DNA from: a virus | Lineage: Duplodnaviria > Caudoviricetes | Virus record (IMG/VR): IMGVR_UViG_3300003873_000009 | Coordinates: 1-56,411 of that record | Length of the DNA stretch: 56,411 nucleotides | Reading direction: 5' to 3' (one strand) | Shown: one piece after another, positions 1-56,411 of the stretch | Numbering within the stretch: the first letter of the stretch is position 1 | How the letters are laid out: every line of letters begins with the position of its first letter | Program-made: the position numbers and the translations under genes | The notes under the pieces: model-generated | What the model was told of the DNA's origin: nothing | Databases searched by the model: none | The model's input: only the letters and a program-made list of their open reading frames with translations

Positions 1-2943
1 ATCTACTTCATTAATAGCATTAACTAAACTAGATTGATCTGTAGTTGTTAACGTAGTTAAATCACCTTCTACACCAGTAGCTCTAGTGATTTCATTATTT
101 AGATTAGTTTGTAATGTATTAACTGCAGAGTCTACATATGTAGTTAATGCATAATCATCGATATTATATTGTTCTGTTGTATAGATTCTAAAATCTTTAG
201 TTCCTGGATTTCCATTTCCATCTACATCAGGAAAATATTTTCTTACTACAGGATCTAGTCCATAATTTAAAGCCTCTGTTGAATATAATGCTACTTGAAC
301 ATCTATATCCCCGACTTGAACATCATTATTCATATAGAAAAGGGATGAACTTTGAGTAGCAGTACGTTTAATAAGGTTGACAAATTCAGAAGTATCTACA
401 GGATTTTCTTTTAGAGCTCTAATAGAAAAATTGTTATATAGAAGAATATTATCTATAACTGTTCCTTCTAATTTAATACCCTGATCCGCCTGTGAAATAT
501 TTATGTACTTAACATTAGGAGTAAGTCCAGGAAGATTAATAGCTTCTGTATTCCATTTAATAATATTATTAGATGTAATGCTACCATCATTTATAGTAAT
601 TCCTACATTTTCTACGAAGCTATAGTCAGCCTTAAGATCTAAAGCTAGTTGAGTTAGATTACTTATAGGTTTATCTAAATCTGCGGTATTATCACAATTA
701 CCTAGACCTACATCTGATTTTGTAACATTATGAGGATTTCCTACTACCTGAGCAATATGTACATCTATATGAGAATCGACTTCATTAATAGCATTAACAA
801 TTGTATCTTTAGCATCAGTAGTTAAAGATGTAAGAGTTCCTATATTAGTTGTATTAATATCGGTGTGAGAATCGACTTCATTAATAGCATTAACAATTGT
901 ATCTTTAGCATCAGTAGTTAAAGATGTAAGAGTTCCTACATTACTTTGATTCTGTAGTGCTAAGTCTCTAGTATCATAGTAGTTTTGATAAGTAAATCCC
1001 TCATCAGTATGAATCATAAAATTTGATCCATTTTTTCTTACATAGGGATCTAAGCCTGTTTCAGCAACTATAGCTGTTTTTACACCTAAATCACCTAAAG
1101 TAACCTCATTTGAAGTATCTAGTCTAATAATACTCTTAGTACTACTATATGTAGAATCATATGCGGCTAGTCCTATATTATTAGTAAGATTAATATTACT
1201 ATCTACCGTTCCTAGGATACTAACAGCTCCTGTAGATGCTCCAATTTTAACTTGTGAAATATTAGATGTCTTACCAATGTTAGTTCCGTCTACTATATCA
1301 TAACTAACTATATTTTCTATAACATCTGTATTTTCTGTTACTAAGCTTGCACCTGAATTTAATATATAACTACCTGTTCTACCGGTTCCTCCAATTCTCT
1401 CATTTAGCTTCTGTTGAAGAATACTAGGATTAGTATTTTCGCTACCATTGATATCAATCATCCCGATATCATTAATTTCAATAGTGCTATATTCTAATCC
1501 ATCCTCAGAACTCTTTACTCTAGGAAATTTATATTTTTCGCTTATATAACTATTAGGTACATCGTGTAAATCATTAAATCTTTTTTCTCCTGTAAGAATA
1601 ATTTCTGTATTTAAGTATACACCATTATCCCAAGATGCATTTAGTGAATTTAAATAAGTAATACTTATTTCATAGTAAGAGTTATCACTTCCTTGAGTAG
1701 GAACTGTATTTACTACAAATATCATATATGAACCATCTATAGCATTTCTAAATCCAATCAAGTCATCTTTTTGTAGAGCGGTAATACCTAAAGTTCTATC
1801 ATTAAGATATCTATCTTTGATAGATATATAAAGAATATCTGCTTGACTAGGATCTGTATTATTAATTCTTAATTTTTTCTCATATAAACCACCAGGATCT
1901 ATAGTCTCATTATCAAATATATAGTCAGCAGCTAAAATAGAGTTTCCGGAAGATGGTTCAAATATTAAACCTGTTTCCTCCTCATTTACTGTAGCTCTCA
2001 TTCCTTTATATCCTAGATAAGGCTTTAATGGGTCTTGAGATACTGGAGTATCTTCTAGGGAGATAAATCTAGTTTTATGTGGATTAGATCCATCTCGTAG
2101 ATTAATATGAGTTTGTATTGCTGAATCATAAGGTTCATATTCGATTTCAGAACCATTACCTGGATTATGTGAATGACCTATAAATGATTTTTGATCAAGA
2201 CCTGCTTGTAGAGTTTGCTTGTTAATGGCATCTAGATCATCGGTTGGATCCATCAAATTACGTAGGATATGATTATTAATATCTATATCACCTAACATTT
2301 TAGTAGTACCATCTCTACGTAGATAAGCATCAGGATTAACATTACCAGGAACAAGAAGCCAGCCATTTGTAGAATAAGTTAGTTGATCATTATTAAAAGT
2401 AGTTTTAGATTGAAGCTCACCTGTTTGGAATGTATATCCATTAATTTCATCTACTCCATTAATTAGAAAAAAATCCCCAGTAACTAAACCACTAATATCA
2501 GGATATTCTGCACCGGATTGTGGAGTAAATTGTCCCTTTAATGTATAAGATGTAGACTCAATTAAAGAATTATCTATTAATCCATTACTATTTGTCTTTA
2601 CAGGTCGTCCAGCTAGTCCAGTTTTATGATCTATAAAATCTGTTTTTAAATATCTATTATTTAATTCTGTTGTAAGATTCGTGATATTGTCTATTGTGTG
2701 AGAGTGAACAATATCTGCCTTAAGTGCAAGCGCATCCTTTAGATCAATCTGATCATCTATAAATCCTTGAATTTCACCCCAATTAGTATTATTTACACCA
2801 AGAGTAACCCAGTTAATTGCTTGTCCGTCGGCTGTTACATATCCAAATTCATCTGAATCTGTTGCATAAACTAACTCTCCTTCAATTGGTGGAGTCGCTT
2901 CTAATTCTAATTTAAGACCTCTTCTTAAAACTATTCCTGTCAT
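1..2943 (-). CDS. Large tail fibre protein, 3' end outside the window (not in the ORF track)
   Basis: ATG at 2943 with AAGGA RBS; reads MTGIVLRRGLKLELEATPPIEGELVYATDSDEFGY, a fibre N-terminal anchor type. Contains GNPHNVTKSDVGLGNCDNTADLDKPIS and LTTDAKDTIVNAINEV fibre motifs; segments translated in this frame, including the window edge, are open. Confidence 0.8.
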   Translation of the reverse strand, partial: MTGIVLRRGLKLELEATPPIEGELVYATDSDEFGYVTADGQAINWVTLGVNNTNWGEIQGFIDDQIDLKDALALKADIVHSHTIDNITNLTTELNNRYLKTDFIDHKTGLAGRPVKTNSNGLIDNSLIESTSYTLKGQFTPQSGAEYPDISGLVTGDFFLINGVDEINGYTFQTGELQSKTTFNNDQLTYSTNGWLLVPGNVNPDAYLRRDGTTKMLGDIDINNHILRNLMDPTDDLDAINKQTLQAGLDQKSFIGHSHNPGNGSEIEYEPYDSAIQTHINLRDGSNPHKTRFISLEDTPVSQDPLKPYLGYKGMRATVNEEETGLIFEPSSGNSILAADYIFDNETIDPGGLYEKKLRINNTDPSQADILYISIKDRYLNDRTLGITALQKDDLIGFRNAIDGSYMIFVVNTVPTQGSDNSYYEISITYLNSLNASWDNGVYLNTEIILTGEKRFNDLHDVPNSYISEKYKFPRVKSSEDGLEYSTIEINDIGMIDINGSENTNPSILQQKLNERIGGTGRTGSYILNSGASLVTENTDVIENIVSYDIVDGTNIGKTSNISQVKIGASTGAVSILGTVDSNINLTNNIGLAAYDSTYSSTKSIIRLDTSNEVTLGDLGVKTAIVAETGLDPYVRKNGSNFMIHTDEGFTYQNYYDTRDLALQNQSNVGTLTSLTTDAKDTIVNAINEVDSHTDINTTNIGTLTSLTTDAKDTIVNAINEVDSHIDVHIAQVVGNPHNVTKSDVGLGNCDNTADLDKPISNLTQLALDLKADYSFVENVGITINDGSITSNNIIKWNTEAINLPGLTPNVKYINISQADQGIKLEGTVIDNILLYNNFSIRALKENPVDTSEFVNLIKRTATQSSSLFYMNNDVQVGDIDVQVALYSTEALNYGLDPVVRKYFPDVDGNGNPGTKDFRIYTTEQYNIDDYALTTYVDSAVNTLQTNLNNEITRATGVEGDLTTLTTTDQSSLVNAINEVD
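770..938. repeat. 73-bp exact direct repeat, 96-bp (32-aa) period, inside the tail fibre
   Basis: 770-842 equals 866-938 (GTLTSLTTDAKDTIVNAINEVDS); a diverged third copy lies at 1-66. Confidence 0.9.
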
Positions 2944-2957
2944 TTTTACTTCCTTTA

Positions 2958-3536
2958 TTAATTTCCACAATTTGGATTTGGTTCATTTCCGTCTATGATA
3001 TCTAAATTTCCATCAATAAAATTACTATCACCATAAACTCTACAATCTAAAATAATACCATCTCCCCTCTCATTAATGTTGTAATCGGTATTAAAGCTAA
3101 TAGTAAATTCTTTTTTATAACTTTCACAAGTATTTATTACTTCTTGTTTATCATTAAAATCTATGCTAAAAGAACTATCAAATCCTCTAATATATTGTAA
3201 GCACGGATCTTCCTGTTCAATAAAAGAATCAATTGTAATATATCCATTATTACATTTTACTAAGATACCACCAATATGTACTAAATCACCTGATGATAGA
3301 TCTTCATTTATTTGTTTAGTTTCTAATTGAAAGCTTCTTCTAAATACATCAAGATATATATTGATATTTTTATATTCTGTAGGATCTGAATTATCTAAGC
3401 AATCAAATTGTATAATAGAATCGTTAACATATCCTATAACTCTATCTCCCTTAAAAGAACCACCCTTTACAAAAATCTCTCCGAATTGTAAGGATTTATC
3501 TTTATCTATAGAGATCTCACCTGTTAATACATACAT
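2958..3536 (-). CDS. Hypothetical tail-associated protein
   Basis: 192-aa ORF packed within the fibre operon. Confidence 0.6.
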   Translation of the reverse strand: MYVLTGEISIDKDKSLQFGEIFVKGGSFKGDRVIGYVNDSIIQFDCLDNSDPTEYKNINIYLDVFRRSFQLETKQINEDLSSGDLVHIGGILVKCNNGYITIDSFIEQEDPCLQYIRGFDSSFSIDFNDKQEVINTCESYKKEFTISFNTDYNINERGDGIILDCRVYGDSNFIDGNLDIIDGNEPNPNCGN

Positions 3537-3539
3537 AAA

Positions 3540-4052
3540 TTACTCTTTTATTTTCGTAATAATCTCTACTTCATCACCTTTATTAAGAGGAGTAAGCAAA
3601 GTAATAGAGCTTCCTGTATTAGCTACTACTTGAGATTTTTTAATCTTTCTACCGTTAACATATACCTCTACTAGATCTTCTGAGTATTCACATGCAAAAA
3701 CGTTTTGTCCACTATTAGCAGTATATTCAAAATTCTTTTCTATCTCTTTATTTGGAGATATTTTATTAGAAATTTGAGTTAAGAATCTACGCTCTTTAGG
3801 TTGATTTATTTGTGATATATAAAGACCATTCTCTTCAGGAGTTGAATTTGTAATTACTACAAGAGATCCCTCAAAAATATCAGGATTATCTTGTTCCTCG
3901 AATTTATCTAAATTATTAAATTTAGCTATCGATACTTCCTTATCATCAAAGATATCTGTGATAAACTGACGTATAGTAGCAGCAGTAATATTTCCTACAG
4001 TATTATCAGCAAATAATCTTAGTAAAATATCTTTTTTTGTATTATTGGTCAT
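3540..4052 (-). CDS. Virion structural protein; N-terminus paralogous to 7789-8646
   Basis: LFADNTVGNITAATIRQFITDIFDDKEV matches LFPDNNNYEITAADMRIYIEAIFGDKEV; C-terminal beta module (YTANSGQNVF...VYVNG...GDEVEI); late promoter at 4075-4082. Confidence 0.65.
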   Translation of the reverse strand: MTNNTKKDILLRLFADNTVGNITAATIRQFITDIFDDKEVSIAKFNNLDKFEEQDNPDIFEGSLVVITNSTPEENGLYISQINQPKERRFLTQISNKISPNKEIEKNFEYTANSGQNVFACEYSEDLVEVYVNGRKIKKSQVVANTGSSITLLTPLNKGDEVEIITKIKE

Positions 4053-4097
4053 AAATAAGCCTCTATTTTTTATATATTTATAAAGATAAAAGATCTA

Positions 4098-4457
4098 TTA
4101 TAGAGGTGTTTTATATTTTATCCTATGATATAGTCTAACAGCTCTTATCATAATTTTAGTACGAAAACTATCTTCAATAGTAATCAGCATATCTTCAAAT
4201 ATATCATCTGCTAGCTTATATTTCTCTATATCACAAAGATAATCATGAAAAATAACTGCTGGAAGATATTTAGGTTTAAATGGAGGAATAAACCACCAAA
4301 AGATTCTTGGAATATCAGCCCCATTAGTTTTATACCCCTTTGGAACTTTTACTATATTCTTATCAATCTTATAATAAATATTTTTTTGAACTATATATTT
4401 GTTATCTGGTGTAGGTGATATTTTTATTTTATATAGATTATCTTTTTTTAAATACAT
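4098..4457 (-). CDS. DUF1353-family protein
   Basis: VPKGYKTNGADIPRIFW...AVIFHDYLC...AD..F signature. Confidence 0.8.
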   Translation of the reverse strand: MYLKKDNLYKIKISPTPDNKYIVQKNIYYKIDKNIVKVPKGYKTNGADIPRIFWWFIPPFKPKYLPAVIFHDYLCDIEKYKLADDIFEDMLITIEDSFRTKIMIRAVRLYHRIKYKTPL

Positions 4458-4467
4458 ATCTATATCC

Positions 4468-4977
4468 TTATATAGTGGGAAATGGAGGAAGAGAAGCTAT
4501 TAACTCAGATTGAGTAGGTATAGGACTTGTTCCGTTTATAATATCATTCATACCTTGTATAGAAACATCCCAACAATCTGAACACCACTGAGCAATATCA
4601 ATACACTCTGTCTGAAATTTATTAGTATATCCAGTATATGATCTCACAGACTTTATATCATCATATCCTCTTTCTTGAGCCTTCTGATCTAGGTACTCCT
4701 GTATCCAGTACTCTAGTTCTTTTAGTCTATTTTGAAAAATTATTGATTGAACCGAGGAGTAATCCCCCTGAAGAGATTGATGATTTTCTAAAAGATCATA
4801 TGCTATCTCTTCATTAATAGAATCATCTACTTCAAAATTTATAAATTCTTTATTATCTTCTATACTAGTAAATATATTATATACTAGATGATTATATGGG
4901 AACATTTCTGTATATTTTAAAACATATGTATCTATATCTATATTAAGTGTTTTAATTATTTTAGTTTTTTTAATCAT
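4468..4977 (-). CDS. Tail fibre assembly/chaperone-like protein
   Basis: IQEYLDQKAQERGYDDIKSVRSY...W...CW...PT..ELIASLP C-terminal motif, typical of fibre-adjacent genes. Confidence 0.6.
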   Translation of the reverse strand: MIKKTKIIKTLNIDIDTYVLKYTEMFPYNHLVYNIFTSIEDNKEFINFEVDDSINEEIAYDLLENHQSLQGDYSSVQSIIFQNRLKELEYWIQEYLDQKAQERGYDDIKSVRSYTGYTNKFQTECIDIAQWCSDCWDVSIQGMNDIINGTSPIPTQSELIASLPPFPTI

Positions 4978-4994
4978 ATCTTATTTCCTATTTC

Positions 4995-5891
4995 TTATAT
5001 ACTATTTATTACTGCATTATCAATACAGAAGTCTGCTTGATATCCTGTAGCCCCACCATATTCGAATTCTATTTCTTCTACATTCATATCAGTTAAATCT
5101 AAACTAACATTATACCAGTTAGTACCTGTAGAGGTTGCAAATGTATACTGAGTCTCCCATGAACCATTTCTATATATATTAAATTTAAAAGTTCCTATAT
5201 TATTTCCCTGCATATTGAAATAAAAAGATACTGTAGTTAATTTTGAAAAATATTTAGTTCTAAGCTTATACGTGTATGCATCTGCCCCAGAAGACATTTC
5301 TGAATATATAAAATAACTCCCATCTTGCGCTGCTGAAGGTCCTGTTCCGTTAGATGGAGTAGTATTTTTTCGTATATTCCACTTCCCTGTAGTAGATGAG
5401 TTTAGTGTATTAGAAATTCCTGGATAATTTATTGGGGTAGTCCAATTTGCTAAAACTTGATTAATATCCTCAAAACTTTCAGTATAAGTACCTGCAGGAC
5501 CTGTACCTGACGGATCAGGATTATATACTAAACCATCGGTACTTATCCACTTATCTCCAACCCATACTACCGAAATACCTAGATCATTAACAAATATAAT
5601 CTCTCCTGGATATACTGCAGTAATATTTTTCATTTCAGTTGAGATAATAGATCGATGAAAGTTTATTCCCGATGAGTTAATTAATAATTCTGCATTATAT
5701 GAATCTAATGCATCTACTCCATAAATAATTAAAATACTCCCATCTTCTAAAAGAGGAAATATATCAGTAGAGTCTTTTAATTTTCCTAGCTTTATAGAAT
5801 CTAGATCAATTACCTCGTTAGGCTGAAATGTAACACCCATATCAGGAATATCTACTATCGAGCTTGTGCTGTTTTTTATTTTAAAGTACAT
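4995..5891 (-). CDS. Virion adhesin-like protein with C-terminal MAM-like domain
   Basis: ESFE...W...TPSNGTGPS...GSYFIYSEMS...FYFNMQGNNIGTF...W...DFCIDN fits the MAM consensus. Confidence 0.65.
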   Translation of the reverse strand: MYFKIKNSTSSIVDIPDMGVTFQPNEVIDLDSIKLGKLKDSTDIFPLLEDGSILIIYGVDALDSYNAELLINSSGINFHRSIISTEMKNITAVYPGEIIFVNDLGISVVWVGDKWISTDGLVYNPDPSGTGPAGTYTESFEDINQVLANWTTPINYPGISNTLNSSTTGKWNIRKNTTPSNGTGPSAAQDGSYFIYSEMSSGADAYTYKLRTKYFSKLTTVSFYFNMQGNNIGTFKFNIYRNGSWETQYTFATSTGTNWYNVSLDLTDMNVEEIEFEYGGATGYQADFCIDNAVINSI

Positions 5892-5892
5892 T

Positions 5893-6600
5893 TTAGACCC
5901 TCCATCTTATTCTTATATCTATTATTGTATCTTGAATGGTAGGACCACCACCACATTTAAGTCTTATTTTCTGTCCTGATTGTATATCTATATCTATACT
6001 ACCATCTATCTGGTAGTCTTCGGAACTAGAACCTGCAAACGAAAAAAGAGTTCCATTATCAACACCGTCTATATATAAGTCTATAGGTTTGCTTGAACTA
6101 CCTGCAGCTGAAGTCTGAGCTGTAAATCCTACTATAGTACAATTCATCGGAGCTACCCAGCCTGATAATTTATCTACAGCTCTTGATAATCCTATCCACT
6201 CAGTACTACTAAGTTTATTTTCAGACCATAATACATTCTGGGTTTCTACAGAAAGAGTCTTATTTCTATTAGAATCGTAGAATACTGGAATATTTTCTCC
6301 GCTAATAGCTCCTATCCATACTTGAGAACTTAATCTTAATCCTGCATTTCCATTAGGATCTATATTACTTGTTATAAGTCCATTTCCTGTAGATAATTTC
6401 TCACTAAGATATCCTGCTGTAGTATCTGTCTGACTAACCTTTACCTTTTCATCGGAGTTTCCTCCGCTAAATTCTATTAGATTTCCAGCACTATCTGCAG
6501 TAAATATTTTTTTGTCCGCTAACTGCCACGCCAATTCTCTCTCGCCGAGACCTGAAGGTATTGCACCTGGAGTTTCACTTCCTTTAAATTTAATTGCCAT
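5893..6600 (-). CDS. Short tail fibre/spike protein
   Basis: N-terminus IKFKGSETPGAIPSGLGERELAWQLADKKIFTAD resembles the T4 gp36/gp37 N-terminal domain; late promoter at 6656-6663. Confidence 0.7.
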   Translation of the reverse strand: MAIKFKGSETPGAIPSGLGERELAWQLADKKIFTADSAGNLIEFSGGNSDEKVKVSQTDTTAGYLSEKLSTGNGLITSNIDPNGNAGLRLSSQVWIGAISGENIPVFYDSNRNKTLSVETQNVLWSENKLSSTEWIGLSRAVDKLSGWVAPMNCTIVGFTAQTSAAGSSSKPIDLYIDGVDNGTLFSFAGSSSEDYQIDGSIDIDIQSGQKIRLKCGGGPTIQDTIIDIRIRWRV

Positions 6601-6693
6601 TTTATTCCTTATGCTTTCGCTATATCCTTTTTAGGATTTCGGATTTAATTTATTATATTTATATAATTTTGAGGGGATTTTTTAAGAAGATAT

Positions 6694-6718
6694 AATATCA
6701 GGAGTAAATCCTGATATT
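6694..6718 (-). terminator. Hairpin after the 6717-7754 stop codon
   Basis: AATATCAGGA-gtaaa-TCCTGATATT, perfect 10-bp stem. Confidence 0.55.
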
Positions 6719-7754
6719 ATGAATATAAACCGTAGTCTACATCAATAGGCATGAAAGATGCATTTAGTTTATTAGCAGACCAAGTTTTAGTAGTATTAGA
6801 AGTTGAGGCTGTATCATCTACTTCTGTTGCAGCTGCAAGACCTGCTTCAATTTTTTGTGATGAATATGTAGTAGTCGATGAGATATTACTATCATCAATT
6901 TTAGTAAATCCCATAGTATTAACATATGTATCTACTCTAGTGTCTGTATAATAAAGATTAGTACTACCTTCAGCAATATCATCAGAATTGAGAACTACAA
7001 CACCCTTTTGACCATTAACAGATTGTACTTCATTACTATTAATAGATCTCTCCCATTTCGCATCAGTACCATCATATATTACAGCATCACCTACATTAAA
7101 TGTAACAGATCCAGATCCTAAATCCTGAGTACCTGCAACAGATACAATATAGTAATCACCATTATTACCTGTACCATCTGCTAAAGAAGGGGTATTAGTA
7201 CTAGCATCCCAATGCCCTTTATATTTAACACCAGAAGTTACAAGAGCTTCAACTTTTTGTGATGAGTATAAAGTTGTAGCTGATGTACTACTATCATCTA
7301 TAGCCGCCTGAACTCTACTATCTGCTCTAGCATCTGTAAAATAAAGATTTGTAGCACCTTCTGCAAGATCATCTGTAGTAGCATTAGCCATCTTATTATC
7401 AAACATAGCCTCACCACGAGCTGTAGTCCAATATAAATTAGCACCTTCTGATAAGTTAGAAGTAGTTTTAGTACTAAACGAATTATCAAATCTTGTTTCT
7501 GTATAGTAGAAATTTGAACTACCTTCTGTAATATTATCGGTACTTAGAGTAACATCTCCATTAGCATCTGGACCTATAGTATTAACAGATAATACTGTTC
7601 CTGCTCCACCTCCTGCAATCTCTACTATATCTGTGCCATCGCTAGATGTGTATATTTTTTTATCGTATATATTTAATGCGATTTCACCTGCAAGCAAAGA
7701 ACCTGCTGCCGGAGCTCCCGTTGCAGACGTCTTTCTTTTAAACTGAATAGCCAT
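6717..7754 (-). CDS. Tail fibre protein with internal repeats
   Basis: gp37-like N-terminus (IQFKR...GEIALNIYDKKIYT); four TDxxxEGxxNLY[YFW]TxxR repeats, three DDxxxSxxxx[YW]SxxK repeats and a YKGHWDASTNTP module. Confidence 0.75.
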   Translation of the reverse strand: MAIQFKRKTSATGAPAAGSLLAGEIALNIYDKKIYTSSDGTDIVEIAGGGAGTVLSVNTIGPDANGDVTLSTDNITEGSSNFYYTETRFDNSFSTKTTSNLSEGANLYWTTARGEAMFDNKMANATTDDLAEGATNLYFTDARADSRVQAAIDDSSTSATTLYSSQKVEALVTSGVKYKGHWDASTNTPSLADGTGNNGDYYIVSVAGTQDLGSGSVTFNVGDAVIYDGTDAKWERSINSNEVQSVNGQKGVVVLNSDDIAEGSTNLYYTDTRVDTYVNTMGFTKIDDSNISSTTTYSSQKIEAGLAAATEVDDTASTSNTTKTWSANKLNASFMPIDVDYGLYS

Positions 7755-7788
7755 ATTCTTCCTTTTTTTATTTTATTTTATTTATAAT

Positions 7789-8646
7789 TTAATACTCACC
7801 ATAATCAGCAGTATTAGTCCATGACTTATACTTTCGCCAATAAACTTCTCCATTATCAGGAACATCGTCGAGTAAAATATTTTCCCAGAACGATGGAGAT
7901 ATATCTGGTTGATTACCTGAATTAGTTTGTAGTGCTCTATACATATATCCATTATACGATACTAAATTACTAGCACTATACATAATATTAGATTGCCACT
8001 CTATAGCACCCGGTATAGTAGGTTGCCACAGCTTACTTCCATCTGTATCTAGAGTTAATACATATCCTGCATTACCTGGGGGTAGTTTATCTTCTTTAAT
8101 ATCATTAAGTTGTTTACCCATACTTGCAGATAACGCATCTGTATCGGAAGAAGAGTTTAAATTATTAATTATGCTAATATTGCCTGAACTAATTAGAACC
8201 CAATATGTACCGTCAAAAGAACCAGCAGGTATAGGTGTATTCTGAATACATATATAAGCATTAGTACCCTTAGATACTATATCACCTACTAAATAATATT
8301 TAATATTATCATATTCTAATCCCCCTCGTTCAAAAGAACCAGCAGCTACGCCGGATATATTAGAGAGTTGAATTAGGTCACTAGGGTTGGTAGGTTGATT
8401 TACTTTAGATAAATATAATCCTATATTATCAGAATTAACATCACTATATATTACTACTAAGGAACCTTCATATATATTACTATTATTTGCAGGAAGATCT
8501 GAAAGATTTCTAATTTTAATTATTACTACTTCCTTATCCCCAAATATTGCTTCTATATATATTCTCATATCTGCAGCAGTGATTTCATAATTATTGTTAT
8601 CCGGAAATAGAGCAAGAATTTGATCTTTTAAATCATTATTAGACAT
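7789..8646 (-). CDS. Virion protein with two CBM5/12-like carbohydrate-binding repeats
   Basis: YDNIKYYLVGDIVS...Y.C....W and WQSNIMYSASNLVSYNGYMYRA....PDISPSFW. Confidence 0.6.
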   Translation of the reverse strand: MSNNDLKDQILALFPDNNNYEITAADMRIYIEAIFGDKEVVIIKIRNLSDLPANNSNIYEGSLVVIYSDVNSDNIGLYLSKVNQPTNPSDLIQLSNISGVAAGSFERGGLEYDNIKYYLVGDIVSKGTNAYICIQNTPIPAGSFDGTYWVLISSGNISIINNLNSSSDTDALSASMGKQLNDIKEDKLPPGNAGYVLTLDTDGSKLWQPTIPGAIEWQSNIMYSASNLVSYNGYMYRALQTNSGNQPDISPSFWENILLDDVPDNGEVYWRKYKSWTNTADYGEY

Positions 8647-8654
8647 TTATTCTC

Positions 8655-9593
8655 CTACTGAATTTTAAATTTATATAAAAGTTTCTTACCTGTAGGTAAA
8701 TCACTTTGAGGATTTTCTTCTAATCCAAATCTATTGTATAGATTAATATCTATTGATCCTGTATCTGGATTAATAACCTCCTGAATCTGATACTGATATG
8801 GAGCAAAAATCAATGAACTTACGGAATCCTTATCTTTAAGTCCAACATAACAAAAGTCATCATATATAATTTGATCGTCTGCATAATTATTATTAAAATC
8901 ATTATTAAATTGATTTCTATTTAATGGAATAGGATTAATATAAAAATCTGTTCGTCCATATCTTCCAACAAAATAAGTACTTTTATTCTCCCTCTCACTC
9001 AAAACATAGGATGCAGTACCTAAAAAATACTTCGCCCATGTTGGAGATAAAATACAAAAGCTCTCTAATGTTTTAAATGAGTGTTCATTCATCTTAATTA
9101 CACATTCGGCTACTTTAGAAGATATTTGTGAAGTAATCCATCCTGTATTACTAGTATTAATATTAATAGGAGATTCAGTAACAGAGTTATTTCTTAAATA
9201 TTCTATTAGATAGAAGTTTTCTTGATCATCGGAAATACCTCTTAGAATATTAGCAGCTTTCTGTTTCGCATTATTTTTAAAGTTGTTTAATAAATCTTGC
9301 CATACTTCTCTAGTAAAGCCTGTAGGAATTTTAATATTCTGAGTGTAAATATCTTTTCGAAGTACTTCGAAATTACTAGTTCCTGGTTTCCTAAATGTAG
9401 TATATATACTACCCCAAGTACTATTTAATTCTTGAATCTCACATACAGAATATAATAAACTATTATTATATTTTTCATCTATTAGATATGATAGAATTTC
9501 TTGAGTAGGAGAGATATCGAAAGTAGTAGAAGATTCGGTTAATTTAATACCTGAATTTTCTTTTATAGTATCTAAGACCTTATTCAAAATCAT
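8655..9593 (-). CDS. Divergent gp23/gp24-fold capsid paralog (vertex-protein-like)
   Basis: C-terminal CYVGLK...SLIFAPY...NPDTG...NRFGLEENP mirrors the T4-type major capsid C-terminus; only 312 aa; late promoter at 9606-9613. Confidence 0.65.
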   Translation of the reverse strand: MILNKVLDTIKENSGIKLTESSTTFDISPTQEILSYLIDEKYNNSLLYSVCEIQELNSTWGSIYTTFRKPGTSNFEVLRKDIYTQNIKIPTGFTREVWQDLLNNFKNNAKQKAANILRGISDDQENFYLIEYLRNNSVTESPININTSNTGWITSQISSKVAECVIKMNEHSFKTLESFCILSPTWAKYFLGTASYVLSERENKSTYFVGRYGRTDFYINPIPLNRNQFNNDFNNNYADDQIIYDDFCYVGLKDKDSVSSLIFAPYQYQIQEVINPDTGSIDINLYNRFGLEENPQSDLPTGKKLLYKFKIQ

Positions 9594-9617
9594 ACCTTTT
9601 TTAATTATTTATAAGGT

Positions 9618-11291
9618 CTAAGAAAGAATATATACCAGTTGTCCTGAATCATAAATCATTCTATAATTATTTTCTAACATATTCTGAATTTCTGTCTTAT
9701 TCTCATCAAATTTATCTAATTTATTCTTTAATTTATATTTTTGAAATTTTTCTCTAGGATATAATATATTTTCACCTTGTTTAAAGTAACTATAATTAGG
9801 ATATGTTTTATGAGAAAAATTAAATCCTAATTGTTTATATAAATTACCTGTAGACCAGGATCTATTAGCATAACTAATAATAGAACCTTTATACCTACTC
9901 CTAAAATATTTTAATAATTTTGATGCTCCACCTATAATAGAGGTATTTAAACGATTAGAAAATCTTATAATTTCATAATCATATTTCTTATTATATCTGG
10001 ATTTCATAAATGTCATTACAGATACTAATTCGCTTTTATAGAAAAGACCAAGTTTAATAGATGATTTAGCACTACCTTGAAGATGAGTTTCTTCTAGAAA
10101 TTTTCTACTCTCATCTAAAGTAATTTCTCTGATAATACACTTTCTAGCAAATATTCTCTCAGATTTTCCTAGTTTGTTTCTAATTACAGATTTCCAAATA
10201 TCTTTTTTATTTTTCCACGAGTCTTCGTATATATGAAGAAGCTGAATATTATATTTTTCTGCTATTTCAGTTTTAACTAAATGTCTTTCTCTATTTTTTT
10301 TATTATTCTCTTTATTAAATCTAGAGAAACTACTAATACCTATAGAATGATCCATTAACCCATTAAATTCTATCGCTAGATTATAATCTGGTAGATAAAT
10401 ATCAAACTCTTTATTATCAAATCTCTTTCTATATATTATATTATATATATTTAAAGATTTAATGAATTCAGAAATTTCTACCTCATATTTAGAGGATCCT
10501 TTAGCACATAAAGAACAGCCATTACCATTCATATGATTATCTATTCTTTGAGTAAATTCTCCGTGTTCAGGACATATTATTTTAATATTTTCGTCTATTC
10601 TGCTATGAGATATAAATTTTGAGTAATTATACTTATTTCTGTGAGTTTCTCTAAATCTTAAGATAATATCCTCATGTAATAATCTACTATTTTCTGCAGA
10701 TATATCAAAACTACATCTAGGACACCCATACTCTATAAGATCCGGAAGAGATTTATAAAATTTTCCATGTTTTTTACATAATATAGGAAATTTAGTAAGG
10801 TAATTTTCATAATCCTCAAATCTTACTAGAGATAGATCAAAATTAAGTTTTTCTAATTCTTCTATATATTTATTAAAAGTTTTTAATTTTTGATTTTTAT
10901 TAGACTTTATTTTAGAGCATTTAGGACAACCCGATCCAGATATATGACTAGATGGTAGTTGCCAAAAATCACCATGTTCTATACATTTTATCTTTATTTT
11001 TTTATTAAGACCTTTATATGTATCTCTATAATATTCATAATGATCATGAATTTCTTCTGATCTTTTTTTAAATTCATCAAAATCTATTTTTCTAATTTCA
11101 TTAGATCTTTCTGCAGAACATCTCTTACAATCAAAACCCTTTAAATGACTATTAACTCGCTGAATAAATTCTCCATGAATTGGACATATTATAGTGATTT
11201 TATCTGAAACTTTTTTAAAGGATACTTTAGAGTAGTCAAATTTATTATTATGAATATATGATGATTGTTGTATAAATTCTTTTATAGTCAT
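9618..11291 (-). mobile_element. Free-standing Hef-like homing endonuclease with N-terminal Zn-ribbon repeats
   Basis: Four CxxHG-F...CxxC repeats, EFDIYLPDYNLAIEFNG nuclease motif, and conserved ARKC/HLQG/GGASKLLKYF/SYANR C-terminal domain. Confidence 0.8.
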
Positions 11292-11324
11292 ATATTATAA
11301 TATAATAATAGACTTAAATTAGAC

Positions 11325-11365
11325 TTAAGAACCCGAGGGTTCTTAAAGAACCCGAGGGTTCTTAA
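11325..11365 (-). terminator. Tandemly duplicated hairpin downstream of the sheath gene
   Basis: AGAACCCGAGGGTTCTTAA occurs twice (11328-11346, 11347-11365); each copy is self-complementary. Confidence 0.7.
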
Positions 11366-13471
11366 TTATGCACCGATTACGGTAGCGAAAGATCTTGTAC
11401 CTACGTTATTAAAGTTAAGTTTAATAAACTCAGCAGCATACATAGGTTTAATATAGATATCTACAACAAGTTCGTTTCTACTAATAACATCTGGAGTATT
11501 ATTAGTTTCATCACAAACTACTAAGAAATCCGAAATACCTCTACCAGCTTTTACACTAGATAGGAATGGATTAAACATTGCGAGAATAGCGTTGCGAGTA
11601 AAACTATCATTGAATTCAAAAGTCTGAGACTTAGCAGCTTTAGCCATAGCTCTCTCAAGAACATTAAATAAACCACGAACATTAATTCTATCAAAAGAAC
11701 TTGCATAATTAATAAGAGTTTTTTGACCCCATACTAAATTACCTTCTCCTGGAAAATTAACAACTGGATTAATATTATTCGAATAAAGAGCATCTCTCTG
11801 AGCTTGATTAGGACTGAATGAAATTCTATCAATATTTCTTAATCTACCTCTCTTAAGACCTGCTGAAGCCCACCATGAAGCTTGATTAGTATTAGTATTA
11901 GCTCTAAGTCCTGCCATATCACCAGCTAAACTAATCCATCTGAATTTTTTAGCATATCCATCAAAAATTCTAATATAATTTCCAAAATATGATGCAAACA
12001 TAGTTCTAACAAATGGAGGATTATTTTTAATTTTTCTAGTTATAGTATCTACTACTACAGCAGCTTTTTTACCGACTACATCTGAATAGGTAGCTCCTAT
12101 AAATGCTATACAATCTTGTCTTCTATCAGCTAATAAAGAGGCAGCCCTACCTTCATCAGTTTCATTACCGATTACTATATCAATAGGATATAATTCTTTA
12201 TCTTCTACGGTCATATATGCTTGCTCAATAGAATCTAAGTCTTGTACTAATGGAGAAACTCCTCCCCACAATTGTAAAGGACCTTGAACATAATTAGTAT
12301 TAGGAAGAGATGAATCTGCATTTACATCGAATCCCTGTGAATCTTTATATATTGCAGAATATATATAGGACTTGAAAGTTAAAGTAGTAATATCTCCTGT
12401 ATTTTGATCTGGTTGAGAATATACTACTACATCCATTTTACCTAGAGTTTGATTGTTTGTTACATATACAATATTTGAGTTTTCATTAATAACAGTTTCT
12501 ATATATTTAGATTTTCCATTTCCATCCACAGCAGAGATATCAAAAGATACTACATATTTTTCAATAGTATCACCATATCTAATAACAATTCCTACTTCAT
12601 CTTCACCTACTGGAGGATAATCAAAAATATCTAAAACTGATACACCTTTAAATACTTCTGCCGCTGTATTAATCGATTCACTGTACTCCACTTTTTGATC
12701 AGTAAAATCAAAAGAGTTAACAACAGCAATATCAATAGCTCCTAAATTACCAGCAGTTCTAGCAAAGAATCTTAACTTAACTTCGTTTTCGAAACCATAA
12801 AAATCTTTAGAATATTCAAATTCTGTAAAATTTTTAATAAGTTCATACTCTTGATTAAAGCTTGGTTGTTTTACTACTGCAGGATTAGTAATATCTCTAT
12901 AAGCATAAACACCCATATTTTGATGTTGAGCGAATACTATTATTTTACTTCCTGGAAGGATCTCGTATTTTAGTCCTGCATCTTCTTCAGTTTGAGTATC
13001 TTTATTCCATACTACAATTGTAACTGCATATGTTTGTGTAGAACTATCAAAATCTATATTTTTAACCTTATATTGAGCTTGATTTTCTTGTCCTTCAAAG
13101 GTAATAATAGAATTTCTATATATGTCTTTTACAGAACTTAGACCATTAATTAATCTATCGTCTACTGTATGATTTCCTGGAACTTCAATATTTGTTTTTG
13201 TTTTAGTTCCTGTTTCTGAATAAATTCTTGAAATAACTAACTTATCTGCATAGTCTAAAAATTTATAACATTGAAACCATTCATTATAATTTTTATCTGT
13301 AGGTTTTCCAAAGTAGTATTCCAGATCTTTTTTATTAGTAATTAAAAAAGGTTGTTCTATAGGACCTTTATCAAAATTACCAGCAAAGAATGCTACAGAA
13401 GTAGAGACACTAGGTACGATTGCAGAGTTATCAATTTCATTAATATATACTCCTGGGCTTAAATATGCCAT
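11366..13471 (-). CDS. gp18: Tail sheath protein
   Basis: MAYLSPGVYINEID start; W.SAG..RG, INPV, WGQKT, FDRINVRGLF, FEFND and CDETNNTP motifs. Confidence 0.96.
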   Translation of the reverse strand: MAYLSPGVYINEIDNSAIVPSVSTSVAFFAGNFDKGPIEQPFLITNKKDLEYYFGKPTDKNYNEWFQCYKFLDYADKLVISRIYSETGTKTKTNIEVPGNHTVDDRLINGLSSVKDIYRNSIITFEGQENQAQYKVKNIDFDSSTQTYAVTIVVWNKDTQTEEDAGLKYEILPGSKIIVFAQHQNMGVYAYRDITNPAVVKQPSFNQEYELIKNFTEFEYSKDFYGFENEVKLRFFARTAGNLGAIDIAVVNSFDFTDQKVEYSESINTAAEVFKGVSVLDIFDYPPVGEDEVGIVIRYGDTIEKYVVSFDISAVDGNGKSKYIETVINENSNIVYVTNNQTLGKMDVVVYSQPDQNTGDITTLTFKSYIYSAIYKDSQGFDVNADSSLPNTNYVQGPLQLWGGVSPLVQDLDSIEQAYMTVEDKELYPIDIVIGNETDEGRAASLLADRRQDCIAFIGATYSDVVGKKAAVVVDTITRKIKNNPPFVRTMFASYFGNYIRIFDGYAKKFRWISLAGDMAGLRANTNTNQASWWASAGLKRGRLRNIDRISFSPNQAQRDALYSNNINPVVNFPGEGNLVWGQKTLINYASSFDRINVRGLFNVLERAMAKAAKSQTFEFNDSFTRNAILAMFNPFLSSVKAGRGISDFLVVCDETNNTPDVISRNELVVDIYIKPMYAAEFIKLNFNNVGTRSFATVIGA

Positions 13472-13589
13472 TTCATTTCCTTAATTTTTAGTCAATAATG
13501 AAAGTGTAATTCTCGATACCTTTTCTAGGGTTAGGGCTCTTCACCTCTAACAGCATCTCAAAGCCTATCACTACTCACTATTGCTAATT

Positions 13590-13597
13590 TATTTATA
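13590..13597 (-). promoter_or_regulatory. T4-type late promoter TATAAATA (sheath)
   Basis: TATTTATA on the + strand. The same octamer precedes minus-strand genes at 4075, 6656, 7779, 9606, 14722, 16203, 34169, 36649, 38632 and 43285, and plus-strand genes at 16197, 18186, 23760, 30761, 38636, 43709 and 55499; gp55 and gp33 are in the window. Confidence 0.85.
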
Positions 13598-13609
13598 AAT
13601 TTATTTGTT

Positions 13610-13661
13610 TTTAAGTTTTATTACACTATAATATATTATATAAAGAGAAAAGGATAGAAAG
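13610..13661 (+). promoter_or_regulatory. Early-type promoter plus RBS cassette
   Basis: TTTAAG-N11-TATAAT...AAGGATAGAAAG-ATG; near-identical copies at 39871 and 53632. Confidence 0.75.
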
Positions 13662-14033
13662 ATGAGAAAGTCAGACATCAACAAAATGTTAAAAGAGTTT
13701 GGTTATGGTTATGTAAAAGTTGCAACCGGTGATTGGACTAAGCCAGAAAAATGTTATACTGATTTTAATGGTAAAAGAGTAAAAGGTATCAAAGCAACTC
13801 ATAGAGGTCCTCTTGATGTAACAGATGCTGCGGATAGACGCATTGAAGCAGTAAAATCTGATATTAAAGATACTTTTGAAGATGCAGGATTTACTGTTAA
13901 AAATGGTATTTTTGAAGCACCAGATGGAACTCTCAATTTTACATTGATGGAAATGACTTATCCACAATTTACTAGAAGTGCTAATATGGATGATGGTTAT
14001 ACTCAAGTAGTCCTAGTTCCTAACTATCTTTAG
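13662..14033 (+). CDS. Hypothetical early protein inserted between sheath and tube genes
   Basis: Own promoter and RBS cassette; opposite strand to its neighbours. Confidence 0.75.
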   Translation: MRKSDINKMLKEFGYGYVKVATGDWTKPEKCYTDFNGKRVKGIKATHRGPLDVTDAADRRIEAVKSDIKDTFEDAGFTVKNGIFEAPDGTLNFTLMEMTYPQFTRSANMDDGYTQVVLVPNYL

Positions 14034-14121
14034 AGAGGTTATATGATCTCAAAAAAAGTTGTTAGACATAAAAACCTACTAGTCCTATAATAAAGACTAG
14101 AGGGTGTATTCGAAGAATATT

Positions 14122-14697
14122 TTAGAGAGCGTTATCGTTTTTAGTAGGATTGATAGAGTCATACTTTCCTACTTCTTCTTTACCTGGTACCCAGTCAGAA
14201 TATGCAAACGTTACATCAAATTCTGCAAGCGTATCTGCACTGTCATCAGCATATGTAACCTCACCTATACTTTGAGGAAAGCAGTTATGTAGAGTATAAG
14301 TTGCTACAGGGTTACCTGCTGAGTCTAACTGTTCTACTCTTAAATCTGCAAAAATAGCTGAAGGATTTCCTGAATGTTTATTTTTTTGAAAATTATCACA
14401 TGCATCAGCCCATTTAATCAGATCTAATCTAAGAGAATGATCTTCTGTTAAATAGAATCCTACATTCCATGCATTATCAAAAGTAGTATCTCCAGGTAGG
14501 ATAAGTTTTCTACCTTGACTCCATACTTCTATTTGTCCTAATTCTTTTCCTGGAGCTGTAGCACTTTTCGCTAAAGCATCTACTGCGTCTAATGGAGTTT
14601 CTCCTGTAACTGCTGTAGGATATGAAAATGTTACTCTATATTTACTTGCTCGAGCTCCTGCTCCTAAAGCTGATGAAAGTTCTCTTATTGTAGCCAT
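14122..14697 (-). CDS. gp19: Tail tube protein
   Basis: GARASKYRV, A.APG..LG.IEV...GR.L.LPGD.TF..W, and FP..IG...EFDVTFAY motifs. Confidence 0.9.
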   Translation of the reverse strand: MATIRELSSALGAGARASKYRVTFSYPTAVTGETPLDAVDALAKSATAPGKELGQIEVWSQGRKLILPGDTTFDNAWNVGFYLTEDHSLRLDLIKWADACDNFQKNKHSGNPSAIFADLRVEQLDSAGNPVATYTLHNCFPQSIGEVTYADDSADTLAEFDVTFAYSDWVPGKEEVGKYDSINPTKNDNAL

Positions 14698-14734
14698 AAA
14701 GCTGTTCCTTTATTTTTTAATTATTTATAAAATC

Positions 14735-15412
14735 TTAAGAGATTAATCCTCCAAGATTATCTCCTAGAATTGTCTGGAGAGCTGAGCTCTCTACATTATC
14801 TCCTATTTTTACATCTGAGAAGGCAAATGTTACAACCGTAGACGATATTTCAGATGTACTATCGTCTAATTGAATGTCCTCCACATTAATCGGAAATGCT
14901 CCTGTAATATTAACCTCAAATATAGAATCATTATCACCATTTAGTTGCTGTACTTTTATATCTTTTTGATAGTCTGGAGCTCGTCCTGATACTAAAAGCT
15001 GTGAAGGATCCTTTATGATGGATTTTACTTCTTTTACTGCATTTGTTAATGAATTAATCTCATTACCTACAATTCCTGCTAGAGTTCCTAAGTTTCCTAC
15101 AATTCCTGTACTTTTTAACTCCAAGGAATGCATATCCTGCATCCATTGTGTAAAATACTTTCTAGCTATCATATTTGAATCATTATAAAATGTTACTGTC
15201 CATGATCCTGAAAGAGATGTTTCTCCTACTATTTGCGTTTTTCTTCCTTTGACTACCACGTCAACTGGTGTTATAACTCTTCCCGGGATAGAGGTTGCAT
15301 GGCACATAATATCTAAGCTTCTTGTAATCTCTGATGTAGGAATTATTAATCTATATTTATTAGCTCTTGCTCCACTCTTTAAATTATTAATTAAATCATT
15401 TATTTTAGGCAT
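14735..15412 (-). CDS. Tail tube paralog (gp19/gp54-like)
   Basis: GARANKYR, SIPGR, W.VTFY, AFPINV, VTFAF. Confidence 0.8.
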   Translation of the reverse strand: MPKINDLINNLKSGARANKYRLIIPTSEITRSLDIMCHATSIPGRVITPVDVVVKGRKTQIVGETSLSGSWTVTFYNDSNMIARKYFTQWMQDMHSLELKSTGIVGNLGTLAGIVGNEINSLTNAVKEVKSIIKDPSQLLVSGRAPDYQKDIKVQQLNGDNDSIFEVNITGAFPINVEDIQLDDSTSEISSTVVTFAFSDVKIGDNVESSALQTILGDNLGGLIS

Positions 15413-16179
15413 TAAAATTCCTTATTAAGAAAATTGCTATATTTTTCTACTATTTCTTTTTTATTAGCAATAATTTTTTCATTAAAATTTGATGTAATTC
15501 CTACATAATCAAGAACAGTACTAGTAGCAGAATTAACAGCAGAATTAACAGCAGAATTAACAGCAGAATTAACAGCCCCTAAAGTTTCATCTACTAATGA
15601 TTCTGCAAGTCCCTTATTAGGTGTAGTGAAATCCTCATCTTTTTGCATAATTAAAAATGCAAATTCTACTTGAACTTCTAAAAAACCCGATGTACTACTA
15701 CTATCTAACTCTATATTTCCTATTTTAATAGGAAAAACATTACTAAATTTATATTTAGAAGAATTATCTCCTCTCCAATTCTTTGATATAATATTAATCG
15801 AACCAAATAAGCTATCCTTATTTTTGTTTTGCATAATTTTTACATCTCCATTAGGTTCTAGGGAGTTTAAATCAAGTCCTCTTTGCCACGTAATAAGATC
15901 CCTAAGTACTTTATGCTCCTCGTCTAAAAGTAGAGTAATGCTTAGCGTTCTTGTATAATCTGCTCTAGATATTGTATGAATAGTAGAGCCTTTAAAGGTA
16001 ATATCGTTATTTTTTGTCTCAGCTTCAGGAATAGAAAATGTTTTACATAATATATCGTATTGAGGTGAGCTTTTTTGAGGTTTTAGATTGCTCGGAAATG
16101 TAAATTCTACGGTAAAATTTGCAGGTCTAGAGAGATTTCCTCCAGCATCATATAGAAGATTCTTGATAGAATTTGACAT
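15412..16179 (-). CDS. Tail tube paralog (gp19/gp54-like); start revised from 16257 to 16179
   Basis: LSRPANF.V, C....IP, NVFP..IG..ELD, V.FAF; AGGA RBS and late promoter lie just upstream of the ATG at 16179. Confidence 0.75.
   Translation of the reverse strand: MSNSIKNLLYDAGGNLSRPANFTVEFTFPSNLKPQKSSPQYDILCKTFSIPEAETKNNDITFKGSTIHTISRADYTRTLSITLLLDEEHKVLRDLITWQRGLDLNSLEPNGDVKIMQNKNKDSLFGSINIISKNWRGDNSSKYKFSNVFPIKIGNIELDSSSTSGFLEVQVEFAFLIMQKDEDFTTPNKGLAESLVDETLGAVNSAVNSAVNSAVNSATSTVLDYVGITSNFNEKIIANKKEIVEKYSNFLNKEF
15526..15573. repeat. 12-bp tandem repeat x4 (AVNS)
   Basis: (AGCAGAATTAAC)4, in frame in the C-terminal tail of the tube paralog. Confidence 0.9.
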
Positions 16180-16192
16180 ATGTATATTCCTA

Positions 16193-16214
16193 TTTTTATA
16201 AATATTTATAAAAA
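16193..16214. promoter_or_regulatory. 22-bp palindrome holding overlapping late promoters on both strands
   Basis: TTTTTATAAATATTTATAAAAA between divergent tube-like genes. Confidence 0.75.
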
Positions 16215-16226
16215 GTAGGTATTTTC

Positions 16227-16775
16227 TTGAAGATAGATGATATAGTCTCAAAAGCATATAGTACTAATTGGGTCCTGTCTGATGAATTTGTAGTATCAAT
16301 AGATCCTACAAAAGATAATGGAATATCTCAAGAAGAATGGAATATGGCTGTTGTCTCTATGACATCTCCCGAACTATCTGCTCAAGAAGGAGATATAGTT
16401 TTAGGAGGGGCTAGAAGGGTAACCTCCAGAATTCAAGATGTTTTTAGATTTACTATTACTTTTAGAGATTTTGATCAAAATAAATTAAGATCTTATTTTG
16501 AAACAAAATTTGCACTACAACAAAAGCTATATCCTGAAGATATAGAAACAGAGATTACTGTAAGACATTTTACAAATGATGTAGGATCTCCTATATTTAA
16601 TACTAAGGCACTAATTACTAATATATCAGGTGCTAATTTTAATAACTCCGAATCTAGTATTCAAGAATTTACTGTTTCATTTTCTTCAGGATGGATTTCA
16701 TCACCTAATACTCCGTTCTTTGGTACTTCTGGATTTGATGAGTTCGTAGATGACCTAACATTCTATATATCTTAA
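16227..16775 (+). CDS. Tube-fold protein (gp19/gp54-like)
   Basis: FTITFRD...LRSYF and SIQEFTVSF motifs; TTG start with AGGT RBS. Confidence 0.6.
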   Translation: MKIDDIVSKAYSTNWVLSDEFVVSIDPTKDNGISQEEWNMAVVSMTSPELSAQEGDIVLGGARRVTSRIQDVFRFTITFRDFDQNKLRSYFETKFALQQKLYPEDIETEITVRHFTNDVGSPIFNTKALITNISGANFNNSESSIQEFTVSFSSGWISSPNTPFFGTSGFDEFVDDLTFYIS

Positions 16776-16821
16776 GGAATAACTAAGCTTTTTTTATTAT
16801 AATAAGAAAATAGGAGGTATC

Positions 16822-17547
16822 ATGGCAATCATAATAGATAAAGACATATCTAACACAGACAACTCACAAAATAATTCAGATTTTTTAGAATTAAAACTAG
16901 GACCTAATAAATCTGTAGGAATAAAGCCTTGGAAGGCAAAGACTAAAAAAGAATTTGTAAAAATATTTAAAGCTAAGGGTGATAAAGTAACAGAGAGGGA
17001 TGTTTTAGATATTTTAGTATATCCCTATATTGATAATACTAAACAATTTTATTCATCTGCAGAGCTTCAATATATTATGACTAAGATTAGAGAGATTTCT
17101 ATAAAAGATAAGGATACTAGTTTTACTATCGAGTGTTCGACTTGTGGAGAGGACTTCGACGTAAATATGGATATTTATGATCTAGTTCATTATAAGGAAA
17201 CCTTGATTCCTACTACTAAAGAAAATATAGAGTGGATCGATCCTGAATCATCAGATATTATAGAAAAAACTCTTCTAGATAACGAAGAGGAGCCGCCTGA
17301 TGTTATCATGTTAGGATTGAATATTAAAAATATTAATGGACGAGAAATAGAGAATATTAAAGAATTTTTAGAAGTTTATGATGAGCTAGATATGAATGAA
17401 ATATCGAAAATAGAGGATATTTGGAAAGATGTTACCTCATCATTTAGTATATATTCGACATTGAAATGTGATAGGTGTGAAAGTAGTAATGAGTACTACT
17501 TTGATATTATTCCTGGATTTTTTGATCCTTTACTTCCTAAAAACTAA
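16822..17547 (+). CDS. Baseplate hub assembly protein, gp26-like
   Basis: IKPWKAKTKK, IREIS, two CxxC pairs, position in the baseplate block. Confidence 0.7.
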   Translation: MAIIIDKDISNTDNSQNNSDFLELKLGPNKSVGIKPWKAKTKKEFVKIFKAKGDKVTERDVLDILVYPYIDNTKQFYSSAELQYIMTKIREISIKDKDTSFTIECSTCGEDFDVNMDIYDLVHYKETLIPTTKENIEWIDPESSDIIEKTLLDNEEEPPDVIMLGLNIKNINGREIENIKEFLEVYDELDMNEISKIEDIWKDVTSSFSIYSTLKCDRCESSNEYYFDIIPGFFDPLLPKN

Positions 17548-17549
17548 AA

Positions 17550-18182
17550 ATGAGCTTTAAAGATAGATTAAATAGTATTAGAAGGTATACAACATTTCAA
17601 GAGAAAGAGTCTCTCTTAGAATCTCTTGAAGATGATGTAGATATTATGAAGGTTTCTAAAATATTGAAGCTAGAACCTAAAAATGAATTAGAAGCAAATG
17701 CTTTTATACTTAAAGCTATATCTAAGTCAGTATCAGAGATACTTGAAATTAACCAGGAATGCCCTAATTGTCAAAAGATTAATATGACAGGAATAAATAT
17801 AGACGATATGTTCTTTAAAGAAGAAATAGATCAATCTATACCTGAAGGATTATTTGAAGATCTTTCACAAGTATCTGATAAATATTTAGATGAGGATTTG
17901 TCACTCGAGGATTATAATCGATTAGAAAGTATAGTGCTAGATAATAATGAAAAAATATTTAGTAATATAGTTCAGGTTTCTTGTATTTACTGCAGCCATA
18001 AATATAATGTAAGAATAAATCCGATAAAATTTATATCTAAATTTTCTCTTACGAATTTATATGAGCAGTATTCTGATATAACCTATCTATCTAATATGAC
18101 AAAAAAGGATATTGATGAAATGTATCCTTTCGAAAGAGAAATATTCCTAGGTCTTCTTCAAAAGAAAGAGGATGAGTCATAA
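17550..18182 (+). CDS. Baseplate hub assembly protein, gp26/gp51-like
   Basis: SVSE...CPNC...CIYC; C-terminal IDEMYPFEREIF..LL is gp51-like. Confidence 0.65.
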   Translation: MSFKDRLNSIRRYTTFQEKESLLESLEDDVDIMKVSKILKLEPKNELEANAFILKAISKSVSEILEINQECPNCQKINMTGINIDDMFFKEEIDQSIPEGLFEDLSQVSDKYLDEDLSLEDYNRLESIVLDNNEKIFSNIVQVSCIYCSHKYNVRINPIKFISKFSLTNLYEQYSDITYLSNMTKKDIDEMYPFEREIFLGLLQKKEDES

Positions 18183-18210
18183 TAATATAAATACTTAAAA
18201 AGAAGGTATT

Positions 18211-20295
18211 ATGATTCTAGGGGTATTAAAACTTGCAAGTAGAACTGTTTTAAAATCTACAGGCAAATCCTCTAAATCTGCATTTGGAAAAATTGGAAAA
18301 AATATTGCAAAAATTGCTACTCTAGCAACAACTACTAAAACTTTATCTAATACTAAACCTAAAAATTTTAATCATTCAACTACAGAAATTAAAGAAACAT
18401 CTACATCTAGTAGGAACACTAGGAATACTAAGAACTCTAGCGTTGAATCTAAAAATAATATAAAGCAGAATTCTACAGACCGAAAAATAATAAATGATAA
18501 TACTTTAAATAAATTAGATGCATTATTAGAAATAAATAATGAATTAGGTCCTGAGGGTGTAACTAAGGCCGATAAAAGACAGGAAATCCTAGCTAGACAA
18601 AAATTTAGAGATAATTCTTCTAAAGTTTTAGAAGAAATTAAAGATTCTATAGATAATGAAGAGCCTAAGAATAATGAAGAGTCTATTTCTAAAGATAATA
18701 GTTTAAGTAATGGGACACCCCCTAAAAAATCATTTATATCTAAAGCTATTCCTGGAATAAAACAAGCAATGAATAACACTAGTGGTAAGAACATTATGAC
18801 ATTAGTAGTTCTTTCTATAGGTGAAATATGGAAGATGATTCAGGGTGTATTAGGAGATATAGCGGATGCGGGAGGTTTTATACCTTGGTTAGGTAAAAAT
18901 ATTCCTATTCTCTGGAATAATATTAATGAGATAATACAGAAAGATTATGGAGGTTGGGGAAGTTTTATAATAAGTCAAATAAAAGACACAGCGGAATTTA
19001 TTCTTTGGATATCGGATAAAATTCTTGAATTTCTTTTAGGTAAGGATTGGAAGGCTACTAAAGAGTTTTTGAAATTACAGTTCGGTTATTTTATAGAGTG
19101 GTGGAATAAGACAGGAGAGACATTTAAGGCTTGGTGGGATTATGTACAGGATGTTGGAGTAGGTCAGTATATTCTAGAAAAAATTAAAGAATCTAGCAAG
19201 GACCTATTAGGTCTAATTATCGGAGATTCTGCTTTAAAAAAACTTATGGATTGGTGGGATAAAGTTCAGGCACTTGGGGGAATAACAGGATATTTGAAGA
19301 CTACGATTCCTCTTTATATTCAGGACTGGTGGGTGGATTTTATATCTAAATCTAGTATAAAAAATATTCCAATGATAGGAGAACAGCTCCAAAAGGCCTT
19401 TTTAGGAGGGCAGACTGTAGCAGAAGCTAGAAAATCTATCGATTCTCAAAGAGCTGTAGTAAATAAAACTATATCCGATTATAAAGAAAAAGAGCGAGAA
19501 GATCAGAGAGCAAGAGATAAAAAGACCCAAAAATATGATACCAAAGTAAAAAATATTAATAAAACATATGCAGAGAATAAAAAAGATATACGAAGACAAT
19601 ATGATAAAAATATAGTTAATGTATATTATGGAAAAAATAAAACTCAAAATTCTAATAATATATTAAGAAAGTCTGAAAAGAATCGTTTTACATATGAAGG
19701 AAATAATGCTCAATCATGGATGAAGGTAGTAACGTCTAAATTCGGAGAAAAAGAGTCCTTTAGAAATGGAAGTGGTCATTCAGGTGTTGATTTTAGAGCT
19801 CCTGTAGGAACAGAAATTACATCTATAACAGATGGGATAGTAGATAAAATTTATAATAAGCCTGACAGAGAGGGGTTAGTAGTATCAGTAAGAGGGAAAG
19901 ATGGAGCTAGAACACTATATATGCATCTATCTAAGATACTTGTTAAAAAGGGAGATATTATTAAGAGAGGTCAGCTAATTGCTAAGTCCGGAAATAGTGG
20001 ACAAACTGTCAACGGTAGGCCACTAGCTCCTCATATTCATATACAAGTTAAAAAGAATGGAAGGAATATAGACCCTCTAGTATATGTTAATAATTTAAGT
20101 AATTCTACCAAAAATACAGCAATTGCTAATAATATACAGAAGAATATATCTATTAAGCGAAATAAAAATACTATTAATAACACTACAGATAATAGTAATG
20201 TTTTAGCAGCTATAGATAGTGTAAATAAAAAAGTAGATGAGGTACGATCTAGAAAGGTTAGTTCATCTATTCATGAAACTATAAGAAGAGGTTAG
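18211..20295 (+). CDS. Tape-measure/hub-like protein with C-terminal M23 peptidase
   Basis: Trp-rich amphipathic helices, then HSGVD, YMHL and PHIH M23 zinc motifs. Confidence 0.75.
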   Translation: MILGVLKLASRTVLKSTGKSSKSAFGKIGKNIAKIATLATTTKTLSNTKPKNFNHSTTEIKETSTSSRNTRNTKNSSVESKNNIKQNSTDRKIINDNTLNKLDALLEINNELGPEGVTKADKRQEILARQKFRDNSSKVLEEIKDSIDNEEPKNNEESISKDNSLSNGTPPKKSFISKAIPGIKQAMNNTSGKNIMTLVVLSIGEIWKMIQGVLGDIADAGGFIPWLGKNIPILWNNINEIIQKDYGGWGSFIISQIKDTAEFILWISDKILEFLLGKDWKATKEFLKLQFGYFIEWWNKTGETFKAWWDYVQDVGVGQYILEKIKESSKDLLGLIIGDSALKKLMDWWDKVQALGGITGYLKTTIPLYIQDWWVDFISKSSIKNIPMIGEQLQKAFLGGQTVAEARKSIDSQRAVVNKTISDYKEKEREDQRARDKKTQKYDTKVKNINKTYAENKKDIRRQYDKNIVNVYYGKNKTQNSNNILRKSEKNRFTYEGNNAQSWMKVVTSKFGEKESFRNGSGHSGVDFRAPVGTEITSITDGIVDKIYNKPDREGLVVSVRGKDGARTLYMHLSKILVKKGDIIKRGQLIAKSGNSGQTVNGRPLAPHIHIQVKKNGRNIDPLVYVNNLSNSTKNTAIANNIQKNISIKRNKNTINNTTDNSNVLAAIDSVNKKVDEVRSRKVSSSIHETIRRG

Positions 20296-20299
20296 ATAA

Positions 20300-21181
20300 A
20301 TGGCTCTAAGTAAAAAAAATACATCGTCAAAAAAAGTAGAGACTTATACATATCCTAGGGATCTTTCAGGAAATAGGTATGTAGAATTGGCATTTTTTAT
20401 TCCTAAAACAGAGAATAATATTGAGAGTCTAGTTAGCTCTCTTAAACAGGCAGGAATTACCATATATAATTCTGTAGATGGTCGTGATAAAACTAGTGGT
20501 TCTGTTTCTACTGCATTAAATAATCTAGGTACTAAAATTAAAAATACAGTAGGAGTCGCCACTAAAACTTTAACTGAAGATAAAAGAGAAGCATTTAATG
20601 CTAAGGAGCTTAAAAGTATTTTATACTTACCATTACCTAATAATTTAAATGATACTTCTAATAACTCCTTTTCAGAATCTAGTGGAATTATATCTAATCT
20701 AGTAGGAACATTAAATTCAACTCTTAATAAAGTAAATGAGGTATCTAATAATCTTGGTGCAAGAAATATTATTGCTAATGCAGATTTAAACCTCATGTAT
20801 AAAGGTTCAGGATTAAGAAAAGCTACATTGACATGGACATTTACACCGAGAAATAAAAAAGAAACTGAAGAGATATCTAGAATAATAAAAATCATAAAGA
20901 TGTATTCTAGTCCTGATGCAACTATATCTAGACACTTTTTAAAAGCTCCAGCTTTTGTAGAACTAACATTAAGTAATAAAATTTTGAATGATATACAAAG
21001 ATATAGATATATGGTTATTGATAATGTATCTATAGATTTTGGGGCTGGTGGAAATATGGAAATGTTCTATGATGGTATGATAAAAGAGATTACTATGAGT
21101 GTTTCTCTATCTGAACTTAAAGTTAATACTATGCAAGATTGGTCTGAAGATTTTGATAGAAATTATAAAGGATTAGAATGA
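20300..21181 (+). CDS. gp48: Baseplate tail tube cap
   Basis: YP.DL, LYLPLP, YKG..LR....WTFTPRN..E...I..II motifs. Confidence 0.8.
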   Translation: MALSKKNTSSKKVETYTYPRDLSGNRYVELAFFIPKTENNIESLVSSLKQAGITIYNSVDGRDKTSGSVSTALNNLGTKIKNTVGVATKTLTEDKREAFNAKELKSILYLPLPNNLNDTSNNSFSESSGIISNLVGTLNSTLNKVNEVSNNLGARNIIANADLNLMYKGSGLRKATLTWTFTPRNKKETEEISRIIKIIKMYSSPDATISRHFLKAPAFVELTLSNKILNDIQRYRYMVIDNVSIDFGAGGNMEMFYDGMIKEITMSVSLSELKVNTMQDWSEDFDRNYKGLE

Positions 21182-21702
21182 AAAATACAGTTTATACTTA
21201 CGATTTATTTGATAGAAGTGATTATAGAGTAGTAGATTATACTAGTAGATACTATGGTTCAATAAGTAAATTCTTTAAACAATATAATAATTATTTTACT
21301 GTTTATATATTAGAGGATGATGAAAAGTTAGAAGATGTATCTTACAGACTATATGATACTACGGATTATGCTGATTTAATCCTTGCTATAAATGAAGATG
21401 TATTTCTCTGGAATGTTCCTTATAATCAAGATATAAATTTAGAACAGTCAAATATTTTATCTAAATCTATTATGAATGGTGTAGATACTATAGGAATTGA
21501 TGATAAAAAAAGAAATATAATATCAGAGATAGCTAAAGATAATATAGAGAGATTAAACGAACTTAAAAGAAATATTTTAGTTCCTAAGAATGAATATCTT
21601 TCTACAGTATTAGGATTAGTAGAAAGATATAGATCTCTTTATAATACTAATAATATTCTTTCTGAAGAAGAAGCAAGAGCTAGAATAGGAGAATTAATTT
21701 GA
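21178..21702 (+). CDS. gp53: Baseplate wedge subunit
   Basis: LysM-like Y.L...E.LE.VSY.LY...DY...IL..N motif. Confidence 0.75.
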   Translation: MKNTVYTYDLFDRSDYRVVDYTSRYYGSISKFFKQYNNYFTVYILEDDEKLEDVSYRLYDTTDYADLILAINEDVFLWNVPYNQDINLEQSNILSKSIMNGVDTIGIDDKKRNIISEIAKDNIERLNELKRNILVPKNEYLSTVLGLVERYRSLYNTNNILSEEEARARIGELI

Positions 21703-22853
21703 GTAATTTAACTAGTTATGATTTAACTCCAAGAGTAGATGCCTTTAGTGAATATAATACTCTTCAGATATCGGTAAATGGACTAATTATAGACGATAAA
21801 AATATAGTAGATCTTCAAATAAACTATAATAAAGAAGAGAAAGGTTTTTTATCTTTTACAGATTCTATGGGATTTATAGAAATAGCCCCTCTATCATTTG
21901 GAATAATTGAGATACTCTTAATAGATAGTATTAAGAATAAAATAACGAAAAAATACATTATTACAAAAGCAGAAACTATTAGAACAGATAATAATCTCCT
22001 AACAATAGATATAGAGTTCGAAGAGTATGATACTTATAGATTAAAGAATACATTCATTTCAAGATCGTATAAAAAACTTAATATTTTAGAGATAATAGAA
22101 AAAATATTCAATGAGTTGGAAATAGATTCTGAATTCATTGATAAAGATAAGATTGATAAATATGAATATTTTGTAATACCTGGAAATATATCTTTTTATG
22201 ATTTTATACTAAAACACTCAAAAATTGCAGATTTTGACTTCTATGTTGATAGGATTGGCTGGATATTTGGTTCAAAAGATTCTTTTAATTTCAGCAAACT
22301 AAAAGTAATAAAGGAAGATATTTTTAGCTTTACAAGTAAGAATCCTTTTTGGAAAATATTAGAATACAAGGGAGATTTCTCTAATATTAAAGAAGTACGT
22401 AAATGTACAGACATGTATTTAACTAATCCAGATATAAAGGATTTAAAATATAAACCAGATATTATTAAAATTAGTGATATTTACGAAACGCAAAAATTAA
22501 ATAATGGAACTGGATTTAAAGATAAGGTCGTATCAGATCTTATAACTAATATAGGAGAAAAACAAATTAATCATATATATAATACTCCTATAATGGGTAG
22601 TGATATTGATTATAGAGAATATATTAAAAAATCTCAAGATATTAGTATTGCAGTTCAGGGAGTATTAAGTATTAGAATGTACGGTATCATTAATATAGAT
22701 CTTCCAAGATCTAATTCTAGTAATGATAGTAATCCAGATTCTGTATTTAGTGGAAAATTCGTTGTAACAGGTGTTGTAGATAAATTTATGGCTGGTAAAT
22801 ATCTACAAATTTTATATCTAAAATCTTCAGATTATGGAAGTTTTAAAGAATAG
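21699..22853 (+). CDS. Baseplate hub protein, gp27-like
   Basis: Lies between gp53 and gp5; C-terminal FSGKFVVTGV. Confidence 0.6.
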   Translation: MSNLTSYDLTPRVDAFSEYNTLQISVNGLIIDDKNIVDLQINYNKEEKGFLSFTDSMGFIEIAPLSFGIIEILLIDSIKNKITKKYIITKAETIRTDNNLLTIDIEFEEYDTYRLKNTFISRSYKKLNILEIIEKIFNELEIDSEFIDKDKIDKYEYFVIPGNISFYDFILKHSKIADFDFYVDRIGWIFGSKDSFNFSKLKVIKEDIFSFTSKNPFWKILEYKGDFSNIKEVRKCTDMYLTNPDIKDLKYKPDIIKISDIYETQKLNNGTGFKDKVVSDLITNIGEKQINHIYNTPIMGSDIDYREYIKKSQDISIAVQGVLSIRMYGIINIDLPRSNSSNDSNPDSVFSGKFVVTGVVDKFMAGKYLQILYLKSSDYGSFKE

Positions 22854-22861
22854 GAGGAAAT

Positions 22862-23764
22862 ATGCGATTATATGAATGTGTAGTAGAAGATAATAAAGAT
22901 CCTGATTATTTAGGGAGGGTAAGATTAAGAGTATTAGGTGTTCATAGTCCTAAACTTAAAGATGTAAAAACTGATGAACTACCCTGGAGTAGATGTTTAC
23001 ATCCTTTAGATCAAGGAAATACGTTTGGAACGAGTACGAATATTAAAGTAGGAACCTGGGGTTGGTGTTTTTCGTTAAACGAGACAGATACTGAATTTCT
23101 ATTTATAGGTACATCGAAAGGTATTTTTAATGAAGTAACTACTAATGTAGAAGAAGAAGAGGTAGGATTTAAAGATCCTGATGGTAAGTTCCCTTTAAGA
23201 AAAGGTATTCCCGATAATCCTTTAACCTATGGTAAAAAATTAGATCCAGATATCACAAGAGATAGAGTCAAAGTAGATTCATTTACTGAGGGATCAGATA
23301 CAGCTTCTGACGCTAAATATCCAAATAATAAAGTATATGAGGATTATGAGGGAAATATAATAGAGGTAGATGGTACTAAGAATAATCCGAGAATAAGAGT
23401 ACAACACTCAAGTGGAGCACGTATTGAAATATCTAAAAAAGGTGATATTACAATTCAGGCTTCATCTCAGGGTAATGTATGGGTAGAAACTCCAGGGTTA
23501 TTTGCCTTAGGAGCTGATGGCAATATTATATTAGAGGGTGATTTAAAAGTAGTAGGTAGTATTGAGGCTACAGCTGATATTTCTGATAAGATGGGTACTC
23601 TGGATTCTTTAAGAACACAGCATGATGCTAATGTTAATGCTTTTAATTCTCATACTCATTTATATAACCCTGGAAGTGGTAGTCCTACTCCTACTGTTAT
23701 TCCTAATACTCCAGAATCTCCAGATCCTAAAATTAAATTTGTTTGGTCAGGTACTCCATTATAA
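22862..23764 (+). CDS. gp5: Baseplate central spike without lysozyme domain
   Basis: VVEDNKDP..LGRVRLRVLG.H...LPW OB-fold; YPNNKV...G...E.D.T....RI...H.SG; C-terminal HTH metal-binding tip. Confidence 0.88.
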   Translation: MRLYECVVEDNKDPDYLGRVRLRVLGVHSPKLKDVKTDELPWSRCLHPLDQGNTFGTSTNIKVGTWGWCFSLNETDTEFLFIGTSKGIFNEVTTNVEEEEVGFKDPDGKFPLRKGIPDNPLTYGKKLDPDITRDRVKVDSFTEGSDTASDAKYPNNKVYEDYEGNIIEVDGTKNNPRIRVQHSSGARIEISKKGDITIQASSQGNVWVETPGLFALGADGNIILEGDLKVVGSIEATADISDKMGTLDSLRTQHDANVNAFNSHTHLYNPGSGSPTPTVIPNTPESPDPKIKFVWSGTPL

Positions 23765-23787
23765 ATATATAAAATAAGGAGTCTTGA

Positions 23788-24201
23788 TTGGAAACACATA
23801 AATTTATAGATATATCTCCTATCAGAGATTCTTCAGGTAGCCTTTATTATGCAAAACAATATGATATTGATGCTATTAATAATGCTATAATGAATCTATT
23901 TTCTATAGAGCTGGGAGAAGTACCTGGTAAGCCCTGGTTAGGAAATCCTCTTTCTATTTATCTATTCGATAATATAGGATATTTTGAGCAGAGATCTATA
24001 GAAATTTCTATAAAAAATACTCTCGAAATATATGAACCGAGAGTTAGAATAGATTATGTAAATGTTGATGTAATTAATGAAGAAAACTCTATTGAGATAG
24101 GTATAGGATACTATGCAATAATAGGATCTCAAGAAGTATTCGAAGATCTAAAGTTTAAATACTCACATAACAATATGACATCTATATCACAAAGAACTTA
24201 A
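23788..24201 (+). CDS. gp25: Baseplate wedge subunit / sheath initiator
   Basis: AI.N.I.N......GE....P..G......LF...YEPRV. Confidence 0.9.
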   Translation: METHKFIDISPIRDSSGSLYYAKQYDIDAINNAIMNLFSIELGEVPGKPWLGNPLSIYLFDNIGYFEQRSIEISIKNTLEIYEPRVRIDYVNVDVINEENSIEIGIGYYAIIGSQEVFEDLKFKYSHNNMTSISQRT

Positions 24202-24210
24202 GGAAGATAA

Positions 24211-27200
24211 ATGGCTAATAACCAAGATACTATAAAAGAAATTATACCATTTTCATATGATGAAATAGAACAAAAAGTAAAGGACTTATTAATATCTAAA
24301 GGGTTTAAAGATATTCAATATCCAGGTTCTAATATAAGTCAAATTTCAGATATTATGACATACCTAATACATGTACTTAATACTAATACTGCAATTAATT
24401 TACAAGAGGTTCTTCTTCCATTAGCTACTAAAAGATCTAATGTATTATTTTCTGCTAGACATTTAGGATATGAAGCAAAGAGAAAGACATCTTATAGATA
24501 TAAAATTAAAGTAAACCTTAAGAAGATAGATAGTATTCCTGATACTCAACCATATAATTTTATTTTAGACAAATATACTAAATTTACTAGTAATGGAAAT
24601 GATTATTATTATATGGGTGATCCTATAGTAATAGAGGGTATCACTAATGAAAATAGATTTGATAAATCATTTACTATCGAAGTAAAAGAAGGAACTCTTC
24701 ATAGATATGAAGATGAGGATTTTTTAAATATAAGAGCTTATAATGAAATTACAGATTCAGGAACTTTTACTAAACAAAACTATATGATACCTTATAGAGA
24801 TGTTGAAGAAGATGGAATAGAATTATTTTTAACATATGTAGATGATTATGGAACTCTAATTGAGCAAGAAAAATGGGAAAAATATAATTCTATTATGATA
24901 GATAGTTCCTTTAGTGAAGTTCAGAAAAAATTTATTACTTTAGAGAATATTTTCCTTGAGATGCCTTCTGTATTTTTTGAAATAGGAGGTATAGGAAATC
25001 CTGTAAGAATTAACACACTTATTCAAGCTAATGTACTTACTACAAAGGGCTCTAAAGGAGAAGCAGGAAATAATTTCGAAGTACCCGCTGAACTTAAAGA
25101 TAAAATATCTGTATATATGGAAGATATAGTTCATTATGGTACAGATGAGGAATCTATAGATGAAATAAAAGAAAATGCTATGATCTTTCATAATAGCGCT
25201 AATAGAGCTGTTACTGCACTAGATTATAAGGCTATTGTAAAGAGTCATGAGTCTGTAAGATTCGGAGATGTATGGGGTTCTGAAGATGAGTTCTATGATG
25301 TATTTCTTCCTGGTAATGTTTTATTTAGTTTATTTCCACAAAGAACTAAGAGAGAGATCAATCCTACTGAGTTAAATAGTGACTATAATGAGAAGGATGA
25401 ATATAATGCATATAAGCTACAATTTGACCTTCAGTATATGCCAAGAAGACCTAAAATGAACTTTTTAGCTGATCCTTCAGCTAATCCAGTTAGTAGACCA
25501 GTAAATTATATTCCTAGACCTGTAAATTATATGGATAAACCTGTAGGATGGGATGATTATACTCAAGGAGGGGTTCTACCACCACCACCTGAAGTAAGTC
25601 CAAATCCAGGAGAGAAGCCTCAAATTCAATATCCTCCAGAGAGAGCTAATTATTTTGCAGATCCTACGGCGGGTGGAGGAACACAACCTCAATTACCTAC
25701 TGATTGGATAGAGAATCCTAATATTTCTGGTACATTCGACGGTGTAAATCCAGAACCAGGTCTTGAAATAATTCAAGATAGTACTTTTGTAGAGATTTTT
25801 AATAATTATATAAAAACTATACCTTCAGCCGATGCAAGTATATATATTAATAATGATCAAGCATGGTATGACGATGATAGTACTCATGGATTAAATGATA
25901 GCGCAGCTGGTGGTTCTTTTGGAGGAACTGCTGGTGATGGTACTCTATACAAAGCCTGGTTAGCTAAACCAGAAGTTATTAAATATATTGAATGGATAAA
26001 AGAGGATTATCTTTATAGAAAATCACTAGCAGAATATACTACTTGGGAAAGTAATAGAAATGAATTTCAAGATTATCTTAATTATTTAGAATCTGAAACT
26101 GGAATAGAGTATACTTCATGGTTCAATTCATTAGATTCTGTTCAACAACAGGAAGTCTTAAATTATGAAGGATATCTAACTAATGTTGATAGATATAATG
26201 AAAATAAAAAAGAACAAGACTCATTGCTTGACAATTGGTATTTAAGAGATTCAGAAATATATAAAGATCCTAATATAAAATCGGGAGTTGATGACGGTTC
26301 TATATTCTCATCTTTAAATAAGTATAAAGTTATGACAATGAATCATATGTATAGACAGCCGGCTTATTGCAATTTTGATTTTGAAATTAGAGTTATTAAT
26401 TATGAATTGAGTAGTCAGATTTCAGAAACTAATCAAGCTATATTTGATGTTATTAGTGCATATTTTAAAAATTATATAGAAAAGCTAGGAGCTGAATATT
26501 TTTCATCTAATCTAAAAAGACGAGTAGATGAAATAATAGGAGATTCTTCAGGAGTAGAGATAAACCTAAATACTAATATTAGTCTTCATAGAATAATGTT
26601 TGATGAGTTTACATCTTTATTATATTCTCAAAATATTAATAAAATAATAACTAAACTTGCATTTCCTTTCGAAAATATGTATAGTAATGGAATTGACTTT
26701 GATGGATATAAAGTACTACCTAATATAGATACAAGTAATTTTATTTTAGGAAGAACTAAGTTTACGGTAGAAGAGCCTACTGAATCTGTAATTCTAGGCT
26801 CTGGTGTGACTGTTGCTATTAATACTAATGAAGTAATAATGGTTCAAGATAACTCTGTGTATAAATATTATAAATCGTTAGAGAATAGACCTTCTATTAT
26901 AGTAGATTCTGAGAATTTTGAAGATCCTAATAAGTGGATAGATCTTAATGATAAAGTTGATATAATTAGAAATGATACTGTTAAGGTTCTTAGAAAGGGA
27001 TCTACTAGCTACGAATATTTAAGTGTAAAAGAGGATATGATCCAGGTCAATCTATATTTTGTGTTAGATAGTATTAATAGCGGATATGATTCGACTAAAT
27101 GGAATAATACTTTCAACTTTAACGATATAAATGGAAATGCGGTAGTGTTAAGACCTCTAGATCTTTATGTAAAGAAAAATATTAATGGTGATTATGATGT

Positions 27201-27531
27201 ACCGTCTACATTTAGAACAGTAGATAAGTTTGTGATAATTCCAATATATATGGGTGATCCTCTAGATGCCAATATACCAGATATAGAGGTAGGATCTTAT
27301 ATCATACGTAATGAGAGATTTCAGCATATTGAAGTTCATTTAGAATTCGAAGATCAGAAGCAGGATGGTCAAATTATAGGAGCAGGTAAAATTCCTGCTA
27401 GCTTTACATTTACTGATTATGGATTTGGTTATCTTAATTTATCATATCCAAATCAAGTAGAAGTTAGCTCTGATAATATTCCATTTACTGCAAATACAAT
27501 GCCTAGATTAAGACAGGTTAAATTTTTATAG
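24211..27531 (+). CDS. gp6: Baseplate wedge subunit with large insertions
   Basis: GSNIS, A..RSNV...A..LGY and G.DEESIDEIK...NRAVTALDY motifs. Confidence 0.88.
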   Translation: MANNQDTIKEIIPFSYDEIEQKVKDLLISKGFKDIQYPGSNISQISDIMTYLIHVLNTNTAINLQEVLLPLATKRSNVLFSARHLGYEAKRKTSYRYKIKVNLKKIDSIPDTQPYNFILDKYTKFTSNGNDYYYMGDPIVIEGITNENRFDKSFTIEVKEGTLHRYEDEDFLNIRAYNEITDSGTFTKQNYMIPYRDVEEDGIELFLTYVDDYGTLIEQEKWEKYNSIMIDSSFSEVQKKFITLENIFLEMPSVFFEIGGIGNPVRINTLIQANVLTTKGSKGEAGNNFEVPAELKDKISVYMEDIVHYGTDEESIDEIKENAMIFHNSANRAVTALDYKAIVKSHESVRFGDVWGSEDEFYDVFLPGNVLFSLFPQRTKREINPTELNSDYNEKDEYNAYKLQFDLQYMPRRPKMNFLADPSANPVSRPVNYIPRPVNYMDKPVGWDDYTQGGVLPPPPEVSPNPGEKPQIQYPPERANYFADPTAGGGTQPQLPTDWIENPNISGTFDGVNPEPGLEIIQDSTFVEIFNNYIKTIPSADASIYINNDQAWYDDDSTHGLNDSAAGGSFGGTAGDGTLYKAWLAKPEVIKYIEWIKEDYLYRKSLAEYTTWESNRNEFQDYLNYLESETGIEYTSWFNSLDSVQQQEVLNYEGYLTNVDRYNENKKEQDSLLDNWYLRDSEIYKDPNIKSGVDDGSIFSSLNKYKVMTMNHMYRQPAYCNFDFEIRVINYELSSQISETNQAIFDVISAYFKNYIEKLGAEYFSSNLKRRVDEIIGDSSGVEINLNTNISLHRIMFDEFTSLLYSQNINKIITKLAFPFENMYSNGIDFDGYKVLPNIDTSNFILGRTKFTVEEPTESVILGSGVTVAINTNEVIMVQDNSVYKYYKSLENRPSIIVDSENFEDPNKWIDLNDKVDIIRNDTVKVLRKGSTSYEYLSVKEDMIQVNLYFVLDSINSGYDSTKWNNTFNFNDINGNAVVLRPLDLYVKKNINGDYDVPSTFRTVDKFVIIPIYMGDPLDANIPDIEVGSYIIRNERFQHIEVHLEFEDQKQDGQIIGAGKIPASFTFTDYGFGYLNLSYPNQVEVSSDNIPFTANTMPRLRQVKFL

Positions 27532-27540
27532 GAGTAATAT

Positions 27541-30500
27541 ATGAATAATATAGTAGGAGTATCTGGTGACTATACTCTTTCTTCTTTGAATTTTAAAGAA
27601 GATGAAGTTTTTCGAGGAGTAGTAGAAGCTATTTCTCCAGAAAAGATATTCAAAGAAAATAAAGAAATAATAGACTCCTTTGTAGACTTGTTAGTAGAAG
27701 AATCTCCTATATCACTAAATATTACTGATATATTTAATAAAGATAAAAGTATAGGAAGTCTAGATGCAATTCAAAAACAATTTGCTCAAGTTTATTTAAA
27801 TAATTTCTATGAAGTATGGAATAAGTCTAAAAATGACTATAGATTAAAGAATAAAATTGAAAATTTAATAAAGAAATATCGGGCTGTAGGAATTGAAATT
27901 AGTAGAGAGGGTTCCTTCATAGATTTTTTTCAAAATGAAGAGGAAATGTATACTGCTGATAGATATATGATGGCTAAAACTTTCAATGAGAAAAAAGGCA
28001 CAGAGGTAGCTATAGAATATGCCTATAAGATGGCATGGTTATCAGATATAGAAGGACCCCTTAGAGATGCTTATTATTTCGATATTAAATCTCAGTCATG
28101 CTTAGGATTATCAGAAGGTTTTACAGTATGTGGACAACGGCTAGATGATCCTGTTCCACCAGAACCACCACAAGAGGTACAAGATATGTTTCCTGGGATA
28201 TGGCCTCTTCCTTTTAAAAATCCGTTATTATGTAGTAATTCTGCTGCATCTAGAGTAGGTTCATTCACAATTTCTGATACCGTTTCTAATAATAGCTGTG
28301 TAAAGTTTACCTACGAAGTCGAAGGCTCTTTATTTCCTGAATTTTTTGAAGCATTTGTATTACCATTAGTACATCCTCTAGGATTTGGCTATATATATAG
28401 GAAAGTTACCTCACTATTATTTGAAGACTACTTTAATCTCGAATATATTTATAGATGTGATAGAATAGGCGTTAGATCCTTGTGTCAGGAAGGGGATTGT
28501 TCTAAATCTCTTACAGAAGTATATGCTGAAAGATTATCTGATAATTATACTTCTAATCATAGTATTTCTAGATCTCAATTAAGATATATAGATAAAGGGA
28601 TCGCAGTTAAAGGTTCGTATAAGGATTGGGATTATGAAAAATATACTTTTGATAATGGTAATTATTTAATACAATATACATATGCTCCTCCAATAGGGGT
28701 AATACAGCAAGTAATAGAGTATTTTGATATAATAAAAAATAGATCTACTAATTTAGTTAAAAATCCTTCTTTTGATACATGGTATGATTGGAATATTCAG
28801 TTAAATGGTAATTGGACAGTAGGAAACGGATTTGCAGAGTTTTTAGGAAAAACTACTTCAGGAGAAGAGGATCAATATAAATTAATTCAACCTATATCAC
28901 TATTAAAAGATAAAAATTATGAAATTATAATTAAAATAGATGGATTAGAACTTAATCAAAATGTTATATTTAGAATAAATGAAAGAAAAATTTATGATAA
29001 TAGTGGTAATATTATTGATATTGAATTTGATCAATGGGTTTTATCTGAAAATATAGAATATAATTTAGGATATACGGGATACGGTGGAGAGTTAATTCAA
29101 ATTTTTACAGAAGATCCTGGAGTATCTTTCAAATTAGAGTATGTTAATATTTTTATAAATGAACCTAGTAAGAGATATACTAACGAGAAAGATCAAAGTG
29201 ATATCTTTATAATAAATCTAGATAAACCTATCCTAAATTTATTTACTCATGATGAAATGGTTATTAGAACGGATGTATCTTTATCGGAGGATATGAACTC
29301 TCTATACTATGACCATATATCTGATGAGGATAAATATCCAATAGTAGGTAAAAATATAGTAGTTAATGAATATAGTTTTGGACAAGCAGATATATCTACT
29401 AGTGGATATGATCAATGGGTTAATGTTATAGAGCATATGACAGTAGATTATCTTCTACCTACTAATGGAATAGGTAAGATACGAACTAGATATGAAGCTA
29501 CAAGAGATTTAGGATTAGTAAATCTATTTACAGAGAATTTTGAAGATATTAATAGATGGAGAGTTTTATTTAATAATATAGATTTTAAGACTGAGATAGA
29601 TGAAGGTATCACTAATGAAGGTGGATTTAGAGTAGGATCTAGAACTTCTAATCCTCCAGGCTTAGTGATCCCGAAAGGTTCTGATAATACTACATATATG
29701 ATAGATGAGCTAAGTATAGATAGAGATTTCGAAGAAGAGTGGATTCCGGGTATAAATGATATTTCGTTCTCTAATCCTTCTAAATGGTTTATGACCTCAG
29801 AGTGGAGAATAGAAGAATTTTTTAATATTGAGTCTAATTATGCTGAAATAAAACCAAGAAGTGTAATACAGACAGCTGGAAATACCCAATTAGTAGATGT
29901 TCAGGTAGGTACAAGAATTGAATATATAGAAGATGTTTCAGGACCTGATATAGATAATACACCACCTTTTGGACATAAATATTATATATATGAATCTCTA
30001 GAAAATAGAGGTATCATAGATATTAATAAAGAAGATTTTGCTAGTTCTACAAAATGGAAAAAATCTAGAAGAAGTACATTTGCTATTCTAGAGAGAGAAA
30101 TTGATACTGATACTATTCTAGATAACGAAATTATTAAGATAGATACTATAATTGAGCCTCAAGTTGATTATAATGATATAGATAATTGGATAGAAATGAC
30201 GGTAGGTAATGAGGGAGATTTTACCTACAGATATAGAGAAGATAAAGATTATTGGGTTAATGTTCTAGTTGGAGATTTAGTAACGTATCAATTATATAAG
30301 AATGGCAATCTACAATCTGAAACTCAATATAAAGCATTAGTAGATTTAGGAGAAATTAATCTAAAAAATGAAGATTTTTCTAATATAACAAATTGGGAGA
30401 TTCAGCCTAATACCGATAATGTTCCTAAATATACATATAAGGCAAATGATAATAATGTTATAATAGACATAACCGTTGATATGAGTATTGATATTATAGA

Positions 30501-30765
30501 GGAAAACTACTATACTAAGAGAACTAGGACTAGATTTATTAGTAAAACTAATAGAAATAATATTAATCTAGCTCAGGAAGATTTTACAGATATTAATTTA
30601 TGGATTAAAGAAGATGTAAATGATCCTGTTAGAGTTACATCATATAAACATTTAAAATGGGGTGGAATATATAAACCAGGAGATAAGATATATTTTACTG
30701 CAAGTCCTACATTTAGAGGTAAAGTTACATACTTTAATGTTAGTGTGTTTAATAAAAAAATATAA
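27541..30765 (+). CDS. Baseplate wedge initiator, gp7-like
   Basis: Follows gp6; KKGTE and V.PLVHPLGF motifs. Confidence 0.7.
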   Translation: MNNIVGVSGDYTLSSLNFKEDEVFRGVVEAISPEKIFKENKEIIDSFVDLLVEESPISLNITDIFNKDKSIGSLDAIQKQFAQVYLNNFYEVWNKSKNDYRLKNKIENLIKKYRAVGIEISREGSFIDFFQNEEEMYTADRYMMAKTFNEKKGTEVAIEYAYKMAWLSDIEGPLRDAYYFDIKSQSCLGLSEGFTVCGQRLDDPVPPEPPQEVQDMFPGIWPLPFKNPLLCSNSAASRVGSFTISDTVSNNSCVKFTYEVEGSLFPEFFEAFVLPLVHPLGFGYIYRKVTSLLFEDYFNLEYIYRCDRIGVRSLCQEGDCSKSLTEVYAERLSDNYTSNHSISRSQLRYIDKGIAVKGSYKDWDYEKYTFDNGNYLIQYTYAPPIGVIQQVIEYFDIIKNRSTNLVKNPSFDTWYDWNIQLNGNWTVGNGFAEFLGKTTSGEEDQYKLIQPISLLKDKNYEIIIKIDGLELNQNVIFRINERKIYDNSGNIIDIEFDQWVLSENIEYNLGYTGYGGELIQIFTEDPGVSFKLEYVNIFINEPSKRYTNEKDQSDIFIINLDKPILNLFTHDEMVIRTDVSLSEDMNSLYYDHISDEDKYPIVGKNIVVNEYSFGQADISTSGYDQWVNVIEHMTVDYLLPTNGIGKIRTRYEATRDLGLVNLFTENFEDINRWRVLFNNIDFKTEIDEGITNEGGFRVGSRTSNPPGLVIPKGSDNTTYMIDELSIDRDFEEEWIPGINDISFSNPSKWFMTSEWRIEEFFNIESNYAEIKPRSVIQTAGNTQLVDVQVGTRIEYIEDVSGPDIDNTPPFGHKYYIYESLENRGIIDINKEDFASSTKWKKSRRSTFAILEREIDTDTILDNEIIKIDTIIEPQVDYNDIDNWIEMTVGNEGDFTYRYREDKDYWVNVLVGDLVTYQLYKNGNLQSETQYKALVDLGEINLKNEDFSNITNWEIQPNTDNVPKYTYKANDNNVIIDITVDMSIDIIEENYYTKRTRTRFISKTNRNNINLAQEDFTDINLWIKEDVNDPVRVTSYKHLKWGGIYKPGDKIYFTASPTFRGKVTYFNVSVFNKKI

Positions 30766-30788
30766 ATAAATTAAAAAAAAGGTTTAAA

Positions 30789-31460
30789 GTGAAATTAGAA
30801 GATAAAATGAATAAACCTACAGAAGGATATTTTAAATTAGAATGCCTTGATAAGAACGGTAATGTTATTGATTCTTTCGAAGATAAAAATATGATTATGT
30901 TTAATTCAAAACCATCTGTAGCTAATTCTACTATCGGATTTTTTCCACCTGTAGATTTTATTAATAAGATTGTTTTAGGTGATAGAGGTCATGAGGTAGG
31001 AACAGGTAATTTACTAATTGGAAGAGATTTTGGATACCAGAGAGAGTTGCTTTTTGCGGAAGAGGAGTTAGGTAATACTTATGTAATAGTTTTTAATCCT
31101 TTAACTAGAGCAGGTGATGGTTCAATTAGTGAGATAAGATATGAAGCATATCATACAGGAAACTCTCAAAAAGATGTAGTACTACAAAATAAAGCTAAAG
31201 TTAATGCAAAAATAATAAATATAAGTACTATAGAGTATCAAATTGAGATAGATCCGTCTAATGCTAATGGTGCAAATGGAGTTCAGCCTTGGACAGAAGC
31301 AGCACTATTTACAAAAAGAGGAGAGTCTTCTGAATACTGGGATGGAACTGCACCTGTAGGAACTCCTAAAAATGGTAAAATTTTTGCAATGAGGACATTT
31401 CCAGCTAAGATCAAGGAACCAACTACTACGTTCAGAATTACGTGGCGAATAATATTTTAA
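30789..31460 (+). CDS. Baseplate/fibre attachment protein (gp8-like position)
   Basis: TEAALF...IFAMRTFPAKIK...FRITWRIIF. Confidence 0.6.
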   Translation: MKLEDKMNKPTEGYFKLECLDKNGNVIDSFEDKNMIMFNSKPSVANSTIGFFPPVDFINKIVLGDRGHEVGTGNLLIGRDFGYQRELLFAEEELGNTYVIVFNPLTRAGDGSISEIRYEAYHTGNSQKDVVLQNKAKVNAKIINISTIEYQIEIDPSNANGANGVQPWTEAALFTKRGESSEYWDGTAPVGTPKNGKIFAMRTFPAKIKEPTTTFRITWRIIF

Positions 31461-31477
31461 AAATTAAGGAGTTATAA

Positions 31478-31870
31478 GTGCCAAGAACAACACTACAACA
31501 GTTTACTGACTACTACGAGATAAAGAATGGTTATATAGGATCCGAAGATTCTCTTAATAAGGCTGTTCATCAAGCTAAATTAGAACTTGATGAACTATGG
31601 AATTGGGCTGCCGGAGGAGTTGATACAATAGACCTACCGGACGGTGGAATCAACTCATATATTATTAATGATAATAAATACAATGATATAGTAGGTGATC
31701 CTGCTAAACTTACTAGATCTGCACAATGGTGTCAAGTAAATTTATTTGATACTACAGCGACTCAAGGTAAAACAGATGCTGAAAGAGGTTGGAGTTCAGC
31801 TACTACATGGAAGGTGATTACAGGAGTATCTGACATGGGTGATACTATATATAATGGTGGTACCTGGTAG
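31478..31870 (+). CDS. Hypothetical virion protein
   Basis: GTG start with AAGGAG RBS; ends in GGTW like fibre-associated proteins. Confidence 0.6.
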   Translation: MPRTTLQQFTDYYEIKNGYIGSEDSLNKAVHQAKLELDELWNWAAGGVDTIDLPDGGINSYIINDNKYNDIVGDPAKLTRSAQWCQVNLFDTTATQGKTDAERGWSSATTWKVITGVSDMGDTIYNGGTW

Positions 31871-31953
31871 AATTAAGAGGCATATTAACCTTATTTTAAG
31901 CATAGTTTAAGTATAAATTACTATTATATATTATATAACAAATAAGGAAGATT

Positions 31954-32898
31954 ATGTTAACCTCAGACTCTGTAAAAGAGCTAGAAAGAGAACTAGAAAA
32001 AAATCTCAATAAGTATTTACCTGAACCTATAATTAATTCAGAATTAATACTTTTTAATAACTCAAAACTTTTAAAAAACTCTATTTCTAATAATATTAAT
32101 AAACTAACTAAAAATATTACTCCCTACGGAGTAATAAATCCTAATCCAGGTGAAAAAACTATACCTACTTCAAGACTTTCAAAACTTCATAATAAATTAG
32201 TATTTCTTACAGAAATTCCTAAATATAACTCTCAATATATGGATGAAATTAATATTCTGAGAGATAAATATATAGATTTAGAAAAATCTATGGAGAAGGG
32301 TCTTCAGAGAGCTAAAAGAGATGTAAGAAATAGACTAAAGGATCTTAGTTCTAAAACATATATAGATAGAGATCCTAACTATTTTGGAGAGATGATACTA
32401 ATTATTATTAATAATATACTAACACGTCCTAACTTTTCTGGATACTCATATAAAAGTGAAATGAAATCTCTTGCAATTGAACATATCTTAAAATACACCT
32501 GGCGTTTCTCTCCATATAAACAGTCTAAAATATCTGGTCAATATGTATCGGCATTTACATATATTAGTACTATATGTTTTAATGCATTCGTTGCTACTAT
32601 CAATAGTCAAAATAAAGAGATTAAAAAATCTAAAGAAGATTTTATAGAAACTCAAAAAGCAAAATATTCTAGCATTAAGAGTTCTAAAATTACTCCAGAA
32701 TGCTCCTCTATCAGCAAAACAGTAAAAATAGTTAATATAGGAAATAAATTAATAGATGAAATTAAAAAAATCTCACTAGACTCAAGAGATATTTTAGTTC
32801 ATTATCCTAAAGAATATAAAATAGATATGGATGAATATTCAGAGATATCGAATTTTTCCGAATCAAATAATATTAATTTAAGTATAGTGAGATTTTAA
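31954..32898 (+). CDS. gp55: Late transcription sigma factor
   Basis: G.MI..I.......PNFSGYSYK.EM and AFTYISTICFNAF. Confidence 0.88.
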   Translation: MLTSDSVKELERELEKNLNKYLPEPIINSELILFNNSKLLKNSISNNINKLTKNITPYGVINPNPGEKTIPTSRLSKLHNKLVFLTEIPKYNSQYMDEINILRDKYIDLEKSMEKGLQRAKRDVRNRLKDLSSKTYIDRDPNYFGEMILIIINNILTRPNFSGYSYKSEMKSLAIEHILKYTWRFSPYKQSKISGQYVSAFTYISTICFNAFVATINSQNKEIKKSKEDFIETQKAKYSSIKSSKITPECSSISKTVKIVNIGNKLIDEIKKISLDSRDILVHYPKEYKIDMDEYSEISNFSESNNINLSIVRF

Positions 32899-33428
32899 TG
32901 AGTAATTTAATAGAGATGTCCTATAGTGATATCAAAAAACTTAAAGAAAAATTATGGCTTGAGAATAATGGGAAATGTCCATTATTAGGGATAGAAGTCC
33001 CTTTAGATAAAATAGTTTTAGATCATATTCATAAACTAAAATCGGAAGATCCTTCAGAGCAAAAGGGGACTATAAGAAATGCAATAGAGTTCAGAATAAA
33101 TTCAATTGAAGGAAAGATTTCTAATAACTGGAAGAGATATTTCGGAGCAGATACTAGCAATCATCCTATAGATCTTCCTACATTCTTAAGAAATTTAGCA
33201 GATTATTTAGAAAGGGGTGCATATTCAGATAGAGATGGTAATTATTATGTTCATCCAACAGAGGTTAAAAAAGAACCTAAATTATCTAAAAGGATATTTA
33301 ATAAAATAGCAAAATTATATAGAGAAGAATATCCAAAGAGAAAACCACTTGAATATCCTAAAAGCGGAAAAGCTACTAAAAAAATTAAAGAATTATCAGA
33401 AAAATATAATATAAGTTTGGAGAAATAA
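32898..33428 (+). CDS. gp49: Recombination endonuclease VII
   Basis: GKCPL...VLDH.H...G.IR......N..EG...FL.NLADYL. Confidence 0.85.
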   Translation: MSNLIEMSYSDIKKLKEKLWLENNGKCPLLGIEVPLDKIVLDHIHKLKSEDPSEQKGTIRNAIEFRINSIEGKISNNWKRYFGADTSNHPIDLPTFLRNLADYLERGAYSDRDGNYYVHPTEVKKEPKLSKRIFNKIAKLYREEYPKRKPLEYPKSGKATKKIKELSEKYNISLEK

Positions 33429-33429
33429 T

Positions 33430-33675
33430 ATGTTAGATAATAATTTTTTAGAACTATTTAATAAAATTAGTTCTATGTCTGGAGAGAGTTTAGTTGAAAA
33501 AATTCTTGATTACTGTGAAACATATAATAAAGATCCTCAGGAAATTGGGGATTTTTTAGAAGGAAATAAAGAATTTAAGAAAATTTTATATGATGATTGT
33601 ATAACTAATAATATAATTAAAAATCCTGAATATAAACAATTTATTGAGAGAACAGAGGAGATTGAGGAGTGGTAA
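33430..33675 (+). CDS. gp33: Late promoter co-activator
   Basis: ILDYCE....D..EI...L....K.IL, 81 aa, downstream of gp55. Confidence 0.6.
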   Translation: MLDNNFLELFNKISSMSGESLVEKILDYCETYNKDPQEIGDFLEGNKEFKKILYDDCITNNIIKNPEYKQFIERTEEIEEW

Positions 33676-34149
33676 CTACTCTTTCTCCATAAAATCAAAT
33701 TCTAAAGATACTAATACGGATATATTACTATCTTCACTATCTCTTATATCCATCTCTACATCACCTATAGACTGTACTCTACAATTTCTAAACCAGAATT
33801 TTTTAATTGATTTTTTATCTATATTATCATAAATTTCCACCCATACATCAAATACCTTATTATTAGAAAAATTTCCTGTATTAATATTAATAGATTCTAG
33901 AAAGTTTTCAAATAGTTCGTCATATACTTTCCACTCTCTATCTATGATAATATCTAAGTTAAGTACTGAAAACTCTACAGAGTCTGCAGCTAGTCTACCT
34001 CTGGCACCTCCTCTAGCCCCCATTTGAGGATTGCTAAATGATAGACCAGGGATATTAAAAGACTGTGCCAGATAGAATACATTTTTTAGAGAATCAGATC
34101 CCCATCTAAGATCAGTACTAGTAGATAAAGAGTTATTAAAATTGCTCAA
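33676..34149 (-). CDS. gp3: Tail completion / sheath stabiliser
   Basis: QSFNIPG, EF..L.....ID..W..Y motifs; late promoter at 34169-34176. Confidence 0.75.
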   Translation of the reverse strand: MSNFNNSLSTSTDLRWGSDSLKNVFYLAQSFNIPGLSFSNPQMGARGGARGRLAADSVEFSVLNLDIIIDREWKVYDELFENFLESININTGNFSNNKVFDVWVEIYDNIDKKSIKKFWFRNCRVQSIGDVEMDIRDSEDSNISVLVSLEFDFMEKE

Positions 34150-34226
34150 GATATTACCTTTTTTTCTTTATTTATATGTTTTTAAGCTAGATTATTATAT
34201 AATATATTAATAAAAAAAGGAATATT

Positions 34227-34469
34227 ATGAATTATATATATGAACTATCTAACGAAGAAACAGATAATATTGAAAAAATCTCAGAAAACTATGATGAGAT
34301 AAAAGAATTTATTTTAGAGAATGATATTCTAGGGAATATAAAATTATATGAAAAAGATAGTTATAATAAATATTATTCATCTGTAGATGATTATGCAGAT
34401 TTACCAGAAATTCAAGATTCTTGGCGAGCCTGGAAACATCCGGAATGTAATGTTATAATGGAGGGTTAA
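34227..34469 (+). CDS. Hypothetical acidic protein
   Basis: TTTAAG-N11-TATAAT promoter at 34181; AAGGA RBS. Confidence 0.65.
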   Translation: MNYIYELSNEETDNIEKISENYDEIKEFILENDILGNIKLYEKDSYNKYYSSVDDYADLPEIQDSWRAWKHPECNVIMEG

Positions 34470-34470
34470 A

Positions 34471-34692
34471 ATGAAAAAAATATTAGAATTTAATTATCCT
34501 GAAGATGAAGAACTATTTAAACTTTATCTAAACGGACCTGAAACTACTTGGCTCCTAGATAATCTTCTAGCTAAATTAAAATATGATCAGAATCATAGAG
34601 ATGATATAGTAGAAATAGATGCATCTTCATATATAGACGAATTTAGAGACTGGTTTATAAATGAGATAGAAGAAAGAAAAATTTTTCTTTAA
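34471..34692 (+). CDS. Hypothetical protein
   Basis: Coupled to the upstream ORF; GGAGG RBS. Confidence 0.65.
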   Translation: MKKILEFNYPEDEELFKLYLNGPETTWLLDNLLAKLKYDQNHRDDIVEIDASSYIDEFRDWFINEIEERKIFL

Positions 34693-36623
34693 TAGAATTT
34701 ATTTAAAGTATTAATACTTTCAAACCTATCCTCATCATTAACGGAATTTCGTATAGATTCTAGAATATGTTCTCTACTATACTCATCTTCCGAACCATCA
34801 TCAACTCCTCCGATTCCTTCTAACATCGAATAAAAATCTTCAAGCTCTATAGAATCATCATCTTCATTTAGATCTAAACGTAGTGATTCTAAAAATAAAT
34901 TTAAATCGTCATATGCTTTTAGGTGTAGAAATGGTGCGAAAGATATAGCTAAAGCCATTACCATATCATCATGATATCCGTCATCAGCTTCAAATTTTTT
35001 ACCTGACTTCTTTATAAAATTATAAAATTCTTTAATAGTATCTTCATCATTAATGATCAACTTATTTTCTTCTATAAAAATTCTCATCATATTAATAATA
35101 CTAGGTCTTGATTTAGTAGTTGTTCTAAATCCGGCAAATTTCTTATATGATTTATCTTGGGTATCTCTATCTCTATATAAATTCTCATACTCATATTGAA
35201 AGTGTAACATATCTGCAATAGATTGACCTGCACCTTCATTATTTTCAATAATCATAAAAGCACCATTATAGTAATTTCCTAATTCATTAAGACTTTCGGG
35301 CATCATTAGATAATCAACATCTAATTTAGCGCTAGCTACCTGAATAAATGGAAATTTTGTAATATTAATAACCTGAATAGCAAATGAATCTATACCATCT
35401 TTTGAAGGATCTACAGCTATCACATAGTGATTATTCTCTTTTGGCTCTTCATATATTTTAATACCATTTATTATCGTATTTTCTTTAATAGGTTTTTTAG
35501 CTTGTAGTCTCTTTAAAGTATCACCGCTTAATAATGTATCTGCAGATCCTAGGAATTCATTTTCTTCGGTTTGAGCAAAGAATTTCTCTCCGAATCTTTT
35601 AATAGTCTGAGTTTTATATATCTCTGGTTTTAGGAGTTCACCCTTTTTATTATAATGTGGAACCTCCTCCCAACTATTTTCTAAAAGAGTATATCCATTT
35701 ATTCCAGATCTAGCACCATCTACGATCTGTTTCCAGTGATTCATACCGTTAGCAGTACTAGTTAAAATAGTTTGCTTAAATTGAAGGGAGTTTTGAGTAG
35801 GAAAAATAGAATCAGTAAATTCATCCCACACAGTACTAGGAATATATGCAATCTCATCTCCAAATACCACATTTACTGTAAAACCACGAAATGAATCTGA
35901 ACTCGGAACATCTGTTAATATTCTATTTTCATTTTCTGATTCTATTTGAGTTTTATTCCAGACCTCCATATTAGTCATCATCCAAATAGGTACTTCGAGC
36001 AACATTTTTTTAATCTTATCTAAAACTTCTTTAGAACCTGAAGCCTTATTAGCTACAATACCAATTGTTGTAGGATTTTTTCTAAAATTAAATAACCATA
36101 GGAGGTATGTTCCTACAGAAGTTGTCTTCCCACTCTGTCTCGAGAATAAAACAGCTATATCGCTTTGATTTTTTAACTCTTCTTCTAATTCTTGCTGATA
36201 ACTTCTAGATTCTGGACGACCACGACCATTCTTTGTCATAATAAAACAATAGTTTCGTCTAAAATAAAGAAAGTCCTCTTCACATTTTTTTATTTCTATT
36301 TCATGTAGCTTACTAAGTCCTAGTTCAGTACCAGATCTTTTAAGACTTCTATTTCCATTATATGAAACACCTCTACCATATCTATCTATATAATACCCCG
36401 TTTCGTTTTTTGGAATTTCTAGTAGATTTAGAAGTCCATCATGTTCTTCATGAGTAAGGTCGAAAGTGTTTTCTAAAAATATACAAAATCTATCATCTTC
36501 AGATAAAGCTTCTTGAAGTTCTATTAGAGCTTCTCTATCTTTTATTTTATTTAGCTTTATTAAAAGATTTTTAAACTTTTTAATCTCAGAATCTGTGGGT
36601 AGAAGTGTAGTATTCGAGTTCAT
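34689..36623 (-). CDS. gp17: Terminase large subunit
   Basis: Walker A SRQSGKTT, Walker B VVFGDE, TSTANG motif C, RNase H AVDPS...D and HDDMVMA. Confidence 0.96.
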   Translation of the reverse strand: MNSNTTLLPTDSEIKKFKNLLIKLNKIKDREALIELQEALSEDDRFCIFLENTFDLTHEEHDGLLNLLEIPKNETGYYIDRYGRGVSYNGNRSLKRSGTELGLSKLHEIEIKKCEEDFLYFRRNYCFIMTKNGRGRPESRSYQQELEEELKNQSDIAVLFSRQSGKTTSVGTYLLWLFNFRKNPTTIGIVANKASGSKEVLDKIKKMLLEVPIWMMTNMEVWNKTQIESENENRILTDVPSSDSFRGFTVNVVFGDEIAYIPSTVWDEFTDSIFPTQNSLQFKQTILTSTANGMNHWKQIVDGARSGINGYTLLENSWEEVPHYNKKGELLKPEIYKTQTIKRFGEKFFAQTEENEFLGSADTLLSGDTLKRLQAKKPIKENTIINGIKIYEEPKENNHYVIAVDPSKDGIDSFAIQVINITKFPFIQVASAKLDVDYLMMPESLNELGNYYNGAFMIIENNEGAGQSIADMLHFQYEYENLYRDRDTQDKSYKKFAGFRTTTKSRPSIINMMRIFIEENKLIINDEDTIKEFYNFIKKSGKKFEADDGYHDDMVMALAISFAPFLHLKAYDDLNLFLESLRLDLNEDDDSIELEDFYSMLEGIGGVDDGSEDEYSREHILESIRNSVNDEDRFESINTLNKFY

Positions 36624-36640
36624 ATTTCCTCCTCGATTTA

Positions 36641-37432
36641 TTAATATGTATTTATAGTCACATTTCTAAAATCATCTTTAGTTATATGACCTAAGTACCT
36701 ATATCCTGATTTTTCTATATAATATTGAGCCATTGATTTATCATACTGAAACTTGTTAGCCTCTATAGAATATACTCCAAGGACTTTAAATTTATTCATT
36801 ACGATTTCATTGTGAGTATAATCAGTTTTATTATTTTCTAGAAATTCTTTTATAATATCCATATATGTTTTATTTTGTAAAAGTGTTTCTACATGCTTTA
36901 TATAAAAATCTTTAATATCTTTTTTCTCTTTAGCTTTTAGTTTAGACCAGAAATCACATATGAATTTTTCATCTATATCTTCTTGTGTCATTTCTAAATC
37001 GTATTTATCACTCATATATTTAGCTAGCTTGCCTGTAAATGCATCCCATATAAAATCGTATTTTTTTCTATTATCTTGTATTGTTCTTAGATTAATCCAT
37101 CTCATTCCTGACTTATCTAAGTGAGTGAACGCATCTCTATCAGAGCTTAAGACTACATTACCCTCTAACTTTACCAGAACATCAGGTTTTACATTAACAT
37201 TTCTAATTACAGAACCCATTCCTTTAGTAAAAGTACTAATAGATTTATTACCCTTAATCTTCTTTAAATTAGGAAGAAAATCTAAAGAGGTAAGATGAAA
37301 GGCTTCCTGATTTTTACCTCCACCTAATAATTTTGAAATAGTTGGAGTTAGAGGTAGAAATGCATACTCTAGAAGATTACAATCTTCTCTATAATATGAT
37401 GCTCTTTCTGTAAAAAGTTGTTTAAATGTCAT
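36641..37432 (-). CDS. Probable internal head protein, possible ADP-ribosyltransferase fold; start revised to 37432
   Basis: MTFKQLFTE start with AGGA RBS; FHLTS...SISTFT...HNEIV triad. Confidence 0.45.
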   Translation of the reverse strand: MTFKQLFTERASYYREDCNLLEYAFLPLTPTISKLLGGGKNQEAFHLTSLDFLPNLKKIKGNKSISTFTKGMGSVIRNVNVKPDVLVKLEGNVVLSSDRDAFTHLDKSGMRWINLRTIQDNRKKYDFIWDAFTGKLAKYMSDKYDLEMTQEDIDEKFICDFWSKLKAKEKKDIKDFYIKHVETLLQNKTYMDIIKEFLENNKTDYTHNEIVMNKFKVLGVYSIEANKFQYDKSMAQYYIEKSGYRYLGHITKDDFRNVTINTY

Positions 37433-37440
37433 TAAGATTC

Positions 37441-37671
37441 CTATATCCACTCGTATTCATAAACAGGTGAACTATAATCAGTAGTATTTACATATACTCT
37501 CATTTTACCGTGTTTAGATTTTCTATCATATGTAAATTCAGGTTTAAAATCATCGGTTAAATGTACAGGAAGTTTCTTAAGACCGTATTTCTTTTTAATT
37601 TCTTTCATAAGATCTATTTCTAGAGTCATATCATCGGAATTATATCCTTCTGTAAATAATTTTTTAAACAT
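37441..37671 (-). CDS. Small MFKKLFTE-tagged protein
   Basis: Shared N-terminal octapeptide. Confidence 0.7.
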   Translation of the reverse strand: MFKKLFTEGYNSDDMTLEIDLMKEIKKKYGLKKLPVHLTDDFKPEFTYDRKSKHGKMRVYVNTTDYSSPVYEYEWI

Positions 37672-37680
37672 CTTTTTTCC

Positions 37681-37947
37681 TTAGTAATTAATTGATTTTA
37701 ACCAGTTAAATATCTCTAATTCTGGATCAAATTTTTTAGAGAATTTATTTTTTGAAACCACTATCTCATCAGACATTTTAGATTTACTATATGTTCTAGA
37801 TTCAGCATCAACAGTAAGTTCACTAGCAGGAACTTTAAAATATGCTCTATTTCCTCGCACCTCATAAATGATAGTAATTTCTTTATTATCACTTCTAAGA
37901 TATTTCATAGAGTATTTCTTAGATTCAGTAAATAATTTTTTAAACAC
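37681..37947 (-). CDS. Small MFKKLFTE-tagged protein (GTG start)
   Basis: Shared N-terminal octapeptide; GGAGG RBS. Confidence 0.7.
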   Translation of the reverse strand: MFKKLFTESKKYSMKYLRSDNKEITIIYEVRGNRAYFKVPASELTVDAESRTYSKSKMSDEIVVSKNKFSKKFDPELEIFNWLKSINY

Positions 37948-38234
37948 TAGAAACCTCCTTTAATTATATCTGCAGATGTGATATCATCATAAGAGATAGT
38001 AATTTTTTCATCAGGATTAAATCTACTCTTAACGACAACACCTTTAGAATCAAATCCTAGAACCTTTCCACCGGAGATACCAGATCTTGATTTCTTATCA
38101 TTATATTGGATATATACTACACTACCGTTTTTTTTACGCTTATCTAATTCTTTAATAGACTTCTCATCATAAGATTTAGTAAGATAGGTGTTTTTTATTA
38201 ATTCTCTGTTTTCTGTGAATAATTTTTTAAACAT
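37947..38234 (-). CDS. Small MFKKLFTE-tagged protein
   Basis: Shared N-terminal octapeptide. Confidence 0.7.
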   Translation of the reverse strand: MFKKLFTENRELIKNTYLTKSYDEKSIKELDKRKKNGSVVYIQYNDKKSRSGISGGKVLGFDSKGVVVKSRFNPDEKITISYDDITSADIIKGGF

Positions 38235-38242
38235 GTTTTTCC

Positions 38243-38614
38243 TTATTTAATTTTATTTTCTAACCACTTAATTAGACCTAGGATGCTTTTTTCCTCCGAA
38301 CTAGGTACTTTTCCTACTAGAGATTTAAGTCTTCGAATCTCGTCTAAAACACCTTTATTGTTTCTGAGCCAATCTAATGTTTGCTGATTTCCTTCAGAAA
38401 AAATCTCTAAAAAACTCTCTTGTCCTTCTTGTCCTTCTTGTACTTCAAAATTTTCGTTATATGATTTTCCTGTCTTTTTATTTTTCCAGCCTCCACCTTT
38501 TTTTCTTACCCATCCAGTACTTGATGTACATATAGCATAGGCTTCATCTCTACTTTTACCTTTATCTATAAGATCCTGGACACATTTTTCTAATTGTTTT
38601 GGCATTTCTATCAC
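38243..38614 (-). CDS. Hypothetical late protein
   Basis: MPKQLEKCV...AYAICT motif; directly downstream of a late promoter. Confidence 0.65.
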   Translation of the reverse strand: MIEMPKQLEKCVQDLIDKGKSRDEAYAICTSSTGWVRKKGGGWKNKKTGKSYNENFEVQEGQEGQESFLEIFSEGNQQTLDWLRNNKGVLDEIRRLKSLVGKVPSSEEKSILGLIKWLENKIK

Positions 38615-38630
38615 CTTAGATTTTATTATA

Positions 38631-38644
38631 TTATTTATAAATAA
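38631..38644. promoter_or_regulatory. Palindromic bidirectional late promoter
   Basis: TTATTTATAAATAA between divergent genes. Confidence 0.75.
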
Positions 38645-38667
38645 ATTAATTAAAAATAGGAATCAGT

Positions 38668-39864
38668 ATGGAATTTAGAGAGTACTTAAAAGTCATGAGA
38701 ATAAATGAGGGAGGAAATACTACAGTTCAAGATAGACAGGGTAATGAAATTACAGCTCAATCTATACCTCTTAAAGATATTGGTAGAGGTACCTTTATCA
38801 GTAAATTTAACGAATTACTTCTTAAAATTAATCAACTATTTAAAAAGGATCATGGACATCCTTTATGGATATCTGATAGTCTAGTTAAAGATGCTATTAT
38901 ATACAATGGAAGCACTTCGTTTATTATGAATACTAAATATGATGATGTTAGTATTGTATCTGCTAAACCTCATGCAGGTGACTTAGATGTAGTTATTAAG
39001 AGAGAAGATGGACCTCTTCTTTATGATACTCTTGAAAAATATGAACATAAAGAAATTGTAAAAGATGCTGTTTATATGGGGACTAATGCTAGAAGTAAAT
39101 CTAAAATAGGAAATACTTTAATTACTGTATTTCTCCTTAAATTTAAAACATCTAAAGGTACTATCCAGGTTCCAGCTCAGGTAGATTTTGAACTTTCTGA
39201 ATTTAAAGAAGATAAACCTACAGATTGGGCTAGATTCTCTCACAGTTCTAGTTTTGAAGATGCACAAGCTGGTTTTAAAGGTGTAGCACATAAGTTTATT
39301 CTAAGAGCTCTAATAGGTGCTAAATCTCAAAGGAATGATATAGTCGTAGCAACTCCAGCTAGCACACCTGATAAAATTAGATTAGAAAAAAATCAAAAAG
39401 ATCTAGTACGACTTTTAGCTTTCGGTGTTGATTCTGGTGTAGGTGAATCTTTTGAGCAAATGATAGATAAAGATGGTAATCCTATTAAAATAGATGGAAA
39501 GTTTGTATATAGAAGAAAGAAAAGCGCTGAAAAAAGTTATAATAAATCTCTAGATAATTTATTTAAAATAGCATTCGGGAAGTACAATAAAAGAGAGGCT
39601 GAAAAACTTTGGTCTTTTGTAGGTGTTATTAATCTAGGTAAAAAATATCTCTCAAAGAAAGAAAAAGAAGATACTGCTAATAGATTTTTTGAGATATTTT
39701 TTGGTATTGGAGGACAAAGTCAATTTATTGATCCAGATCCTCAAAAAGATGTAGCAATTAAATTGTCTGCATATAATAAAATTATAGAAGAGTGGAAATT
39801 AAAACCTAGAAAAAATATGCAAAAAGATATAGATGCATATGTAAAGAGAACTTTCAAAAAGTAA
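38668..39864 (+). CDS. Pol-beta-superfamily nucleotidyltransferase-like protein
   Basis: NGST...GDLDVV...QVDF catalytic pattern. Confidence 0.6.
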   Translation: MEFREYLKVMRINEGGNTTVQDRQGNEITAQSIPLKDIGRGTFISKFNELLLKINQLFKKDHGHPLWISDSLVKDAIIYNGSTSFIMNTKYDDVSIVSAKPHAGDLDVVIKREDGPLLYDTLEKYEHKEIVKDAVYMGTNARSKSKIGNTLITVFLLKFKTSKGTIQVPAQVDFELSEFKEDKPTDWARFSHSSSFEDAQAGFKGVAHKFILRALIGAKSQRNDIVVATPASTPDKIRLEKNQKDLVRLLAFGVDSGVGESFEQMIDKDGNPIKIDGKFVYRRKKSAEKSYNKSLDNLFKIAFGKYNKREAEKLWSFVGVINLGKKYLSKKEKEDTANRFFEIFFGIGGQSQFIDPDPQKDVAIKLSAYNKIIEEWKLKPRKNMQKDIDAYVKRTFKK

Positions 39865-39924
39865 TTTGGTTTTAAGCTTTATTATAATATAATATAGTAT
39901 ATAAAGAGAAAGAAGGATAGAAAG

Positions 39925-40110
39925 ATGATTAATATAGAAAAAACAACAGAAGCTATTAATAGAGCATTAGATTTTAAAAGAGATTCTGATATCGGATATA
40001 TGTTAAATGATTGTGATCTTATTATGGCTGTTCAATTAGCTGATTATAATGAGAATGTTAGTTTTGAAGATGCAGAAAAATTTGTAGAATTAGTTAAAAG
40101 AAGAAGATGA
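39925..40110 (+). CDS. Small hypothetical early protein
   Basis: Preceded by the repeated promoter/RBS cassette at 39871-39924. Confidence 0.7.
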   Translation: MINIEKTTEAINRALDFKRDSDIGYMLNDCDLIMAVQLADYNENVSFEDAEKFVELVKRRR

Positions 40111-40138
40111 ATTTGAACTTGTAAAATAGTTCAAATTC
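40109..40138. terminator. Hairpin between convergent genes
   Basis: GAATTTGAACT...AGTTCAAATTC, 11-bp stem. Confidence 0.65.
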
Positions 40139-41364
40139 TAATGAACCTTAAGATATATACTACTATCTTTAGATTGTTTCATAGCTAGATAATACATATC
40201 TTCTAAAAAGTTTTTATCTTTCTTGATAATATCTTTTAAGGCTTTTACATGAAGTTCTAAGATATCAGGTTTAGATAGACTCGGATCTTTCTCCCAGCTT
40301 AATATATCATATCCATATTTTAGGAATTCTGTAATAAGTGATGCTCTAGAAATAGCTCCTAGCTGTACTTTACTACCTTGCATTCTTCCTTCATAATATA
40401 TATTCTTAGAGCCACTTTTAGCAGTTTTCCCTACGCGAATTCTAAATCCTTCATTAGTATCAACAAAGAAATTCTCCTGTCCATACTTATAATCTATAGA
40501 TTTAAGGGTAAAATTCATAACCTTTCTATTTGAAGGATCTACTATATCTGCATGATATTTTTGATTAATTTTTTTAAGAGAAACTCCTACTAACTTGCTA
40601 GACTCGAAAAGTTTTTTCATAGTATCATTAAATTGAGCTACAGTTTTAGCAGTTCTTAATTCAGTTAAAATTTTATTTCCTGAGTCATTTAAAATCCAAA
40701 AATCTGCAGGATTCCAATTATCTTTTAGATCTCTATATCCTAGATTTTTTAATATCTTAAATAACTCTTTAGCAAATTTAGAAGTAGCATCATGTTCTAT
40801 AACTGTGTTATTAATAGTTATCTTCTTTCCATTAATCCTATAATCTCTTAATTTTTTAGATTCCTCTAGGTGATTACTCCATGAAGTATCAAACTTAAAT
40901 CCTATATAGTTATTAATTTCTTCTATATTTGCTTTAGGGTGTAGAATAGCATATATTGTAGCTAGCTCTTGTTGATCATTAGTTGGAGATTTAGTAGTAT
41001 CTCCATCATATTTTAATACCCCAGAGCCTCTATTTCCTCCTGTAATCTGAAATCTTACAGTAGTTCCATCATATTTAAAATCTACTTTATTACCTCTATT
41101 TTTTAATTTAGAAATATCCTTAAGTATCCCAGCAGCGTTTTTCAAATTAGCATTTATAGAAACCTTAATGAGAAATAGTTTATTTGGATTATTAAAATTA
41201 TAACTTCCAGTAAAGTAAAAATATGTATTTAGATCTTCAGTACTAAAACTTCTTTTTAAGTCACTCCAAAGATCTTTAAAATGATTCTTCTTATCTTTTT
41301 TAATTATTTTATTATATGGAAGCCAACCCACAGGATCTCCTTCTACAAATAGATTATAAAACAT
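40138..41364 (-). CDS. PD-(D/E)xK-like nuclease-fold protein
   Basis: QQE...DNWNPADFW...GVSLKK. Confidence 0.5.
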   Translation of the reverse strand: MFYNLFVEGDPVGWLPYNKIIKKDKKNHFKDLWSDLKRSFSTEDLNTYFYFTGSYNFNNPNKLFLIKVSINANLKNAAGILKDISKLKNRGNKVDFKYDGTTVRFQITGGNRGSGVLKYDGDTTKSPTNDQQELATIYAILHPKANIEEINNYIGFKFDTSWSNHLEESKKLRDYRINGKKITINNTVIEHDATSKFAKELFKILKNLGYRDLKDNWNPADFWILNDSGNKILTELRTAKTVAQFNDTMKKLFESSKLVGVSLKKINQKYHADIVDPSNRKVMNFTLKSIDYKYGQENFFVDTNEGFRIRVGKTAKSGSKNIYYEGRMQGSKVQLGAISRASLITEFLKYGYDILSWEKDPSLSKPDILELHVKALKDIIKKDKNFLEDMYYLAMKQSKDSSIYLKVH

Positions 41365-41365
41365 T

Positions 41366-42943
41366 TTATTCCTTATAAGTTTTTAGATATTCTTCGTAGA
41401 ATTTCCAAGAACATCTAGGTGTATTCTTTTTAAAATATTCGTAATCTTCAAGATTTTCTATTACTTTAGTAGCTGATATATCACCATCTGTTCTAGGGAT
41501 TTCATATACATCCATTCCATAATTTTTTTCTAACATTTTTTTATATCCATCTACTCTATCAGAACCAGCTATAATAGTGGTAATCTCATTTTGAGATTTT
41601 CTCATAATAGTAAAGATATTCCCTGTAGAACTATTAAGAATCTCAATATCCGGAAAGCAATGCTTCATAATTTCATTCCTAAGCTCTTTAGTACCCTTAG
41701 TTTCTTTAGAAGATACTATATTTACTGTTACAGTATCATATTTAGCGGTAGCCTCTTTTATCATATCATAATGAGCTTTAGTAAGAATTCTAAATTTACC
41801 TAAAATTAATGCTCCAGATGCTACATCTTTTGATAATCTCATTCTAAAAGTTAGCGCAATATCGTCCTTAATCTGCTCTTCTGATTTTTTAATATGTTCA
41901 ATAGATATTTTAGTATTTTTCAATTTCTTATTAAAAGATATCACCGCATCTGCAAAATTAGATTTATCTATATCTTTTTGAAATACATCTATAAATTTAT
42001 TTACTTCTTTATAGTAATTATCTTCATACTCTTGATCACCTCTATACTGATCTTTAATTCTATTACGTGCTACTTGATCTGTTTGATATGGTTGTTGAAA
42101 CTTAATTAATCTATCATTAAATTTAACTACAACACCTTCTTCTTTACCACCGTATTTAGACTCCACATCTAGAAACATCTGGGAAATCTTTTCTATAATA
42201 TCTTCTCTAGAATCCCAGTTAATATCGGTACCTCTATAGAGTTTCTTTAGTTCATCGTCAATAATTCCTGATGTAAATGATTTTCTGGTACCTAAAATAC
42301 CTTTAAAAAGTACTGCTGGAACGTCTAATTTCATCTCTTTAGCATATTGATCTCTCTTTTCAGTAAAGAATCCTGAAGGCTTAGTAATTAATCTTCCATT
42401 TTTCTCTGTCCAAGTACTTTTAGAATATCCAATTAAAACCATACCATGTTTTTTAGTATAATTAGAGGATAGTGTAGGTTTTCTCATTAGAAATTCTACA
42501 AATAACTCAGTACCTGTTGGAATTGAATTCTTTCGAAGTTTTCTTAAATGATTCCAGACAAAAGCAAATTGAGAATTTCCTATACTTTTTGTTTTAATTT
42601 TATTTTTAGGAAGATATTCAAACTCATTAGGATATACTATGTCACCTTTATATGATACGATATAGTCCCTTTCTGCTACTCCTGAATTATCCTTCTTAAT
42701 AATAGTTACCTTAACACCATCTGTCTTATGTTCTACTACTACATTAGAGGTAAGAAATTCTTCTTTCTTAGAGTCATTAGTAAGAAATTTTTTAGCATTT
42801 TGAATACTAATATCTAGCTGACCCTTTCCTTCAAGAATATATCTCTTGAATTGTTTTCGAACCTTGCTAACTATTTCATTAGAATGGTTTTCAAAATTAT
42901 CTTTAGTAACATTAGAGGATTTATAGAAATCAGAGAAGCCCAT
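41366..42943 (-). CDS. ATP-dependent ligase-like domain fused to a cytidylyltransferase-like (HUP) domain
   Basis: EHKTDG (motif I), FVEF (III), EEGVVVK (IV), IKF (V); then GKFRILTKAH, GSDR and ISATKV. Confidence 0.65.
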   Translation of the reverse strand: MGFSDFYKSSNVTKDNFENHSNEIVSKVRKQFKRYILEGKGQLDISIQNAKKFLTNDSKKEEFLTSNVVVEHKTDGVKVTIIKKDNSGVAERDYIVSYKGDIVYPNEFEYLPKNKIKTKSIGNSQFAFVWNHLRKLRKNSIPTGTELFVEFLMRKPTLSSNYTKKHGMVLIGYSKSTWTEKNGRLITKPSGFFTEKRDQYAKEMKLDVPAVLFKGILGTRKSFTSGIIDDELKKLYRGTDINWDSREDIIEKISQMFLDVESKYGGKEEGVVVKFNDRLIKFQQPYQTDQVARNRIKDQYRGDQEYEDNYYKEVNKFIDVFQKDIDKSNFADAVISFNKKLKNTKISIEHIKKSEEQIKDDIALTFRMRLSKDVASGALILGKFRILTKAHYDMIKEATAKYDTVTVNIVSSKETKGTKELRNEIMKHCFPDIEILNSSTGNIFTIMRKSQNEITTIIAGSDRVDGYKKMLEKNYGMDVYEIPRTDGDISATKVIENLEDYEYFKKNTPRCSWKFYEEYLKTYKE

Positions 42944-43255
42944 TTATAATTCTTCCTTCTCTTCTTTATTGTCCTCAGGTTCTACAGATGCAGGAAGAAC
43001 ATCAAATCCTAGAGTATCTAACTCTCCATCTCCAGTACTATCGAACTTTTTCAAATTAAGAGTATATGCATTATCTCCAACAGTAATATCATAGGTCTTT
43101 ACAACATCTCCATCCATATTCATATTTTCTATATGTTTAAAGTTATAGAGATCTTTTCCGTATTTATTTTCCATCCATTTAAGAGCATCTTTTACTGCTT
43201 TATCGAGATTGAATTCCTCATTAATTCGCTTTTTAAATGTTGAGAATCTTATCAT
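42944..43255 (-). CDS. Hypothetical late protein
   Basis: Late promoter at 43285-43292; MIRFSTFKKRINE start. Confidence 0.65.
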   Translation of the reverse strand: MIRFSTFKKRINEEFNLDKAVKDALKWMENKYGKDLYNFKHIENMNMDGDVVKTYDITVGDNAYTLNLKKFDSTGDGELDTLGFDVLPASVEPEDNKEEKEEL

Positions 43256-43313
43256 ATTTTGTCCTTAAGAGACTTTATTTTAAATATTTATAAAATAAAA
43301 ATCTCTCTATTTC

Positions 43314-43658
43314 TTAAGATTTTCTAACGTCTTTTACACGAATTCCATCAATTCTGTCGGATGTAGTCATAAGATAATATGAACCATCTTCTTCTCTCTT
43401 AATCATTCCTAAATCAAAAGAATTTTGAGGTGGAAAATATACAATATTTCCAATTTCTACATTATTAGCTTCAGGTCCCTTAGAGACAACTTCTCCAAAA
43501 TAAGGTCTATCAGACACACTATCTGCTTTTACTGCTAAAACAATTCCGGTATCAGATGTAAGTTTTGTTTCATCAACAGGTGATACTCTGATAACTAAAA
43601 TATTAGATTGTGGTGCAAACTCCCACCATTCAATCCATCCATTATTCACTTCGTTCAA
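43314..43658 (-). CDS. GroES-like co-chaperonin (gp31-like)
   Basis: P....LVI...TGIVL...GEVVSKGP....V..G..V. Confidence 0.8.
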   Translation of the reverse strand: MNEVNNGWIEWWEFAPQSNILVIRVSPVDETKLTSDTGIVLAVKADSVSDRPYFGEVVSKGPEANNVEIGNIVYFPPQNSFDLGMIKREEDGSYYLMTTSDRIDGIRVKDVRKS

Positions 43659-43776
43659 TTAAGACTCCTTTTAGTTTTCAATATTATAATAGAATAGTCT
43701 TAAAGATTTATAAATACTAATAAGAATAAGGAGAATATTTATGATAGTTAAAAATATAGGAATAGAGGGAATATAA

Positions 43777-44424
43777 ATGGCAGTAAGATTTTCAATTAGA
43801 CAAGGACAGAATGTACCAACAGTATCAGACCTAGAACTTTTAGAATTAGGTGCAGATTTAACAGATGCTAATAATCCTAGAATATATACTAAAACATCGT
43901 CCGGTATTCATCCTATTGGTGTAGGAGATGCTTTAACACTTGGAGAAATTACTCCAGATAATTACGCACGTACTGATATTAATGAAGTATTTAATCAGAA
44001 CGTGACAGTTAATGGTACTCTAGATGCTACTGCAGAACGTGCAAAATATGCAGATATTGCTGAGTATTATGAAACTGATGAGGAGTATAAAGCTGGAGAT
44101 ATCCTAATGGTTGGTAGTGATACAGAAGCTACTATTGCAGATGGTACTAAAATGATTATGGGAGTTTGTTCTACAGCACCAGCTTATCTTATGAATACTA
44201 AAATTCAAAACGAAGAGGTCGAACACTATGCTCCTTTAGCACTTAAAGGAAGAATTCCTGTTAATATTACAGGTTCTGCTAAAAGAGGTGATTATATAGT
44301 ATTAGATAAAAAGAATCCAGGAAAGGGTAAAGCTGTTAAGACATATCCTAAACAAGATATTGAAAAGGTACTCATAGGAGTTTGTATAACTCCAGGAAAA
44401 GGTACATGTGAGGTGAAAGTATAA
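43777..44424 (+). CDS. Minimal fibre-like protein with peptidase G2-type intramolecular chaperone domain
   Basis: Fibre anchor N-terminus; ADIAEYY...GVCSTAPAYLMN...ALKGRIPV...GDYIV; late promoter at 43709. Confidence 0.6.
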   Translation: MAVRFSIRQGQNVPTVSDLELLELGADLTDANNPRIYTKTSSGIHPIGVGDALTLGEITPDNYARTDINEVFNQNVTVNGTLDATAERAKYADIAEYYETDEEYKAGDILMVGSDTEATIADGTKMIMGVCSTAPAYLMNTKIQNEEVEHYAPLALKGRIPVNITGSAKRGDYIVLDKKNPGKGKAVKTYPKQDIEKVLIGVCITPGKGTCEVKV

Positions 44425-44561
44425 TGAAATTTAGAGAATTATTAATAAGAGTTAGAAATAATATAACCCCTCACATCATACAAGAATATATAATAGAAAA
44501 GAACTGATAATTTAAGTCTTCTTTAATTTTATTTTTATATAATAAAATAAAAAGGAGACAT

Positions 44562-45695
44562 ATGTCTCAATGTCAATCTTCTTGTAATTCTGATTCAATC
44601 CATATAGATATTAATACTACTTCAATTTGTAATATCGCCTGTACGTATTGTAGTGAAGGGAATGAATGTGGACTCTCTTCTCTATATCTTAAAAATACTC
44701 AAGTCAAAGTTGAAGATTTAATTAATAGGCTTGGAAAAGATCCTGCTAAAGGTAAAACTATTAACTTCTGGGGTGGAGAGCCGTTTGTTAATTTCAATTT
44801 TTGTAAACTAATTATAGAGGAATTTAAAAAAGATTCTTCATTCTCCTTCTTTTTCTATACAAATGGTATTCTTGTTCCTGATCATATAGAGGAACTTAAA
44901 AAATGGAATGAAGAATTTGGAAAAGAATTAGGTTATGACGGACAACCTAGACTTATAATTCAAATTTCTTATGATGGTAAATATCTTACTGATAATATTA
45001 GAATTGATAAGTCTGGAAAGGGTACCTCAGATAGAGTAGAAAAAGCTTTTAAACTTCTTAAAGAAAATGATATAGAAACTTCCTTAAAATCTGTAATTTC
45101 TTCAGATGGTTTTGATTATCTATATGATAGTTTTATAAGTTGTTATAAACTTCAAGGATATTATAATCCTACTCCTGACTTATGGTCCGATAGAACAGAA
45201 GATGAATTTCAAAAAGACTTAGAGGTATTAGAAGATCAACTTTCTAAGATTGCTGCTTATATAATAGCTAGAAACTTAAAGCCAGATGTCTTCTCATGGT
45301 TCGGAAGATCAAGAGCTATTTGTTCTGTAGGTTCTAATATGATTTCTGTAGATTTAGATGGAAAATTATATCCGTGTCATGCTCTCCAATATAAGGGGAG
45401 GGACGAACATGTTGTAGGAACTCTTGATAATTTTACAGAAGTAAAAGAAAAAACAATGAAGGCTTTTAAAATAATTAATTCCCATCTTCCTGAAGAGTGT
45501 CAAAAATGTAATGTTAACTTTTGTATGAAGTGTCAAGCTGCAAATTATGATAAGAGTAATAAAGAATCATATCATGAAAAATTTACAGACTATCAGGCTA
45601 ATTGGCAAGTATGTAGACTATTCAAAATGAATGATAAATATAATAAAACAGTTAATGCAGTACTTAATAATAATATAAATCTAGGAGATATTTAA
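44562..45695 (+). CDS. Radical SAM/SPASM protein 1
   Basis: CNIACTYC, FWGGEP, TNG, ISYDG; SPASM cysteines CSVG...PCH...CQKC....CMKC...C. Confidence 0.92.
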   Translation: MSQCQSSCNSDSIHIDINTTSICNIACTYCSEGNECGLSSLYLKNTQVKVEDLINRLGKDPAKGKTINFWGGEPFVNFNFCKLIIEEFKKDSSFSFFFYTNGILVPDHIEELKKWNEEFGKELGYDGQPRLIIQISYDGKYLTDNIRIDKSGKGTSDRVEKAFKLLKENDIETSLKSVISSDGFDYLYDSFISCYKLQGYYNPTPDLWSDRTEDEFQKDLEVLEDQLSKIAAYIIARNLKPDVFSWFGRSRAICSVGSNMISVDLDGKLYPCHALQYKGRDEHVVGTLDNFTEVKEKTMKAFKIINSHLPEECQKCNVNFCMKCQAANYDKSNKESYHEKFTDYQANWQVCRLFKMNDKYNKTVNAVLNNNINLGDI

Positions 45696-45696
45696 T

Positions 45697-46800
45697 ATGT
45701 CATTTGATACCTTTACACTAGAGTTAAAAATATCAGATCAGTGCTCTATGAGATGTCCGTACTGTTATGAAACATTTACAGATAAATATATGACTAAAGA
45801 GATCTTTGATGAATCTTTAGTAAAAATCATAGATATGATGGAACGATCAGGTACTAAAAAGCTTAATGTTAGTTTCTTCGGTGGTGAGCCTATGATGAAT
45901 TGGGATCTAATAGAATATGCTACTAAAGTGTTTAAAAAATTACCTATCGAAGTACAATTAGTAGTTATTTCTAATATGACTCTTATAGATAAGCATAAAA
46001 TTAAATTTCTTAAAGAAAATAATGTCGGTGTATCTTGGTCATTTGACGGTATTTCTTCAAACGAGACAAGACCTTTAGCCACTCAATTTATTAATCCTAA
46101 GGCCGATGGAACTAGATACTCTAACACATTAGAATTATATAACGATAAACTAAGCCTTATTAAGCAAATGACTAACGGATGTAAAGTAATGATATGGCCG
46201 GGTAATTCTCAACAAATGACAGAAAATTTAGAATTTTTCGTAGATAATGGTATTATAGCTCCAGATTATTCACTAGTACGTGACGATGTATGGACTAAAG
46301 ATGATATTATAAATTTTAAAGATGATTTGAGAAAACTAGGAGATAGATATATACAATATATAAAAGATGGAATATATGTAAATGTTGGATTCTTCTCTCT
46401 ATGTATTTTAGATAATGTATTTGGATTAACATTTCAAAAAAGATCTTTCGGTTGTTTTGCAGGAGTTCATGGAGCTGTAATGACAACTGATGGAAAATTC
46501 TATCCATGTGCAAGATTTTCAGATAAAAAGGTAATGGAAATTACTTCCGAATATCAGTTCAAGTACTGGCAAGATAAATTTAACCCTCAAAATTTTGATA
46601 AGTGTAAAGAGTGTGATTTATATAATGTTTGTAATGCAGGATGTACATATTCTCAAATCAGAAATGATAATAAACCTCTAGATAGTGTATGTGAGTTATT
46701 CCATATTATTCAGGAAGAGACTCAAAGAGTAGTACATGAATTGAGAGATGAACCAGTATTTCATGAAGTGATGAAGAACATCTTTAATAATATAGGATAA
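45697..46800 (+). CDS. Radical SAM/SPASM protein 2
   Basis: CSMRCPYC, FFGGEP, SFDG; SPASM CFAG...YPC...CKEC.....CNAGC...C. Confidence 0.93.
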   Translation: MSFDTFTLELKISDQCSMRCPYCYETFTDKYMTKEIFDESLVKIIDMMERSGTKKLNVSFFGGEPMMNWDLIEYATKVFKKLPIEVQLVVISNMTLIDKHKIKFLKENNVGVSWSFDGISSNETRPLATQFINPKADGTRYSNTLELYNDKLSLIKQMTNGCKVMIWPGNSQQMTENLEFFVDNGIIAPDYSLVRDDVWTKDDIINFKDDLRKLGDRYIQYIKDGIYVNVGFFSLCILDNVFGLTFQKRSFGCFAGVHGAVMTTDGKFYPCARFSDKKVMEITSEYQFKYWQDKFNPQNFDKCKECDLYNVCNAGCTYSQIRNDNKPLDSVCELFHIIQEETQRVVHELRDEPVFHEVMKNIFNNIG

Positions 46801-46804
46801 AAAA

Positions 46805-47026
46805 ATGAGTTGTACAAATTATGATAATATAAGTATATCAGATTTAGAAAATCAGTTAGAAGAAGCTAAAAAAGCATTAGTAGATAAAAAATATAAAAAC
46901 TATTCAGAAATGGAGCATCTTTTTGAGTATAATATAGATTTTAAAATTTTTTTAGAGGATATGTCCTATATTTTAGAGAAATCTAGGAATATAACTTCTG
47001 AGGAAGATTCATATAGGAGAGCCTAA
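46805..47026 (+). CDS. Small hypothetical protein in the radical SAM operon
   Basis: 73 aa, tightly packed, AGGA RBS. Confidence 0.65.
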   Translation: MSCTNYDNISISDLENQLEEAKKALVDKKYKNYSEMEHLFEYNIDFKIFLEDMSYILEKSRNITSEEDSYRRA

Positions 47027-47778
47027 TGAATTTTAAAAATATATTTAGGATTGAAAGAGATTCAGATGGAGAAACTCTCTTTATATTTTTTGATGACTTT
47101 AGGTTTCTAAAGAAAGCTAATTTTTATGATAAGCTAAAGAAAATTGATAGGTGTTATAGGAGATTTAAAAAAATATGTAAAGATCCTAAACTAAATATAG
47201 AATATCCTAAACCTAGCATTCATAGAGCTCTTGAAGCTGTACAATCATCTTATGATGAGGGTATAGGATATGCATATACCTTTGATGAATATGATTTAAA
47301 TACATACATATATCCTAACGTCAGAAGAGACCTTATAGTAAATGCTAAGTTAGTATATTATGATAAGCAGGATAGTAGGGATAAATTCTATTTAAGAGAG
47401 AAGATTATAGAAATATATAATGAAGATAATGATTATTTATCTAGAATTACACTTCTCTATAATTATATAATAAGACAGAAAGATAACTTATATGATATGT
47501 TATTTAATGAAGTAATACATTCAGATACTAGATTATCTTTTCAGTTAATATGGTTATCATACGATATATTAGATATTCAAGATTATAAGAGAATAATTAG
47601 TAGGGTATTTAAAAATTCTTCAGATTCGGAGAAAGAGCTGTTGAAGATGTTTTTAGAGTCTAGGATAGGAAAGTATAAGGATAATCCTAGATTTTTAAAA
47701 GCACAGGATACTGACGAGTCTAAAATAGAAATGGCTAAACAACTTCTTGAAGATATTTGGTATAGTAGAAACCTATGA
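47026..47778 (+). CDS. Hypothetical helical protein in the radical SAM operon
   Basis: Overlapping stop/start codons on both sides. Confidence 0.7.
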   Translation: MNFKNIFRIERDSDGETLFIFFDDFRFLKKANFYDKLKKIDRCYRRFKKICKDPKLNIEYPKPSIHRALEAVQSSYDEGIGYAYTFDEYDLNTYIYPNVRRDLIVNAKLVYYDKQDSRDKFYLREKIIEIYNEDNDYLSRITLLYNYIIRQKDNLYDMLFNEVIHSDTRLSFQLIWLSYDILDIQDYKRIISRVFKNSSDSEKELLKMFLESRIGKYKDNPRFLKAQDTDESKIEMAKQLLEDIWYSRNL

Positions 47779-48599
47779 ATAAAACTAATATAATCTATTT
47801 TACTACTTATTGTAATTTATCGTGTACATATTGTTATCAGCATATTCAAGGATATCCTCACTATATTCCTTCAAGAGAAGAATTAAAGAAATCTGCAGAA
47901 GATGTGATAAAAAGAGAAGGATTAGATAATCAATCTCTATTTATTTTATTTGGAGGTGAACCTACTACTAGATGGGAAGATGTTAAATTTTTTATGGATT
48001 ATACCTATTCTCTAAAAAAGAATGTTCAGTTTAATATAGTTTCAAATGGTATTAAATTTCTAGATAATGATTTTTTGAGAGATTTTCTAAACAATATTCA
48101 TTATAAAGAAGGTAGAATTCAGCTAGAGATAAGTTATGACGGACAAGTTGGTAATAGAGATAGAATCTATCCTAATGGTAAAAAATCTACAGAAGATGTA
48201 TTAGAGGTGTTATTTAAATTAAAAGAAATTGGTACTAAATATAGAATGAGATATACTGTACATAAAAATAATATCGAAATGTTAGAGTATGATTTAGATA
48301 AAATATGTAGATTTTTTAATCCAGATAGAATAGTATTAAGCGAGTATGAAGAAGATTTAACAGATAAAGAACTAAAAAAATTAGAGAATATTAAGAAATC
48401 TTTAATTAATAAATACTATAATAAAGAAATTATAGTTCCTATATGTATGAAGAATGATGAGATGTGTTCTATTTGTGGATTATGTGAAAAGAATATAGAA
48501 GATTTTTCACTATATTTAGGTAAAAATAATACAGTTAGAAAAAATACTATAGTTGGTAATTTTAATGACTTTAATGAAATGAGAGGAAATAATGAGTAA
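47775..48599 (+). CDS. Radical SAM protein 3 with short Cys-rich tail
   Basis: CNLSCTYC, LFGGEP, SNG, ISYDG; C-terminal C......CxxCxxC. Confidence 0.9.
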   Translation: MNKTNIIYFTTYCNLSCTYCYQHIQGYPHYIPSREELKKSAEDVIKREGLDNQSLFILFGGEPTTRWEDVKFFMDYTYSLKKNVQFNIVSNGIKFLDNDFLRDFLNNIHYKEGRIQLEISYDGQVGNRDRIYPNGKKSTEDVLEVLFKLKEIGTKYRMRYTVHKNNIEMLEYDLDKICRFFNPDRIVLSEYEEDLTDKELKKLENIKKSLINKYYNKEIIVPICMKNDEMCSICGLCEKNIEDFSLYLGKNNTVRKNTIVGNFNDFNEMRGNNE

Positions 48600-48948
48600 T
48601 TTAAGTTTAGAGGAAAGATCTAAAAAATTTTTAGATATTACATTAAAAATTAATAAAATAAGTGAAGAGTATAATGAGATAGATCCTCTAGTAGGATATC
48701 GATTTCAGGGAATGTTTAGAACTTTCATTACTCTGATGAAAGAGTCAGAAGGTAAAGATATGACTAATATAGAGATGCAAATAAAAGTTTTTGAAGAAAT
48801 GTTTGATTTTGATTTCTATAGTGAGGTTGAGAAGAAAGTTCGCGAAGTTCTAGGAAGTCAAGATACTCCTGAAGAAGATATAAATAAAGTAGATGATGAA
48901 ATCTTATCTAGTATTAAGAAAAATATTGCAGAATATCTAAAGGAATAA
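48592..48948 (+). CDS. Hypothetical acidic helical protein
   Basis: Overlaps the upstream stop; GAGGA RBS. Confidence 0.65.
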   Translation: MSNLSLEERSKKFLDITLKINKISEEYNEIDPLVGYRFQGMFRTFITLMKESEGKDMTNIEMQIKVFEEMFDFDFYSEVEKKVREVLGSQDTPEEDINKVDDEILSSIKKNIAEYLKE

Positions 48949-48949
48949 A

Positions 48950-49519
48950 ATGAGTTATGAGATAGAGATAAATCCTTTCGGTAGTACAGCATGGGATAAA
49001 GTTGTTTATAATATTCCTAGTACTCCTATTGGACAGATCATAGACGATCAAGATTGGAAATCTCTTCAGGATATCTTTAATCAGGAGGTCGCCAGAAGAA
49101 GAAATGAAAGACCTAATTTTGCTTTTTCTGGTGATGTTGGGGTAATTATAGACGATACACATTATAATCAATTTGCTGATGCTATGAATAACTTAAATGC
49201 ATATTATACTGGAGCGGATGGAGGAGCATGGAGTGGAATTTGTAGTGCTAATAACGTTGATGGAGGAATCTGGCATTGTAATAAAAATGCAGATAAGTAT
49301 GTTCCGGCAGTACCTCATGTATCTCCAGGTCAATTAATTACTGCAACTCAGATTAATAAGATTAGAGATGAGTTGATAGCTGCGGGGAATTCATGCTTTT
49401 GTAACTGTAATTACTGCGCCTGTAATTGTAATTTCTGCACATGTAATTGTAACTTCAGCTGTCCTTGTAACTGTAACTACAGCGATGAAAGACTTAAAGT
49501 ACAAATAACTTTTTTATAA
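48950..49519 (+). CDS. Cys-rich putative radical SAM substrate with (CxCNCN[YF])4-SDERLK tail
   Basis: 12 Cys in 29 residues (49394-49480); last gene of the radical SAM operon; AAGGA RBS. Confidence 0.7.
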   Translation: MSYEIEINPFGSTAWDKVVYNIPSTPIGQIIDDQDWKSLQDIFNQEVARRRNERPNFAFSGDVGVIIDDTHYNQFADAMNNLNAYYTGADGGAWSGICSANNVDGGIWHCNKNADKYVPAVPHVSPGQLITATQINKIRDELIAAGNSCFCNCNYCACNCNFCTCNCNFSCPCNCNYSDERLKVQITFL

Positions 49520-49549
49520 TTCTTTAAGCTTCCTACTATATAATATTAT

Positions 49550-51325
49550 ATGGATGAAAAAAAATTAAAAAATACCCTTAAAAATATAGAAAATAGTAGA
49601 GGAGTTTTAAAAACTCCAGTACTTAAAAAACTTCTTAAAGATCCTGAAGTCACTAGTATTATTAAAGACTTCCCGGGTTCTTCTAATATAGAAAAAATAT
49701 ATAACTTTTATAGAAATATAACAGAGATTCCAAAATGTACCTGCGGAAATTCCAAAAAATTTAATAAGTTCTTTAATTATGTCTCTTGTTCTAAAAGTTG
49801 TGCTAGAAAAGATCCGGATACTCAAAAGAAAATAGAAGAAACTAATCTAAAAAAATATGGAACAAAGATATCTCAACAAGCAGCTACAATTAAGAGTAGA
49901 ACTAAAAGTACTAATCTAGAGAGATATGGTGTAGAAAATCCTAACCAACGTTCAGAAATCAGAGAGAGAATCAAGGAAACTAATCTAGAGAGATATGGAG
50001 TAGAAAATCCTCTTCAGAGTCCAGAAATCAGAGAGAGAATCAGGGAAACTAATCTAGAGAGATATGGGGTAGAATATCCTAATCAGAGTCCGGAAATTCA
50101 AGAAAAGATTAAAGAAACTAATCTAGAGAGATATGGAGTAGAAAATCCTAATCAACGTTCAGAAATTCAAGAAAAGATTAAAGAAACTAATCTAGAGAGA
50201 TATGGAGTAGATAGTATATGGAGAAAGAAACCTTCGAATATCTACTATGAAGAATTAGTAAAAAGAAATAGATCTCATATGAAAAACACAGAAAATCTTA
50301 ATAAAGAATTTATAGTTTCTAATTTTTTTAAAGATGATACTCCAGATATTATAGGAATTTCTGAGTATTTTGGACTAGATAAGAAAAATTTTGCAGGTCA
50401 TATGAGACGACTTGGAATTGAATACAAGAAAAAGTTTGGATTAGTAGAAAAAGAAATATCAAAATTTATAAAAAATCCTGTATTAAATGATAGAACTATA
50501 ATAAGTCCGAAAGAATTAGATATATATTGTGAAGAATTTAAGTTTGCGGTAGAATATGACGGACTTTTATTTCATTCTTTTGGTAAAAGTAAATATGGTA
50601 TGTTTAATAGTTATTCTAAAGAAAAAACAAATAGAAATAGACACCTAGAAAAAACAAATGCTTGTGAAAAACAAGGAATTCAACTATTTCATATTTTCGA
50701 GAATGAGTTTCAGGATAAGACTCTTAGAAGAATTTGGATATCCGTTTTAGAAAATAAGCAAGGACTTAATAAGAGGATAGGTGCTAGGAAATGTCAAATA
50801 AAAGAAGTACCTAGTAAAGATACAATTGACTTTCTTAATGAAAATCACCTTCAAGGATATAGTGTAGCTAAAGTAAATATAGGAATATTTTATGAAGAAG
50901 AATTAATATCCTTAATGACTTTCGGAAAATCAAGATATAGTAAAGATATTGAGTATGAATTAATAAGATTTTGTACGAAGATAGGATATTCAGTTCAGGG
51001 TGGTGCTTCTAAGCTACTGAAATATTTTGAAAGAACTTATAAACCTAAGAGTATTATTAGTTATGCTAATCGTAGATGGTCTGTTGGAGGACTATATGAA
51101 GCAATAGGATTTGATTTTTTAGGTGATACTAAACTCAACTATTTCTATTTTCATCAAAATAAACCAAATATTTTACTTAGTAGGCAGTCTTTTCAGAAAC
51201 ATAAATTAAAAGATAAATTAGAAATATTCGATGAAAATTTAACAGAATCTGAAAATATGTATAATAACGGATATAGAAAAATATACGATTGCGGAAATAA
51301 AAAATATATAAAATATTATAATTAA
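49550..51325 (+). mobile_element. Free-standing Hef-like homing endonuclease with TNLERYGV repeats
   Basis: ELDIY...AVEYDG nuclease motif; same C-terminal domain as 9618-11291. Confidence 0.8.
49841..50212. repeat. 69-bp (23-aa) coding tandem repeat, 5-6 units
   Basis: ACTAATCTAGAGAGATATGG at 49910, 49979, 50048, 50117 and 50186; degenerate copy at 49841. Confidence 0.92.
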
Positions 51326-51358
51326 TCTTCTATTAATTTTTTTATTATATAATATATT

Positions 51359-52783
51359 ATGATAAACCCAAAAGATAAAATAATAGATTTATGTATAGAC
51401 TATATAGAAGATAGAGGCTTTGAATTTATAAAAAATTCAGGTACTTTTGCAGAACTTAAAAAAGATGAAGATTCGGATTATTTTTGGAACTCAGATTACC
51501 CATATAAAGTATATCATCGAATCAAAGATAAGTCCGAAGATTTTTTTTCAGTAATAACTAAAGATAAGAGATTTAAACAATACTGGGGAATGGTTTGTGA
51601 TGAAGAACTTGTAAAAGTTTTAAGTGAGGAGGATAAATCTCTATATCAGATTTCTGTTAATACTCCTGTGTTAGACTCAATGTCTAGTGAAGTATCTCAA
51701 TTTTTAGAAAAATATCAAACTCTTAAAATATCCTCTCCTATGGCTACAGGAAAAAGTAATATAATCTCTGAAGTAATTAATCAATCAGCTCAAAAGAATC
51801 TTAGAATTCTATTTATTACTCCGAGAGTTTCTCTTTCATATGATATATATAATAAGTATTTTGAAAAGCTTCCTAACTTCCATCATTATAAAAATAAAAC
51901 ATATAGCTTAGGAGGAAGCTTAGTAGTACAATTTGATAGTCTATTAAGGTTTGATATGGATTATTTTGATGTGGTAATTATAGATGAAAGTACTAGTCTT
52001 ATGATGTATATGAGTGATACATATGAAGGTAAAGAAGATAGATTTAGAAAAAATCTTAAACAACTATACCTATTGAAAGATAAAAAATTTGTATTATCTG
52101 ACGCGTTTATTCTTAAATTTCCTCTAGAGTTCGAAAGCTGTTTAGGAATATTAAATGAATATAGAGAAGATATAAAAATAATAGAGTACATTGACAAGAA
52201 TAATTTTACAGGAAAGATGATAAGAGAGGCTAAAAAAGCTACTATATCTATATCTAGTAATGAAAAGAGATTTCTAGTTAATATGGAAGAAAAGCTATCT
52301 AAACGCGGATTGAGATGTTTAATGCTTAATTCAGATACATCTAATAAAGAGGATGTATATAAAGAATTTGAAAAAAATAAAATAGATTATGATGTGATTT
52401 TATATTCTCCTACTCTTACTGTAGGTGTAAGCATTTTTACAGAAATAGAAAATCATTTTCACTTTGATCTTTCAGGTACTATAGATGTTGTTAGTTCTAT
52501 TCAAATGATTCGAAGAGTACGAAATGCCAAAATAATTCACTATTATATCCAAGGACGCAGAAGTTATCTAAGTACAGATTTAGAATATATTCAAAAGAGT
52601 TTAGGTGATGGATATAAAATAGTTAATGAATTTGGAGAGTCTTTTGGTATTAATAGAATAGGAGAAATCCTAAGTAAAGTAAGAAGGGTTAAAAATAATC
52701 TCATTAATTCACATAAATATGCATTTAAGTACCTCCTTAAGTATCAATTTAAAGAGGTGGATCTTAATGAATTAAGAGTTTAG
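51359..52783 (+). CDS. SF2 helicase, origin-binding-protein-like
   Basis: SPMATGKS, TPRVSL, QFDSL, IIDES, SDA, YSPTLTVGVS, QMIRRVR. Confidence 0.8.
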   Translation: MINPKDKIIDLCIDYIEDRGFEFIKNSGTFAELKKDEDSDYFWNSDYPYKVYHRIKDKSEDFFSVITKDKRFKQYWGMVCDEELVKVLSEEDKSLYQISVNTPVLDSMSSEVSQFLEKYQTLKISSPMATGKSNIISEVINQSAQKNLRILFITPRVSLSYDIYNKYFEKLPNFHHYKNKTYSLGGSLVVQFDSLLRFDMDYFDVVIIDESTSLMMYMSDTYEGKEDRFRKNLKQLYLLKDKKFVLSDAFILKFPLEFESCLGILNEYREDIKIIEYIDKNNFTGKMIREAKKATISISSNEKRFLVNMEEKLSKRGLRCLMLNSDTSNKEDVYKEFEKNKIDYDVILYSPTLTVGVSIFTEIENHFHFDLSGTIDVVSSIQMIRRVRNAKIIHYYIQGRRSYLSTDLEYIQKSLGDGYKIVNEFGESFGINRIGEILSKVRRVKNNLINSHKYAFKYLLKYQFKEVDLNELRV

Positions 52784-52791
52784 GTGAAATT

Positions 52792-53040
52792 ATGATAGGA
52801 GAGGATAAGTCAAATTTATTTAGACATTCAGAGAATATGTTTAGAATTAATAATTTTATTATAGTTTTAGATAATATTCCATATGACCTATATATAGCTG
52901 TATATATTAAGAAGAAAACATTTAGACATAATTATATATTTAAAGATGGAAAATTTATAAGAATTTTTAAGAGAGATCTTAAAAATACTCTTTTAAGTAT
53001 AGAAAATGCTAAGGAGAGATTCCCTCAATATTTTATCTAG
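52792..53040 (+). CDS. Hypothetical protein
   Basis: 82 aa, AGGTG RBS. Confidence 0.55.
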   Translation: MIGEDKSNLFRHSENMFRINNFIIVLDNIPYDLYIAVYIKKKTFRHNYIFKDGKFIRIFKRDLKNTLLSIENAKERFPQYFI

Positions 53041-53069
53041 CTTTAAGCTTTATTATATTATAATATATT

Positions 53070-53630
53070 ATAATTAGTGATACAAAATATGGTGACCTAT
53101 CAGGGCAAACTTATGAAGGTAATATAGATGTTTCTGGATTAGAATTAACTTCCCTAGAGGGTTCTCCAGAGGCTGTAAATGGTGATTTTGATTGTGGATA
53201 TAATCAATTAACTTCTCTAGAAGGTGCTCCTAAGGTTGTAAGGGGTAGATTTCTATGTGATAAAAATCAATTAACTTCTCTAGAGGGATCTCCAAAAGTT
53301 GTAAATGGTAATTTTAATTGCTATGATAATCAATTAACTTCTCTAGAAGGAGCTCCTAAGGTTGTAGGTGATTCTTTTGATTGTCGTAATAATCAATTAA
53401 CTTCTCTAGAAGGTGCTCCTGAGATTGTAAGTGGATATTTTGATTGTGGATATAATCAATTAACTTCTCTAGAGGGATCTCCAGAAGCTGTAAATGGACA
53501 TTTTGTTTGTGAAAATAATCAGTTAAATTCTCTAGAATATCTTCCATTTCAAAAATGCAACTATACAGATTTTAGTGATGATATATTTAATGAATATATA
53601 AAAGTAAAATTTCCTCATAAATTAATCTAG
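53070..53630 (+). CDS. Unannotated LRR-like repeat protein with ATA start (or start-codon pseudogene)
   Basis: Open frame of 186 codons (I-ISDTKYGDLSGQTYEGNIDVSGLELTSLEGSP...KFPHKLI*) with six 21-aa LTSLEG[AS]Pxx(V)xGxFxCxxNQ repeats at 63-bp period. Confidence 0.8.
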   Translation: MISDTKYGDLSGQTYEGNIDVSGLELTSLEGSPEAVNGDFDCGYNQLTSLEGAPKVVRGRFLCDKNQLTSLEGSPKVVNGNFNCYDNQLTSLEGAPKVVGDSFDCRNNQLTSLEGAPEIVSGYFDCGYNQLTSLEGSPEAVNGHFVCENNQLNSLEYLPFQKCNYTDFSDDIFNEYIKVKFPHKLI

Positions 53631-53683
53631 ATTTAATCTTTATTATACTATAATATATTATATAAAGAGAAAAGGATAGAAAG

Positions 53684-53950
53684 ATGAAATTTAAAAATGC
53701 TGAAGAATTTACAGCAAGTTTACTAAAAAATATTCCTAAGGTTGAATATGATGATTGGTTTGAAGAGTTTCTTCAGTCACATAAAAGTAAACTTAATCAA
53801 TTTTCTAAAAAAGAGATAAAGGAGGAATTTTATTCTTGGATTGAACATTTAAAGGATTTAGAAAGTAGGAATGAGACTAAATTACTTAAGGATCGAGATT
53901 TACACTTAAGTATTAAAAAGTTTATAGACTTAAAAATAAAAGAAATTTAG
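53684..53950 (+). CDS. Hypothetical early protein
   Basis: Repeated promoter/RBS cassette at 53632-53683. Confidence 0.7.
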   Translation: MKFKNAEEFTASLLKNIPKVEYDDWFEEFLQSHKSKLNQFSKKEIKEEFYSWIEHLKDLESRNETKLLKDRDLHLSIKKFIDLKIKEI

Positions 53951-53959
53951 GAGGAATAA

Positions 53960-54286
53960 ATGGAATTTATGGTAGGATATTGGTGGTTAGTAAATTTAGT
54001 AATTTTTGGAGTGAATTTTTACTTTCTTTATAGAGCGTTTAAATCATTTAAGAAAACCGGTAAAAAACTTAATGGATGGATGATAGCATTTTTAGTAGGA
54101 GCTACTCTACATATTATATCTCCTATAAAAATTAACGGATCAAATAGTAATGAGGTATTAAGAACTCAGTCATATTCTATAGAGAAAAGTAAAGTACTAC
54201 CCAAAAAAGTAGAAGATAATTCTTTTGAACGAGGATTAAAAACTAGTACGAAAGAAATAACTCACGAAGAAATTTGGAATAAATAG
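53960..54286 (+). CDS. Membrane protein with two TM segments
   Basis: Two hydrophobic stretches; AGGAGG RBS. Confidence 0.7.
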   Translation: MEFMVGYWWLVNLVIFGVNFYFLYRAFKSFKKTGKKLNGWMIAFLVGATLHIISPIKINGSNSNEVLRTQSYSIEKSKVLPKKVEDNSFERGLKTSTKEITHEEIWNK

Positions 54287-54536
54287 AAGGATATTGATGT
54301 TAGAAAAATGGCAAATAGATATAAAAATGTAATAATACTAGAGAATGTTTAGAATATTTAGCTAAATCGGATGGGAGTCTGTGTTTTTCGTGTTTAGATT
54401 ACAGGAATTCACAAAAACTGGAAGATTTAAGAGAATATTACTCTTTACATAATACTATTGATGGCTTTGACAAATTTTAACCTGTTTGTAAGGTATTTTA
54501 TAATATAATACAGAATATGATAGAAAAGGATAGACA

Positions 54537-54791
54537 ATGAAAAAAATTATATTAATGATAACAATGTTAGTTATAACAGTAACTTCTGTAAATGCAGGAA
54601 TGTGGTCGATGGTCTCAGGAATGGCAATGAAGGAGATTAAACCTCAGGCGGCCTATACAGTAGATACTGCTGGAGTTAATCCCAGAGTTTATGAATTTGA
54701 TACAAAAGTTGCTCCGATTAGACATTGTGTTGTTTTAATTGCTAGTTCGTCAAAAATGGCAGCTCCTACAATGCAATGTTATAAAAAATAA
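54537..54791 (+). CDS. Small secreted protein
   Basis: MKK-hydrophobic-VNA signal peptide; two Cys. Confidence 0.7.
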   Translation: MKKIILMITMLVITVTSVNAGMWSMVSGMAMKEIKPQAAYTVDTAGVNPRVYEFDTKVAPIRHCVVLIASSSKMAAPTMQCYKK

Positions 54792-54871
54792 AACACATAA
54801 ACTTAAATCATTTAAGTTGAATTTAATAATTGTTATGTTATAATGTTACATAAACAAACAAAGGATAGAAA

Positions 54872-55242
54872 ATGAAAAAATTGTATTAGCATTATCAATG
54901 TTGATTGGAATTAGTGTTGTTGCATCTGCATCAGAAACAAATTATAAATGTGTTATTACGCAAGATATTAATGTCGTTTCTGGCGTTGGTAGGAAACTTA
55001 CATCAGATGAAATGAAAAAGGCAATATATGGATTCGAGTATAATGAAGATACTAGAGTTATTGTTGATGCTGTAGGGGATATTTGGACATACGCTTTTAC
55101 ACAAAGTGATATTGATTATTTTGAAAATAAAACATCAAAGGTTATGTTTCTTATTGGTAAAAAAGATGGCAAATATTTAAATGCTGGAATTTTTAATAAT
55201 ACTAAAAAAACAATATTAAAATCTATTTGTAAAGAACAATAA
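54872..55242 (+). pseudogene. Secreted protein with apparent 1-nt deletion in an A-tract after the true start
   Basis: RBS AAGGATAGAAA-ATG at 54872 gives MKKLY*; one extra A gives MKKIVLALSMLIGISVVASA, in frame with 54898-55242. Confidence 0.6.
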
Positions 55243-55419
55243 ATGAAAAATTTTATTGTTCTTTGGGTAGCTTTTATGACTTTTTGGACATTATCTGGTC
55301 TTGCATTAGATTATAGTATTTCTAAAAGGTCTGAATATACGACATTTTTTGGGAATAAAACTTTTGTTCTTAAAACAACTCAAACAACTCAAACAACTCA
55401 AACAACTCAAACAAAATAA
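55243..55419 (+). CDS. Small membrane-anchored protein with (TTQ)4 tail (not in the ORF track)
   Basis: MKNFIVLWVAFMTFWTLSGLALDY...KTTQTTQTTQTTQTK; 9-bp ACAACTCAA tandem repeat. Confidence 0.6.
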   Translation: MKNFIVLWVAFMTFWTLSGLALDYSISKRSEYTTFFGNKTFVLKTTQTTQTTQTTQTK

Positions 55420-55431
55420 AAAGGAAATAAA

Positions 55432-55503
55432 ATGAAGAAAATTGTATTATATATTATGTTAGCACTTGGTGCTTTAGTTATGACCGGGTGTAATGAAATA
55501 TAA
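55432..55503 (+). pseudogene. Orphan lipoprotein signal peptide (5' remnant of an interrupted gene)
   Basis: AAGGA RBS; MKKIVLYIMLALGALVMTGCNEI*. Confidence 0.65.
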
Positions 55504-55510
55504 ATAATAA

Positions 55511-55609
55511 TATAAGAGGTCTACTATCAAGACTTCGACTCTCTATGCCAACTATGGTTGGAGTCTTGAAATTTTGATAGTAGACATAGTTGGCGCTTAA
55601 ACTCTTATA
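55511..55609 (+). ncRNA. Candidate pseudoknotted structured RNA leader
   Basis: Nested stems plus a 10-bp loop-to-3' pairing, immediately downstream of TATAAATA at 55499. Confidence 0.5.
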
Positions 55610-55632
55610 ATATTATTTTATAGGAGACTTTC

Positions 55633-56337
55633 ATGTCTAAAATTACACAAAAAATTAAAAAATATCATTTTGTATATCGTATTACTAACACATATATAAA
55701 CAAACATTATTACGGGATAAGAACTTCCGAAATAACACCTAAAAAGGATTTAGGTATTACTTATTTTAGTTCAAGCTCTGATAAGGAATTTATAAAAGAC
55801 CAGAAAGAAAATCCACAGAACTACAAATATAAAGTTCTAAAAGTTTTCTCCACAAGAGAAGAAGCTATAGAAATGGAAATAATGCTACATAAGAAATTTG
55901 ATATTGGTATTAATGAAAAATTCTACAATAAAGCTAAACAAACATCTAAAGGGTTTGATACAAGTGGAATTAAATTATCAGAAGACCATAAAAAACATAT
56001 AAGTGAAGGTGTTAAAAAAACAAATTACATACCATCAGAAGCACATAAAAAAATGTTGAGAGAAAAAGCAAAAGGTTCGCTCCCACAACCAAACATCAAA
56101 TGTCCACATTGCGGAAAAGTTGGAGGAGATAGGGCTATGAAAAGGTTTCATTTTGATAATTGCCCTTTAAAAACAGGAATAAAAAGAGAAAGATTGGGTA
56201 AAATGAATAACGAAATGAAACAAAAAATAAAACAGACACTATTGAACAAACCAAAATCGTGTTGTATAATATGTAAAAAAGAATATTATACATATACAAT
56301 AAACACACATTATAAAAGGAAACACAATGAAAAATAA
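55633..56337 (+). mobile_element. GIY-YIG (Seg-like) homing endonuclease
   Basis: FVYRITN..NKHYYG.R, YFSS, E..LH, FYN; NUMOD3-like SEDHKKHIS and CPHCGK/CIICKK zinc motifs. Confidence 0.88.
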
Positions 56338-56411
56338 AATACTAAAATTATTGTTACTTATAGCAATAACATTAACATTAACAAACTGTAACGAAACGGT
56401 CCCGGCTGGGT
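56327..56411 (+). CDS. Lipoprotein, possibly SPFH/band-7 family, truncated by the window end
   Basis: AAGGA RBS; MKNKILKLLLLIAITLTLTNCNETVPAG. Confidence 0.6.
   Translation, partial: MKNKILKLLLLIAITLTLTNCNETVPAG

What the first reader, a model, noticed from the sequence alone, without database searches (positions are those of the whole stretch)
44562..49519. Phage-encoded triple radical SAM cluster with a Cys-repeat candidate substrate (RiPP-like system)
Seen: a tightly packed seven-gene operon with two full rSAM/SPASM enzymes, a third rSAM with a short Cys tail, three small helical proteins, and a final 189-aa ORF ending CFCNCNY-CACNCNF-CTCNCNF-S-CPCNCNY. Codons vary between repeats (TGC/TGT, AAC/AAT), pointing to protein-level selection rather than slippage. 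Known: SPASM rSAM enzymes form thioether (sactipeptide/ranthipeptide) or aromatic cyclophane crosslinks in Cys- or aromatic-rich precursors, and QhpD does so within a protein; Campylobacter phages carry radical SAM genes of unclear role. Inference: the enzymes crosslink the CxCNCN[YF] repeats, giving a modified virion component or released peptide, and the small ORFs may act as recognition elements or scaffolds.
Basis: partly seen in the sequence, partly recalled or inferred. Interest (0 to 1): 0.92.

Follow-up and report, generated by a model that had tools for sequence, protein, structure and literature searches.

The report
Radical-SAM cassette for cysteine-heptad phage protein
A large phage carries three radical SAM enzymes that always travel with a small fibre-type protein ending in CxCNCNY repeats, which suggests that phages chemically cross-link part of their host-recognition gear, something not yet described in print.

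Summary
Seven tightly packed + strand genes (44562-49519) encode two radical SAM/SPASM enzymes, a third radical SAM enzyme with a 4-Cys auxiliary motif, three unassigned proteins, and a 189-aa protein ending in four CxCNCN[YF] units plus a 12-residue SDERLK stub.

- 24 of 25 IMG/VR loci that encode a relative of the Cys protein have radical SAM genes next to it, and 20 of 25 have orthologues of all three directly upstream.
- In reverse, 14 of 17 close rSAM1 orthologues have a heptad ORF in the same locus.
- In GenBank phages, the same 15 Campylobacter Firehammervirus records hold the heptad protein (CP220 gp140) and the rSAM1 and rSAM2 orthologues.

In longer relatives the repeats run straight into a Peptidase_S74 tail-fibre chaperone domain, and a fibre-like gene often lies upstream. 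I therefore read the target as a fibre-type structural protein, not a secreted peptide. The chemistry is inferred (thioether links most likely) and untested.

I found no paper that describes this system. Earlier notes of this scan describe sister cassettes with CXXX-type repeats on other DNA. This heptad, three-enzyme type appeared in none of them.

The parts
43777..44424 (+). 215-aa fibre-like protein with a C-terminal tail-fibre / intramolecular-chaperone-like domain. It is context for the cassette and a possible partner.
   Evidence: phrog_19602 'tail fiber protein' at E 1.1e-12. Weak Peptidase_G2 IMC hit, 16.7 bits, below cut-off. Homologues of 174-1103 aa lie upstream of the rSAM genes in 12 of 25 related loci. 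TATAAATA at 43709-43716.
44562..45695 (+). rSAM1: radical SAM / SPASM enzyme, 377 aa
   Evidence: Pfam Radical_SAM 52.1 bits and SPASM 25.3 bits, both above cut-off. CX3CX2C at residues 23/27/30 plus seven SPASM Cys (254, 272, 313, 316, 321, 324, 351) are conserved in 19 of 19 orthologues. NCBIfam best hits are PapB at 79.8 bits and the CXXX-repeat maturase TIGR04115 at 76.8 bits, both far below cut-offs. PDB best match is 5wgg at E 1.5e-11.
45697..46800 (+). rSAM2: radical SAM / SPASM-type enzyme, 367 aa
   Evidence: Pfam Radical_SAM 55.1 bits. CX3CX2C at residues 16/20/23, conserved in 19 of 20 orthologues, plus seven Cys (253, 271, 303, 306, 312, 316, 332) in 20 of 20 orthologues. PapB 134.1 bits against cut-off 340. 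PDB best match 5wgg at E 9e-18. 36% identical to Campylobacter phage CP220 gp023.
46805..47026 (+). 73-aa protein (o73), unassigned, conserved in one gene-order clade
   Evidence: No family. Homologues lie between rSAM2 and rSAM3 in 12 loci. AF2 gives two helices, pLDDT 64, pTM 0.27.
47026..47778 (+). 250-aa protein (o250), unassigned, not conserved in the cassette
   Evidence: No family. Found only in L002 among the 25 related loci.
47775..48599 (+). rSAM3: radical SAM enzyme with one 4-Cys auxiliary motif, 274 aa
   Evidence: Pfam Radical_SAM 51.4 bits. CX3CX2C at residues 13/17/20 plus Cys 224/231/234/237 in 17 of 17 orthologues. phrog_19488 at E 5.3e-22. NCBIfam hits PapB at 73.8 bits and HxsC at 47.8 bits, below cut-offs. 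PDB best match is SkfB 6efn at E 3.4e-4.
48592..48948 (+). 118-aa acidic protein (o118), unassigned
   Evidence: No family. Clear homologues only in L002 and L004. A 122-137-aa ORF occupies the same position in eight more listed loci and matches o118 only weakly (E 0.003-0.07).
48879..48886 (+). TATAAATA (T4-type late-promoter word) 64 nt upstream of the Cys-protein start codon
   Evidence: The word is not enriched in the window as a whole (22 found, 28.8 expected), so this is only a positional hint.
48950..49519 (+). 189-aa Cys-heptad protein, the proposed substrate
   Evidence: A profile of 31 relatives finds 377 cluster representatives at E <= 1e-3. Residues 127-178 match positions 269-319 of phrog_26958. 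AF2 places helices at 33-49, 69-80 and 132-146 and leaves the repeats unmodelled.
49394..49480 (+). Four CxCNCN[YF] units (residues 149-177, 12 Cys)
   Evidence: All 12 Cys are invariant in 31 relatives. Position statistics over 438 units are.
49481..49516 (+). 12-residue stub that begins with the Peptidase_S74 start motif (SDERLK...)
   Evidence: In long relatives, Pfam Peptidase_S74 profile position 1 aligns to this Ser. S178, D179 and K183 are invariant in 31 relatives. 86 of 169 family proteins end in such a stub and 31 of 169 carry a tail of 50 aa or more.

Best explanation
This is a conserved phage cassette in which three dedicated radical SAM enzymes post-translationally modify the C-terminal CxCNCN[YF] units of a small fibre-type structural protein.

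Shown:
- The three enzyme orthogroups and the Cys-heptad protein are inherited together across diverse phage contigs.
- The enzymes keep intact SAM-cluster and auxiliary-cluster cysteines.
- The repeat Cys, the Asn/Asp/Gln/Glu at position 4, the Asn at position 6 and the aromatic residue at position 7 are under strong protein-level constraint.
- In relatives the repeats abut a Peptidase_S74 tail-fibre chaperone domain.

Inferred:
- Each enzyme abstracts a hydrogen from a backbone or side-chain carbon within the repeats and joins it to a Cys sulfur, forming thioether bridges of sactionine or ranthionine type.
- The carboxamide/carboxylate residues at positions 4 and 6 are the likeliest acceptors.
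- The 30-residue segment becomes a rigid, protease-resistant and redox-insensitive rod made in the reducing cytoplasm, where disulfides cannot form.
- The product is mounted on the virion near the fibre encoded upstream.
- The conserved non-repeat N-terminal domain serves as the docking part, because the enzymes lack an N-terminal RRE.
For: 1. Forward co-occurrence. Of 25 IMG/VR loci found with the Cys-protein alignment, 24 have at least one radical SAM ORF adjacent on the same strand. Twenty have orthologues of rSAM1, rSAM2 and rSAM3 directly upstream, and 21 if L018 (flanking arrangement) is counted. Two have rSAM2 plus rSAM1, one has a single rSAM3-like gene, and one has none. After collapsing near-duplicates, all three are directly upstream in 15 of 20 distinct loci.

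2. Reverse co-occurrence. Of the 17 closest rSAM1 orthologues (L030-L046; 3 lie on contigs already seen), 14 have a heptad ORF on the same strand. One has a variant repeat, one has a Cys-rich ORF with an S74-like end, and one has only a truncated N-terminal part.

3. GenBank phages. Of 50,697 records, the same Firehammervirus phages carry all three: the heptad protein and the rSAM1 orthologue lie on the same 15 records, and the rSAM2 orthologue on 15 records of the same phages, 13 of them identical accessions (in vB_CcoM-IBB_35 it lies on another contig record). 66 Campylobacter phage records matched an unrelated homing-endonuclease query.

4. Cofactor cysteines are conserved in 19/19, 19-20/20 and 17/17 orthologues.

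5. Nearest characterised relatives are thioether-forming maturases. PapB is the top NCBIfam hit for all three. PDB best matches are 5wgg for rSAM1 and rSAM2, which I recall as CteB, and SkfB 6efn for rSAM3.

6. Repeat statistics over 438 units in 67 distinct proteins: position 4 is N/D/Q/E in 98%, position 6 is N in 94%, position 7 is aromatic in 96%. Copy number ranges from 4 to 26.

7. Fibre context. Pfam Peptidase_S74 starts at the Ser directly after the last unit in long relatives (P0032 at 62 bits). 31 of 169 family proteins keep a tail of 50 aa or more. P0103 joins a tail-fibre-like body to the heptads. A fibre-like gene lies upstream in 12 of 25 loci. In CP220 a gp63-like tail-fibre attachment catalyst lies between gp140 and the rSAM1 orthologue. 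PMC7029224 (passages read) places radical SAM cassettes in the host-recognition cluster of pelagimyophages.

8. The cassette has no protease or transporter.

9. The family is essentially viral. Only 2 loci were found among one genome each of 185,579 species, and both are MAG contigs.
Against: - There is no chemical evidence of any modification.
- AF2 leaves the repeats unmodelled (pLDDT about 40), and no solved structure resembles the protein by sequence or fold.
- Adjacency is not universal. The L026 record (44 kb, 23% complete) has a 17-unit protein and no radical SAM gene. L029 has an 832-aa heptad protein with none nearby. In CP220 the rSAM2 and rSAM3-like genes lie about 29 kb and about 80 kb from gp140.
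- L008, L010 and L028 lack an adjacent rSAM3, so the third enzyme is not needed for heptads as such.
- Several of these phage records hold 5-6 radical SAM genes, so some proximity could be chance, although orthology and fixed gene order argue against that.
- Virion location is untested. phrog_26958 has no assigned function, the window's own protein has only a 12-residue remnant of S74, and a word-based search among longer proteins found no fused forms.
- No RRE-like partner was identified.
Confidence: 0.6

Rival explanations
1. Same enzyme-substrate pairing but different chemistry. The radical SAM enzymes could oxidise Cys to formylglycine (as anaerobic sulfatase maturases do), epimerise residues, or make Tyr/Phe/His cyclophane or ether links using the conserved aromatic position 7, rather than thioethers.
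For: The anaerobic sulfatase maturase is among the matches (TIGR03942; 4k36/4k37). Cyclophane-forming maturases (YhhB, AmcB, FxsB, DynA, DarE) also appear at similar weak scores. Position 7 is aromatic in 96% of 438 units. No score reaches any family cut-off, so sequence cannot fix the reaction.
Against: The top NCBIfam hit for all three enzymes and the best PDB hits are thioether formers. Three invariant Cys per unit are hard to explain if Cys is not the reacting group.
Confidence: 0.2
2. The Cys units are not covalently modified. They bind metal (metallothionein-like, or Fe-S). The protein could, for instance, stabilise a trimeric fibre through metal sites or supply clusters to the phage's radical SAM enzymes, which would then act on something else.
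For: CxC motifs are typical metal ligands (my own knowledge). AF2 gives no fold for the apo repeats. Some heptad proteins lack adjacent radical SAM genes (L026, L029). These phages carry further radical SAM genes of unknown role (PMC2853527 passages).
Against: Three specific orthogroups stay adjacent in fixed order to the Cys gene in 20 of 25 loci, and the reverse test holds. This is the pattern of enzyme-substrate cassettes. All three enzymes resemble peptide maturases rather than small-molecule enzymes.
Confidence: 0.12
3. It is a classical RiPP. The N-terminal 148 residues act as an oversized leader, and the modified Cys-rich core is cut off and released as a bioactive peptide, such as an anti-competitor or a host-manipulating factor.
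For: The layout of enzymes plus a Cys-rich C-terminal core resembles ranthipeptide, SCIFF and CXXX-repeat clusters. 38 of 169 family proteins end directly at the last unit.
Against: There is no leader peptidase or exporter in the cassette. The only cleavage motif present (S74 type) lies after the repeats, so it would remove the tail and not free the core. The N-terminal domain is itself conserved (E46, R49, R50 and N136 invariant) and is shared with other phage Cys-repeat proteins. The genomic context is tail-fibre genes.
Confidence: 0.08

Closest known systems
PapB/PapA (freyrasin) ranthipeptide system, NCBIfam NF047865
   Same: A radical SAM/SPASM maturase acts on a substrate with repeated Cys motifs. 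PapB is the top NCBIfam hit for all three window enzymes over nearly the full profile. From my own knowledge, PapB links Cys sulfur to the beta-carbon of Asp in CX3D motifs. Here the repeat has N/D/Q/E at position 4 and N at position 6.
   Different: Scores are 79.8, 134.1 and 73.8 bits against a cut-off of 340, so the enzymes are not members. There are three enzymes instead of one. The repeat is CxCNCNY with three Cys per 7-8 residues. The substrate is a protein of 150-300 aa with a tail-fibre chaperone motif. The system is phage-encoded.
CXXX-repeat peptide system (TIGR04115 maturase, TIGR04119 domain) and its phage tail-module versions noted earlier in this scan
   Same: rSAM1's second-best NCBIfam hit is TIGR04115 (76.8 bits), and it also matches TIGR04119 (42.2 bits). 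Distant rSAM1 relatives in phage contigs sit beside CXXX-type and other Cys-repeat ORFs. At least 19 of those ORFs share the window protein's non-repeat N-terminal domain.
   Different: Scores are below cut-offs (350 and 150). The repeat has a different register and composition. There are three enzymes rather than one or two. Pfam gave no hit for the 189-aa protein.
SCIFF / CteB thioether maturase (TIGR03974; PDB 5wgg, identity as CteB recalled)
   Same: It is the best solved-structure match by sequence for rSAM1 and rSAM2, covering the radical SAM core and the SPASM region.
   Different: The alignments begin at chain residue 99-103, so the N-terminal part of that enzyme (recalled as its RRE) has no counterpart here. 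NCBIfam scores are 69-76 bits against a cut-off of 425.
QhpD / QhpC (quinohemoprotein amine dehydrogenase maturation, TIGR03906)
   Same: From my own knowledge, this is the precedent for a radical SAM/SPASM enzyme installing several Cys-to-Asp/Glu thioethers inside a protein subunit that stays part of a larger assembly. It matches all three enzymes weakly.
   Different: Scores are 45.5, 80.6 and 40.8 bits against a cut-off of 453. The substrate is unrelated, has no repeats and is not viral.
Peptidase_S74 intramolecular chaperone of endosialidase and tail fibres (PF13884)
   Same: In long relatives the domain begins exactly at the Ser following the last heptad. The Ser and the Lys five residues later, recalled as the catalytic dyad, are invariant even in stub forms.
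   Different: The window protein keeps only the first 12 residues and gets no Pfam hit. No Cys-heptad segment is described for known S74-bearing fibres, to my knowledge.
Campylobacter phage CP220 gp140 (CPT_0180; phrog_26958) and the Firehammervirus radical SAM genes
   Same: gp140 has seven CxC[DN]CNY units. The rSAM1 orthologue lies 2.2 kb downstream. An rSAM2 orthologue (36% identity) and an rSAM3-like gene are present in the same genome.
   Different: gp140 has 534 aa, with the units in the middle and a different Cys-containing C-terminal region. Its genes are dispersed rather than in one operon. The literature notes only a '21 bp repeat motif' in the gene and calls the radical SAM genes metabolic (PMC2853527 passages).

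Membership tests
Radical SAM superfamily (PF04055) | CX3CX2C cluster motif and a Pfam score above the gathering cut-off | tested here: met
   Scores are 52.1, 55.1 and 51.4 bits against 29.5. The motif is conserved in 19/19, 19/20 and 17/17 orthologues.
SPASM subgroup (PF13186 / TIGR04085) | C-terminal seven-Cys motif for two auxiliary 4Fe-4S clusters | tested here: met
   rSAM1 scores 25.3 bits against 21.5 in Pfam and 35.3 against 27 in TIGR04085, and its seven Cys are conserved in 19/19. rSAM2 scores below cut-off in Pfam (14.6), but its seven Cys in CX2CX5CX3C spacing are conserved in 20/20. rSAM3 does not qualify, because it has only four C-terminal Cys.
PapB family ranthipeptide maturase (NF047865) | Whole-protein score at or above the curated cut-off (340 bits) | tested here: not met
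   79.8, 134.1 and 73.8 bits.
PapB family ranthipeptide maturase (NF047865) | Forms Cys-S to beta/gamma-carbon thioethers in the substrate | not testable with these tools
   This needs mass spectrometry or NMR of the co-expressed product.
CXXX-repeat radical SAM target system (TIGR04115 / TIGR04119) | Maturase score at or above cut-off (350 / 150 bits) | tested here: not met
   rSAM1 scores 76.8 and 42.2 bits. rSAM2 scores 59.0 bits on TIGR04115. rSAM3 scores 34.8 bits.
CXXX-repeat radical SAM target system (TIGR04115 / TIGR04119) | Target with Cys at every fourth residue | tested here: not met
   Cys occupy positions 1, 3 and 5 of a unit of 7 or 8 residues. Pfam gave no hit for the 189-aa protein. 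I did not check whether the target model PF27846 is in the Pfam copy used.
SCIFF maturase (TIGR03974) | Score at or above cut-off (425 bits) | tested here: not met
   69.2, 75.8 and 45.4 bits.
QhpD (TIGR03906) | Score at or above cut-off (453 bits) | tested here: not met
   45.5, 80.6 and 40.8 bits.
Peptidase_S74 intramolecular chaperone (PF13884) | Complete C-terminal domain of about 58 profile positions, above the 22-bit cut-off | tested here: not met
   The window protein has no Pfam hit at E <= 0.1, and only 12 residues follow the Ser. Relatives do meet the criterion: P0032 at 62 bits, L023 at 29.6, L005 at 25.7 and P0017 at 25.6, all starting at profile position 1.
Peptidase_S74 intramolecular chaperone (PF13884) | Autocleavage at the conserved Ser | not testable with these tools
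   The Ser and the Lys five residues later are invariant in 31 sequences, but cleavage of a stub form is unknown.
Classical RiPP gene cluster | Short precursor with a leader, plus a leader peptidase and/or exporter and an RRE | tested here: not met
   The precursor is 189 aa with a conserved folded N-terminal domain. The cassette has no peptidase, transporter or PqqD-like hit. The enzymes start at the SAM motif, residues 13-30.
phrog_26958 (phage family of unknown function) | Match to the family profile | tested here: inconclusive
   The window protein matches only the repeat region, profile positions 269-319 of 534, at E 1.4e-10. CP220 gp140 matches over the full length. The shared part is the repeat, not the whole architecture.

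The most novel reading that the evidence does not exclude
Phages of several lineages build an enzymatically cross-linked element into their fibre or host-recognition apparatus. Three dedicated radical SAM enzymes, one for each of the three Cys positions of the heptad, would turn a CxCNCNY array into a ladder of thioether staples. That gives a cytoplasm-compatible, irreversible substitute for disulfides, and the variable copy number (4-26 units) would tune the length of the rod. This would be the first RiPP-type chemistry found in a virion structural protein, and it would explain the long-unexplained radical SAM genes of Campylobacter Firehammerviruses and of pelagimyophage host-recognition clusters.
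Probability: 0.4. Interest if true: 0.9.

Novelty: new variant of a known kind. Interest (0 to 1): 0.8.

Why it matters
Radical SAM/SPASM maturases are known as makers of small secreted peptides and, in one case (QhpD), of a cross-linked enzyme subunit. Finding a conserved three-enzyme set tied to a fibre-type phage protein would extend this chemistry to virus particles. It would also give a function to phage radical SAM genes that the papers I read leave unexplained or call metabolic (PMC2853527, PMC12398825, PMC7029224).

The system is directly testable. Cultured Campylobacter phages of the CP220 group carry a version (gp140 plus orthologues of the enzymes), and the window's 189-aa protein is small enough for co-expression and mass spectrometry.

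A densely stapled, genetically encoded repeat of tunable length would also interest peptide and protein engineers.

Tried and rejected
- Megablast of the operon and tblastn of the 189-aa protein against GenBank phages found nothing. BLAST's low-complexity filter probably masks the repeats. CP220 gp140 was reached only through the rSAM1 orthologue and the annotated 21-nt repeats.
- The AF2 monomer of the Cys protein gave moderate confidence for three helices and none for the repeats. Foldseek against the PDB and BFVD gave no match at E <= 0.001. A profile search of PDB sequences gave nothing at E <= 1.
- Complex prediction with three copies of the protein (alignment A2) returned 'no answer' (score 0.00, controls not run). 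It counts neither for nor against trimerisation.
- AF2 of the 73-aa protein gave two helices at pTM 0.27. I ran no further search on so weak a model, so an RRE-like role is neither supported nor excluded.
- The search for homologous proteins with lengths 'longer' found no fused forms. The tool itself says this is weak evidence.
- A strict regular expression for the conserved helix motif found it in only 3 of 62 Cys-rich ORFs, against 12 of 1211 others. I dropped that claim and replaced it with an HMM of the non-repeat domain, which gave 20 hits of which 19 were Cys-rich.
- The sigma-70 and terminator scans were uninformative in this AT-rich DNA (49 found against 42 expected). TATAAATA is not enriched overall.
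- The ESM Atlas gave only viral hypothetical clusters at 0.91, plus a lead at 0.86 to a cluster in which 19% of members carry PF27846. I treat this as a lead only.
- I did not use the metagenome-contig scan, the sequencing-run tools or the third fold search.
- Literature searches found no paper that describes Cys-heptad proteins or radical SAM maturation of phage fibres. The library lacks most subscription journals.
- Supplements are closed. I therefore could not see the virion protein table of phage IBB_35 (PMC3322345), which might list the gp140 orthologue.

Full report
WHAT IS THERE

The window is a 56.4-kb fragment of an IMG/VR virus record, estimated about 35% complete. It is a T4-like myovirus with a tail sheath, a baseplate wedge, a large terminase and a gp55-type late sigma factor. 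It also carries Hef-like homing endonucleases.

Seven + strand ORFs fill positions 44562-49519, with junctions between a 4-nt gap and an 8-nt overlap. All three enzymes pass the Pfam Radical_SAM cut-off, and they are the only radical SAM genes in the record. I aligned each enzyme with its orthologues from related loci:
- rSAM1 keeps CX3CX2C plus seven C-terminal Cys in 19 of 19 sequences.
- rSAM2 keeps CX3CX2C in 19 of 20 sequences and the seven C-terminal Cys in 20 of 20, in the canonical CX2CX5CX3C spacing.
- rSAM3 keeps CX3CX2C plus a Cx6CxxCxxC motif in 17 of 17.

The 189-aa ORF ends in four CxCNCN[YF] units (residues 149-177) and a 12-residue tail that begins SDERLK. The codons differ between units, and the 21-nt copies match at only 71%.

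IS THE PAIRING REAL?

The 189-aa protein has relatives. A word-based search found 38. A profile of 31 sequences finds 377 cluster representatives at E <= 1e-3 and 81 at E <= 1e-30 among 1.84 billion. Only 2 loci turned up among one genome each of 185,579 prokaryotic species, and both are MAG contigs.

In the 31-sequence alignment the mean column identity is 29%, yet all 12 repeat Cys are invariant. So are E46, R49, R50, N136, S178, D179 and K183.

Forward test. I scanned IMG/VR with the alignment, which gave 25 loci, and searched every ORF of those loci with the window's proteins.
- 24 of 25 loci have a radical SAM ORF next to the Cys gene on the same strand.
- 20 of 25 have orthologues of all three enzymes directly upstream.
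- L018 has them on both sides.
- L008 and L010 have rSAM2 and rSAM1 only.
- L003 has one rSAM3-like gene.
- L026 has none, and no radical SAM gene was found anywhere in its 44-kb record.
- Several loci are near-duplicates (L011-14, L019/20, L023/24). Collapsing them gives 15 of 20 distinct loci with all three directly upstream.

Two gene orders exist: rSAM1-rSAM2-o73-rSAM3-(o118-like)-Cys, as in the window, and rSAM2-rSAM3-rSAM1-Cys. Some loci carry two to four tandem Cys-protein paralogues (L006, L007, L021, L022).

Reverse test. I scanned with an alignment of 17 rSAM1 orthologues. Of the 17 closest hits (28-78% identity), three lie on contigs already seen.
- 14 have a heptad ORF on the same strand.
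- L043 has a variant repeat.
- L045 has a Cys-rich ORF ending in an S74-like sequence.
- L044 has the whole cassette but only an 80-residue N-terminal remnant of the Cys protein.

CULTURED RELATIVES

The rSAM2 and rSAM1 proteins each match 15 Campylobacter phage records of the CP220 group, Firehammervirus, at 36% and 30% identity.

In CP220, six annotated 21-nt 'repetitive regions' lie inside gp140, 2.2 kb upstream of the rSAM1 orthologue. Translated, gp140 (534 aa) has seven CxC[DN]CNY units. It is the full-length type of phrog_26958, the only family the window protein had matched.

gp140 is present in the same 15 records and nowhere else among 50,697. A gp63-like 'tail fiber attachment catalyst' lies between gp140 and the enzyme. 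An rSAM3-like gene is at 83954-84733 of CP220.

[quoted passage not shown] A 2025 paper on phage CC_R7 still lists them without a role (PMC12398825, passage read).

WHAT KIND OF PROTEIN IS THE TARGET?

In longer relatives the Pfam Peptidase_S74 domain, the self-cleaving intramolecular chaperone of endosialidase and tail fibres, starts at profile position 1 exactly on the Ser that follows the last unit.

I sorted 169 family proteins by what follows the last unit:
- 86 end in a stub of at most 20 residues with SDxxxK.
- 31 keep a tail of 50 residues or more.
- 38 stop within 10 residues of the last unit. Some of these may be cut by contig ends.
- 14 are otherwise.

Further points on context:
- P0103 joins a body matching tail-fibre PHROGs and Pfam Gly_rich_2 to C-terminal heptads.
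- The gene upstream of the window's cassette (43777-44424) matches tail-fibre C-termini. Homologues of it precede the enzymes in 12 of 25 loci, some with a Peptidase_G2 chaperone-type hit just below cut-off.
- The cassette has no peptidase or transporter.

Together these points favour a fibre-type structural protein over a released peptide. No proteomic evidence was available to me.

THE REPEAT

I tallied 438 units in 67 distinct proteins.
- The period is 7 residues (165 spacings) or 8 residues (177 spacings).
- Position 2 is Thr in 59% but is variable.
- Position 4 is N 62%, D 28%, Q 6% and E 1%, which makes 98% carboxamide or carboxylate.
- Position 6 is N in 94%.
- Position 7 is Y 77%, H 12%, F 7% and W 1%.
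- Copy number runs from 4 to 26.

From my own knowledge, Asp, Glu and Asn are the acceptor residues of the non-alpha thioether enzymes PapB, QhpD and NxxcB. That is why I favour Cys-to-Asn/Asp links. The variable position 2 would suit a backbone (alpha-carbon) link. Three Cys per unit and three enzymes is suggestive, but L008, L010 and L028 keep the same unit with only two adjacent enzymes.

THE ENZYMES

PapB is the top NCBIfam hit for all three, followed by CXXX-repeat, SCIFF, nif11, QhpD and HxsB/HxsC maturases, all far below their cut-offs. The best PDB sequence matches are 5wgg for rSAM1 and rSAM2 and SkfB for rSAM3. The alignments to 5wgg start near chain residue 100, and the window enzymes begin at the SAM motif, so they lack an N-terminal recognition domain.

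The 73-aa ORF is conserved in the 12 loci of the window's gene order. Its model is two helices at low confidence. The 118-aa ORF has only weakly similar positional counterparts. The 250-aa ORF occurs in one other locus.

A WIDER SUPERFAMILY

More distant rSAM1 relatives in phage contigs (22-27% identity) sit beside other Cys-repeat ORFs, with CXXX-like, CxxC-like and CTCT-like repeats. I built an HMM from only the non-repeat part of the window protein's family. It hits 20 of 2,672 ORFs in those loci at E <= 0.01, and 19 of the 20 are Cys-rich. The non-repeat domain is therefore the shared part and the repeat type varies.

Earlier notes of this scan describe CXXX-type cassettes in tail-fibre modules of other phages. 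I treat them as leads. One search is my own partial test of the link.

MECHANISM AND CONFIDENCE

I rate the steps as follows:
- Functional coupling of the enzymes and the Cys protein: about 0.85.
- The modification being thioether cross-linking: about 0.5.
- The product being a virion or fibre component: about 0.55-0.6.
- The combined statement: 0.6.

The role of the 12-residue S74 stub is unexplained. Its Ser and Lys are invariant, but the rest of the chaperone is absent.

NOVELTY

Eight full-text searches found no description of the heptad, or of radical SAM maturation of phage fibre proteins. The chemistry class is known. New here are the substrate type, the three-enzyme set, the heptad and the viral structural setting. 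I therefore class it as a new variant of a known kind, and I rate it of high interest because it is directly testable in cultured Campylobacter phages.

Noticed in passing
L110:2146-3750 (Campylobacter phage CP220 gp140; NC_027997.1 160932-162536): The six annotated 21-nt 'repetitive regions' inside this hypothetical gene encode CxC[DN]CNY heptads. The orthologue in CP21 and WX1 is annotated 'putative N-acetylneuraminate pyruvate lyase'. No PHROG or Pfam hit supports that annotation.
   Followed up: partly
L003:9596-10252, L006:9098-9673, L007:9599-10336, L008:9704-10315, L010:9650-10207, L011:9659-10753, L028:8596-9159: Family members in the second gene order begin with a Cys/His-rich N-terminal motif (MAC.GH..., then C..H.GY), sometimes repeated. 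This motif is absent from the window's protein. By a loose pattern it appears in 32 of 169 family proteins. It could be a second modification or metal site.
   Followed up: no
L044:11748-11990: The complete enzyme cassette is followed by only an 80-residue N-terminal remnant of the Cys protein, so the repeat region is missing. This may be a decayed copy or an assembly break.
   Followed up: no
L021:9501-11558 and L022:9620-12184: Three and four tandem paralogues of the Cys protein follow one enzyme set. In L021 one paralogue has the full S74-type tail and two have the stub, which raises the possibility of mixed trimers.
   Followed up: no
window 49550-51325: The gene directly after the cassette is a 591-aa Hef-like homing endonuclease (phrog_3339, E 2.9e-141) with DUF7487 repeats and a Mom-family hit at 28.9 bits. 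A second Hef-like gene lies at 9618-11291.
   Followed up: no
window 41366-42943 (- strand): By eye, the 525-aa protein resembles CP220 gp026, a 506-aa nucleotidyltransferase-domain protein that lies about 1 kb after the rSAM2 orthologue in CP220. This hints at remnant synteny with Eucampyvirinae. I did not compute it.
   Followed up: no
P0129 (356 aa, metagenome protein): RNase PH and IF-2 Pfam domains are followed by C-terminal heptads. This is probably a chimeric gene call or assembly.
   Followed up: no
L029:3490-5988 (MAG contig of a Clostridia bacterium): An 832-aa protein has six perfect C[LT]C[ND]CNY units in the middle and a C-terminal region like that of CP220 gp140 (phrog_26958, E 6.3e-64). 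No CX3CX2C-bearing ORF lies within the 14.5-kb locus.
   Followed up: partly
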